Source of the DNA: Eledone cirrhosa
Lineage: Eukaryota
Length of the DNA: 64,000 nucleotides
Assembly: GCA_964016885.1 (NCBI GenBank)
Contig: OZ024751.1
Span: forward strand, 8,928,001 to 8,992,000
Reading direction: 5' to 3'
A model generated the notes under the pieces. That model saw only the letters and a list, made by a program, of their open reading frames with translations, had not been told where the DNA came from and ran no database searches. Of this stretch, positions 1-64,000 are shown one piece after another (within the stretch, counting starts at the first letter, position 1; every line of letters begins with the position of its first letter). Both the position numbers and the translations under genes were made by a program.

Positions 1-536
1 GTTTACCTTATTTTATCTTATTTTACGATTATATTATATTATGTTCTATGTATATAATTTTTAATTTTTAATTTTATATTATTTTATCTCATTCCTTACC
101 CTATATTTTATATGTAAGTTTGTTATGTATTTCTTTGTATTTCTTTTTATATATATTATAAGTCTGTTTTTCACCTATTTTTTACCTATTTTTTACCTAC
201 TCTTACCTAAACCCATGTCTGTTCTCTTATCCATGTGTCTACTCTTGTCTATTCTCTTATCCATGTGTATGCTTGTATGTAACTATATGTTGACAGCACC
301 CCGCCCAACTGTGACTGATAGCACCCCTTACTTTTATTTTTATTTTTATTTTTATTTTTATTTTTACTTTTATTTTTATTCTTATTCTTTATCGTCTATT
401 ATTACCTTTCATTCTTCAATGCCTTGGATTTGTTATTGCTTGTATGGTATGTAATTAACCTTTATGCTCTTATAGTGCGGATGAAACAATGTTAGCAAGT
501 AAAGATATGCATATGCTATAAGCGTTCTTTGTTATT

Positions 537-540
<4 letters not shown>
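1..540 (+). mobile_element. PLE-type 3' end (T-rich UTR plus pLTR) with internally deleted hammerhead; same family as 34155-34735
   Basis: tgct-CT[deleted]..ggat-GAAA-caatg-TT-agc..gcgttcttt at 461-530 aligns with the intact HHR at 34625-34710; ends in (TA)n. Confidence 0.5.
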
Positions 541-570
<30 letters not shown>

Positions 571-790
571 GGGGTAACAGATTATTGTTATAGGTAGTCC
601 ACTCAGGTGTAGTCCAGTTAGGGTACTCCTAGTAGTAGATGATATCAACGCTTGGCTAAGTTTGACTCAACAAGGTGTTGCCATAGTGATGCTGCGAGTA
701 CGCGTTAATTTCTGCTGTTAACACTTGGAGTAATGATAAATCAGGAAAGAAGAGTGACACGGTTTGCTTTACAAATAAGGTTTTTAATCC

Positions 791-905
791 CATTGCTGAC
801 AATTGTTTCTCTGAACTGGTAGGTCTAGAGATCGCTACCCGCTTGTTTTCACGTCATTCGATCACCAATACATAGCTGTAACCAATCAATTCATCGGAGC
901 TTGTG
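791..905 (-). ncRNA. Type I hammerhead ribozyme candidate, CCGAUGA core, long stem II
   Basis: Minus strand: aagct-CCGATGA-(~80 nt)-GAAA-caattg (palindromic stem III)-TC-agc. Confidence 0.55.
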
Positions 906-1370
906 AGAATGAAATGAATATACAGTCATATATATAGTAGTAATGACATTCAATCAGAAAAATAACAACAATACAAACAATGCTAGCAATACATTATTTG
1001 AAATAATCACAACATCAATCTAGGTAAGAAACATAGTATATCTACGACTTTAGCGTGTAAAACTAGCAGACATGAGGCAGATGTATAAAATTGACATGTA
1101 AAAGCTGTCATGGGGTGTATTATATATAGTGTTGAGATAAGCCGGTGGCTTTAAACAATGAACCATTTCCTTTACTGTGGGTCTGGTGACCGTTAGACTT
1201 ATTTATTATCTGATAGATGAAATATTTATCACTGTAGTGAGGGTAGTAATATTTGTGGTGTGAGGTAGGTTCAATATTTATGTGGTCTATATTAGATGAA
1301 GGAACTGTTAGTTCGAATCATGGGGTTGTTTAGCTTTCACATCATCAATAACATACATGTATAAGATAAC

Positions 1371-1566
1371 TGTTTCTACTTTAGGCACAATGCCAGCAAT
1401 TATTTACAGTGCATTACTGGTACTTTATTTTATCGACCCCTTAAGGATGAAAGGCAAAGTCAACCTCGGCGGGATTTGAACTCAGATCGTAAAGGGACGT
1501 AACTCTGCTGGGAAGCATGGCGTCCGACCCTCTACTGATACTGACAATCCACTGCCCTATGTATCC
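1371..1566 (-). mobile_element. tRNA-derived SINE with 19-bp target-site duplication
   Basis: B-box gagttcaaatcc, core gcctttcatcc..ggggtcgataaaataaagtaccag (Nin/Deu-like); TSD catacatgtataagataac at 1352-1370 and 1567-1585. Confidence 0.85.
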
Positions 1567-1915
1567 CATACATGTATAAGATAACATTAACAGAGTAGCA
1601 ATATAATAGGTAAGTTACTACAGAGGTTAAGGAGGCAATATATATATAAAGAGAAAATATGGTGAGTACAATTATAACAGGAGGAAGGTAATGTTCTACT
1701 GTAGTAGTATTCTGAAATGTTCTTGGATTTAGGTTCATTTGTTGAGAGTCAAGGGTGGGAAAGTTGTGTTGACAGCAGCTGAGAAGGGATATATTTATGG
1801 GTTGATAAAGTACTTACAGAAATTACTGTGGTAGAGAAATAAGAAGGCTAGAATGTACTTCTTTCCTGATTTATATATATATATATAAATCAGATGATTC
1901 TATAGACATGTTTTA

Positions 1916-2800
<885 letters not shown>

Positions 2801-3264
2801 AATGTGTCTGTTGATTTTTGGCATATTGTTGATTAGTTTAAGAGAAGTTCGAAGATAATAGTAAGATATGCACTCAGTATTTTGAATCTGTCTGCAGAAT
2901 TCTCTAGACCTTTGTCACTTAGTAGAACCTTAATGACTTTAGCTTTTAAAGAATCTCCCTTTTCTTTAATTCTATCGAGCATGACTGACCCCCCACTGAT
3001 TTTATAGACATCTGTTAGCTTAAGAGAAACTTATTGACAAGGAATGGTATGCCATCCGGAACCTGTTTATAGAATTCTGTCTGCCTTTGTTACTCTAAAA
3101 ACATAAATAAATATAAATAAAAATAAAAATTAACTATAGCTTTGTAGAATTAGCTTTTAATGAATTCCCTTTTCTATCAACCAATGACCTGCACCCATCC
3201 CACTCCCCACCCTCTCCTACCACTTGTAGAGACCTATAAATACCATATTTATTTTTTGATACCC

Positions 3265-3315
3265 AGATTCCTGATGATTTCTAATGAATGAAACAGTTCT
3301 AGTCCTGTAGAATCT
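3265..3315 (+). ncRNA. Minimal type I hammerhead ribozyme at the end of a PLE pLTR-like segment (~2830-3330)
   Basis: agattc-CTGATGA-tttctaatgaat-GAAA-cag..ctg-TA-gaatct; stems I and III pair perfectly; followed by (TA)n. Confidence 0.75.
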
Positions 3316-3327
3316 CATCTATATTAA

Positions 3328-3372
<45 letters not shown>

Positions 3373-3387
3373 TATATATATATATAA

Positions 3388-3541
3388 CGAAGGAAATGTG
3401 GTAAGGAACCAGGTGGACCATAACGCACCAAAGTACTCAATACTTAGGGTAGTAGGGTGGGTAATAGGAACAAGTAAGACTAGTCCAGAATTAGCCGTCG
3501 AAACGGGTTGAGCTCAGCCGTCGGGGTCTTACTTGTTCCTA
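3388..3541. mobile_element. Fold-back pLTR fragment carrying the 3' half of an HHR; same family as 15818-16002
   Basis: taggaacaagtaagac / gtcttacttgttccta inverted repeat; GAAA-cgg..ccg-TC; within (TA)n. Confidence 0.5.
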
Positions 3542-3556
3542 TATATATATATATAT

Positions 3557-4142
3557 ATATTGTTATACTTTGGGAGGGTCATGTTGCCAATAAGAAACAC
3601 ACGCACCAGTTGCTTTCACTTCAATTTAATTTAATATATATTTATAAATTTACAAATTTATAAATTTCTGGTTGGTTGGTTGGTTCCACAACCAGATAGT
3701 TGTTTATATATATATAGTCATAGTTCTTTCGTCACACACTCTGTGACCTCTTCAGTGACTGGGGATTTCTTTCTTCGTTTCTGTGCCTTTCCTTTCTTCT
3801 ATCCTACGCCATTTTGGCGTAGGATAGAAAAATGGCGTAGGATAGAAGAAAGGAAAGGCACAGAAACGAAGAAAGAAATCCCCAGTCACTGAAGAGGTCA
3901 CAGAGTGTGTGACGAAAGAACTATGACTATATATATATAAACAACTATCTGGTTGTGGAACCAACCAACCAACCAGAAATTTATAAATTTGTAAATTTAT
4001 AAATATATATTAAATTAAATTGAAGTGAAAGCAACTGGTGCGTGTGTTTCTTATTGGCAACATGACCCTCCCAAAGTATAACAATATCGGTTTCAACACA
4101 CGATTTCAGATAAAGAATCTTGCTAAACAAATTCAGAAACGA
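3557..4142. mobile_element. Head-to-head inverted dimer of a ~310-bp non-coding HHR element (family A)
   Basis: Perfect ~255-bp arms centred near 3822; HHRs at 3716-3760 (-) and 3884-3928 (+): agtca-CTGAAGA-ggtcac..gtgac-GAAA-gaac-TA-tgact; flanked by (TA)n. Confidence 0.8.
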
Positions 4143-7100
4143 AATATATATATATATATATATATGTATATTACTGTAAATTATTTATAAACGTATTCTA
4201 GTGGCTGAATCGGCATAAATGGAATTCATGGATTTTCTGTTAGAACTTAAAGGTATAAAATAATAATGAAATGGTATTAATTGAATTATGTATTTTTGAT
4301 AGCAGAATTAATACAAATTAAAGTGCAGGTGCTAAGAAATGTTAAGGCAATTCTATGTGACAGATAAGTAAAACAAAACAGGTATATTTCTCATATTTAC
4401 ATTAAATAATATACGAATATTAAATAGCTGTAATATATTAATCGTGACACATAAATGAAGAGGGGATTAAATATTGTTAAAATATTATAAAGTAATTGGA
4501 ATTATAATGTAATAAATTTACGAAGTGTACTGAGTAAATGTGTAATATACCCTATTAGAGAAAAGAAATAAGTATGGAAAGTAGGTATGAAAATAAATAT
4601 CGTATAGAGATATATTGATAATACCTTATATTATAAAGTGAGGAATATTTCCCTGAAATCCATGCTGTCCAAAATGCAGTTAGATATGTAATATAACAAC
4701 TAATGTGAAATAATCGAGAAGATATGAAGGATGGCTTAGACCTGTGAAATGGAAAAACAATCAGGAAAAGGACGTGAAACCGGAAAATTGATTGCTTCCT
4801 TGCCACATGCTCACACATACACACGCACATACACACACACACATACATACATACACACACACACACTCACGCACACAGGTGTTATGTAAGCCACCCTCTC
4901 CATTTCCCTTATTGTATCCTATTACATGCTCTGCTACACATTTAGCTACTGTCTTTAATATATTTTTTTATTCATAATTATTTCGGTCAATCCTATATCT
5001 TTTTAGCATAACCTATCCAAGATATATTCTGCCATCCTATTTCATTGGTACACTTTATGATAACTATCTGCTATTAATGTAATATAAATTTCTTTTTACC
5101 TGTCTTTCCCTTAACTGAACGTAATATAGTGTACACACTATTATAAATATTGCTTGTTTTACGACTCTTATTTAATTAAGTCTGCACCATTTAATTATTT
5201 ATCTTTCACCATTAGAGTACATCCTATTTCTATAGACGTTAAACAATTTTATTTACTTAAGTCTTATTTATTCATATATTTCGTTCATTAATAGATATAT
5301 CCTTTATACTTTTCTATGTTTCATTTCAAATATTTTTACTTCACCCATACTTTACATTTGAGTGCTTTCAACATGTTAAGTCATTTTTATTGTAGTTACC
5401 CTTTCAATACACACAACTATCTCCTCATATACCTCTATATTATAGATGTACATGAGGAATGAGGTGAATGATTATAGAGTCTGTAATATTTCATCTCTTT
5501 CCTGTGTTACTATTTATTGCTGTGTTACTAGACGTATTGCCGAGGCCAAGAAGGTATATCTCTAACATCTATAATGTCACACCATACAAATTATTTGGTG
5601 ATTCATGTATACACCAATTAGAAAAAAGACGCATATTTCTATAATTTGATATACGAAACATATTCAACACTTTATTACTCCTGTATTTTCGATTTCACCA
5701 GGTCCACCACCAGCCCTTAAATACATATCAACTTTTCGATGAGATTCTCGTTGCTCAGAGAAAGAGTTACGAACACTGGTTGTTTTTCGATTAATAAACA
5801 ATAAAACAAAATATTCTGATTGTGTGGCAGGGTCCTTTGTTTGGGACAGGTTGCGAAACTGTGTAAAGAATTACTCATTGTAATTATTTTGCCCTTCATC
5901 TGGCCAATGCTAAAAATGTTCAAGCCGTGATTATTCCCTATTTTTCCTATCTACACAACCCAGAGCACCATTATAGATTATGCCCTTTTTCAGACTGCTG
6001 GGTGGGATTTGTGAGGATTGTGGCTGCTATTTCTTGCAGATAGGGTGTCGAAGTAGAATCTGTCTCGTTGACTCACTTCTCCGAGGTTTGAAATAGAGGT
6101 AGCAGTTCAGAAAATAAATACAGCCAACAAAGTTTTCAATCATCTTACCAATTGTGTAACTGTAAGTATATCCCCTTCTCTTTTCTGCAAACAGCGAATG
6201 AATTACGTAATAAACAGCCTATATATTCTGGTAAAATATAACTTATTCGTCACAAATATTTTGCCGTTGTAGAATAATAAACAGCTCGTTTCTACCTAGA
6301 TGAATGATGTATTTTCCTCTGAGATGAAAACCAAACTTGGTTCGTGATTTCATATTGCATTATATGACATGATGAGAGAATTTTCCGGAAATAAGATGCC
6401 GCTCGAGTTCAAAGATGGTCAGATTCACTTCCCTGAACAAACCATCATCTTCCTTTATGTTTGTTTCGTATATCCATATGTGCAGATAACGCATAAATCA
6501 TGGCTATGAAATCCATTGCAATAGCTAAAAGGTACTATAAGCATCTAAATCATTGTTTGGCTTTGTAAAAATAAAATTCACGTCTGTTTTGGTTATAGTA
6601 TTTCATAGATTACCTCGCCCAAGTAGGATGTACATTGCATTTAGCATAGTTTATGGGGGATAACTTGAAAGGTTCTCGTATTCTTGCTGCATCAGATTTG
6701 TTTTGCTTTGTTTGTTTTTTTTCTTTTTGATTTTGCTTTTGTTTGGTTGTTGTCGTTTTTTTTGTTGTTTTTTTTTTTTTTGTTCGTTTTTTTGTTGTTT
6801 TTTTATTGTTTTTTTTTATGTTGCTTTTTGTGAATCTCGATTTGATAACTCAGAACAAAGCTTTGCAGAAACTTATTACTAAAGCAGATACTCTTTCTCT
6901 AAAATGCATTTTACTTACTTTTACCATCCACAGTAAACGATAACGTAAATTATGTCTATAAATATGAGTAGTAAAATACAAGCGATGGAATGTGATATTT
7001 TATGGAGTTTTTATTCCCCAAATCCTTTGGACATCCAATGTTTGATAAGAGAGATAAAGGCATAAATCTGGCTACTCTAACATCTTTTTAGAAAACGATT

Positions 7101-7275
7101 AAATTAATGCGTAAAGATTTTCTGTGTGATCAGCTCTTAAAATCATTGCAGTGTTTAGATTCAATGCTAACATTTATACAAAAAAAATGTCACAAAGTAC
7201 GTGGCCAGATTCGCAAATACACGCACACGCATACGCAAAGGTAAGCACCTACACACATTTATACATTACTATGCA

Positions 7276-7324
<49 letters not shown>

Positions 7325-9486
7325 TTATATATGTGGATGTGTGTGTGTGTGTGTGTGTGGGTTTGTGTGTATAGCTTTGGGTTTGGTTGCATGTGTATGC
7401 GTGTGTGTGGGTATGCATGCGCGTTCTGTTCTTGTATTATACATACATTTGTAAATACGTAGCGCGGTAAACTATATTTATATGGACATATACAAAGGTT
7501 CAGGAAGCTTCTACATTTAACGTAAAATAAAATGTTGATACATTTTATAAGGTTACTAAAGAGCAGCTGTACACTACCAAATAGTTTGACAACGAATTTA
7601 AATCTGCATCTAATTGAGTTTCAAAGTAAATCTGCACAAGAGGATAATAGCGTCATCGCTAAAATTTATATTGTGGAAGAGGGTATGTGCCTGTGTTAAT
7701 ATGTGGATGGACAAACATATCTTCCTGTATTTGTGTATATGGTTATATGTGGGTATGTATTTATGTGTGTATGCATTTATGTGCATGTGTATATATATAT
7801 GTGTATGTATTTATGTATATGTGTGTATTTTCGTGTATGTATGTATGCGTGTATGTAGTTATGTACGCGTTTATATTTGTGTAGGTATGTATGTGCCTAT
7901 GTAAACGTGTATATTTGCGAACGTATTTGTGAGTGTGCATGTGTACGTGCGTATGTGTGCCGTGTTTATGTGTTTTGTGTATCTCTGTGTACGTGTATGT
8001 GAATGCGTATTCGTATGAGCTTGTTGTGTATGTATATGTGTGTATGCGTATTCTCATATAACAAGGTTAACAGTCCAGCGCTACATATTTTTCAAAGATA
8101 TGTTCGACCATCCTTGAAACATATATAGAGCTGATTTCATCTTTTCTTAATACTTCATACCCAACCAGTTTTTGTTTACAATGCTAGCTATATGCTTCAA
8201 GCTTCTAAAATGGTAACAATATATACAGCTGTATTTAAAAGGTAACAATATGTACAGCTGTATTTAAATTCCTTTTCATAAGGAATCTGTGCTTATGTTG
8301 ATAGATTAGTAAATAAAAAAGGAAAGGTGTGAAAGCACTAAGATTGTTAATCAGCCACTGAAAGGGGTAAGGGAAGAGTTTGACAGACTCTACAACTAAG
8401 TTTGAGTGGTGTTTCGGCTGCGCCCCACGGACAAAATGGCAGAGGTGTAATGTTTAAACGCACTCAGTAGATATACAAGAGATGCATCGTTCGATTTATC
8501 GCAAGCGTCCCTGTGGATATTTTGGTGAACTTCATATGTACTTTATCCAATTTATTCAACTATTTTTCTACTCATATGCATTGGAAAACTTTCAAGTTTT
8601 CACGTTCTTAAATGTTGTAGTCCAATACCAATATATATATATATATATGTACCAGAATCCATAGTCCATTGCTTAAATCGGTGTGACTTTTGCTTCGTTT
8701 TTTTTTGACTTCCAAACAGTACTGTAAGGAAGATATAACTCTTTCCACCTTAAAGTATGTATTTTTTCATGAATGTTATTTGTATTATATATGTGTCCTA
8801 TGTTTTTCTCAAAACATATATGGCTCCTTTTCTTTCTCTAAATACATCTTTTATATTTGAATTATTGATGAACTGAACTGAGGTCATTGAGATTACTTAA
8901 TGAGAAACGTGGTCATATTAAACGTTTTGATACTTTAACATTATATGTATATATGTATATATGTGCGTGTGTGTGGGGAGGGTGTCTATATGTGTGTGTG
9001 CGTGTATGTGTATGTGTGAGTACAAAGTAAAGGGAAACAAGAAAGCAAACATTGAAGAAAGATATTAGTTTAACGCTTGATAAAGTAGGAAAAGCACCGT
9101 TATGTTTCAAACACCAGTCCTTCATCAAAAGATAGAATGAGCAATAAAATATTAAACAGAAAGGAGAAAGAGAAAAGGGGAAGTAAAAGAAAGGAAAATA
9201 AAAGAGAAAGGAAAAAAAAAGGGAAGGGTTGGAAAGCGAAAAAGAATTGGGAAGGGTAAAGAAAGAAGGGAAAGGAAAAGAAAAGAGAAGGGAAAATGTT
9301 TTGGAGAAATAATCTATAATGGTTCGGCAGTGGAAACATATGCCAGTATTCCAACACTCACTCTTATTGAATCTATAATAGATTTTACAGTAATATGATG
9401 AGGTTCTCCGACAATGTAATGAAAGGAACCTTGAAATAACCCTTCAATTTCCTTCGCATTTAACTGTATTATTAGCAGTCGTCTAT

Positions 9487-10431
9487 CTTCATCATCAGGT
9501 CGAGTTGGCTCCGCTTTCTACGACACGTTTCCTCCATCCATCTCTGTCTCTCATAGCGTTTGCCAGTTCTTCCGCAGTGCATCCAGTATCGTCCTCAAGT
9601 TGCTTGACGTATGTCTTCTTGGGACGACCAGCGTTTCTTGCTCCATGAGATGGACTCCATAACAACACATCACCTGCTATTTCTTCCTTGCTGCGCCAAC
9701 AGTGGCCAGCAAATCTGAGTCTCTGTCTACGTATTGACCTGCTGATAGGTGGTATATTGCACTAGAGATCCTTATTTGTTGGGTGTTCCCTCCAAGACAC
9801 GTTCAAAGCAGCGCGGAGCATACGTGTGTATGCCCCGTCTAGCTTTTTCTCCAGTTTCGACATCATTGCAGTTTTGACATCATTGCAGGAGTACTCCAAG
9901 GGGATAATCTTGCACCATATATTATTTATCATCTGCCTCGACTATATATTGAGAAAAGCCCTGGACGAAAACTTAGAGCTTGGTTTCACTCTCACAAAGC
10001 GAAAGTGTAGACGCCATGCAGCTCAGAAAATCACCGATGCTGACTCTGCGGATGATTTAGCGGTCCTCGCTGACAACGTTAAGGATGCAACATCATTACT
10101 TCACAACATCGAATCAGTTGCAAAGGAAATCGGACTCTATGACAACGCAGGCAAAACAGAATATATTTGCCTGAACCAAGACGCCTCAGTTGGTATGCGA
10201 AGTCTAAACGGCGATATAATCAAGCAAGTTGACGACTTCAAATACCTGGGTAGCTATATCGCCTCCACAGAACATGATATTAACATCAGACTCGGAAAAG
10301 CCTGGGGAGCATTGAATGCAATGGAAAATATATGGAAATCAAACCTGCCTTCCAAACTGAAAAGGAATTTCTTCAGAGCTGCTGTGGAATATGTGCTTGT
10401 TTATGGCTCTATCACTTGGACGCTAACGTCG
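9487..10431 (-). mobile_element. 5'-truncated RTE-type LINE with 5' inversion (twin-priming structure)
   Basis: Plus strand 9860-10431 encodes RT ([16 protein letters not shown] ..WTLTS); minus strand 9858-9495 continues it (KLEKKLDGAYTRMLR..RLRFAGHCWR..GRPKKTY); TSD agtcgtctat at 9477-9486 and 10432-10441. Confidence 0.85.
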
Positions 10432-11197
10432 AGTCGTCTATATCTCCTGTCAAATCTTTCCACGCCTGGAACAGGAGGGAAGCCCCAGTTCATCTCATAG
10501 TAGAACCTTCCAATTAACTCAGAGATATGCTTCTTTAGAAACAGACAGTGTAGATGGTAATAAATAGAAAATATTTGAATATAATGCTACAGCAGTGCCT
10601 TACACATAATGCCTAAATTAAAATAATAAACATGAAAACAATGAATATGTTCTCAACCACTAAATTAAAACGTTCATTTGCTTCATTAGTATTAATTTGA
10701 ATTTCAAATTGAAAAATAAAAAGTAAATATGAAAGAGACTAAAAGACAACGGATTCAAGGATATAGTGGTTCATTTTATTGATTGGAAATCTTAGAAAAA
10801 GAATAGAAATGCCAAAAGGTTATGCTAAATTTGATAGAAATTGCAAACATGGTAGTATTTTTTTTTAGCAAAAGCCATTTGTAATTAAAAGAGAGCTAGA
10901 TTTTACTTTCATCTTGATTTTCTATCCAATAGATTATTACGTTCCTTTTCTCATAGCTCATATTGTTTATCCGGTTCTGCGTCTTTTATAGTAATTTCCT
11001 GAACATTTCACTGATAACGTTTAAGTATATTGCTTTTCATACAAACCATACAAATGTCACTGATCACTATTTCCAGCTTACGATTCCTGACGCTTTTACT
11101 TCTAATCGCAGAGACTCTCAAGTTTCATATATATACATATAAAATAAGTAATTCAAATGTGTAAAATTTGGCTTCGTTTATTATAAGTTATAAATGT

Positions 11198-11252
11198 ACT
11201 GCTATATATATTTCGGGGACAGCCATCATTGGCTGTGACCTCTTCAGCCAGT
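11198..11252 (-). ncRNA. Type I hammerhead ribozyme candidate
   Basis: actgg-CTGAAGA-gg..acagcca/tggctgt..cc-GAAA-tatata-TA-gcagt; one mismatch at the base of stem I. Confidence 0.65.
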
Positions 11253-11329
11253 CCGAATTGGTGTGGAAAAGACAGGTACACATGTTGTTGAAGTGTGTTT
11301 CACTCCGTCAATAAATGAAGAATTAGAGG

Positions 11330-11961
11330 TATATTGTCTGTAATGCGAAGAAATACCTATGGTGTCTCGTAGACCACTGATGATGGATTATCCTGGCTTC
11401 TATTTCTAATTCTTCATTTATTATATATATAGCCTATATGCAACAACACAGCTCTCAATTGTTCATTCCTATATGCTTTCCCCTTCGCTGTGACCTGTCT
11501 TTTTCTATTCCCTTACTGCTATCCTCTTTCTCCCTCCCCCTTCTCCCTCTTACTTTCACACATCCCCTCTCCTAGTCACCCTCTCTCGGCTAGCCTCTTC
11601 CTCACACTTTCACTCACTCACTCTCTGCTATTCACCCTCTCTCTCACTTCCTCCATCGTCCCACACCGTACACGATTCTTTCCTCGCCCACATCCGCACG
11701 ACCAAGATGTGTCTTTGCCTCTCGTCAATATTCGCAAGCCCTTATGTTCAAAATGAATTATTGACTTGATTTTCTCATTTTTTCCTCTCTTTTCGTTGCC
11801 TCACCATTCGTGTTTTTTTACCTGTCTCTCTTTCTCCACCCAACTCTTTTTATCCCAATAACTTAATTTAGTTATTGTATCGCCCTAGCTTGGGGTATAT
11901 GGTCTGTAGTACGAAGAAATACGTATGATGGCTAGTAGACCACTGATGACGGATAGTCCTG
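11330..11961 (+). mobile_element. Retrozyme-like ~566-bp unit bounded by direct repeats containing HHR core motifs (family Z)
   Basis: cgaa-GAAA-tac(c/g)-TA-tg..acca-CTGATGA-(t/c)ggat at about 11346-11390 and 11912-11958; pyrimidine-rich body homologous to 61117-61745. Confidence 0.6.
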
Positions 11962-12369
11962 ATATATATATATATACATATATATATACATATATATATA
12001 CATATGGATATATATGTGTGTGTGTGTGTGTGTATACATGTACATATATATATGGTTATATGTTTGTGTGTGTGTGTCTGTGTGTGTGTGTGTGCGGAGT
12101 TACACGATGATACTCAATCTGCCACATAATGATACGTCCAAGCTCAATTTGTTAATGACATTATACATACACATTTAGAAATGTTTTAAGAATAGATGAA
12201 ATAAGGGAGATATAACAACATACATCATATACAACATACTGATATTACAGTAAATTTCTTAAAACATTTACTTGGTTTACAACACATTTTATGTTGGCAC
12301 AACTATTTTTGTGTGATGGCGTATGTAGTACAAGTAATTATATAAGACATTTTTGAAAGAAGTTGGCGG

Positions 12370-15300
12370 TTTGATCCTTACTATGGACTCGGCAGTCAAC
12401 TGGATTTGTCCCATACGTGACAGCAGTTGTTCTGCGTAGTTCCACAGGTCGGTTACGCCCGGGCAGTTATCAATTGCATGCAAGACGGTTTCAATGTCCT
12501 GCTCGCATCTTGGACAGGTCCTCTTGGAAGGATCCCTGCCGGGGCGGCCGTGCCTGTACGTCTCGTTTCGAACTGGTAGAGCTCCTCGTTAGCACTGTCA
12601 GGCCAGGGGCCTCTGGAAGTTGTCCATCGGTCCCCAGCGGAAAGTCCTACCAAACAGACTGGTGAGCTCGTGGTCTTCGATACCCAGAGTCTCTCCGAGC
12701 ACGTCGTCTCCCTTGTAACGTACTAACCCTCTATAGAATGTCGAAGTGGAGACTCCACTGATTGCTGTGCCCGCTTGAAAGAGGACGGTGTGCGCCTGAG
12801 CGCATTCAATGTGCCAGGTGCCCATTTTCTTCGGTCTCCGCTTGACCCAGGACGGCAGCTCTATCAGCGAGATAAGTTGCGGGAAGGCCTGTCACACAAA
12901 CGGGGCCCACACCGGTTGTTCGGTGAGGAATACCTGGAGATGCCGTAGCCTCAGTGCGTGTATGCGCATCATCAGCCACGGCATTCCCAGCCCTCCGTAA
13001 GAAGGGTGCTGACAGCAGGCGGATCTCCTCACCAGTGGATTCTGCTCCTTCCAAAGGAACTGGAAGAGCATGCGTTCGATCTTGGTGAGGTATTCACAGG
13101 GACAAGGCACGACGGTCAAGCGGTAGTAGATGACGGAGGCTATGATAGTGTTCGCCACCTCCGCTCGAACTTCCAATGGTAGTATGCACTCTTTCCACTT
13201 CTGGATCAGCGCAAATACCTTGTCCATGACCTCGTTCCAGTTTTTCTCCACCTGGAGGACTGGATCGAACCAGACCCCGAGCAATTTCACCGTTCCTTCC
13301 GTCCAGCGTCCGACGACGCTGTTGGACGGCATCGGTTTGCCTCTCCACGTTCTGAGTTGCAAACTGACAGACTTGTCCGGGTTCAGTTTTGCTCCTGTGA
13401 GGCTTTCGTATTGCTGGAGTAAGTTGCAGACTGCCCCGATTTCCGAGGTCTCCGATACCATTACTTTCATGTCGTCGGCATAAGCCGACGCCGCTTTCCA
13501 CAGTCCCGGTTCTAAAGGGATGCCTTGCAAAAGCTCCAACTTCCGCAGTAGTGGCTCTAGAGTCAATACGTGCAGCATGGAGGAGAGAGGGAATCCCGGT
13601 CGGATGGAACGTGTGATTGCGAATGGTTCCGATTGACCGTCGAGCAAATGTTGGTGTGCATTGCTTTGATCCAGCCTCTGAAGAAGGATCCGGAAGCGGC
13701 CGCCTTGAGAACCGCTTCCAATATCGATGGTCGACCCTATCGACCGCCTTAGACTGATCTAAATTGATCAGCGCCCCACGGACGCCGGGTTTACACCCAA
13801 CCCTCTCTATGATGTATCGCATGAGGTGGAGGTTGTTCTGTATGGGCCTGGGCGGGATTACACACGTTTGCGCTTTACCTACCAGGTTCTCGGCGATAAG
13901 CGCCAGCCTCGTTGCTAACACCTTGGCCAAAATCATTAACTCTGTGTTGAACACAGTTATGGGCCTAAAGTTGCTTAGTTTGTCCCCCTTGTTCTCGTCT
14001 TTCCTGATCAGCTTTACTACGCCCCTGCCTGCAGAACTGAGAATACTGCTAGTTGCAGTAGACCGCTTCGATGACGCCAGAGAACTAGTCCTGTATGCCT
14101 ATGTAAAACTCATAGGGTAGACCATCAAGACTGGGGGATTTGCGTTTCCCGCAGAGGCCCAGATCGTCCCGTATCTCAGTAGCTGTGATCAGTCTTTCGC
14201 AGAACTCGGCGTCCATGCTTGAGAGACGCGGCAAGCCGTCGAGTTATGAACCGAAGTCCAATGCCCCGTTCGGCACACCATCGCTCTGCTCGAACAGTTG
14301 CGCAAAGTGCCGCTGAAAGGCCATGCACATCCGCTTGGAGTTAAGTAGCACGCGTCCTTTTTGGTCTTTTAAAGACCGAATCGTGGACTTGTTGCCACCT
14401 TTCGCTACAGTTTGTCCACATCCACTGTGGTGCAGACAGGAAATCTAGTCGATACCTATCGGCCAGTTGGAATTGGCATTATATTTTTGAGGCTGTTGCA
14501 GGACATGTTCCTACATAGTCCCATCGTGCGTCTAGGATACCATTCCAGTCTCCCACTAAAAGCAAGCAGCGAGACGTTCCCAGAAAAGACTCTAGACGCT
14601 TAAAGAAGTCTTGCCGCGATTGCATAAACGGCCACCTGTCTGAACGCTCCACCTCCAACACTGTTCACGTTTAGGACTACCAGTCTATCCTCTGGGTTCG
14701 AGAGAACTTGCTGTATTTCGATGTTCAGGTTTTTCTGAAACATGACAGCCACTCCCCCTCCCCCTCCTGGCTGACAGAGAGATGCGTGGATCTCAAAGTC
14801 ATTGAAGATTAGGGCTAGTTGCTGCCTGTTGTGGATCCTGGACTCGGTGATGGCTATCACATCCATACCGTGTGACCTAAGGTTATTTAAAAGTTGGCCC
14901 TGTTTCCAGGGCATCCCTAGGCCACGCACATTCACACTTCCAACACGTAAATTAGCCATGTTGATGGAGAAGAGTTGGCGAAAAAGGACGAAAAGATGCA
15001 CTTACCTTTTCGTTTCCTGGAGATCGGGTTGTTCAATCTCCAGTTGATTGAGGTTGAGAAACATCTTAATAGGACGCGGTTAATGGGCTTTTGACAGGGG
15101 TTGCCAACGTCCTGCGAACATTGTTCTTTTAATTTCTGATAGGTTTCTATCGAAACCCTTATCAGTTTTAGTGGTGGATCAGAGTCTGCCTTGACAAAGG
15201 TTTTCCACACAGTTTCTACTTTGGGCTCTTGGGAGATGATCTCCATTAGGTTTTTGTTGTTTGTGTTAATGTATGTGTATTGTTGTTTGTTTTTTTGTTG

Positions 15301-15590
15301 TGTTGTTTAGGTTTGTTGTTCATTTTGTAGTTTTCTTTTTATGGTGAGCATTTGTGTTTGGAGTCGTGTTGACGTTTGTTATGCGTGTAGAGGGGGGGGG
15401 GGTGATTGTGGTGGTGTTTGTGTTGTTGTTTGTGTTGGTGGTTGTGTGTTCGTATTGGTTGATGATTTGTGTTTTTCGTGGCTTTGCGGTGTCTCTTTTT
15501 TGTTTTTTGTTTTTTTATTTCCGAGGCTCTCCATCTTCACTCGGGGATGGAGAAGTAGCCTCGTCTGACGATGAATCGTCATAGTCAATA
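12370..15590 (-). mobile_element. Degenerate Tx1/L1-clade LINE (ORF1 tail plus APE-RT-CCHC ORF2)
   Basis: APE start MANLRVGSVNVRGL..ITES, GDWN; RT LINLDQSKAVDRVDH, SAYADD; CPRC..ETVLH..C near 12465-12520; many frameshifts. Confidence 0.9.
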
Positions 15591-15817
15591 CGTTAGTTGT
15601 ATAAGAAGAATTATTTGTAAAACTATTAAAAGGTTTAAGAAATGGTGTGTATGGCTTTCCCACCTTAACGCATGTACTTTCTCTAAATATGTGCTTTATA
15701 TATATGTATACAGAATATTATGTGTTTCACAAATGCTATATGGATCTCTCAATCTCTCTCTACATATATCTTTTAATTTTAATCACACACACAAAAAAAA
15801 ACGCACAAGAACAAAGA

Positions 15818-15998
15818 AACTTTGGTGAGGAACTAGGTGAACCATAACGCACCAGAGTACTCGATACTTAGGATAGTAGAGTTTGGTAATAGGAAGAGAG
15901 CCAGGACCCCGACGGCTAAGTTCCGGCCATTTACACAACTAGATCCGAACTAGCTATCGAAACAGCTGGAGTTCAGCCGTCGGGGTCCTGACTTTTTT

Positions 15999-16002
<4 letters not shown>
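15818..16002. mobile_element. Fold-back pLTR fragment with HHR 3' half; same family as 3388-3541
   Basis: Shared ccataacgcacca..tacttagg segment; caggaccccgacggct / agccgtcggggtcctg inverted repeat; GAAA-cagctg..cagccg-TC. Confidence 0.5.
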
Positions 16003-16070
<68 letters not shown>

Positions 16071-16419
16071 TTGATTTACCCTAGCATTAGTTTCAAAGAC
16101 GCCAAGCTTCCACATTAGAAACATCAGTTACATACGTATATACATGGACATGTGCATATATGTACGTATATACATAGATGAATATACACACACATAGTTT
16201 GCCAGAAGAGATGCCAAGATTATTTATTGTAATCTTTCTAATTGGACTGATAACACTTGTAAATAAAATAAATATTCAAATCAGCAAATCAGACAAATTG
16301 TGTAAAACAAAATAGCAAATGTGTAGTTTATTATATATTAGTAGTGAAAATATTTAATCAAAATTACTTCTTCAATTCAAGTTTGTACAGGACGTAATCA
16401 ATTATGAAGTTTATTGCGT

Positions 16420-16980
16420 AGATTTTCTTTAACATCTTCATTCACTTTTTGAATTACATCGAGTTAATTTTCGGAGATCCTGTTGTTTGTGGCTGTTTGC
16501 ACAGCTAGAATTATGTTAACGTCATATAACACGCAAGTGTGTGACGGGCTGTTATTTCAATACCATAACAACACGGATCGCTGTATTCAAACTTGACCAC
16601 TCTCCCCGTCTCACGGGGAGATCGCTCGGCCACTTTGGGGTGGGTGAAAGAATGTTTTCTCTAGTGAAAATGGGTATAGCTTTCATTATGTAAAATCTCC
16701 ACATTTTATCTCATTTCTCTTCGTTTTGGGGCCCTTTTTTCATGATACTACACGTTTGGGCTTTTAGAATTTGGCAGGTCTGGTACAGAACATAATACAT
16801 TATGAAGATTATTTTCTTCAACATTTTCGTTCACCTTTTGAAATATATTGAGTTAATTTTCAGAGTTTCTCTTGTTTGTGTTTGTTTGCACAGCTGGTAT
16901 TATGTAAACGTCGTGTAAGATGTATATATGCGAGGGGCTGTTATTGCAATAGCCTAGCGACAGGCATCGCTCTATTCGTA
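16420..16980 (+). repeat. Diverged ~170-bp direct repeat (16420-16590, 16810-16980) with a MITE-like copy between
   Basis: Shared gagttaattttc..tgtttgcacagct..gggctgttatt; 16590-16770 aligns with 20450-20715. Confidence 0.6.
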
Positions 16981-17172
16981 GGAGGCTTGCATCGTATCTA
17001 CGTAATTCTGATATTATGCTCACTGGAATTTATGAACCAGAATGCAGTCAAATCACAAAACAGGCGACAAGTTTCTGTATAAACTGCGGGGAAAATTCGA
17101 AAGACAATGAATGGCGTGTATTAATGCTTGTAAAATACATACATACATATATATATATATATTAATGCTTGT

Positions 17173-17209
<37 letters not shown>

Positions 17210-18470
17210 GCTTGTAAAATATATATGTGTGTGTGTGTGTGCGTGTGTGTGTGCCTAGGAAATACACAATGTAAAAATATAATTTGAAATTTGATAGAAT
17301 AAAGGACAATTCTATGGCAACGTATTAACAGTTATGTGAAATACAACATGATGACTCCATATCTTTGTTAATTTATTATTTCTTCATATTCATCATACTA
17401 ATCTTTTCTTCCTGCTATTTTATTTTGAATATAAAGAGAGTTCTCTTAATATTTGTTCAATTTATTATTTTCTTTTACAAATATAACCGTTAAATATGTT
17501 AATACAAACATGAGAAGATATCTGCTGCGTTCTAACTAAACCTTTTCAGTGGACTGACAAATAATCGTTCTCCTCTTCTTTGGTGTTAAGTGTATCATTA
17601 CTTATGTCGGCGGAGAACTTCAAAATATCAGTTATGAGGTAGAAGAATTTAAGGATAAAGTCAAGTTTCTTATTTGAAATCTCGTAATAGCAAGTTATAT
17701 TCTTGGAAAGTTTTGCAATACTATAAGACGTTTAAAATAGAAATATTTTTAATTTATTTAGAACTGAAAAGAATAGTTTTCAGTATCTTAATACAAAGAC
17801 AAAATCGCAAATCTAAAGCTAACTTCGTCAATTTGTTAGGGAAATATTAAATGTTCGTATTAGGTGAGAAGCCTAATATTCTTCGTCAGAAATATTTTTT
17901 ATAGACAACAGAATCCTCATCATCGATACCATCAACTTCACCAGCACCATAATAGTGATTATAAAAAATATTATTGTTATTATTATCATTATTATTATTA
18001 TTATACTTGACATATAAGTTAGATTAATATCCCGAATGTAGCTAAAATAATATTTAAAGATTGCTTACAAGTTAAATACTATACGCATATGTGTTTTTAA
18101 TACCCATATATTAAGATATATAACATTTGGAAAGCATTTGATAGGTTCTAATAAGATACATCTGAATGTATAGATAATAAAATAAGTATTTATGTAGCAT
18201 GGAACCGAATACATGTTTATAAAATACACTAGCTATTCAAAGACAAAGCTACGATAAATTTAATTATAAATGGAGATATTTTTAAATATATCAATGCCAG
18301 CACAGCAATACATTTAATGGGGAATAGATTAAGAATTAATTTTATATTAAGTCCATAATGTCATCACTTAAATACTCATAATATGCTAATTATATTCATT
18401 AAGTAGGTATACAATATGTACTAAAATTAATTGACAATTGTAAATATTGTATACTTATATTACAATAACG

Positions 18471-18604
18471 ATTTCTACTAGCTATTTAGTGGGAGAGGAA
18501 AGTGGATTAAATCGACCCCACTGATGCTATATTTTATCGACACCTCAAGGAAGAAAGGCAAAGCTAACCTCGGAGTGATTTGATCTCAGACGTAAAGGGC
18601 TGTA
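18471..18604 (-). mobile_element. Degenerate tRNA-derived SINE
   Basis: ttttatcgac..aaggaagaaaggcaaagctaacctcgg..gatttgatctcag. Confidence 0.65.
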
Positions 18605-18950
18605 TTACAATAATACATTCATTTTCAAAATAATATTGATAAGAAGAATCTATATTCTGTTGTTCTTGTTATAGTTTCATTCATTGGACAGCTTCAGTTT
18701 TTCAAATAGTTCATATATATTTCTATTGTGGTTCGTAATTTACCTATTTCTATTTATCTAATAGCTAAATTTTGTATTTCGTTAGCTATATTATTGTGGT
18801 GTATACATTAAATATGATGTATCCAGTATACATATATTTATATATTTCAATTTAACCTATGTTTATTTTTGCTTAAACGTTTAATAATAAATTTGCACAG
18901 ATTTGAAACTTGATTCTTTGTGGAGATGTAGGAATATTAATACTAGAATC

Positions 18951-19355
18951 TATGAGAGTTGCCTGAAAAGTTCATAGACTGTCTATGATGGGGTGATGCT
19001 AAAGCTGTGAAATCTTGCATGCATTAATTTCAACTCTTCTTATTAATAATCGCATTGTCACCTTGTTCCAGTTCAGTCAACTGTAGAGACGCCACTGGTT
19101 GCAAACTGTACCGGCCTTTGCTTTTCCCTTCGACAACATCGGTGACGTGGAGAGGGAAGAATGGTATGCATTGGCGACTGCTGGTCTTCTAAAAGTACCC
19201 TTACCTGGACTTGTGCAGGTGCAAATCCTATGAACATTCGTCACCGAAGGGGTATTTACCCTTCTTTCTAGGGACTATGTTGAAAACTAAACCTGATTTT
19301 GTCATTCCTTGAGAGCATTATGATCAGCCTCTGAACCTTTCAGCCGACACTCATA
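18951..19355. mobile_element. Tc1/mariner-type MITE, probably with a nested repeat (~19070-19265)
   Basis: TA-flanked imperfect TIRs tatgagagttgcctgaaaagttca / tgaacctttcagccgacactcata. Confidence 0.6.
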
Positions 19356-20449
19356 GAATAAATTATGCCTTTGAAATCCCTCTTCAGTTATTTTACACTA
19401 GAATAATATACTCTACATAATACTAGCAGCTTTAAAATGACACCTAGTTGGCTTACAATATATTGAACTATACACCGATAGTCGAAATATTAACATACGC
19501 TAGTTTTGGCTTTCCTATATTTATCTAGCTCTGACACATTTGTAAATGTAGGTTGTATTTCTAACATCAAGCAAAATGTAGGTGCTACGAATAAACAAAT
19601 AGATACGCACAAAACACACAAAATTGGCTAAAATTAGAAATTACTGTACAATATATTCGTGATATACATATTACAATAAATAAATATATTGTTCTCGCGA
19701 CGCGAATTCATGATTCTAAGATTTCCATGTTTCAAATAGGTGTGATGTTATCATCAGTGGAAGACAGAAGGAGAGAAAGTTAATGGAGATATGTTGCTTA
19801 TATACAAAGCTATAAAACCAAGGAAAATCGGAAAGATAGAAATGCAGACTGAATAATGATAAATAATTTATTGTGTTTCGATGTGTAATATACTTTACAA
19901 AAGTGCTAAAATTTCTTGAGGTAATTGGAAAATTGGTATTTAAAATTAACTTAAAGAAATGATCTACTAGATTATAACCAGAATAACTATTTCGCCAGTG
20001 TAACGAACATACTTTTGTATGTAGAACGTTTTATCTGAAGGCAAAATAAAAATGAAAATATATTCTTGTTTAGAGCAATATTATATTAAATTATAAAGAT
20101 GGCTGGGTTGAAAAGACAGTCGAAAATAAATATAGGATATGCATATTAATGTATCTATAGAAAATATTGGCAATAAAATAAAAGAAATAATAATAAACAT
20201 CGTGGTCATCAGTCTATCAACATGGTTGTACGTAGTTTCGACTCATGCTGATGTTATTGCTGGTATATCTGGGGTCAGAGTGACTAACAAACTAATCATA
20301 ACTAAAAACAAAACATACCTACGCAAGTGTTGATGTATGACTTTTAAATCAACAATTCATAGCAAAAAAAGAAAAAAACTGATGACCATGGTGTTTATCA
20401 TATTTTATTCCATTCCCAATATCATGATATAACACGTGATGCAGACCTG

Positions 20450-20715
20450 TTAACTCTCTCTGTCCGACGAGGAGATCTCCCTCCCACTTTGCGGTGGATA
20501 AGAGATATCTTCTCTTTTGAAAATGTGTATAGCTTTCATTTGCCTTTCATCCTTACGGGGTCGATGAAATAAAGTACCAGTAATGTACTGTGTAATTGCT
20601 GGCCTTGTGCCAAAAGTAGAAACAATTATGTAAAATCTCCCTATTTTACCTTCTTTCTCCCCGCTTTGGAGCATTTTATTTTCATGGTACTCCACGTTTG
20701 AGTTTTTAGGGGTTA
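20450..20715. mobile_element. TTAA-flanked (piggyBac-like) MITE interrupted by a SINE 3' fragment (20541-20625)
   Basis: ttaactct..aggggttaa termini; the uninterrupted relative at 16590-16770 shows the SINE inserted at ctttcatt|atgtaaaatc. Confidence 0.55.
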
Positions 20716-21181
20716 ACAACCCTGCATGATGTTCACATTTTCCATCCACTTCTTTTGTTAATTTGCTTATACCCTCGCAGCATATCTACTTTCCTTTCCT
20801 GTGCCTATTCTCGCTTGTTTCGTCTTACTTCCGCCCCTACACATTTTCTTTTGCCACTTAAAACCAACTAAAATGTTCTACTCAGAGTTACGTTCTCTGT
20901 GTTCCTCTCTATATGACTTTGTATTTTGGTCTAATTCGTTCGTTTAGTTATGACTAGTAAGACTTCAATGTTGAACATCTATTTCTACATACTTAAGATC
21001 TTTTTCTCGTCTTGATTCTCCAAGGAGAGTGTTTGACTTTTTATAACTCCGGCTGGAACAGCAGTACCGTCTGTATGGATCGAACCTACATATTTCAATT
21101 TCGATGACTAATGAGTTTATCGTTTTATTATTTTATTGTCAATATTGTATTCCCCGTGACGCATGCGTTTTCTCCCGGTGT

Positions 21182-21215
<34 letters not shown>

Positions 21216-21216
<1 letters not shown>

Positions 21217-21399
21217 GTTTCTACTTTTGGCACAAGGCCAGCAATTACCCCAGTGTATTACTGGTACTTTATTTTATCGACCCCGTAAGGATGAAAGGCA
21301 AAGTTAACTTCGGCGGGATTTGAACTCAGTCCGTAAAGGAACGTAACTGTGCTGCAAAGCATGGCGACCGACCCTCTACCTATACTGCCAATCCACCGC
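21216..21399 (-). mobile_element. tRNA-derived SINE, near full length
   Basis: Same head, core and tail as 1371-1566. Confidence 0.85.
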
Positions 21400-23255
21400 A
21401 TAATTGTGTGTGCGTGCGTAAATGTCTGTGGGTTTATATATAAGTTTTAAGTAATATTTTTTTTTAATCAATCTAGAGAACATTTCGAATGTATTTTACA
21501 AACAGAGAAAGGCTGTCAAAATTGATCACGCTGTAAAAGTTAATCGCTAATTCCGCTTCATAATGCTTTTTACTCTTCCACTTTAAAAGTAGTCATTATA
21601 TCCTCCTTACACTTTTCGATTTCTGTATTTCTCCGTTTTAAATATCACAGGTTTTGCTTGAAACCTGAGGCTGCGTTACGGAATATTGAAATTTCGTGTA
21701 TAGTTGTGAGTATATTTAATGTGGATATATTCCTGTCGACATTCAATTAACTCTATCTGATAAAACTTGAGGCTCTATTCATTGTGTAAGCAATGTTGCA
21801 GATTCATGACCCTCCAAGGAAAGTTACGTTTATATGTTTTAATATATTTAAGCATTGGATATAATTTAATTCATGTTTACTACACAATACATGGTTTTAA
21901 ACTGATTATTGAGCATTTGGTTTGCGCGCTTCCTTTCCAGTAGGATTGGAAAACTCTGTAAACTATATATATATTTATTCTAATATATACATGCCGCAAT
22001 CTATTTTTCTTTAGTTCAGACCGACAACACACATAACCGGCTCTTGCAACTGCTGGACTTGAAAACAGACGAGAATATATAGTTTTCTGGTCTATACAAA
22101 TAGGTGATTAATCTCATTTGCATATGAAGCTGTATACATTGGCTCAACTTATAATAGAATAGAATTTTCTTTAGCTTCAAGCTTCAGTTGTGCTTGAAAT
22201 TCCAATAGATATCTGTACACAGCTATGCTCAAAGCTAAATTCTAAATATATATATCACCGTTAAGGGTGATAGCAGCGATTCTTTACTTAAACTTTAATC
22301 TGTTATTTTAATAAATCCTTGTTCTATCGTTCTTATATATTTGATATATTGTTATCCTTATCGAGCCCTCTTTGTATTTTAGTCTTCACATTTATTATTA
22401 TTACTATATATATATAAATGAGAGAGAGAGAGAGAGAGGGGGGGAGAGCTCCATGTGGTGTTGATGGACGTGAGAATGAGTACTCAATACCCCGGTACAT
22501 TTTTGAGCTTTGTTACGATATAATTTCGACTGTGTAATCACAGGACCATAAGAGAAACCAAAACTACAAAGAAATAAGCTATGTTGAGATAAATATGACA
22601 ACAAAGATGACACTGTTGACAAACGAGATGATGGCGATGAGTACTATGGTGTTGATGCTATCGACGATGACTCAGATTACAACGGTGCTAAAGCCAATGA
22701 TTAGGATGAGGATAATGAACTTATTCCTTATGATGACAAGGTTTTAAATGTGTTAGTTTCGAGCTAGGACAACAACGAATAGACGAACACGGTTGAACGA
22801 ATAACAAAGATGAATAATATGTATTTATAAATGAAGCTTTTAAAACTAATATTTTGACAGCCAACTTGACAGCTTAATATGCAACTGAAAGGGAATAAAA
22901 GTAGGTAAAAACTAAACGCACATTTCCACACTTAGAAAATGGAAATATTGAGATGGAAATGAAAATCGAAATATTGGAAATGAGCTCCAACTTGCTTATA
23001 TAAACGTCAAAATCTAGACGATAGAGTTTGAAGCTTTATTAAAAGTGACAATGCAGTTAAATTGTTAAGTTTTGTAACAAAAAATAAATTATAATGAATA
23101 TAATGTTGTTTTTTCTGTAGGGTGGGGCTAGTTTCGAATAATTTAATCTTTCAAACATTGCTTGAAGATGGAAGATTCTTCCTTCAATGATGGTCACATG
23201 TTAGGATAGTGCTTCTTAGAAATACCTACAAATTTATTCAAACACACACACATCA

Positions 23256-23300
<45 letters not shown>

Positions 23301-23303
<3 letters not shown>

Positions 23304-23600
23304 AGAGTATTGAAGTTTGCTTGAAGCATTGTGGAACAATAAGTAAATATTTATAAGTCGTTTGGAAGCCTCGACAATGCAAATGGGTAAATCTCCGGGT
23401 AACAGGGTCCGGTGTAGGAGAGAGAGAGATATGTAAGTGGGTGTACGTTTAGATGCGTGGTGTGTATAGGTGTGTGAGATGTGTAGAATGAAGGGAAGAG
23501 TGAAAGGGTAAAAATAATAATAACAACACAAGAGATAGAGAGGTTTAATAGTCCCTATATATTTCGGATTCATATCCATCAACTGGGGGGTTTTTTTCCG
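23301..23600 (-). mobile_element. pLTR-like element (family Y) with atypical HHR-like motif at 23551-23590
   Basis: Homologous to 52170-52682; minus strand ccc-CAGTTGA-tggat..atcc-GAAA-tata-TA-ggg. Confidence 0.55.
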
Positions 23601-23840
23601 GGGTGGGGGAAAAGGTTGTCTGTCGGACGATTCGGAACGCGTCTTTCGCTGTTTAAGATTTGAATATCTGAGGTATTCGGTCGGGCGCGCGAAATGGGGC
23701 CGGCCGCACCCTGTATATATGTTTTAAAAGACAACCGTAGGCCGTACTTTAAGATATGACGTAAATTTTAATTGCGTGAAATCACTATACATATTTCAAT
23801 TGTCCAGTTCTACAAGCAATTGCTCAAAAATAACATAAAT

Positions 23841-23879
<39 letters not shown>

Positions 23880-23880
<1 letters not shown>

Positions 23881-23924
23881 TATATATAATAATGGTTGAC
23901 GGACCCACCATACTTCTCAGTGCC

Positions 23925-23982
<58 letters not shown>

Positions 23983-24025
23983 GGCATTGATAAATATGAT
24001 GGGTCCGTCAACCATTATCATATAT
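23880..24025. repeat. Short inverted repeat around (TA)n
   Basis: aatggttgacggacccaccatacttctcagtgccaga (TA)n tctggcattgataaatatgatgggtccgtcaaccatt. Confidence 0.8.
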
Positions 24026-24030
24026 ATATT

Positions 24031-24060
<30 letters not shown>

Positions 24061-24062
<2 letters not shown>

Positions 24063-24178
24063 AATTGAAACAAAATGAAAACGAAATTTCATTTCTCACT
24101 CTTAGTATGGCACTTACTTAAATGTAAGTGTGCATGTATACGTACATACATATATGTATACAGACGTACAGTAGCATG

Positions 24179-24220
<42 letters not shown>

Positions 24221-24535
24221 CATATGCATACAGGTACACATACATATATGCACGTATCAGTTTAGCGGCGCTTATTATAACGTCGCTTTGTTCGTTTGTA
24301 AACAAACTAAACAGCCTGAATTTATGCCATACGGTGTTAAGGCAACCACGTCACCTTTTTGTTCAACACTGACACAGGACGTACTAGTTTCAAGCTTGTT
24401 AGCTATCATCAGCAACGTTTACCCATCTGCCAGATAGTTGAACGTTCGAAAGTATATACTTTCCTTATGAAAATTAACGGCTGAGCAGCCTAATTTGCAT
24501 ATTGAGTGAGTTAAATCGGTCAGGCATACCGAAAA

Positions 24536-24598
<63 letters not shown>

Positions 24599-25042
24599 TG
24601 TGCATGCTACTGTACGTCTGTATACATATATGTATGTACGTATACATGCATACTTACATTTAAGTAAGTGCCATACTAAGAGTGAGAAATGAAATTTCGT
24701 TTTTATTTTGTTTCAATTTATCGTTTTCGGTATGCCTGACCGATTTAACTCACTCAATATGCAAATTAGGCTGCTCAGCCGTTAATTTTCATGAGAAAAG
24801 TATATACTTTCGAACGTTCAACTATCTGGCAGATGGGTAAACGGTGCTGATGATAGCTAACAAGCTTGAAACTAGTACATCGTTCCTGTGTCAGTGTTGA
24901 ACAAAAAGGTGACGTGGTTGCCTTAACACCGTATGGCATAAATTCAGGCTGTTCAGTTTGTTTACAAACGAACAAAGCGACGTTATAATAAGCGCCGCTA
25001 AACTGATACGTGCATATATGTATGTGTACCTGTATGCATATG

Positions 25043-25074
<32 letters not shown>

Positions 25075-25130
25075 TGTGCATGCTACTGTACGTCTGTATA
25101 CATATATGTATGTACGTATACATGCATACT
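24061..25130. repeat. Inverted pair of a circularly permuted ~480-bp repeat unit; partial third copy at 27550-27790
   Basis: Plus arm A+B (24061-24538); the minus arm reads partial A, B, A (25130-24600); near-identical. Confidence 0.8.
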
Positions 25131-25161
<31 letters not shown>

Positions 25162-25645
25162 ATAGTTGTTATATTATAAGGTGTAATATTGGTTGTGTGA
25201 TACGGTTCAATAAACTTTTGTTAGCAATATTAAGTTCTCCCCCACGCTTTTGTATATCTCCAATTCCATTTATGGGAACAGCTAGATGATGTAAAACGGA
25301 GTGTTTGTATCAAAATAAAGATCCGAAGGCATGGTATCAATTTCCAATCATTTTAATCCTGACACATGTTTCAATAAGAGATAGATCGATCGTGCGGCCA
25401 TTATCGATTATCACTGACCTAGTCAGGTGAAAATGAATTGTCTTCAAATCCATCTGTATCATATCAGTTCGGTTACCATACTAGTTTTATCATTTTATCA
25501 TTATATTCTATTTCTCACTTATATTGATGTTATTAATTTAACTATTCAGTATCTAGTTATTTTGTTATGATATTATTGTTCTGGCTAAAATTTCTTTAAT
25601 AAAAAAAATACACACACACACATACATAAATATATATATATATAT

Positions 25646-25693
<48 letters not shown>

Positions 25694-25703
25694 CTCACAA
25701 AAA

Positions 25704-25955
25704 CAAGATGGTGTAGGACAGAACAAAGAAGAGACACACAAAAATGAAAAAAAAATACTCACTCAGGAGGTCACAGAATGTGTGACGAAAGAGCTCTGAC
25801 AATATATAAACAACCTTCCGGTTATCGAACCAACCACCAACCGGAAATTTATAATAAATTGAAGGGAACCAAAAGATGCGAGTGTTTTTATTGGCAACAT
25901 GACCCCCCCCCCCAAGTATAAGAATATCAGTTTCATCAACGTTTTTAGATAAGAA
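25704..25955 (+). mobile_element. Diverged monomer of HHR element family A
   Basis: caagatggtgtaggac start; ggtcacagaatgtgtgac-GAAA-gagc-TC-tgac (CUGANGA degraded); ttattggcaacatgaccc. Confidence 0.75.
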
Positions 25956-26962
25956 ACACGAAACACGGAATCCCTCGTCGAGGGAGGGATTCTAGGTGCA
26001 AATATGGAAAGTCAGAGAGAATAAAAATGGCCACAGTGATTGATATAAAGCAGTCTTAAAAGACGTCTAAACCAAATTAGGCTAAACTTTGAAACATTTT
26101 TATATTGTTTAATTTGATTCACATAATATCATGACACAGCACAAAACTCCTTAGCTGGCTTTTATATCAACCACTGACACAATTTCTATCCTCCCTGACC
26201 TCCATACGTTTGCTTGAATTATCTACCTTTTACACGTAACTCCAGTTTTTTTTAACAACGAGGTTGGTCGTGTTTCGCTTCTTTTCACTAACCATAAGGC
26301 CACATATTTTCGCTTTGGCGTAGTATTCCTTCTTGCCTCCACCTTACTCCAGTTTAATAACTTGCGTCTTTATGTAACACAGTTTCCATGCTTTACTATT
26401 CAGCTACTCCGTCTGATATAACACTCTATTTTCCTTTTCCCTCCTGCTAAAGGCATGATTTATTTTAAAAATCACGCTCTCTCTGTTTTTCAACCCGTGC
26501 ATTGAATAATGTATTTCGCCTCATCTTTCGCCCTTTCTATTGTCTAATTTTCAAGATATGCTGTGATAATTTTCTAATTTGCTGTAGTTTATTCTCAAAC
26601 CCCGAATTTCCTGATATTTGATATTGTTTGTTTGCATTTTCTAATTATATATATGCGAAATAAATATCGTTTTTTTACAAAAACAATATGAAAAAATTAT
26701 AAAGATAGATGGAGAAGTTAAACACAGCTCAAAATAGAGTAATTTATTATAAAAGCAATACAAAAGGCTATGTATCATAATCCCTTTGAAGGAAATGTTC
26801 AAAAAGACATGTATACAAAATCCTATTGTGCTAAAAATAACAATTACAAGGGAAGCAAATTATTAAAAAAATAGACACCAAATACATTAATACATTAAAT
26901 GCTGATTCCCGAACGTTTCATCACCCTCCTGGGACTTTTAAAAAAGAGTTGTTTAATAAAGA

Positions 26963-27163
26963 TTTCTAGTATAGTCACAAGGCCAGTAATTTCGCGGACG
27001 GGGAAAGTCGATTAAATCGATTCCAGTACGTTACTGGTGCTTTATTTTATCGACCCGGTAAGGATGAAGGGCAAAGTTAACCTCGGCAGGGTTTGACTCA
27101 GACCAAAAAGGGGCGTAACTCTATGCTGAAAAGCATGTTGTCCGACCCTCTACCAATACTGCC
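26963..27163 (-). mobile_element. tRNA-derived SINE
   Basis: tttatcgaccc..aggatgaagggcaaagttaacctcggcagggtttgactcag..ccgaccctctaccaatactgcc. Confidence 0.8.
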
Positions 27164-27467
27164 AAGCTAACAGTTACTTGATAATAAATACTCATTATAA
27201 TCTCACCAAAGTAATCAACAACCAGCAGTTAGAGAGAATATTTATATATATTTTTTAATTGGAAATGACGCCATTATGTATAGAAAAATGATGTTGTTCA
27301 ACTACAGAGAAGACAACGTCAAACTAAATTAATATAGAAACAAACTTTAAAAAAATTAAATACAGCATGAAAAAGTTAAACTTGATAGGAATTGATAAAA
27401 AAAATATTATAAGGATAAAAAGGAAACATTAAAAACATAAACGTATACAAAAATAAACACACACACG

Positions 27468-27554
<87 letters not shown>

Positions 27555-27603
27555 AGTATGTATGTATACGTACATACATATATGTATACAGACGTACAGT
27601 AGC

Positions 27604-27641
<38 letters not shown>

Positions 27642-27801
27642 GCACACATATATATATGCACGTATCAGTTTACCGAACATTTATTATAATGTTCGCTTTG
27701 TTCGTTTGTATACATATATGTATGTACGTATACATACATACTTACATTTAAGTAAGTGCCGTACTAAGAGTGAGAAATGATATTTCGTTTCATTCTATTC
27801 C

Positions 27802-27856
<55 letters not shown>

Positions 27857-28169
27857 CAAATAAAGATTCAGCGAGAATCGCATTTCGGCGGGCAGGAAAA
27901 GCGATGCGAAACGCAAAAATCAGAAATGATACTGGCAAAGTGCTCAATAGTTGAAAACCAGAGCTAAACAATGTGTTAAGAAGCCATACAAAATTGAAAA
28001 GAGGTCAAGAAGACATTAACCACCCAAGCCAAAAACCAAATCAATCTAAACAGGTCAAAACAAAATAAATGTTAAAAAATAAATGATAATTAGACCTGGA
28101 CTCCCGGAATTGCTGTTAAATATATATATATCTAGGGTGGGTAAAATTCCCGAGATCTATGGACGAGTT

Positions 28170-28428
28170 CTCTCCAGCGGTCTCTGTCCCTCATTATCGC
28201 TGCCATGTCCTGCGTCTCCAACAGACCAGTGTCTATGTTTAGGGCATCAACATACCTTAACCTTGGTCTTCCTCTTCCAGTGTACCATGCAGGGGTCCCA
28301 CAGGAGCCCTGAGTACAGTGTCAACTCTGGATGTCGGTGAGCATGTCCAGCTGACCTTAGTCTCCTCTGTGTCATTTTGAGCTGACTTTCGGGAGGCTCC
28401 CATACAGCTCTGAGTTTTTCATCCTCAA
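28170..28428 (-). mobile_element. 3' fragment of an RTE-type LINE; related copy at 51885-52120 (+)
   Basis: Encodes ..[29 protein letters not shown]-terminal segment; aligns with 51885-52120. Confidence 0.7.
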
Positions 28429-29282
28429 TTCATTTCAATGTTCTGCTAAACGTGTATAGATTGAATTGTAACATCCGTATCTCGAAATAGTGTATGTTAT
28501 GGTATATACACATCCGTATCGTCCAGAACATTAGGGAACATTGAACTGAACTTACTTGCGTGTGTATAGAGTTGCGGTTGACCCAATATTTCTAATTTAC
28601 ATCGTCAAATTGAGATTTGACCAATATAACATTTGTTGTTTTGTAAACGAACTTTCGGTGAATACTATGTTGGTATATTTATATATATTTTTTCTTTGAC
28701 ATCACTTCGGTGTGTTTGAGAGTGTGCGTGTACTCACTCACAATAATTGTGACCGTCTATAGTTCTATAGATCTGATGCTGTGTTGGTATGTGTATATAT
28801 TTTTTCTTTGACCTCGAGCCGGTGTGTGTGTGTGTTGAGTGTGTGTGTACCCTTAATTTTAATTTTGGATATATACAATGTTGAGCTAATTCAGTTGAAT
28901 AAACTCGGCTGCTATTTCTGTCTGTCGATGGCCCTATTCACGCCACTGGGATGACGTTGTGCAATGTGTGTATTTTTTTTAATGCAACACGTGGTTCGAG
29001 TCATTCACAGATTTACATTTGCTTTGTAATCGTAGATAGTTATCTTCTTATCCGTTGGTGACCATCCAGGATTTGATACTGTGATTTACGGTTTAATTGG
29101 TGAAATTTATTTCTTACTTAAAGAAATATATACAAAGTAGATTAATCATTTTAAACGGTATCTATATTTGAAGTACGAGTTGAACTTCAATTAGTTACCT
29201 ACCTAGCTATGTGTGCTTACATTCTTTACAATTTATTCCCTGTAAGTGTTTCATATGTTTATATATATGTCAATTTATTTCT

Positions 29283-29346
<64 letters not shown>

Positions 29347-29814
29347 CTTATTTGTATTTATTTATTTTTTTATTTATTTATTGTTTTCTTTTTGTTCTGA
29401 TAGCTTCTCATATTTTCGAAAGTTTATCCTTTCAATATTTTGAGTTAAATATACGTAAGATAAATTTCTATACTAAATCTATTAAACATACTATTATTTT
29501 AACTTAAAATATTCTATAATATTTTAAAATTGTATTGCTTTTAAAGTTATATTGCTATAATTATATTTTCAAATTGTAATATAATCCTTTTGTATTTTAT
29601 GTACTCAATTATACTATGTACTGTATTGATGTATACTTCTCTCTATATGTGAGTATATATGTATATGTGTATATTGACATACATGTACATATGTTCTATG
29701 CGTTTTATGAATATACGTATGTATGTATATTTATGCGTGATGCGTATCTACCTATTGGCTGAGGGTACACACCTATTGGCTGAGGGTACACACACATGTA
29801 TATATATGTATATG

Positions 29815-31560
29815 TCATAATAATAGCAACAGTAATCCCGACGTCATTGTTAACTCTAGGCTAGATTCTGTAAATTTAAATACGACGTCAAACGTAACTT
29901 CTTGAATGTTCATAATACCAATCTAAATCAGGAAACTATAGTTCCTATCGTAAATAACTTCTCCAATCCAATTCCTTCTATAAATAATACTAGGTCACTT
30001 GATGATAACTCTGTTAATTTCTCTAATCGTAATTGTAATTGCCCTGTTAGAACTAAATGTCATCTTAATAACCAATGTCTTGATAAAAACTTAGTGTATG
30101 AATGTAAGGTTATAACTGATAATACTTATTTTACCTATTTCGGTTCCACTTCCACTTCCTTTAAAGCAAGATTTTATAATCACAAATCGTCTTTTAAATA
30201 CTAACTTAAAAGAACTAACACGGCACTCTCGGAACTCATATGGTCCTTACAAGACAAAAATATTAACTATAACATCTCTTGGAGGAAGGTTTGCACCGCC
30301 TTTCCTTACCTGAGATCTTCACTATCCAGAACATATAATCTCTGATAAGCCGAGAAATTTACCATTATATCTAATTTCAATTTTATAATAAATAGACGCA
30401 CGGATTTATTTTCGCTCTGCTTGCATAAATCCCATAGAACATTCCATAAAGTATTCAGCTAATATCTCAATACCTAATTAGTTTAAAATCTTCTTTTCTC
30501 AAAGGTATCTTTTACAAATATACCCATCTTTCTACCTTATTTCAGTATTATATATTATATAATACAATTTACTCATTCTATGTCGTTATGATCCCCTATC
30601 TTTCTTCTTTTTATCATTTTTCCTTTTTTCCTTTTTTTTTTTAATTTCTAATCTCTAATCTGTAACTTTTACTTCCCAACTACTTCTCAATTCATATTAT
30701 TACTCACTGTAGCATTATCCATTTTTCCATTTTTTCTCATATTATTGGCCATTAAAACAATATTTTTCTTAATATATTATAATATTACCATTAGAAAATT
30801 TTCGTAAACATATATACTTTTTGACGTTAGATATTTTTTCTTCGTTAAACTTTATTTTTTCTTCTCTCCTTCCGTGCTCGTTTTAAACCTACTATTTACG
30901 TTTACATATTACAATACATAAAAACAATCTTAAAACCTAACTAATTCCTCTAAGTTCATAATTCATTTATTCTTCTCCTTCTTACACATTATAGCCTTAA
31001 TATCATTAATATTTTTATTTTAATAATACATATTAATAACTTCTTTTTTTCGCACATATTATTAAACACTTCAATATACAAACCTTAATTTAATACTATT
31101 CTTAATTCATTTTTCTTCATGCATAAATCTCATTAACTTTTAATTTCAAAATCTTTTAAATTATCTATTATCTTCCAACGGTTTTTAATTTCTGTCCGTG
31201 AGACAATGTTTTCTCAGTTGTAAAGGCTATTTCTCTCTCTCTCTCTATCACTCCTTTCTCCTCCTCTCTCATCATTCCTTCTTATACTCCTCCCCCACCA
31301 TCCTTTATTTTTTCTTTCTTCCTCGTCCTTACCTTTTCCTAACCCCCTTCCTCCCCTCATTTTTCCCAATCTCATATATCCATCTTAGTTTATTTTTCAT
31401 ATGTTGATTTAAAACTTCACTGCTCACAAGTGTTTTTTAAGCTTCATATCATGTATCCCTATTTTATCTTATGAGAACGCAGATATCATCCCATGATGAT
31501 ATTTGTTTTTGAAATGCGCATAATAAAATACTTGGAACTCTTTTAACCATCTTTTGATCT
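29815..31560 (+). mobile_element. 5'-truncated Naiad-type PLE: GIY-YIG endonuclease, 3' UTR and HHR pLTR
   Basis: CNCPVRTKCHLNNQCLDKNLVY..YFGSTSTSFKARFYNHKSSF..ALSELIWSL..INRRTDLFSLCLH (to about 30461, with internal stops); T-rich UTR; HHR at 31460-31530. Confidence 0.85.
31460..31530 (+). ncRNA. Type I hammerhead ribozyme with G5>U core substitution, likely inactive
   Basis: tattttat-CTTATGA-hairpin-GAAA-tgcgca-TA-ataaaata. Confidence 0.65.
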
Positions 31561-31584
31561 TATATTATATATATATATATATGT

Positions 31585-32390
31585 GCAGCAATTCCGTCGG
31601 AAAGGTACAGGAAAAAAGGGTGCTCCCTGTAGGCTACAGAGTTTATTACATATGTAATAAACAGCATAAGATAATTATTTCATTTACGAGTGGTTTCTTG
31701 AAAGCAGATATTGTATCTGTTTTCACTCGTTAGAATGAATAAAAAACATGGTGCTTTTATTAAATAAGGATTTGAAAACAAAATTTAAGAAATATGAACG
31801 TGAGGCTGAGAAAAAAACCGGCGAAAAAGAAGAGGGGGAAAAGAGGGGAAAATATAAAAATATATAAACAATAAATATCCAGAACGTAAACATACACACG
31901 CTAAAACACGCACATATACTTAAAAAGTACGAGGAAGTATACTTTATCACATAAGCGTCTACAGACAGTGACATAAATACATTCACATACATATACATGA
32001 AGTAATAAATAAATAAATGAATAAGAACAGAAAATATACAAAGTCAAAAATAAAATAATGACAAAAGGGAGACGTGTTGACAACGAGAAGTATGGGTGTG
32101 TGGAGGGAAGGGGGAATTACAAATAACTTAAAAATAAACAAATACATGAGATGTGCATATACATAAATATATGTATATATATATAAATAAATAAATAAAT
32201 AAAAGTTCAAGTTCAAGTTTATGCTGATCCGTTAAGATCTCCTTCCTGGATATGTCAATATTTATAAAACAAACTTTGTGTTTTATCTGATGAGGGCGTA
32301 CCAAAGATTTGTTACCCTTTAAATATATATATAATAGAATAAATATGGTTTAATAAATATAGTTTTCATTTATTAATATCATTGATATTA
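31585..32390. mobile_element. PLE 3' UTR remnant on the minus strand plus an opposed pLTR (32221-32390) with a degenerate HHR
   Basis: Minus strand CTAACGA..GAAA-taatta-TC near 31665-31738; plus strand ttttat-CTGATGA-ggg..taccc homologous to 36001-36160. Confidence 0.45.
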
Positions 32391-32496
32391 TACTCTAGAA
32401 AAGATGTCGAGTGATTTGAATTAGTTATAAACTCATATATTTGTTGAATAACCAACAAATTAAATATCCCTTTTGCTTATATATATGTATATATAT

Positions 32497-33090
32497 AATT
32501 AATTTAATTAGACAATTCTGTTGATTGATTAATTATTTGTGTTTGTTTCATAACATCCAGTTGAGAGCTTATCATGATGATTAGCGGAAATTAAAATATT
32601 TCCTTTGTCTAACATTTCGAATGACCCGCCAAAAACCGGGGTTTATTTCCCTTGCTGGAATTAACACGTGACAGCTATATATACGATACGCCGCATTTAG
32701 CAGCAACATTTAGCTTATCACCTCGGTTCTGGGTAGAACCAAAAGCCTGTTGAAAAACTGAATCCTCCGTTCGATCATGAATACAACGAGCTTGCCAGTC
32801 ACGTAAGTCTGATATTTGATTTCGGATTCAAAGAAACACTTTAAACGATTAATCCTTTGATTTGTGCAGGTGTATTTTTCTCAACCTGTTAGTTCTATTA
32901 GTTCTATCGTTACTTTGGTATAGTATTGTGTGTTAGATTTGCCTACCACAATGTTCGATTTGTCAAGCTATTTAAACGTATGTTATTACTCTAAGGCCCT
33001 AATTTATCGAGTGCTTTGCTTACTCATTTCATATAAGTAGGCCGAATTTACTTACAAACCGCCAGAGATTCGATTTTACTAAATTTCCAA
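32497..33090 (+). repeat. ~600-bp interspersed repeat of unknown class, homologous to 55775-56790
   Basis: Shared attaatttaattagacaatt, ccgccaaaa(a)ccgggg, atcgagtgctt, ccagag..tcgat; TA-flanked. Confidence 0.6.
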
Positions 33091-33149
33091 TTATATATAT
33101 ATATAAATATAATGTATGATTAGTGTATACCTGTATGAGTACGATCTCA

Positions 33150-33890
33150 ATTGACAGACATGCTGTTGAAATTTAGGAATCTGATCTGAGGACTTTTATG
33201 TGATTTTCTGTGTTGCTTCTTGATCCACGTGCTGCGCGCGAGGGGTCAATAAGAATTTACTGCTACATGTAATCAAGCAATATTTGGACGCGGATACGAT
33301 TGGAATGCGGAGTGGGTTACATATAATCATAGGAGGATTTAGAGTTATAACTTGGACATGTAACACATCCCGATCTGGCGTTTCGAGCGCATGAGGATTT
33401 GGATGTGTAAAATCAGCTTGTAACACATAGTACCATATGGTTGGTATGTATTGGTGAACATATGAATACGTTTGGATTACCATCTACGGACAATTTTCAT
33501 ATGTTATGACATCTCGCCGACCGGATTACCATATACGGTTGATCCACATGTGTTATTATTTCTCACCAAATATGCCTTAAACAGTGACTAAACCATGTTT
33601 GTTGTGTTTTGATTGCTTGAGCTTGTTTTGATTGCCTCAGCTTGTTTATGCATTGACACCGCTTCGTCTGTATTTGGCTCATATCGGTGTGGTGCCTGTC
33701 CATGCGTAAGTTTAACACCTCTTGTCCACACAATTCCAGAACCTACTGGTATACCCTGTTTGCACATACTATGGGAGGATAACAACCCCTTTAGACCTTC
33801 TGAAGATACGTTATGGATCTCATACTATTTCTATAACTCTAAGGCAGGGGAAACTAAATCACCTGTCTTCTATAGTAACTAATGCATACC
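33150..33890 (-). pseudogene. Highly decayed Neptune-like PLE thumb/zinc-knuckle region
   Basis: LSSHSMCKQGIPVG resembles the SxHP..KxGIPYG thumb motif; CARNARSGCVTCP and ITCSSK resemble the C..C.TC and TCxS motifs preceding GIY. Confidence 0.35.
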
Positions 33891-33967
33891 CTCCTTTGCT
33901 GATTCTTCACATGCCTCAATTTATTTTTCCTTTCTCCATCTCTTTAATAATTATTATTATATATTTG

Positions 33968-34154
33968 TTGGTGGATTGGCAGTATCGGAAGAGGGTCAGA
34001 CGCCATGCTTTGACGCATAGAGTTACGGTCCTTGCCATTCTGAGTTCAAATCCTGCCGAGGTTAACTTTGCCTTTCATCCCTACGGGGGTCGATAAAATA
34101 AAGTACCAGTAATACACTGGATAATTGCTGGCCTTGTGCCAAAAAGTAGAAACA
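33968..34154 (+). mobile_element. tRNA-derived SINE
   Basis: A-box-like tggcagtatcgg, B-box gagttcaaatcc, core and tail tgctggccttgtgccaaaaagtagaaac. Confidence 0.85.
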
Positions 34155-34624
34155 CTTATTATATATTTCTTTAATTTTTTAATTTCTAATTTTTAATTTT
34201 TAGTTTTTAATCTTTTTAATTATTTTTAATTATCTTTACTTATATTTTTTTATATTTTTATTTTTTTATTTCTTTCAAATTTTTAAAACTTTTTTTAAAA
34301 AGTTGTTTAATTATTTTTAATTACTTTTAATTATTTTTAATTATAACTTTTTTTTATTTTTTTTTATTATTTCTCTTAAAACTAGTTTTTAATCTTTAAG
34401 TGCTTTTGATTGCTTTTGTGTACCTTCACATGCCTCAGTCTCTTGTGGGAAAATCTGCCTGTATTATTGTATTATCATGTTTTGTTATAATGGTGACTAA
34501 TAAACCCAGTACGCATTCTCTCCCTCCTTCTTATATCCAATCTCCCTCATGCTATCCTGTACTACTTCTGTACTGTTCTGGTGACTAAGCTTGGTATAGC
34601 TTATATTCAGCAATATATTTTTAT

Positions 34625-34682
34625 TTATTACGCTCTGAGGATTCCTGCCCAACGGTATGGATGAAACATTGTTAGCGAATAA
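34625..34682 (+). ncRNA. Type I hammerhead ribozyme at a PLE-like 3' end (~34155-34735)
   Basis: ttattacgct-CTGAGGA-ttcc..ggat-GAAA-cattg-TT-agcgaataa. Confidence 0.7.
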
Positions 34683-34741
34683 AAATTGTATAAGTATGTA
34701 GGCGTTCTTTGATTTATTTTATCTATATCTATATATATATA

Positions 34742-34836
34742 TCGTTTCTGAATTTGTTTAGCAAGATTCTTTATCTGAAAACGTGTGTTGAAACCGATAT
34801 TGTTATAATTTGGGAGGGTCATGTTGCCAATAAGAA
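34742..34836 (-). mobile_element. 3' tail fragment of family A element
   Basis: Reverse complement matches about 4050-4142. Confidence 0.8.
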
Positions 34837-35242
34837 TATATACATATATATATATATATATATAAGAATGTAAAGATCAAAAAATCAAATACAAAATAAA
34901 GTAATAAACGATAGGTGTGAGTGTGCGGCGGTGGATAAATAAAAACAAGTTAAATATGAACAAATACACAAGATATGAATATACATATATATTTATACAC
35001 ATATACACATATACAACCATATATACCTATACAGACATGCAAACACACACGTATATATGTGTATATATATATTAAAAAAAACAATATACGTACACATACA
35101 CATACATATATATATATACACACATATATATATATACACATACAAATACACACGCATACACACACACGTATATACATATATATATATATACACACATACT
35201 TACACACATACATACACACACATCCACTTGCATACACATACA

Positions 35243-35960
35243 AAACCTACAATTATTCTCGATTTCTATAATAAGGTTGTAGTTGTTGAAAAATTGTATT
35301 ATGGATTTCCTTTTCCTATTAATTTCACTATTGCTATGGTTTTCAATTGAAAGTGACATATAGTCGCGATATAAACCTCCGATCATCCCTGGCATTTACC
35401 TATGCAGTACCTTATTAATAAATAATGCAATGAGTTCCGTTACTTGCGCCGAGTCAGATGATCCCATAGTGATATCAAAATTGTTTTTTTCTGTTGGCTG
35501 TTGTCCAGAGATGATTATTAAATTCTATTAGGGTTTTATGTGCTGTTAGAATTATATTCATTTCTTCACTCGATTGATGTATGTTTAGAAGCGTAGATAA
35601 GTCTCTTATTAAGTAAGTTATGGATAATAGAGGAGTAGTAATTTGCAATATCCATTTGAATGAATTCTTTCTTATGATTTAATTTTATGTTATTAAACCA
35701 ATCTATAACTTTATTAGTACCGTTCCATAGTTTAAGGTGTGATTTTTCATTAAGTAGTGGTATAATTTTATCTAATATATGCTTGCTAAGTCAGATTTAG
35801 ATGGTGCGATGAGTCTGACTGGTAGTTCAATTTCAAAATTTCTTTTGTGGTCCTTCAGGTTAATCTTCCCTTCTCTAGGTATAAATGCTTCAGTCCTATT
35901 TTGAATGCCTAATTCATATTCTTTCTTATTTTCTTCTTTGCACTTATACATACATATTGA
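35243..35960 (-). mobile_element. Naiad-type PLE reverse transcriptase fragment
   Basis: LKDHKRNF..RLIAPSKSDL..LWNGTNKVIDWF..FIQMDIANYYSSI..FDITMGSSDSAQVTEL..GLYRDY. Confidence 0.85.
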
Positions 35961-36057
35961 AATTGACTTTTCTTCTCTTTTGCTTCACTATCCAGGAAAA
36001 ACTTCAACCGTTAAGGCATTTTTTCTTGGTTAAGTCAAAATTTATAAAACAATCTTT

Positions 36058-36120
36058 GTATTTTATCTGATGAGGACGTACCAAAGTTTTGGTACCCGTG
36101 AAATATATATAATAGAATAC
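36058..36120 (+). ncRNA. Type I hammerhead ribozyme in an inverted pLTR at the 5' side of the Naiad RT fragment
   Basis: gtattttat-CTGATGA-g..gtacc/ggtac..-GAAA-tatata-TA-atagaatac; 9-bp stem I. Confidence 0.75.
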
Positions 36121-36158
36121 ATATGGTTTTATAAATATAGTTTCCATTTAATTAAAAT

Positions 36159-36205
<47 letters not shown>

Positions 36206-36227
36206 GATATATATTCTTTTTTTCTAT

Positions 36228-37388
36228 AATTTCTATAACTTGTACATATAATATTCTTTGGAGAAATTGTCAGTATTCTTTTTACTCTGCAATTCCGAGA
36301 TCTCTACAAAGTATGTACATCTACTGATTCTAAATCTCTTTCGTTTACACTATTTCAACACTGATAAAAGTTCGACAGCAGCTAATGATTTGTCTTTTGC
36401 TGTTCAGATGGGGTTGATGAAATAATTGCGTATAATGCATTTGGGGGGATTCAAAAGACTACAATAATCCTCAGTACTAATTTGAAGCGTTACACCACCG
36501 TACAATAACCACTATCATTTTACAATGATAAGAAAATCAAAGCAACGATAGATTACTGAAATGTATTGTGGGATTTCATTGCATTCTCCCTTTTTTACTG
36601 TTCGAATTACCGGGTTTTAGAAAATAAAAGAAAACAGTCAGATGATGGACTCAGTAAAATCAATAATATCTAAACCCAATATAATGATAGGCGGCGAATT
36701 GGCAGAGTTTTTAAAACGTGGGATATAATGTATTATAGCTTTTGTTCCGGCTCTCTGTTCTGAGTTCAAATCCCGCCGAGGTCAACTTTGCCTTTTATCT
36801 TTTCGAGGCAATAAAATAAGTACCCCTCTAGTACTGAGGTCTATACTTCCCATCTCTGTAGGAAATCTGCTATTCTCAGGCCTGGAGAAGGATGGGCTCC
36901 ACCATGCTTAAAGTGCCCAAGAAAAGCCGTACAAGACTATCAGGAGTTACGGACCATACAATACAATACATATATAATGATTAACTTGCGCCCAAACTAG
37001 AAAATATGTTTCAATATATAGGGATGTTGATTTTATATTCCGTTCCAGGCTAGACGCGATAGCTGAGCCGTATCATTACGGATATTCTAGATGTGATCCA
37101 CCAGAAAATGTCAGAGTTAAATCTAAATAAGTGTATATCTTTTTAAGGTGAAGTAGGGATGAACTGATGGACCTCTGGCTGCGATGTTTATCAGATCAGC
37201 CATATGGCATCCCTTTCAACTTTTAAATATTGTGTATAGTATGTTGGGTGGTTGAATGTAATATATAACCATACAAAATATATAATTGCAATACTTAAGT
37301 ACATCTTTCTAGATACATTATAATTGATGTGAACCTTTATCACTCAGGAAACTGGTGAATTGATCTGTAGGACGTAAACGTTTAGCAA
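36228..37388 (+). repeat. Left arm of a long inverted duplication (partner 46817-47745), containing a SINE at 36689-36840
   Basis: Reverse complement aligns throughout with scattered substitutions; the partner lacks about 37088-37315. Confidence 0.9.
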
Positions 37389-38099
37389 ACTCAGCTAAAT
37401 TCTCTATTAAGTTATAATACATACGTGGGTCATGGATCATTATTATTTTACTAATAAGTTGTAATCTAGTTACTGCCTTGACTATTTAAAGTGTGGTGAA
37501 GATGTAGTCTGTATGGCAGTGCAACATAATTAGTAAAAAACGCCAACAGGGGTGATTGCCGTCAATCTCATAGATTTTCCTACTTTAACAGGTAATTAAA
37601 ACCAGTCCCAAATTTAATGTGGATGGCTTTTCAAATATTACGTATTTTTATGTTGATGATATTTTCCTTATAACCAATTTGGTTTCCTATAGTGGAGTAC
37701 ACACACTATCCTATTTGTTTTGTATTGTTTGTTTCTTGCGTTGTAAATATCTTCTCTCCGTCTATGTTGCTACAGAGTATTATGCTGTAGAGCTTCAGTG
37801 AGTTGTGTTCAAAGGACTGTTTCTAAAGAACACACGTTCAAAGATATTTGTATTTATTGGAATTAGCTTGGCATAATTTATTCTTCATCCATGGTCAAGT
37901 TCTATTATAATTACTTGTGTAAGCATCTAAGGTAACCTGGCCGAAAATAACCACATTTAAAATGATAGGAAATGGTTTGAAAAACATCATACTATAATTT
38001 CTTTCTATTTCTTATCAACCCTAAGAATGTCTGTACTGCAATATGCATACATATAGTCATATAGCTACACACCCACAGTCACGCACACACACATACACA

Positions 38100-38174
<75 letters not shown>

Positions 38175-38194
38175 GCACACACGCGCGCACATAC

Positions 38195-41100
38195 TTAAAC
38201 ATATCTACACACGCACACGATAGCAATTAACAGTGCTGCGCTCGAATGTTGCTTTTTAGCCCAGCGAATGATCCCAAAATGTCTTGCACAGAGTTGGCAA
38301 CCAAAACATTCACTGGTATTAGCCGGCTGTGGTTGGAGTTCATGTAAGTGTGCATGTTTTGTTATCCGTCCTCCTGATTTACATTCTCTACCACATGCTT
38401 GGCAAGCATAATGAGTAGCATCTCCAACAGCAGCCTGGTAGTCAACCACTGGTCTTACTTTATGATTGTGAAGATGACTTTCGAGTCCAGCTTTGCTTAG
38501 GCAGAGTCTCCCACAGACACTGCATGTCAGCGCCATAGAAGGACCTTCGCTGTCTGGAAATGCAACAGCAATGCCCTTCCTCACATCCCGCTTTACTTTA
38601 TCGTATGCGATTCGAGATGCCACAAAGGCAACTTTCCCCTCATATACAGTTTTTCTCCATTTATTACGATCAGCAGCAACATCTTCCCATGTATCAGCAG
38701 AGATGTTAGCGTCTTTCAAAGAGGCTTTCAAGGAATCCTTATACCTCTTTTTTGGTTTATGTGGCGGTCGTTTTCATTTAACTAACTTTAATAAAAGAGT
38801 TGTTTTGGTATTCTAGAATCCTTCATTCTGGCAAGGTGACCACTCCAACGGAGTCGTTGTTTAATCACAAGAGCTTATATACTGTCGCACAGAGCTTTCC
38901 AAAATCTAAACATCACTGATGTGGTCCATCCAGTGAACGCCATACATCTGTTTGAGACACATCGGATGGAAACGCTCCAATTGCTTAAGGTGGTGACCCA
39001 GGTCTCGCAGGCATAAAGAAGAGAAGAGAGCACACATGCCTTGTTCACCTTTGTCTTCTTGCATATGTCTCGCCGACCTCAGAGTCGCCTTTCTAGCTTT
39101 CCGAAAGCATCACTTGCTTTCCTAATCCTGAGTGGGATTTCATTATCAAGGTTGTTGAATCGATTGACAGTGCTTCCCAGGTAGACAAACTGATCAACCA
39201 CTCCAAGTCTTTTACCATACACATACATATTTGGTTCAGTGTACTGCTTACCAGGGGCAGGTTGGTACATGACGACGGTTTTCTTCAGACTGACAGTCAA
39301 TCCTAGGGCAATGCAAGCGTCAGAAAATGCATTCAAAATGTGCTGCATATCACTCTCTGTGTGCGCTACAAGATCGCAATCATCTGCATACAAGAGGTCT
39401 CTTATGATTGATGTAAATACTTCTGTTTTTGCAGCAAAGCGCCTGATGTAAAATATGCTGCCTGAGGTTCGATATCGGGTGTAAACACCATGCTCGCAAT
39501 TCCTGAATGCAATATAGAAAACCATTGCAAAATATATGGCAAACAGGGTCGGTGCTGGAATATCCCCCTGTTTCACTCGATTTTTTACTGATATAGGCTC
39601 CGACATGTTACCTCCGACATTAACCCAAGCCTTCATGTCGTCATGGAAAGACCTAACTAAAGCAAGGAATTTATCAGGGCAACCAGGTTTCTGGAGAACC
39701 TTCCATAATACATTTCTGTTAACAGTATCGAAAGCATTTGTCAGATCGACAAAAACCTGATACAGATCCAAACCTTGTTCCATGCACTTCTCCTGGAGCT
39801 GTCTAGCTGAGAAGAACATATCAGTAGTGCCGCGTCCAGCACGAAAACCAGATAGACTTTCAGGAAAAACCCAATCTGCAATGTGTGTCAGCAGACGGTC
39901 CAGAAGCACCCTACATAAAACTTTCCCTACGAGAGAAAGCAATGATATACATTTGTAGTTCCCACAATCATTCCTGTTACCCTTTTCTTTGCACAAGACC
40001 ACCATTACTGCATCTCTCCAGTCCTCAGGTACGGAGTCATTAGCCAATATCCTGCCAAACAAAGATTGAAGATGTTGCAGGAATCTCTCACCACCATATT
40101 CTAGTAGCTCTGCATGTATGCCATCCATAACTGGAGACCTTCCACTGTTCAGCTACGAGATAACCACTACAACCTCAACAAGCGTCGGATGTTCTGCGAG
40201 AGCTACTTTCACAGGACTTTCTGGAATGAGATTGAAGAAATCTTCATTGACGACAGACGGTTGATTCAAAAGATCATCAAAGCGCTCTCGACACCTTCGT
40301 AGAATTATTTGTGAGTCACGAAGAAGTTCTTTGCCATCCTTGCTGTGAAGTGGTGTCACCAGAGAAGAAGACGGTCCATAAATTTCACGCAAGACAGTGT
40401 ACAACAGCTTTGTGTTATTGCAATCTGACGCAATTTGTATCTCATCAACCTTCTCACTCCACCACTGATCCTTCATCTGAGAAAGAGTCCGCCTAACACG
40501 TTATTTCACATCCTAGAGTTCCTTATGCAACATATTCTTCTCCTGTGGTTTTGCCGTCAAGTAGCGTGACAGAGCACGCCTCTTATCAGCCAACAAGTCT
40601 TCTATATGTTCATCATTCTCATTAAAGCAGTCTTGATATTTTCTCTGCACCAATCCCAGAACACGCCTGTCTACATCATAAACCGACTTTTTAAGGGTCG
40701 GCCAATCCTCACCAAGGTCTGCAACCTGCATCTCTTCTCGCAATGTCTTCTTCACATTTTTATCCCTAAAACGAGCAGCATTCAATCTTCTGGGCAGGGC
40801 AACACCAGGAGCCCGGATTCTACTTTAGTGATTAGTTTCACTTTTGCGCGTACCAGGCGGTGGTCCGTCCAGCACTCAGCTCCACGAAGAGCACAAACAC
40901 ACAGCACATTCCGTCTGTCACGCATCCTGACTAGGACGTTGTCCAAAAGATGCCATTCCTTAGATGCAGGATGTATCCACGTAGTCTTAAATTTGTTCTT
41001 TTATTGGAATATTGTGTTGGAAACACACATATCCAGCTCCTCACACATCTGCAGCAGGAGCATACCATTGTTGTTACACTTTCCCACCCATGCCTTCCGA

Positions 41101-41595
41101 TTAAATTCCATGTGTTAAAATCCCTACCCACTCTAGCATTAAAGTCACCAAGCGCGATGAATTTGTCTGCCTGAGGGATATTTCTTAAAACACCTTTCAA
41201 GGCATGGTAAAGGGACACTTTTTATTCATCGACATAATTCATAGTTGGAGCATACCACCCTCACCAGGGTCGCATATCTTCCTTTGTCCAGCGGTATTCT
41301 CATGGACAGAAGACGCTCACTAATCCCTGCTTGGAATTATTCTAATTTATTCACAAGGACAGTCTTAACAGCAAATGCTACCCATCCTCTCTTCTGGTCT
41401 CTTCCTTTCGAGTAGAATGTATATTCTCCACAAAATTCTGTAAGATGACCATCTCCAGCTAACCTCATCTCAGATAAAGCTACTATGTCAAGATCGTAAC
41501 GTCGAAGCTTCTTTGCAACAAGAGCGGTCCTTCGTTCAGGACGTTCCAAGGAATACCTGTAAAGCAGCGCCCGTACGTTCCAGCAGCCAAGACTA
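38195..41595 (-). mobile_element. Degenerate RTE (BovB-like) LINE: APE, RT and C-terminal C2H2 fingers
   Basis: ERRTALVAKKLRRYDLDIVALSEMR, LGDFNARVG, SGFRAGRGTTDM, FVDLTNAFDTVNR, LLYADDC, FVYLGS; CSVCGRLCLSKAGLESH. Confidence 0.92.
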
Positions 41596-43763
41596 AATGC
41601 CTTGTTTGACTCTATGGCTAGTTAATGGCATTACATTCCTGCTTCCGAAGAATGATGAGACAAACAATCCCAAAAATTACAGACCGATATCTTGCTTGAC
41701 CACAATGTATAAAATTTTAACATCAGTCCTAACTGAATATACATATGACCACCTGATAACAAATGACCTATTTCCCAATGAGCAGAAAGGCTGTAAACGA
41801 GGCTCATATGGCTGTAGGGATCAGCTTTTGGTTAACAAAATGATACTGGAAGATTGTCATAATAGACATAAAAATATATCAGTTGCTTGGATAGATTATA
41901 AAAAAGCATTCGATAGTTTGCCACACAGTTGGACTGAAAAATGTTTAGAGATTTTCAAAATATCTCCCGTTATCAGGAGGTTCTTGTCATTCAGTATGAA
42001 GACATGAAAACGAGACTCCTTTTGAATAGTGAAAAGAAATCACTGGAAGCTGGAGAAGTTAATATTAATTGTGGAATTTTTCAGGGTGACTCTTTATCAC
42101 CGCTTTTATTCTGCATCGCACTTATAGCATTAAGTAAAATGCTCAATGAAACAAAATATGGATATACAGTCTATGAAAAAACCATTAATCACTTGTTCCA
42201 CATGGATGACCTGAAACTATTTACAAAAAATGATGAACAATTGCAAGGGCTATTATCCACTGTGGAGCAGTTCAGTGATGACATTAAAATGGAGTTTGGA
42301 CTAGATAAATGCGCCAAAGCAACGTTCACCAGAGGAAAGCTGCTGAAAAGTTCAGACATTAATCTTGATCGGGGGAATGTGATAAGAGATCTTGATCAAG
42401 AGGAAACTTACAAATATCTAGGTGTTTGTGAAGGAGACGGAATCAAGCACTCGACAATAAACGAAAGGATAAGGAAGGAATTTTACCGTAGAGTAAGAGC
42501 AATCTTAAGAACGGAATTGAATGCAAGGAATAGGATCGATGCCATAAACACGCTTGCCATACCAGTAGTAACCTACAATTACAATGTCATCAACTGGTCA
42601 AGCACAGAGATCCGTAGACTCGATACAAAAATTTGAAAATTCTTAACTATGCACAGAATTCATCACCCTAAGGCAGATACAGATAGAATATATCTCCCTA
42701 TCAAAGAAGGAGGACGTGGCTTAATCCAGTTAGATATCGCGTTAAAAACTCCAACAATTGGATTATCTACATATCTAAGGGAATCACATGATTGGATGAT
42801 CAAACTCGTTTTGAAACACGAAAGCATCAGAAGATCATACTCCATTACAAAAGATACACAAAGATACAGTAATGGACGACAAATTTCAGAAGTCCCATTT
42901 ACTGCTGAAATGGAAAACACAGAAAAAGCAAAGTAGGTAAAAGTAAATGCAAAGAAAGAACTGCTACAGAAACTGGCTAAGAAATGGCAAGAAAAGCCTC
43001 AGTAAGGAAAATACCCAGAAAGAGCTAACAATCCTGACGTTGACAAAATTCTAACCCATCATGGGTGGCATCCTCTGGACTGAAATCGGAGACTGAAGGA
43101 CTGATCATATCAGCACAAGATCAGTGTCTGCCAACAAAAAATTACCAACCCAACATAATAAAAGATGGATGCAATCCATTATGCCGTATATGTAAAACAC
43201 AACCAGAGACCATTGATCATATAATTTCAATGTGCAGTCCTATACCTCCAAACGAAAACCTAAACAGGCTTTACAGAGCTTACACATTGGATAATGTGTA
43301 ACCATTTTGACCTGCCCCATCAAAAGAATTGGTGGGAGCCTCAACAACCTCCCATACTTGAAGATCACATCTCAATCATGTGGAACTTTAGCATCCAAAC
43401 AGACCGAAAAATAGATGCTAATAGACCTGATATAATACTGAAGGATTTTAAAAAGAGGGTATGCCTGCTAATTGATATGTCCGTTCCAATAGACAAGAAT
43501 GTATCTATAAAAACATTTGAAAAACTGAGCAAGTATAAGGAAACCCGCGTATAGGAGAAATACAAAAGATAGTGCTGATGGGAACTGCCCATATACTAAG
43601 GAAGATTCTGTCAATTAAGTACATCACAAGTATAAACACCTAAATATGCATGTGTGTGTATGTATGTACTTCCTTGAACATGGCGGACCTTGTTGTCTCT
43701 TGAGGTCACTGGTTGTGACTTGGTGATAACTCGTATGAACATAAAACAAGATAAATGCAAGTG
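41596..43763 (+). mobile_element. 5'-truncated R4/Dong-like non-LTR retrotransposon (RT plus restriction-like endonuclease)
   Basis: NYRPISCL, WIDYKKAFDSLPH, GIFQGDSLSPLLF, HMDDLKLF, CRIC..ETIDHIISMC, RPDIIL..LIDMSVP; ends at (TAA)n. Confidence 0.9.
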
Positions 43764-43842
43764 TAATAATAATAATAATAATTGTTTCTACTTTAGGCAC
43801 AAGGCCAGCAATTAACCAGTGTATTACAGGTACTTAATTTTC

Positions 43843-43871
<29 letters not shown>

Positions 43872-43873
<2 letters not shown>

Positions 43874-45038
43874 TTTCTTTATTAACCACAAGGGTTTACA
43901 TAAAGTAGACATTAAGGACAGTTCAGGACAATACAGTACGGTACAAATGGGCATTTCTGCGTGTAAAAAACAAAAACAGAGGATGTAACAAAAAAATAAC
44001 AATGAAAAATTGTCCAATAGGGGGGAGACTTCGGAGGGACATTTGTGGAGAAAGCCCAGTAAAAGGCCACAATGACCCTGACCACCAAGGCAAGTGCCCT
44101 CTTCCAGTTTTCCACCTTTAATTTACAGATATATACTCAGAGTAGGCCCATTCAGTCGGGCCTTACTTGCTTCTCTCACCTATCTTTCAACAAAATGCTG
44201 GGAAGAGAGCACTTCCCTCTCTACCCTGATTTTCCTTTTCAAATGAAATTTGAAAAAGTTAATCAGGGCATCACCGAAGAGGTAGGTGCTCGTCTTCAGC
44301 CCTTTAAAACGTGTCCACCATACTATCTCTTTCGCCATGGCCACCAGACAGAAAAAATCTGTCTGCCCTTCCCGGCTAAAGGAAAAGAGCGGGGCAATCC
44401 TCACGATGGACTCAGCTGATAGTTGTGGCGCTGCTGAGAAAGGATCCGAACAAGGGGATAACATAGATAATTTCAGGCCCATAACTCTGCTAAACACAGA
44501 GTTCAAGATTTTGGCCAAGGTGCTAGCAAAGAGGTTGGCGCTTGTCGTTGGTGGTCTGGTGGGAGAGGCGCAGACATGCGCCATTCCCGATAGATCCATC
44601 CACGACAACCTTCACCTCATGCGATACATCGTAGAGAGGGTAGATAGGGAACCCACTACGGTGGCATCGGCCGCATATGCTGACACGGATCTTCCACTTC
44701 CTAGTTCGCGCGGGATCCCCCTCAACGTCTCCAGTTTGTGCAGTAATGGCTCGAGAGTCAATACGTACAACAGAGATGAGAGGGGACATCCTTGGCGGAC
44801 CGAGCGCATGATGTTGAACGGTTCCGAACGGTGACCGTTCACTCTCACCACAGAGAAAATGTCGCTGTGCATGGCAGCGATCCAGCATCTGAAGACGTGC
44901 CCAAAGCCAGCCGCCCTCAGGACTAGGTAACGATGGTCGACCCTATCGAAAGCTTGTGGGTCCTTGATCTAAAGTGATCAAGGACCCACACCTGCCACGT
45001 TCCATAGCTACCCTCTCTACGATGTATCGCATGAGGTA
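43872..45038 (-). mobile_element. Rearranged Tx1/L1-clade LINE fragment in a (TAA)n tract
   Basis: Minus strand RT 45038-44660 (FDRVDHRY, VRQGCPLS, SAYA); inverted RT N-part 44335-44660 (NFRPITLLNTEFKILAK); C-terminus and UTR 44335-43872. Confidence 0.8.
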
Positions 45039-45098
45039 TAATAATAATGATAATTAATGACCAAACGCACGTGGTAAGCAAATGCACAAAAAAACTAA

Positions 45099-45170
<72 letters not shown>

Positions 45171-45438
45171 GTGTACATACACACACACATATATACACAT
45201 ACGCACACATATATATATAATACACAGACACATACGCATGCATAAACATTATACAAGCACACCCGATACATATAAACACACCACAGACACAAAAGAGTAT
45301 ATACCTACAAATACATATACACGCAAACATAATTGTATACAACCACAGACACACAATTAGTAAAAATTTCTTAGAGATAAAAATATAAATGTAAACTATA
45401 AAGTTTCATACACACATACGCATAAGTACGTACACACG

Positions 45439-45520
<82 letters not shown>

Positions 45521-45828
45521 CATACATATATATATGTATATATATGCACACATATATATATATACATGTAAATATATATATATATATAATATATTTAGAA
45601 ACACACAGATACATGCGGACACACACATATATACATGAATGCATCCGCACCCAACCGTGAGTTAAGGGTGCCAACTTCACCGATGTTGCTCAATGAATGA
45701 CTGGGACAGACCAATTCAGTTTGAACTAGACTGAACCAGTATCAGAGTTAAAAATACATTATGAAGAGAGAAGAAACATTTAGATATAATTAGTAATAAA
45801 ATGTATCATACCTAAACTGCTCCTAAAT

Positions 45829-45916
45829 TCCTCGACTACGTAGTTTCGTGGCATAAACAAAAACAATATATCAAAGATATAGAGTCCTTGCGAGGTCTGC
45901 CGACTTATCAAGAGGA
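45829..45916 (-). ncRNA. Type I hammerhead ribozyme with U3-A8 core variant
   Basis: tcctc-TTGATAA-gtcggca..tgccac-GAAA-ctacgtag-TC-gagga; all three stems pair. Confidence 0.75.
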
Positions 45917-46069
45917 TACCTCATTTTACTAGTCTCAAGAACGCGTCTACACGACGTGAGAAAGAATCCCAAAAGGCGGAGGGGGAGATAGTCACGCGAT
46001 ATAACGGTCGAGAAACAGAGCTAAGCCTCTTATAACCACGAAGAAAATACCACGGAGGCGGAGGGGGTA

Positions 46070-46113
<44 letters not shown>

Positions 46114-46121
46114 TACATATA

Positions 46122-46816
46122 TATGGACAGACGGGACGTCGCCTGGCGGACCGAGTCACGGAGCACCTCCGGGATATTCGTCTCGGGGGCAGTTCCCCCA
46201 TCGCCCGCCACTTTGGTGGCCCTGGACATTCCGCACGCCATCTCACAGTCTATGGCCTACTCCAATGCCACGGAACACCCGCCAATCGCCTTACGGTCGA
46301 ACAACGAACTATCTTCATCTTACAGACCCATGCTCCCCCCGGCCTGAACTCCCCACCCTTATTCCTTTAGCCTTCGACCGCCCCCTCCCCCCACACTTAT
46401 CCCCCACTAACACCACTAACACACCCCTCCTTTTCACCGCCCACCCCACAACTAACAATACTAACACCTCCACTCCACCCCTCATCTGACCACCTTCACC
46501 AACTAACATACTAACATCCCTCCCCCCCTCCTTATCACACCCATCCACCCACCGGCACTAATATACACGCGCTCACACTAAACACACACCCTACTACCAC
46601 CACTAACCCTCACCCCACACCTCTCACCCCCACACCTCCATCCCACCACCCCGCAACTAACCTCACTAACACCCCCTAACCCCAAGCACACGAACACACG
46701 CACCCACTTACACCACCCACCCCACACGCAACTAACATCACTAACACCCCCCAACCCCACGCACACGTACCCACACACCCTCGTACACCACCAACTCTAC
46801 ACACCCTACCACCACT
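46122..46816 (+). mobile_element. Neptune-type PLE 3' fragment: GIY-YIG C-half plus C-rich repetitive UTR
   Basis: Frame not in the ORF track: YGQTGRRLADRVTEHLRDIR..PIARHF..GHS..LTVYGL..RLTVEQRTIFILQTHAPPGLN. Confidence 0.8.
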
Positions 46817-47745
46817 TGCTAAACGTTTACGTCCTACAGATCAATTCCTCAGTCTCCTGAGTGATAAAGCGTCACATCAATTATAATGAATATCCGTGAT
46901 GTTACGCCTCAGCTATCGCGTCTAGCCTGGAACGGAATATAAAAGAAACATCCCTATATATTGAAACATATTTTCTAGTTTGGGCGCAAGTTAATCATTA
47001 TATATGTATTGTATTGTATGGGCCGTAGCTCCTGATAGTCCTGTACGGCTTTTCTTGGGCACTTTAAGCATGGTGCAGCCCATCCTTCTCCAGGCCTGAG
47101 AATAGCAGATTTCCTACAGAGATGGGATGTAGGGACCTCAGTACTAGAGGGATACTTATTTTATTGCCTCGAAAAGATAAAAGGCAAAGTTGACCTCGGC
47201 GGGATTTGAACTCCGAACAGAGAGCCGGAATAAAAGCCATAATACATTATATCCCACGTTTTAAACACTCTGCCAATTCGCCGCCTATCATTATATAGGG
47301 TTTAGATATTATTGATTTTACTGAGTCCATCATCTGACTGTTTTCTTTTATTTTTAAAACCCGGTAGAATTCGAATAGTAAAAAAGGGAGAATGCAATGA
47401 AATCCCGCAATATATTTCAGTAATCTATCGTTGCTTTGATTTTCCTATCATTGTAAAATGATAATGGTTATAGTACGGTGGTGTAACGCTTAAAATTAGT
47501 ACTGAGGATTATTGTATCTTTTGAATCCCCCCAAATGCATTCTACACAATTATTTCATCAACCCCATCTGAACAGCAAAAGACAAATCATTAGCTGCTGT
47601 CGAACTTTTATCAGTGTTGAAATAGTGTAAACAAAAGAGATTTAGAATCAGTAAATGTACATACTTTGTAGAGATCTCGGAATTGCAGAGTAAAAAGAAT
47701 ACTGACAATTTATTTAAAGAATATTATATGTACAAATTATAGAAA
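46817..47745 (-). repeat. Right arm of the inverted duplication (partner 36228-37388), with a SINE at 47135-47285
   Basis: See partner. Confidence 0.9.
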
Positions 47746-48341
47746 AAAGATTTCTTCGTCACTATCTTAATGCGAATACTATCTCTGATATCACGAGGGA
47801 TCATTCAGTAACAATTTAGGCCATAAATTTTATGAATCTCAAGAAGAATTATTACTTACATATTGGCATTACCTTGCATAGAGTATTTATTGATAACTAA
47901 CTACACATGATGTGTAGACATTTTGAACAATGATAGAAACAGTAAAGGAATATCGAACGTGGAGCTGAACAATGGATATGAAGCAAAATAAATGGGTTGT
48001 TTAGCAATAAAAGAAGTTGGTGTTGTTAATGGGTCATACAAGCTAAGATTCTATAACAATAAGCATTTCATCCTATTCGTAGGCGTAATTCCGATTAGGC
48101 GTTGTGATTACTAGATCTGTGGAAAATACGAATCGAGGAAAAAATTGATCAGTGGGAATATTTCAATAGAATATATTGTAAGATGTCAACTAACATTGTA
48201 TAAATATCTCCTGATGATAAACATTGCCTATATATCGAGATGTAATTCAGTATTTCATTTTATTCCACTGCCTCAAGGATCAAATCGTGTTGGAGCCGAC
48301 TTTATTTTTCATGTTATTTGTTGTTATTTAGTCACGGAATG

Positions 48342-48437
48342 AGGTGTGGATTGACAGAATCGATAGAGCATCACCAACATGTTGTGTGGCATTTAGTTTC
48401 GACACGTTACGTGCTGAGATCAAATCCCGCTGAGACC
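48342..48437 (+). mobile_element. SINE head fragment
   Basis: gtggattgacagaatcgatagag..ctgagatcaaatcccgctgag. Confidence 0.55.
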
Positions 48438-48483
48438 AATTACTGAGAAACCTAAAATAATATATACATATATAAACACACAC

Positions 48484-48517
<34 letters not shown>

Positions 48518-48780
48518 TTAGGTTTATTGGTTCACCACTGGATGAAATTGGTCATTCCGTATGGTCAATCTCGATGTAATATTATGGAGAGTACTCAACG
48601 TAATGCAGCTCACCCGTCTTTATTTGTGTAGTTGGTGGATTTTGTCTGTTATATTCCTTTGTTATATTTCGAAAACCAGATGATATCACCGGATTCATAC
48701 GGAACCCGGTCATTGAAATGATCATAGTATAATAAACCTTTCAAGGATTTACACAAGTCCAGCCTCCTGTTATTTTATTA

Positions 48781-48785
<5 letters not shown>
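48518..48785 (+). mobile_element. PLE pLTR family X with HHR remnant (48672-48730) and inverted 3' extension
   Basis: CAGATGA-..ccgg..-GAAA-tgatca-TA-gtat; 48518-48640 is the reverse complement of about 51112-51232. Confidence 0.6.
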
Positions 48786-48830
<45 letters not shown>

Positions 48831-48835
<5 letters not shown>

Positions 48836-49385
48836 ATACTTTGGGAGGGTCATGTTGCCAATAAGAAATACACGCACCAGTTGCTTTCACTTTATTTTAT
48901 TATAAATTAAATTTATAAATTTAGGAATTTATAAATTTCCGGTTGGTTGGTTGGTTCCACAACCAGACGATTGTTCATATATTGTCAAAGTTCTTTCGTC
49001 ACACATTCTGTGACCTCTTCAGTGACTAGGGATTATTTTCTGTTTTTGTGCCTCTCCTTTGTTCTGTCCTACGCCATCAAAAAGAAGATGGCGTAGGACA
49101 GGACAAAGGAGAGGCACAAAAACAAAGAAAATAATACCAAGTCACTGAAGAGGTCACAGAATGTGTGACGAAAGAACTTTGACAATATATGAACATCGTC
49201 TGGTTGTGGAACCAACCGGAAATTTATAAATTCCTAAATTTATAAATTTAATTCATAATAAATTGAAGTGAAAGCAACTGATGTGTGTGTTTCTTATTGG
49301 CAACATGACCCTCCCAAAGTATAACTATATCGGTTTCAACACACGTTTTCAGATAAAGAATCTTGCTAAACAAATTCAGAAACGA
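48831..49385. mobile_element. Second head-to-head inverted dimer of HHR element family A
   Basis: Arms meet at cctacgccatc-aaaaagaa-gatggcgtagg; HHRs near 48984-49026 (-) and 49140-49183 (+); arms slightly diverged; (TA)n flanks. Confidence 0.85.
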
Positions 49386-49407
49386 TTTATATATATATAT
49401 ATATATA

Positions 49408-51235
49408 TTAAAATGACAGGAGGCTGGACTAGTGTAATTCCTTAAAGGTTTGTTATGCTATAAACATTTCAATGACGGGGTTCAGTATGAAATCGGTGAC
49501 ATTATCAGGTATTCGAAATCTAACAAAGGAATATAATCCATGGGGCTGAAAAGGCAGAGACAAGAAGGCGGCCACACATTTAGCAGTTTCTATTCAGGTC
49601 GGCCGCCTTCAAGTGACGTCTACAAATTGTTCCTATGCCTTTCTGGTGAAGGGGCGTAAGCTTATAGTTTACTACTACTAGCCAGTCACGGACAGAGGCT
49701 AGCGGTGGGATCAGGTTTCATTGAAGTTGGTCAGAAGTCCTAAAAAGTGCCAAGAAATATATTTCTTCAAAAAACATATATATTTAACAAAACTATATAT
49801 AGTGGGTGCCTGTACAGTATATTTTTCATTGTAGGGTAAGAAATTACGATTAACGATTAGAAATGTAAAATTTATGTTTAGAATTAAAAGATGTCATTTA
49901 AGATGAGATTAGAAAAGTAAGATTTAGATTTAAAGTTGGGAGATTTAGTAAAAGAATTTACAGAATTTATGAAATGGCTAAGTGTATTATTGATAGTCTC
50001 GATAAAGTTTCAGGGTAGAATATAAAGTTAAGACTAAGCTCATGTGTGGATGTCAGTAACCAGCGACGTTGTGGACAACCAGCCTACCCGGGGCCCAATG
50101 GCGTGTCAACCCTTCCGAGTATTTTCGTCTACCGAAAGAAAGGGAAATATATTTTTCCGAGCACTCCATGGATGTTAAGTGTCTCAAGCGCCGGGATGCT
50201 GGTGAGACGCCCGCCACCGTCGGCTGATCATCGTGTATACCAAACGATTCTTAGTTATTCACACTGGTGGGGGATTTAGTTAACGGGCTAGTAGAAGGAG
50301 GCATGATAAAATTTAAAAGTTATGATTAAGCCTATAATTTAAAAGTACTGTTTGGTGCTCAATAACCGGTGGCACGGCGGATTCCAAGCCCTCTCGGGGC
50401 CCAAGGGTGTAACAGCCATTCCGAGTATTTTCGTATACCGAAAGAAGGGGAAACTTATTTTTCCAATCACTCTAGGAAGGCTGATCGACTCGAGCGCCTG
50501 GCGTGCAATCGGGAAAGCCGCCACATCAGTTGGATCATCGCGTGTACCAAACGATTATTAGTTATTCACACCCGTGATGTGAAGTTTAAAAGTGGCAAAA
50601 TCTGATGAAATGGGTATTTAGTCCCCTGTTAGCCCGGGTTATATGTATGATTCCTGAGTGGGTAAGGGGAGTGCTTAAAGATAAACAGATATAAAGGGTA
50701 CATAGATTAATATTCTAGGGTCGTGTGCTAGTTTTAGATAACAGATGAGTACAAGGATAAGTATATAAGGAGAGTAAAGCGAATACAAACATAAATAAAA
50801 ACATAAATAAAATGCAGTCATACCCAGGGTGGTAATTGTGGGAGTAAAAATGGAAGTAAATAAAAACATCGAAGAAATCAAAATACAGAAGAAATAAAAT
50901 GCAAATCACGGTGTAGCAAATAATCAATAGATAACTTTGTTGGAGAATACATGATTATAAATATAGATATTGAGGATGGAAGAGTTGGAGTGGTATCAGG
51001 TGATTCTTAGTGTAGGTTCTGTCATTGAAATGTTCATAGTATAATAAACCTTTAAGGAATTACACCAGTTCAGCCTCCTGTTATTTTATAATAATTAACT
51101 CTGTACTCGCGCCACCAACAACACAAACGATGACGGGTGAGTTGCATTACGTCGAGTGCTCTCTCTAATATTACATCGATGTTGACCATACGGAATGACC
51201 AGCTCTATCCAGTGGTGAACCAACAGACCTAAATG
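49408..51235 (-). mobile_element. Non-coding PLE 3' region (family X): pLTR/HHR at 49455-49512, long UTR, inverted pLTR at about 51020-51235
   Basis: Minus strand atac-CTGATAA-..-GAAA-tgttta-TA-gcat; pyrimidine-rich UTR on the minus strand; opposed pLTR copy at the 5' end. Confidence 0.55.
50055..50571 (-). ncRNA. Tandem pair of ~210-nt multibranch structured RNA motifs (50055-50264, 50361-50571)
   Basis: Conserved ggaaaaata..tttcc, ttctttcggta.acgaaaatactcggaa, ttgggcccc; stems retained through compensatory changes; G-U pairs favour the minus strand. Confidence 0.6.
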
Positions 51236-51246
51236 AGTATATTAAT

Positions 51247-51679
51247 ATACTAGCAGCAGTATCCAACGTTGCTTGGGTAGGTAAAATAATATCTGCTTTG
51301 ATGAAAAGGTGTTGATCTTAGCGACTGCTTCTCGAAGACTCATCTATGGCCACACACAGACCATGCGGGGGAGGGTGGTGATGACCTCTTTCACTGAAAA
51401 ACACAGGTGATTGACGAAGGGGCATGCTAGAGGAGGGAGTTTTGAATTTGAACGAAACCGGTGGCAAAATGTGGGATCTACAGCCGAAAATCTTATTTTT
51501 CGATACCTAGAAAAAGGTGACCCCGCTATCGATTTTTATCCGCAGAATGACCCTGGAATAAAAAAAAAAAAACGATACGCTGATATATAGAAAACGCTCC
51601 CCGATGACTAATCTATGGGCCTGTAAAGTAGTTTCGTGAAAATCGGTCGTAAGATGTAGGCCCCTATAGGTAATACACG

Positions 51680-51732
<53 letters not shown>

Positions 51733-51752
51733 TTAATTTTATATATATACAC
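51247..51752 (+). mobile_element. Helentron-associated (DINE-1/HINE-like) non-autonomous element
   Basis: tactagcag..ccaacgttgcttgg 5' end; tttcgtgaaaatcggt..(CA)n..ttttatatatata 3' end. Confidence 0.55.
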
Positions 51753-51771
51753 ATATATATATATATATATG

Positions 51772-51809
<38 letters not shown>

Positions 51810-51817
51810 CACCCACA

Positions 51818-51877
<60 letters not shown>

Positions 51878-51884
51878 TATACAC

Positions 51885-52120
51885 TGAGGATGAAAAACTC
51901 AGAGCTGTATGGGAGCATCCCAAAAGTCAGCTCAAAAGTGACACAGAGGAGACTGAGGTTAGCTGGACATGCTCACCGACATCGAAGAGTTGACATTGCA
52001 CTCAGTGCTCTTTTCGGAGACCCTACATGGCCACACTAGAAGAGGAAGACCAAGGTTAACGTATGTTGATGCCCTAAGGCCATACACTGATCTGTTGGAG
52101 AGGCAGGACATGGCCGCGAT
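51885..52120 (+). mobile_element. 3' fragment of an RTE-type LINE
   Basis: [44 protein letters not shown]. Confidence 0.7.
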
Positions 52121-52169
52121 GAATAGAATAAAATAGAATATATACACATGTATATATATATATATATAT

Positions 52170-52679
52170 AAGAGAGTGTTGAAGTTTGCTTGAAACATTG
52201 TAGAATAATAAAATTGATCGTTTTGGAAGTCTCAACCGTGCATATTGGTAAATCTCAGGTTAACAGAATCAGGTGGTAATGAGAGAGATGTAAGAGGAAA
52301 TGTAGGATGAGACGTATATGGTGTAGAGGAACGTAGGAGAAGAGTGTAAAAATAATAACGCGAGATAGAGTTACCTTAGAAGTGAGTAGTTCAGTTGTAC
52401 ACACACAATAGACAACGGAGGCCAGGTGTTGTCTCTTACCGACTAACATTTTTCCCCCTCGTAAAACCCCCAGTTGATGGGTGCGAGATCAGAAATATAG
52501 GGACAATTGAATCTCTTCCAAGGATACTCTATCTCGTGTTATAATTTTTACAATCTTTCGTACGTTCCTCTACACCATTGACGACTCATTCTACATTTTC
52601 TCTTACATCTCTCTCATTACCACCTGATTCTGTTACCCGGTGATTTAGCATCTGCATTGTTGAGGCTTCCAAAACGATC

Positions 52680-52682
<3 letters not shown>
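52170..52682. mobile_element. Inverted pair of pLTR-like family Y with atypical HHR-like motif (52466-52504)
   Basis: About 52215-52382 is reverse-complementary to 52516-52682; homologous to 23301-23600; (TA)n flanks. Confidence 0.65.
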
Positions 52683-52743
<61 letters not shown>

Positions 52744-52829
52744 GTTTTATATATATGTATTAATTTTATAGAATATTTTAGTATCGTGAGCGAGTAGAGG
52801 TTTAAAGGGATAAGCGATACATATAGTTA

Positions 52830-55508
52830 GTTGCCAAAATATGATGCATTTGTGCTCAATACTTGTGTCTACAGGGTTAAATATCGGAAGCGTTAATATT
52901 TAGTGGGCGAGAATATAAGCAGAGCGGTTACAAATGAAAGGATTACAAATGAGAATACAGACCGTTAGAACATGTTTATACAAAAGCACCTACATACGTT
53001 TCGCCCGAAAAGGGCTTCTCAAGGGCATACACATCTAGAGAGTGTTCAATACAGAACCCAGAAGGGGTTTTAAGATGATAATCACATCGAAGTTCATGCT
53101 TGATTCAAACAGACATGGTTGTTTGTATCACAGAGCTAGGTGAGTAACTCAAACCGGTGTTTGAATAAATGTCCCTGAATAGCTTATTATCTGTTCACAC
53201 GATTATTGTTTTCCACTACTATTTTATGGGTGCCACTTTACTTCTGTTTAGTCAGGCCAGATCTAAGAGGCATAGTTGGTGTACAGATGTTTAGTTATGC
53301 AACCTGCCCCCCGGTGCGTTATGGTTTGGTGTAGGGGGGCCCAGTTTATGGTGTTCAGGTCTCAACGTGGGTCCAATCATAGATTGACTGCTGTATTCTG
53401 TGTCTGCAGTTTATCACAGATTCTGCTCTGCTGTTGATGAGCTCTAGGCGTGCTCTTACTATATGGTAAAGTTCCATCAGACAGAGCTGACACTTCCTCT
53501 TGAAGTTGAACGGTGTGGCCTGCTGACAATTTCCCCGTATGGGGAGAAGCTGATGCTGGAGTCTTTCAATATTGTGATGTAGTTGGCGAGTGATGTGGAG
53601 TACCTTAGCTTCTTGTTTCTAAAAGAGTGGAGATGCGTTCGAAATCTAGATTTGAACGAGCCAGAGGTGGCCCCTATATAATATTTGATGCTATTATGGC
53701 TAGTTACAGTGCACCTATAAATAACATTGTCTGTCAGGCACCTTCCCCTGAGCGGACAGCTTCCCTGGTCTCGACAGTTGCAGTGTCGGCCGCGGTCGCT
53801 GCCGCTGCAGTGGCTCCTAGTGCCCGAAGTAAGACTATTACTATCACTACCTATCTTATTATCTACACCACCCTCGCTATCTCCGTAGTTAGTACTATTA
53901 TATCCTAGGGCGCGCGGGGTAGTACAATTATTACTCGGCGCGCCACGGCGCCTTCTGTTGCTACCTCGCGACCCGTACAGGTCACCAGCATATTCCCCTG
54001 TCTCACCGCCGTTATGGCGGGAGCTGCCACCAATACTGTGGTGCTGCTAGGGAAACGTTAAGGCTATTAGGGTTGTTTTCAGGTCTAGACCTATCGCTGC
54101 CATGGTGCCATTTTTTGGTGAGTTTACTGTAATTAGTTATCCCTATGACGTCTGCTAAGTAAGGAGGAGTGGAGAAGGATATTTTAATATTATTCTTATT
54201 GAGGATGTTCCTGTACTTATGGTTGGGTGGGAAGTTCTTCTCTAGGCTTCGAAGAATATCCTAGGTAAGTTAGAGGCCACACTCCAAGAGTGGGGAGGAT
54301 GGAACCATAGGACATTACGTTGGCGGTTTCGCGCCGCCGTGGGCTTATTACAGGTCATGTTGGTTAGGTAACCGTTCTTATTGTTGCTACTGTGCTGCAC
54401 CCTACTGCGCATCCTCTTCGCTTTATGCTCGGGTGCACTCGCCTTCCTTGTGTTACGTTTACGTGTAGCTAACCGCCTTTTGGAGGGTGTAGGTAATAGT
54501 CCAGCGCTATTGTTAATCCTATAGGCAGGGAATAATTCTAGTAGGTAACAGCAGCTACCGTTGCCCATATCATGACCCATATTATGCGGTAGGCCTTCAA
54601 CAACTCCACACACGTAGTTAACGCTACAGCCGTGTTTCTTAGTGCGATTCTCTATACTATAATTGTTGACTCTATCATGACCGCTGCGTATTTGGTTATA
54701 GGTATGGCTTACTATAACATTAGTCCTATGATGGGGGTGGTTTCTAGAGTCTGCGATATGGAGGTAGAAGATTCTTCGGTTATATCCGGCATCCACCAAG
54801 GCTTTATTGTAGTAGTCAGCCGCTTGGTTGAAGATATCCTCGTTGGCAGAAAGCCTCGAGATCCTATGGGATATGCTATATACTATGGAGTTGAGATTAG
54901 ACTTAGGGTGGTTGGATGCATAATTAATATATGATAGAATCTCGCCGGGATTATGGCATGGCTTGTACAGGCCCGTACCCAACTCCAGGGTCACGTCTAG
55001 GAAGTTGACTATCTGGTGGTTGAGGTCTATAGTTACGGAGAGGCCGTATGATTTGAAGAACCTGTGTATGTGCTTGTTAAGGTTATCTATCCTGCGGGGC
55101 CTATGGTTCCTAACGGTAAATAGGGTGTCGTCTCTATATACACCTATATGTAGGACCGGGATCTCGTCCCTAAGTCTATGGAGGAGGTATATTCCAAACA
55201 GGTCGGTCGCTTGCGCCGAGTCACTAGACCCCACAATGATATCGAAGTTATCAGGACTGTTGGTTCCGGTCCAATGGGAACCCTCGAACTGGATAATAGT
55301 TCTGCGCGCTGCTAGTACTATATATATATATCTTTTTAGTGAGGTTGGTGTTAGATCCAGCTAAAATAAGGGCCTTGTTTAAGAGTATGGTGGAGATAGA
55401 GGCATAGTAGATGTCTATGTCAAACTGGATGAACTTTTGAGCTGTCTTATCGGGCAACTCGGTGAACCAATTAATGACCTTGTTGGTGTTATTCCAGAGA
55501 TTATGTGG
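52830..55508 (-). mobile_element. 5'-truncated Naiad-type PLE: RT, GIY-YIG and 3' HHR
   Basis: FIQFDIDIYYASIS, MGSSDSAQ, GVYRDDTL, VNFLDVTL, RNVLWFHPP; HCNCRDQGSCPLRGRCLTDNVIY..LYIG..FKSRFRTHLHSF; CQLCLME..INSRAE..CRH. Confidence 0.92.
52986..53026 (-). ncRNA. Minimal type I hammerhead ribozyme with U3-A8 core variant
   Basis: gccc-TTGAGAA-gccc ttttc gggc-GAAA-cgtatg-TA-ggtgc, downstream of the Naiad ORF on the same strand. Confidence 0.65.
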
Positions 55509-55516
55509 TTAATAAG

Positions 55517-55729
55517 CATTTTGAAAGCCATAGCTGTGAATAACACTGGCAGCCAACGCCACCAAGCGGTGTCCTAATTTTAATCCGGCAGTTGCAAGAG
55601 CAGGAAGGATCGTCCGGACGAGAACCAGTTGTGTTCGAAATGCATCGACAATTGTCCACCTTGCTTCTGCCGAACACTGCTTGTGGCGTTGGCTGCTAGA
55701 GTTATTCATATTTTTAGCTTTCTAAATGC
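55517..55729. repeat. ~210-bp fold-back element (MITE or long RNA hairpin)
   Basis: tgaataacactggcagccaacgccaccaagcggtgt / acactgcttgtggcgttggctgctagagttattca plus inner cggcag/ctgccg and gcaag/cttgc. Confidence 0.75.
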
Positions 55730-55774
55730 CGTTTTTCTTTAGAAATACAAAATTCTAATATATATATAGAAGTA

Positions 55775-56790
55775 AATTCCTTGTTCTATCTTCCAAAACC
55801 CATTAACTTGCAGACCCCTGCAAGTGGATTTTGTCGATTTCGGATTTACAGAAACCTAGCGGAGATATTATATATTATATGTGATGTATATTATATGGTA
55901 TATATCATGTGTTGTGTATGATGTCGACGCGACGGTCCAGGTTAGTCAAATGTTATCCTGAGTTCAGTTTTTTTCGTCGCTATGGTCACTGCGGCTCATC
56001 TATCGGTCGCTGTCTTCAATTTTCAAAGCTGTCTAAACGTAATGTTATAACTCTAGGGTAATATACCCTATTGAGTGCTTAGTTGCACACCGAGATTGGT
56101 ATTCGTTAGCCTGGCTGCAACCAGAGCTTCGATGATGCTGTACAAAATTTTGTATTATTATCTCCTAGAATTAACGATTAATTGATTAATTTAATTAGAC
56201 AATTGTATTGATTGAGTAATTGTTTATTTTTGTTTGATAACTTCTAGTTGAGTGCTTAATTCGGTTTGTGTAAAGGAATTTTATTCCTTTGCTCCAAATT
56301 TGAATTGACCGCCAAAACCGGGGTTTCCCCCTTCGGGAAAACCATGTGCTTTCTAGCAGTGCTCACTGCTAGCACTCACACCCGGGCGGACGAGAACGAA
56401 AAACTTGTTGACAAAGTAAATTCCTTTTTCTATCTTCCAAAAACCATTAACTTGCAGACCCCTGCGAGTGGATTTTGTCGATTTCAGATTTACAGAAACC
56501 TAGCAGAGATATTATATATTATATGTGATGTATATTATATGGTATATATCATATGTTGTGTATGATGTCGACGCGACGGTCCAGGTTAGTCAAATTGTAT
56601 CCTAATTTCAGTTTTTGTCGTCGCTATGGTCACTGCGGCCCATCTTCTCTGTCGTTGTCTTCAATTTGCAAAGCTGCTTAAACGCAATTTTATAACTCTT
56701 GTTATACCCTATCGAGTGCTTAGCTGAACACCGAGATTGCATTCGTTAGCTTGGCTGCAACCAGAGCTTCGATAATGATGTAGTAAATTT
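55775..56790 (+). repeat. Partial tandem duplication of a ~640-bp repeat unit
   Basis: About 55771-56150 repeats at 56414-56790; homologous to 32497-33090. Confidence 0.85.
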
Positions 56791-56978
56791 GGTATATATA
56801 TATATATATATATATGCTAATTATGGTTATTAAATAATTTTCTCTATTTTTGGAGGTGGCACCTACATGTGTATTGTATGCTAAAGCAGAGCAGACGACG
56901 TTTCATTTAATCTTGTCGTGTTAAACGTTATATAGTAATAATAGATATGAAGACCAAATCCGAAGAAACTTGATATGG

Positions 56979-60150
<3,172 letters not shown>

Positions 60151-60284
60151 TATCTTGACTCTGTATTCCGTTTATCTTTCACCGAAAGTGATTTTTCATT
60201 GCATCTCTTCTTTCCATGATATCCGGATTACATTGAGTTCTTCATACGGATTGGACACTACCGTAAACTCTTGGTAGATTTATC

Positions 60285-60374
<90 letters not shown>

Positions 60375-61115
60375 CCTTACCAAGCCCTTCATATACTGTA
60401 TATATATATACGTCGGTTAGACGTATTTTGTTATTTGTGTCTTTACATGAAAATATGTCTATTTCCATTCATCATTGTATACGGACATAGGAACAGCTAG
60501 AATAATTGTTGCGAAAATAATTAGTTTTCACTTGTTTAGGTTATGGAATACTTTAACCAATTGAACTGTGATCTTGTAGAGTGAATATTTGCAGAGGCTT
60601 TTTATATTTAATTGTTAAGTTAAGTTTATTTCTGATATTCTTATGTTTTCAGTACATCATATTTACTGTTCTACGTCATGTTAGAGTAGGTCAAATGATG
60701 GACAAAATAACGACAATAGATTCTAGATTGTTCTCCCTACATGATCCGCTAATTAGGAATGTCACAATTATACACAGACACGATAGAATTATAAAGAAAA
60801 CGCGTACATTCTTCTGAAAACAAACTCTACGGGATTGTGGGGGAATTTTTAATTGGAGCCCAAAGCTAATGATTTTTCGAGTAATTATATCACTGAATTT
60901 AACGAACGGCTTTTCAAAAAGACACAATAACATTTTGCTACTTAGCAGTTAACGATGTAAATCTTGGTGGAGTCATTGCTGCGTGGTGAAAACATTTGAT
61001 TTAGACCGACGTTGATTCACGTTTGATTCCACTGAGCTACATATGTGCAACCGTATTGCAATATAGCCGAGGGACGATTTACGTTTTTTAGTTAGTCACC
61101 GCTCAACCATAATAT

Positions 61116-61742
61116 TCACTGATGATGGATAGTCCTGGCTTCTTACTCTAATTTTAATTCATATGTATCACATCCGCAACAACGCAGCACGCCATTTTTC
61201 ACCCCTATATTTTTCCCTTTCGCTATGACCAGTCTTTCTCTTCCCTTACTGCAATCCTCTTTCTCTCTGCCCCTTCTCTCTCATTGTACCTCTTACTTTC
61301 ATTCACCCCCTCTGCTAGTCACCCTCTCTCGGCTAGCCTCTACTTTCACTCACTCACTCTCTGCTACTCACCCCCTCTCCCCCCGTCTGACCCGTGTGAA
61401 ATACTTTTCTCGCTCATATTTCGCATGGCTTGGATGCGTCTTTCGTTGTCTCGTCAATTCGCTAGATCTTATGTTTACTTGTATCACTGACTTGATTTCT
61501 CATTTTTCATTCTTTACGTTGCCTAACCATTCTTGTTTGTTTACATGTCTCTCTTTATCCACCCAATTCTTTTTATCCCAATATCTTCATTTAGTTATTG
61601 CTCGCGCTGGCCTGAAGTATCTGATCTTTAATGCGAAGAAATACCTATGATGGCCAGAAGATCACTGATGATGGATAGTCCTGGCTTCTTACTCTAATTT
61701 TAATTCATATGTATCACATCCGCAACAACGCAGCACGCTATT

Positions 61743-61745
<3 letters not shown>
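61116..61745 (+). mobile_element. Second retrozyme-like family Z unit (546-bp period) with an identical ~77-bp terminal direct repeat
   Basis: CTGATGA at 61119 and 61665; GAAA-tacc-TA-tgat..atca-CTGATGA at 61638-61671; followed by (TA)n. Confidence 0.6.
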
Positions 61746-63953
<2,208 letters not shown>

Positions 63954-64000
63954 CAATAATCTAAGTTCAGTTTAAATCATTTATTTGCTTACAATTGTTT

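Follow-up and report, generated by a model that had tools for sequence, protein, structure and literature searches.

The window analyzed here, a stretch of 64,000 nucleotides from Eledone cirrhosa, carries on its minus strand two copies of a hairpin unit whose host is a non-autonomous, non-coding Penelope-like element (PLE) of 2-2.8 kb with a hammerhead pLTR and TA targets. The main arm of this element (49409-51020, minus strand) is colinear with dozens of genomic copies and exhibits neither an open reading frame (ORF) nor PLE protein similarity. The copy is truncated 5′ at 51020, where an inverted pLTR arm (51021-51249, plus strand; inverted repeats I1 and I16) begins and extends to the second of two recurrent 3′ end points. 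The portion of the 3′ pLTR that is present (49409-49613, minus strand) stops at the first of these points and is followed by (TA)n. Most copies, 19 of 29, stop at one of the two points (8 and 11), and (TA)n adjoins the end points. A full unit in the subfamily of the window has the arrangement pLTR-body-pLTR and spans approximately 2.0 kb, and units range from 2.0 to 2.8 kb across elements; at locus L032, direct head-to-tail pLTRs lie 2005 nt apart.

Four features expected of PLEs were found in the element. These are pLTRs in partial tandem with a frequent inverted 5′ arm (L032 and the window), a type I hammerhead in the pLTR (at the sequence level, with core and stems in the aligned copies), two 3′ end points with microsatellite targets, and the absence of any RT or endonuclease ORF. 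The pLTRs, inverted 5′ arm, tail and (TA)n correspond to the PLE insertion architecture given in the parts of two reports covered here (PMC8557442, Figure 2 legend; PMC11167929). Insertions are mostly truncated single ones, not arrays. The minimal type I hammerhead motif (49455-49512, minus strand), read from the alignment of copies, lies on the same strand as the hairpin units, and its stem II covaries, such that its sequence differs between old and young subfamilies while pairing is kept. The window copy has CUGAUAA in place of the CUGAUGA of other copies, which is one change in the catalytic core, and it shows no fold (z +1.3); judged from these letters it is likely inactive. The Rfam scan did not call the pLTR hammerhead.

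Among the 30 best pLTR matches (L093-L122), 23 are solo pLTRs with 5′ ends within 25 nt, located at the start of a GC-rich hairpin approximately 100 nt before the hammerhead core. These clustered ends may mark a transcription start with internal priming, although the sample is biased in that the query itself started near that 5′ point. In old and young subfamilies alike, the second 3′ end point is followed by a small hairpin (GCUC/GAGC) whose loop varies (L032:7070-7100; L140:3170-3200).

The first-pass annotation had placed the units in the UTR of a PLE. The assignment to a PLE-type host holds, but the element is non-coding and distinct from the Neptune-type PLE at approximately 52.7-55.7 kb. 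Its view that the units do not encode protein is in agreement with stops in frame 1, with the absence of a conserved ORF in the element, and with the lack of any tblastn match to PLE proteins. A protein repeat was likewise rejected because the 129-codon AUG frame found in the young majority is interrupted in the old majority. No autonomous partner was seen among 30 pLTR loci, no DNA similarity of the pLTR or the motif to one abundant Penelope family was found (16 loci besides the seed locus), and no link was seen to the neighboring Neptune-type PLE, which is a separate insertion.

Other mobile sequences surround the element. An imperfect palindrome of approximately 890 nt (48649-49536, centered near 49083) mirrors the pLTR and its flank, and a further pLTR piece lies at 48501-48638. 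The broken Neptune-type PLE (approximately 52740-55700, minus strand) retains RT and GIY-YIG pieces and has its own hammerhead-like motif near the 3′ end. A GIY-YIG endonuclease fragment of another PLE family (46005-46370, plus strand) is followed by C-rich 75-nt repeats, and RT gene fragments of several non-LTR retrotransposons occupy 40000-44950. Elsewhere in the genome, the abundant Penelope family just mentioned, of Penelope/Poseidon type and unrelated to the present pLTR (L135-L139; G000 C1, C3, C13 and C2), yields 11516 first-look candidates with frames of up to 923 codons.

Two Units and Their Predicted Fold

Unit A (50571-50350) and unit B (50264-50044) both lie on the minus strand, 306 bases apart. 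They are 73% identical (153 nt ungapped), with 176 of 271 columns invariant, and so they are the two diverged copies that had been recognized at the outset. The long irregular hairpin of unit A (50350-50552, subfamily A2) folds in the window as it does in the family and scores 123.9 bits with a covariance model built from the same family; unit B, a second hairpin copy (50044-50245, subfamily B2), scores 98.9 bits with a covariance model of that same family. An A-rich leader precedes unit A (50554-50571). It is kept in older subfamilies, with 84% mean identity among five of these groups, and has been replaced in the youngest, being absent from A5 and A6 copies. The alignment of copies places a corresponding leader before unit B (50247-50264). 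The conserved apex of unit A (50421-50476), near-invariant across 13 subfamily majorities, consists of CC, a 2-nt bulge and a GAGUG/UACUC helix, together with hairpins H1 (50464-50449) and H2 (50443-50429). Its H1 loop is AAUAAG, where most copies have AAUAAA. The apex of unit B (50115-50171) has H1 at 50158-50143 and H2 at 50137-50123, and private mutations weaken its central helix, which gives rise to the alternative fold drawn in the first-pass annotation. Against shuffles the two units fold at z -2.13 (A) and -1.97 (B), compared with -0.96 and -0.74 for the plus strand.

When folded singly, all 13 subfamily majorities give the same apex. Its order is CC, a 2-nt bulge, GAGUG paired with UACUC, and GG; then a 3-nt linker, H1 (GGAAA/UUUCC), a 5-nt pyrimidine linker, H2 and a 1-nt linker. 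Below the apex, every majority has a long irregular stem of up to approximately 200 nt in all, and the arms of subfamily C, a group with 54-61% identity to the rest, pair as a perfect 21-bp helix. In the seven groups for which pair probabilities were predicted, these reach 0.8-0.99 for the central helix and H1; for H2 they are 0.84-0.93 in six groups and 0.41 in O. The H1 spacer is 6 or 7 nt. The hexamer AAUAAA occurs in the H1 region of 11 of the 13 majorities; the two without it are C and the decaying B3.

Much of the earlier reading agrees with these subfamily folds, including the long basal stem, the pairings gc(t/c)ga/ttgggc, cccgg/ccggg and tggcgg/ccgccg, and the hairpins ggaaa/tttcc and tttcg/cgaaa. 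Its four-hairpin topping is replaced by a three-way junction with two short hairpins. The first arm had been drawn from sequences peculiar to the window copies, since gagacact occurs in one of 30 B units and cgatca/tgattg in one of 24 A units, each time the copy in the window. What was taken for a fourth arm belongs to the long stem as its 3′ strand, and the stretch proposed to be micro-inverted between the copies changed instead through stepwise point substitutions. Similarly, "atactcggaa" is not a linker but a paired strand of the central helix (probability 0.8-0.99 in all seven groups folded).

Some folding measures are less decisive. RNAalifold applied to raw decayed copies returned a different weak fold in one run and only the central helix plus H1 in another. 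In the youngest copies, antisense and sense folds gave z values of -3.87 versus -2.13 and of -2.27 versus -1.70, and an excess of G.U over A.C was found at p 0.07 on the sense-derived structure and was absent otherwise. The strand is set mainly by the hammerhead and is weakly resolved by the fold.

Searches for a known identity were negative within their scope. Rfam, scanned at E values up to 5 or 10 and with well-preserved copies included, returned no family, only sub-threshold chance matches or none, and ARAGORN found no genes in eight loci. The earlier failure to place the motif among tRNA, SECIS, SRP and small ribozymes is thus matched by Rfam and ARAGORN, and SRP/Alu RNA and known IRES elements were rejected on the same grounds. 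No match to the motif pattern was found in viral and metagenome contigs, collections that are poor in animal DNA. An origin from U3 was rejected because host U3 alignment scores of 16-21 compare with shuffled means of 19-20, and box-like words of U3 and box C/D snoRNA are absent in C and P. A U3/U6-like promoter was rejected because there is no likeness to the U3 or U6 upstream regions of this genome. In H/ACA RNAs an ACA lies three nt from the hairpin's 3′ end, and the CR4/5 domain of telomerase RNA has a conserved P6.1-type loop. Here, the ACA position is not kept in S, A or B1 and the H2 loop varies by group, and both identities were set aside. As a separate observation, host U3 genes (L214-L231) have a TATA-like element approximately 30 nt upstream, as in U6 genes, and U6 on C19 forms a tandem array with a period of approximately 1.8 kb.

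No published description of the motif was found in the literature searched, a search that lay outside Repbase, Dfam and most subscription journals; a repeat library may hold the element already, without noting its structure. The proposal of an undescribed structured RNA in a retroelement gains strength, given that no Rfam family matches, that the structure is kept in 13 subfamilies, and that a protein repeat is refuted. The predicted forked RNA of approximately 60 bases is a candidate family absent from Rfam and known from one genome.

Subfamily History and Retention of the Fold

A DNA search of the same genome, in which 40 of 745 candidates were scored, yielded 63 matches, with copies colinear well past the motif. 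An exact 25-nt core has 789 genomic matches, whereas the reversed control has none. The first 30 pattern matches, taken by position on one contig, led to younger subfamilies that similarity searches had missed. Units were sorted into C, P, O, S, A1-A6 and B1-B3, of which A4 and A5 are mixed groups, A3-A5 and B3 are built on 3-7 copies, and the P majority omits four of 25 loci. Copies diverge from the majority of their group by a mean of 11% in C, 9-10% in O and S, 5% in A2 and B2, and 3.4% in A6. The age order of subfamilies relies on these values and on midpoint-rooted trees without an outgroup; nine truncated or rearranged units and duplicates were removed before the first of these trees was built.

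Old elements have two units, one of the O or older form and one of C. The C unit is partly deleted in P, and three S loci have one unit each. In the tree, A and B derive from S. B then decays in A3-A5, and A6 elements have a fresh pair 502-514 nt apart and approximately 90% alike, six of these loci having been chosen for paired matches. The basal stem and leader were swapped out in A5 and A6. Every subfamily examined keeps at least one unit, in searches that were seeded on the motif and that motif-free subfamilies would escape. We read this series as three tandem duplications of the unit, with the number never falling below one.

Three further observations concern individual loci. Five near-identical rearranged two-unit segments form a tandem array with a period of approximately 6 kb (L154-L156; G000 C4:77.58-77.61 Mb). 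Old subfamilies have CCCTAACC-like words upstream of the pLTR (L140:5470-5560, L142:5715-5780) that are eroded in younger ones and that resemble the reverse telomeric repeat. Degenerate telomere-like repeats adjoin L002 and L028.

Conservation is concentrated in the apex. Between A2 and A6, the 56-nt apex is 96% identical while the arms are 43% identical; the corresponding values are 91% and 37% for O versus A6, and 71% and 31% for C. For two A6 elements of approximately 2.8 kb, alignment to the A2/B2 majority is confined to the pLTR and its tail and to the apex or its immediate border. Between O and A2/B2 the whole body is still approximately 75% alike, and the contrast of apex and body thus appears only over the longer path.

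The arms change sequence but retain their pairing. We placed the observed substitutions at random, matched by base, and compared folding energies. The arms hold their energy despite 30-54 substitutions, and 33 of 34 comparisons, which share lineages and are not independent, fall on the stable side. No random placement did as well for O to C and S to C (0/400 each) or for P to C, A2 to P, A2 to A4, A2 to A5, S to A5 and A6 to C (0/200 each). Only B3, the spare copy in decay, departs from this pattern (z +1.76), and the test is weak for close pairs (z -0.15 to -1.9). H2 gives the clearest individual steps, with G-C passing through G.U to A-U at one place and A-U through U.U to U-A elsewhere, such that three different sequences share one fold.

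In real copies, the outcome varies with the set of copies sampled. Among 24 real copies from twelve groups, 87.9% of cells are paired, 24 cells carry double changes and covariation is 0.170, each value reached in none of 500 shuffles. These copies exceed all 500 shuffles on three of five measures and lie far above slid controls, although they were chosen as closest to their majority and such shuffles can be beaten through relatedness alone. Pairs with a double change are no more numerous than in shuffles (175/500). In 28 copies of seven older groups, pair counts likewise do not exceed shuffles (107/500 and 163/500). The central helix and H1 are invariant, and hence they give no covariation signal.

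Mutations private to individual copies, acquired after insertion, keep 43% of the 913 pairs they touch and strike paired and unpaired sites alike (0.076 versus 0.079), and in five of ten tests of pair retention the result fell short of significance. The genomic copies are thus decaying neutrally, with selection having acted in the copying lineage. No scars of ADAR editing were found, in that A-to-G changes are not above T-to-C changes (124/4577 versus 196/5450), and the hairpin is unmarked as an edited duplex. The motif is a real, selected and undescribed structured motif of a non-autonomous PLE lineage.

Candidate Roles of the Conserved Apex

Stems, linkers and loops of the apex are invariant together on a stem that merely pairs, and this favors a docking domain for a host factor or for the helper enzyme. 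We propose, with a probability of about one half, that the units serve as a protein-docking domain needed in cis for mobilization by a helper Penelope-type reverse transcriptase. Transcription would proceed on the hammerhead strand from the pLTR start. Linker lengths predict stacking in three-way junctions, and with linkers of 3, 5 and 1 nt the expected arrangement has H2 stacked on the central helix and H1 drawn towards H2, so that the apex would fold in vivo as a compact junction. It would then bind a host factor that acts in export, stability or ribosome docking, in the way that the Alu domain uses SRP9/14, rather than mimic the RNA of the helper. The helper enzyme would prime inside the pLTR tail, and two copies would raise avidity, such that duplications might be selected repeatedly although one copy would suffice. 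Against docking, the analysis found neither a binding partner nor a transcript nor a helper element, and the motif lies at least 750 nt from the priming region, whereas the PLE characterized in vitro binds RNA near the priming site according to the part of that report covered (PMC11167929). A translation role as an IRES, suggested in the first-pass annotation, is unlikely because no ORF follows that could be translated.

The main rival, to which we assign a small chance of being correct, holds that the apex controls 3′-end processing, with AAUAAA in the H1 loop and the fold tuning cleavage and polyadenylation against read-through to the second pLTR. The prevalence of the hexamer among the majorities is in keeping with such control, and for the many insertions that are solo pLTRs shorter transcripts would suffice. 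Nevertheless, conservation covers the entire 56-nt apex and not only the hexamer, and C keeps the fold without AAUAAA. Transcript ends at this position would also block full-length copies, which are common.

Alternatively, the apex may act as DNA, either as a cluster of transcription-factor sites or internal enhancer, or through a fold in single-stranded cDNA. The GGAAA..TTTCC palindromes presumably resemble Rel/ETS/STAT sites, enhancers typically show repeated duplication, and both the invariance of stems without covariation and the equally good antisense folds of young copies would be expected of such a role. We consider it unlikely, since pairing stays while the arms alter their sequence, H2 preserves one fold with three sequences, and the H1 spacer is not fixed in length (6 or 7 nt). 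The upstream regions of U3 and U6 in this genome offer no likeness either.

It is quite unlikely that the unit is a captured host ncRNA of an undescribed family that was kept for its RNP, a scenario compatible with docking. PLEs can carry host genes with introns, according to the part of PMC8557442 covered, and a closed basal stem and a size of approximately 210 nt would suit an independent RNA. However, the units inspected lie in the element or in its truncated pieces, similarity to host U3 is not above shuffles and Rfam offers no match, words resembling C/D or ACA boxes are not retained from one subfamily to another, and the basal stem and leader could be replaced in A5 and A6. A new self-cleaving or ligating ribozyme is very unlikely. 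Retroelements often carry ribozymes, the junction is compact with invariant linkers, and the missing Rfam family leaves room for a new class, but the element is already equipped with a hammerhead, the apex contains none of the hammerhead core words, and the catalytic role suggested earlier gains no support from insertion ends, because the 5′ ends of 29 copies are scattered without clustering in the motif. Finally, a neutral duplicated stretch that folds through its GC-richness would fit the weak folding of single copies (z approximately -1 to -2.7) and the 28 older copies that are not above shuffles, but it is largely refuted, and extremely improbable, given the conservation of the apex against full turnover of the body, the arm tests and the decay of the redundant copy.

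Relation to Known Elements and Implications

The element combines traits of several known systems. In architecture it resembles non-autonomous PLEs such as MRC1 of Chlamydomonas, which has pLTRs, head-to-tail copies, an inverted 5′ arm, a two-end tail, (TA)n targets and no enzyme of its own, although the part of the report covered mentions no internal conserved RNA domain in MRC1-type PLEs, and three short motifs of our element are absent from one of its supplementary text files (PMC8557442). Non-LTR retrozymes are also non-coding, carry a type I hammerhead and are proposed to be mobilized by PLEs, but the passages covered describe units of 150-450 bp in tandem arrays, as opposed to 2.0-2.8 kb here (PMC7229834; 10.64898/2026.07.22.740005). 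The present element differs further in its minimal PLE-type hammerhead, its mostly truncated single insertions and its second conserved structure. Identity with metazoan non-LTR retrozymes was rejected, as the element does not consist of short units in tandem arrays. The PAc Poseidon PLE of green anole resembles it in having two internal priming sites past the hammerhead and AT-rich targets, but PAc is autonomous and, in the part of the study covered, the RNA region bound by its protein adjoins the priming site, no more than 172 nt from the ORF start (PMC11167929).

Two structured domains of other mobile elements offer functional parallels. The Alu domain is likewise a small structured domain needed in cis by a non-autonomous retroelement, and with its 46 nt it is necessary for retrotransposition, according to the part of the source covered (10.1101/2024.12.16.628748). 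Our element differs from Alu in its other class of helper and in showing no SRP match in Rfam, no known host RNA of origin and, by eye, no Pol III boxes. Dimeric Alu has its domain twice, like the two units here. The CTE, as described in the portions of PMC4338338 covered, is an extended hairpin with strong primary-sequence conservation that is duplicated in a mobile element, and in a virus this loop was probably doubled to improve function. However, Nxf1 binds a conserved internal loop of the CTE, as opposed to the apical three-way junction found here, and the same portions report no CTE homologue among the invertebrates searched (PMC4338338).

The choice of RNA by PLE enzymes, and the borrowing of these enzymes by non-coding elements, have been little explored, and the literature covered includes one PLE studied in vitro, in a report covered in part (PMC11167929). 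If the docking reading is correct, a more tentative extension, which we regard as having a modest chance of being right, is that this would be the first dedicated RNA domain that lets a non-coding PLE capture a helper reverse transcriptase, an equivalent of the Alu domain with a new RNA fold. PLEs are the retroelement class sister to telomerase. The apex might possibly be bound by the RT itself, like TERT on the three-way junction of telomerase RNA, and have been re-duplicated under selection three times. The evolutionary series narrows an element of 2-2.8 kb to two retained modules, the hammerhead pLTR and the 56-nt junction. It also supplies controls, in the form of compensatory variants that arose naturally and a copy in decay, so that the cis requirements of PLE trans-mobilization become directly testable.
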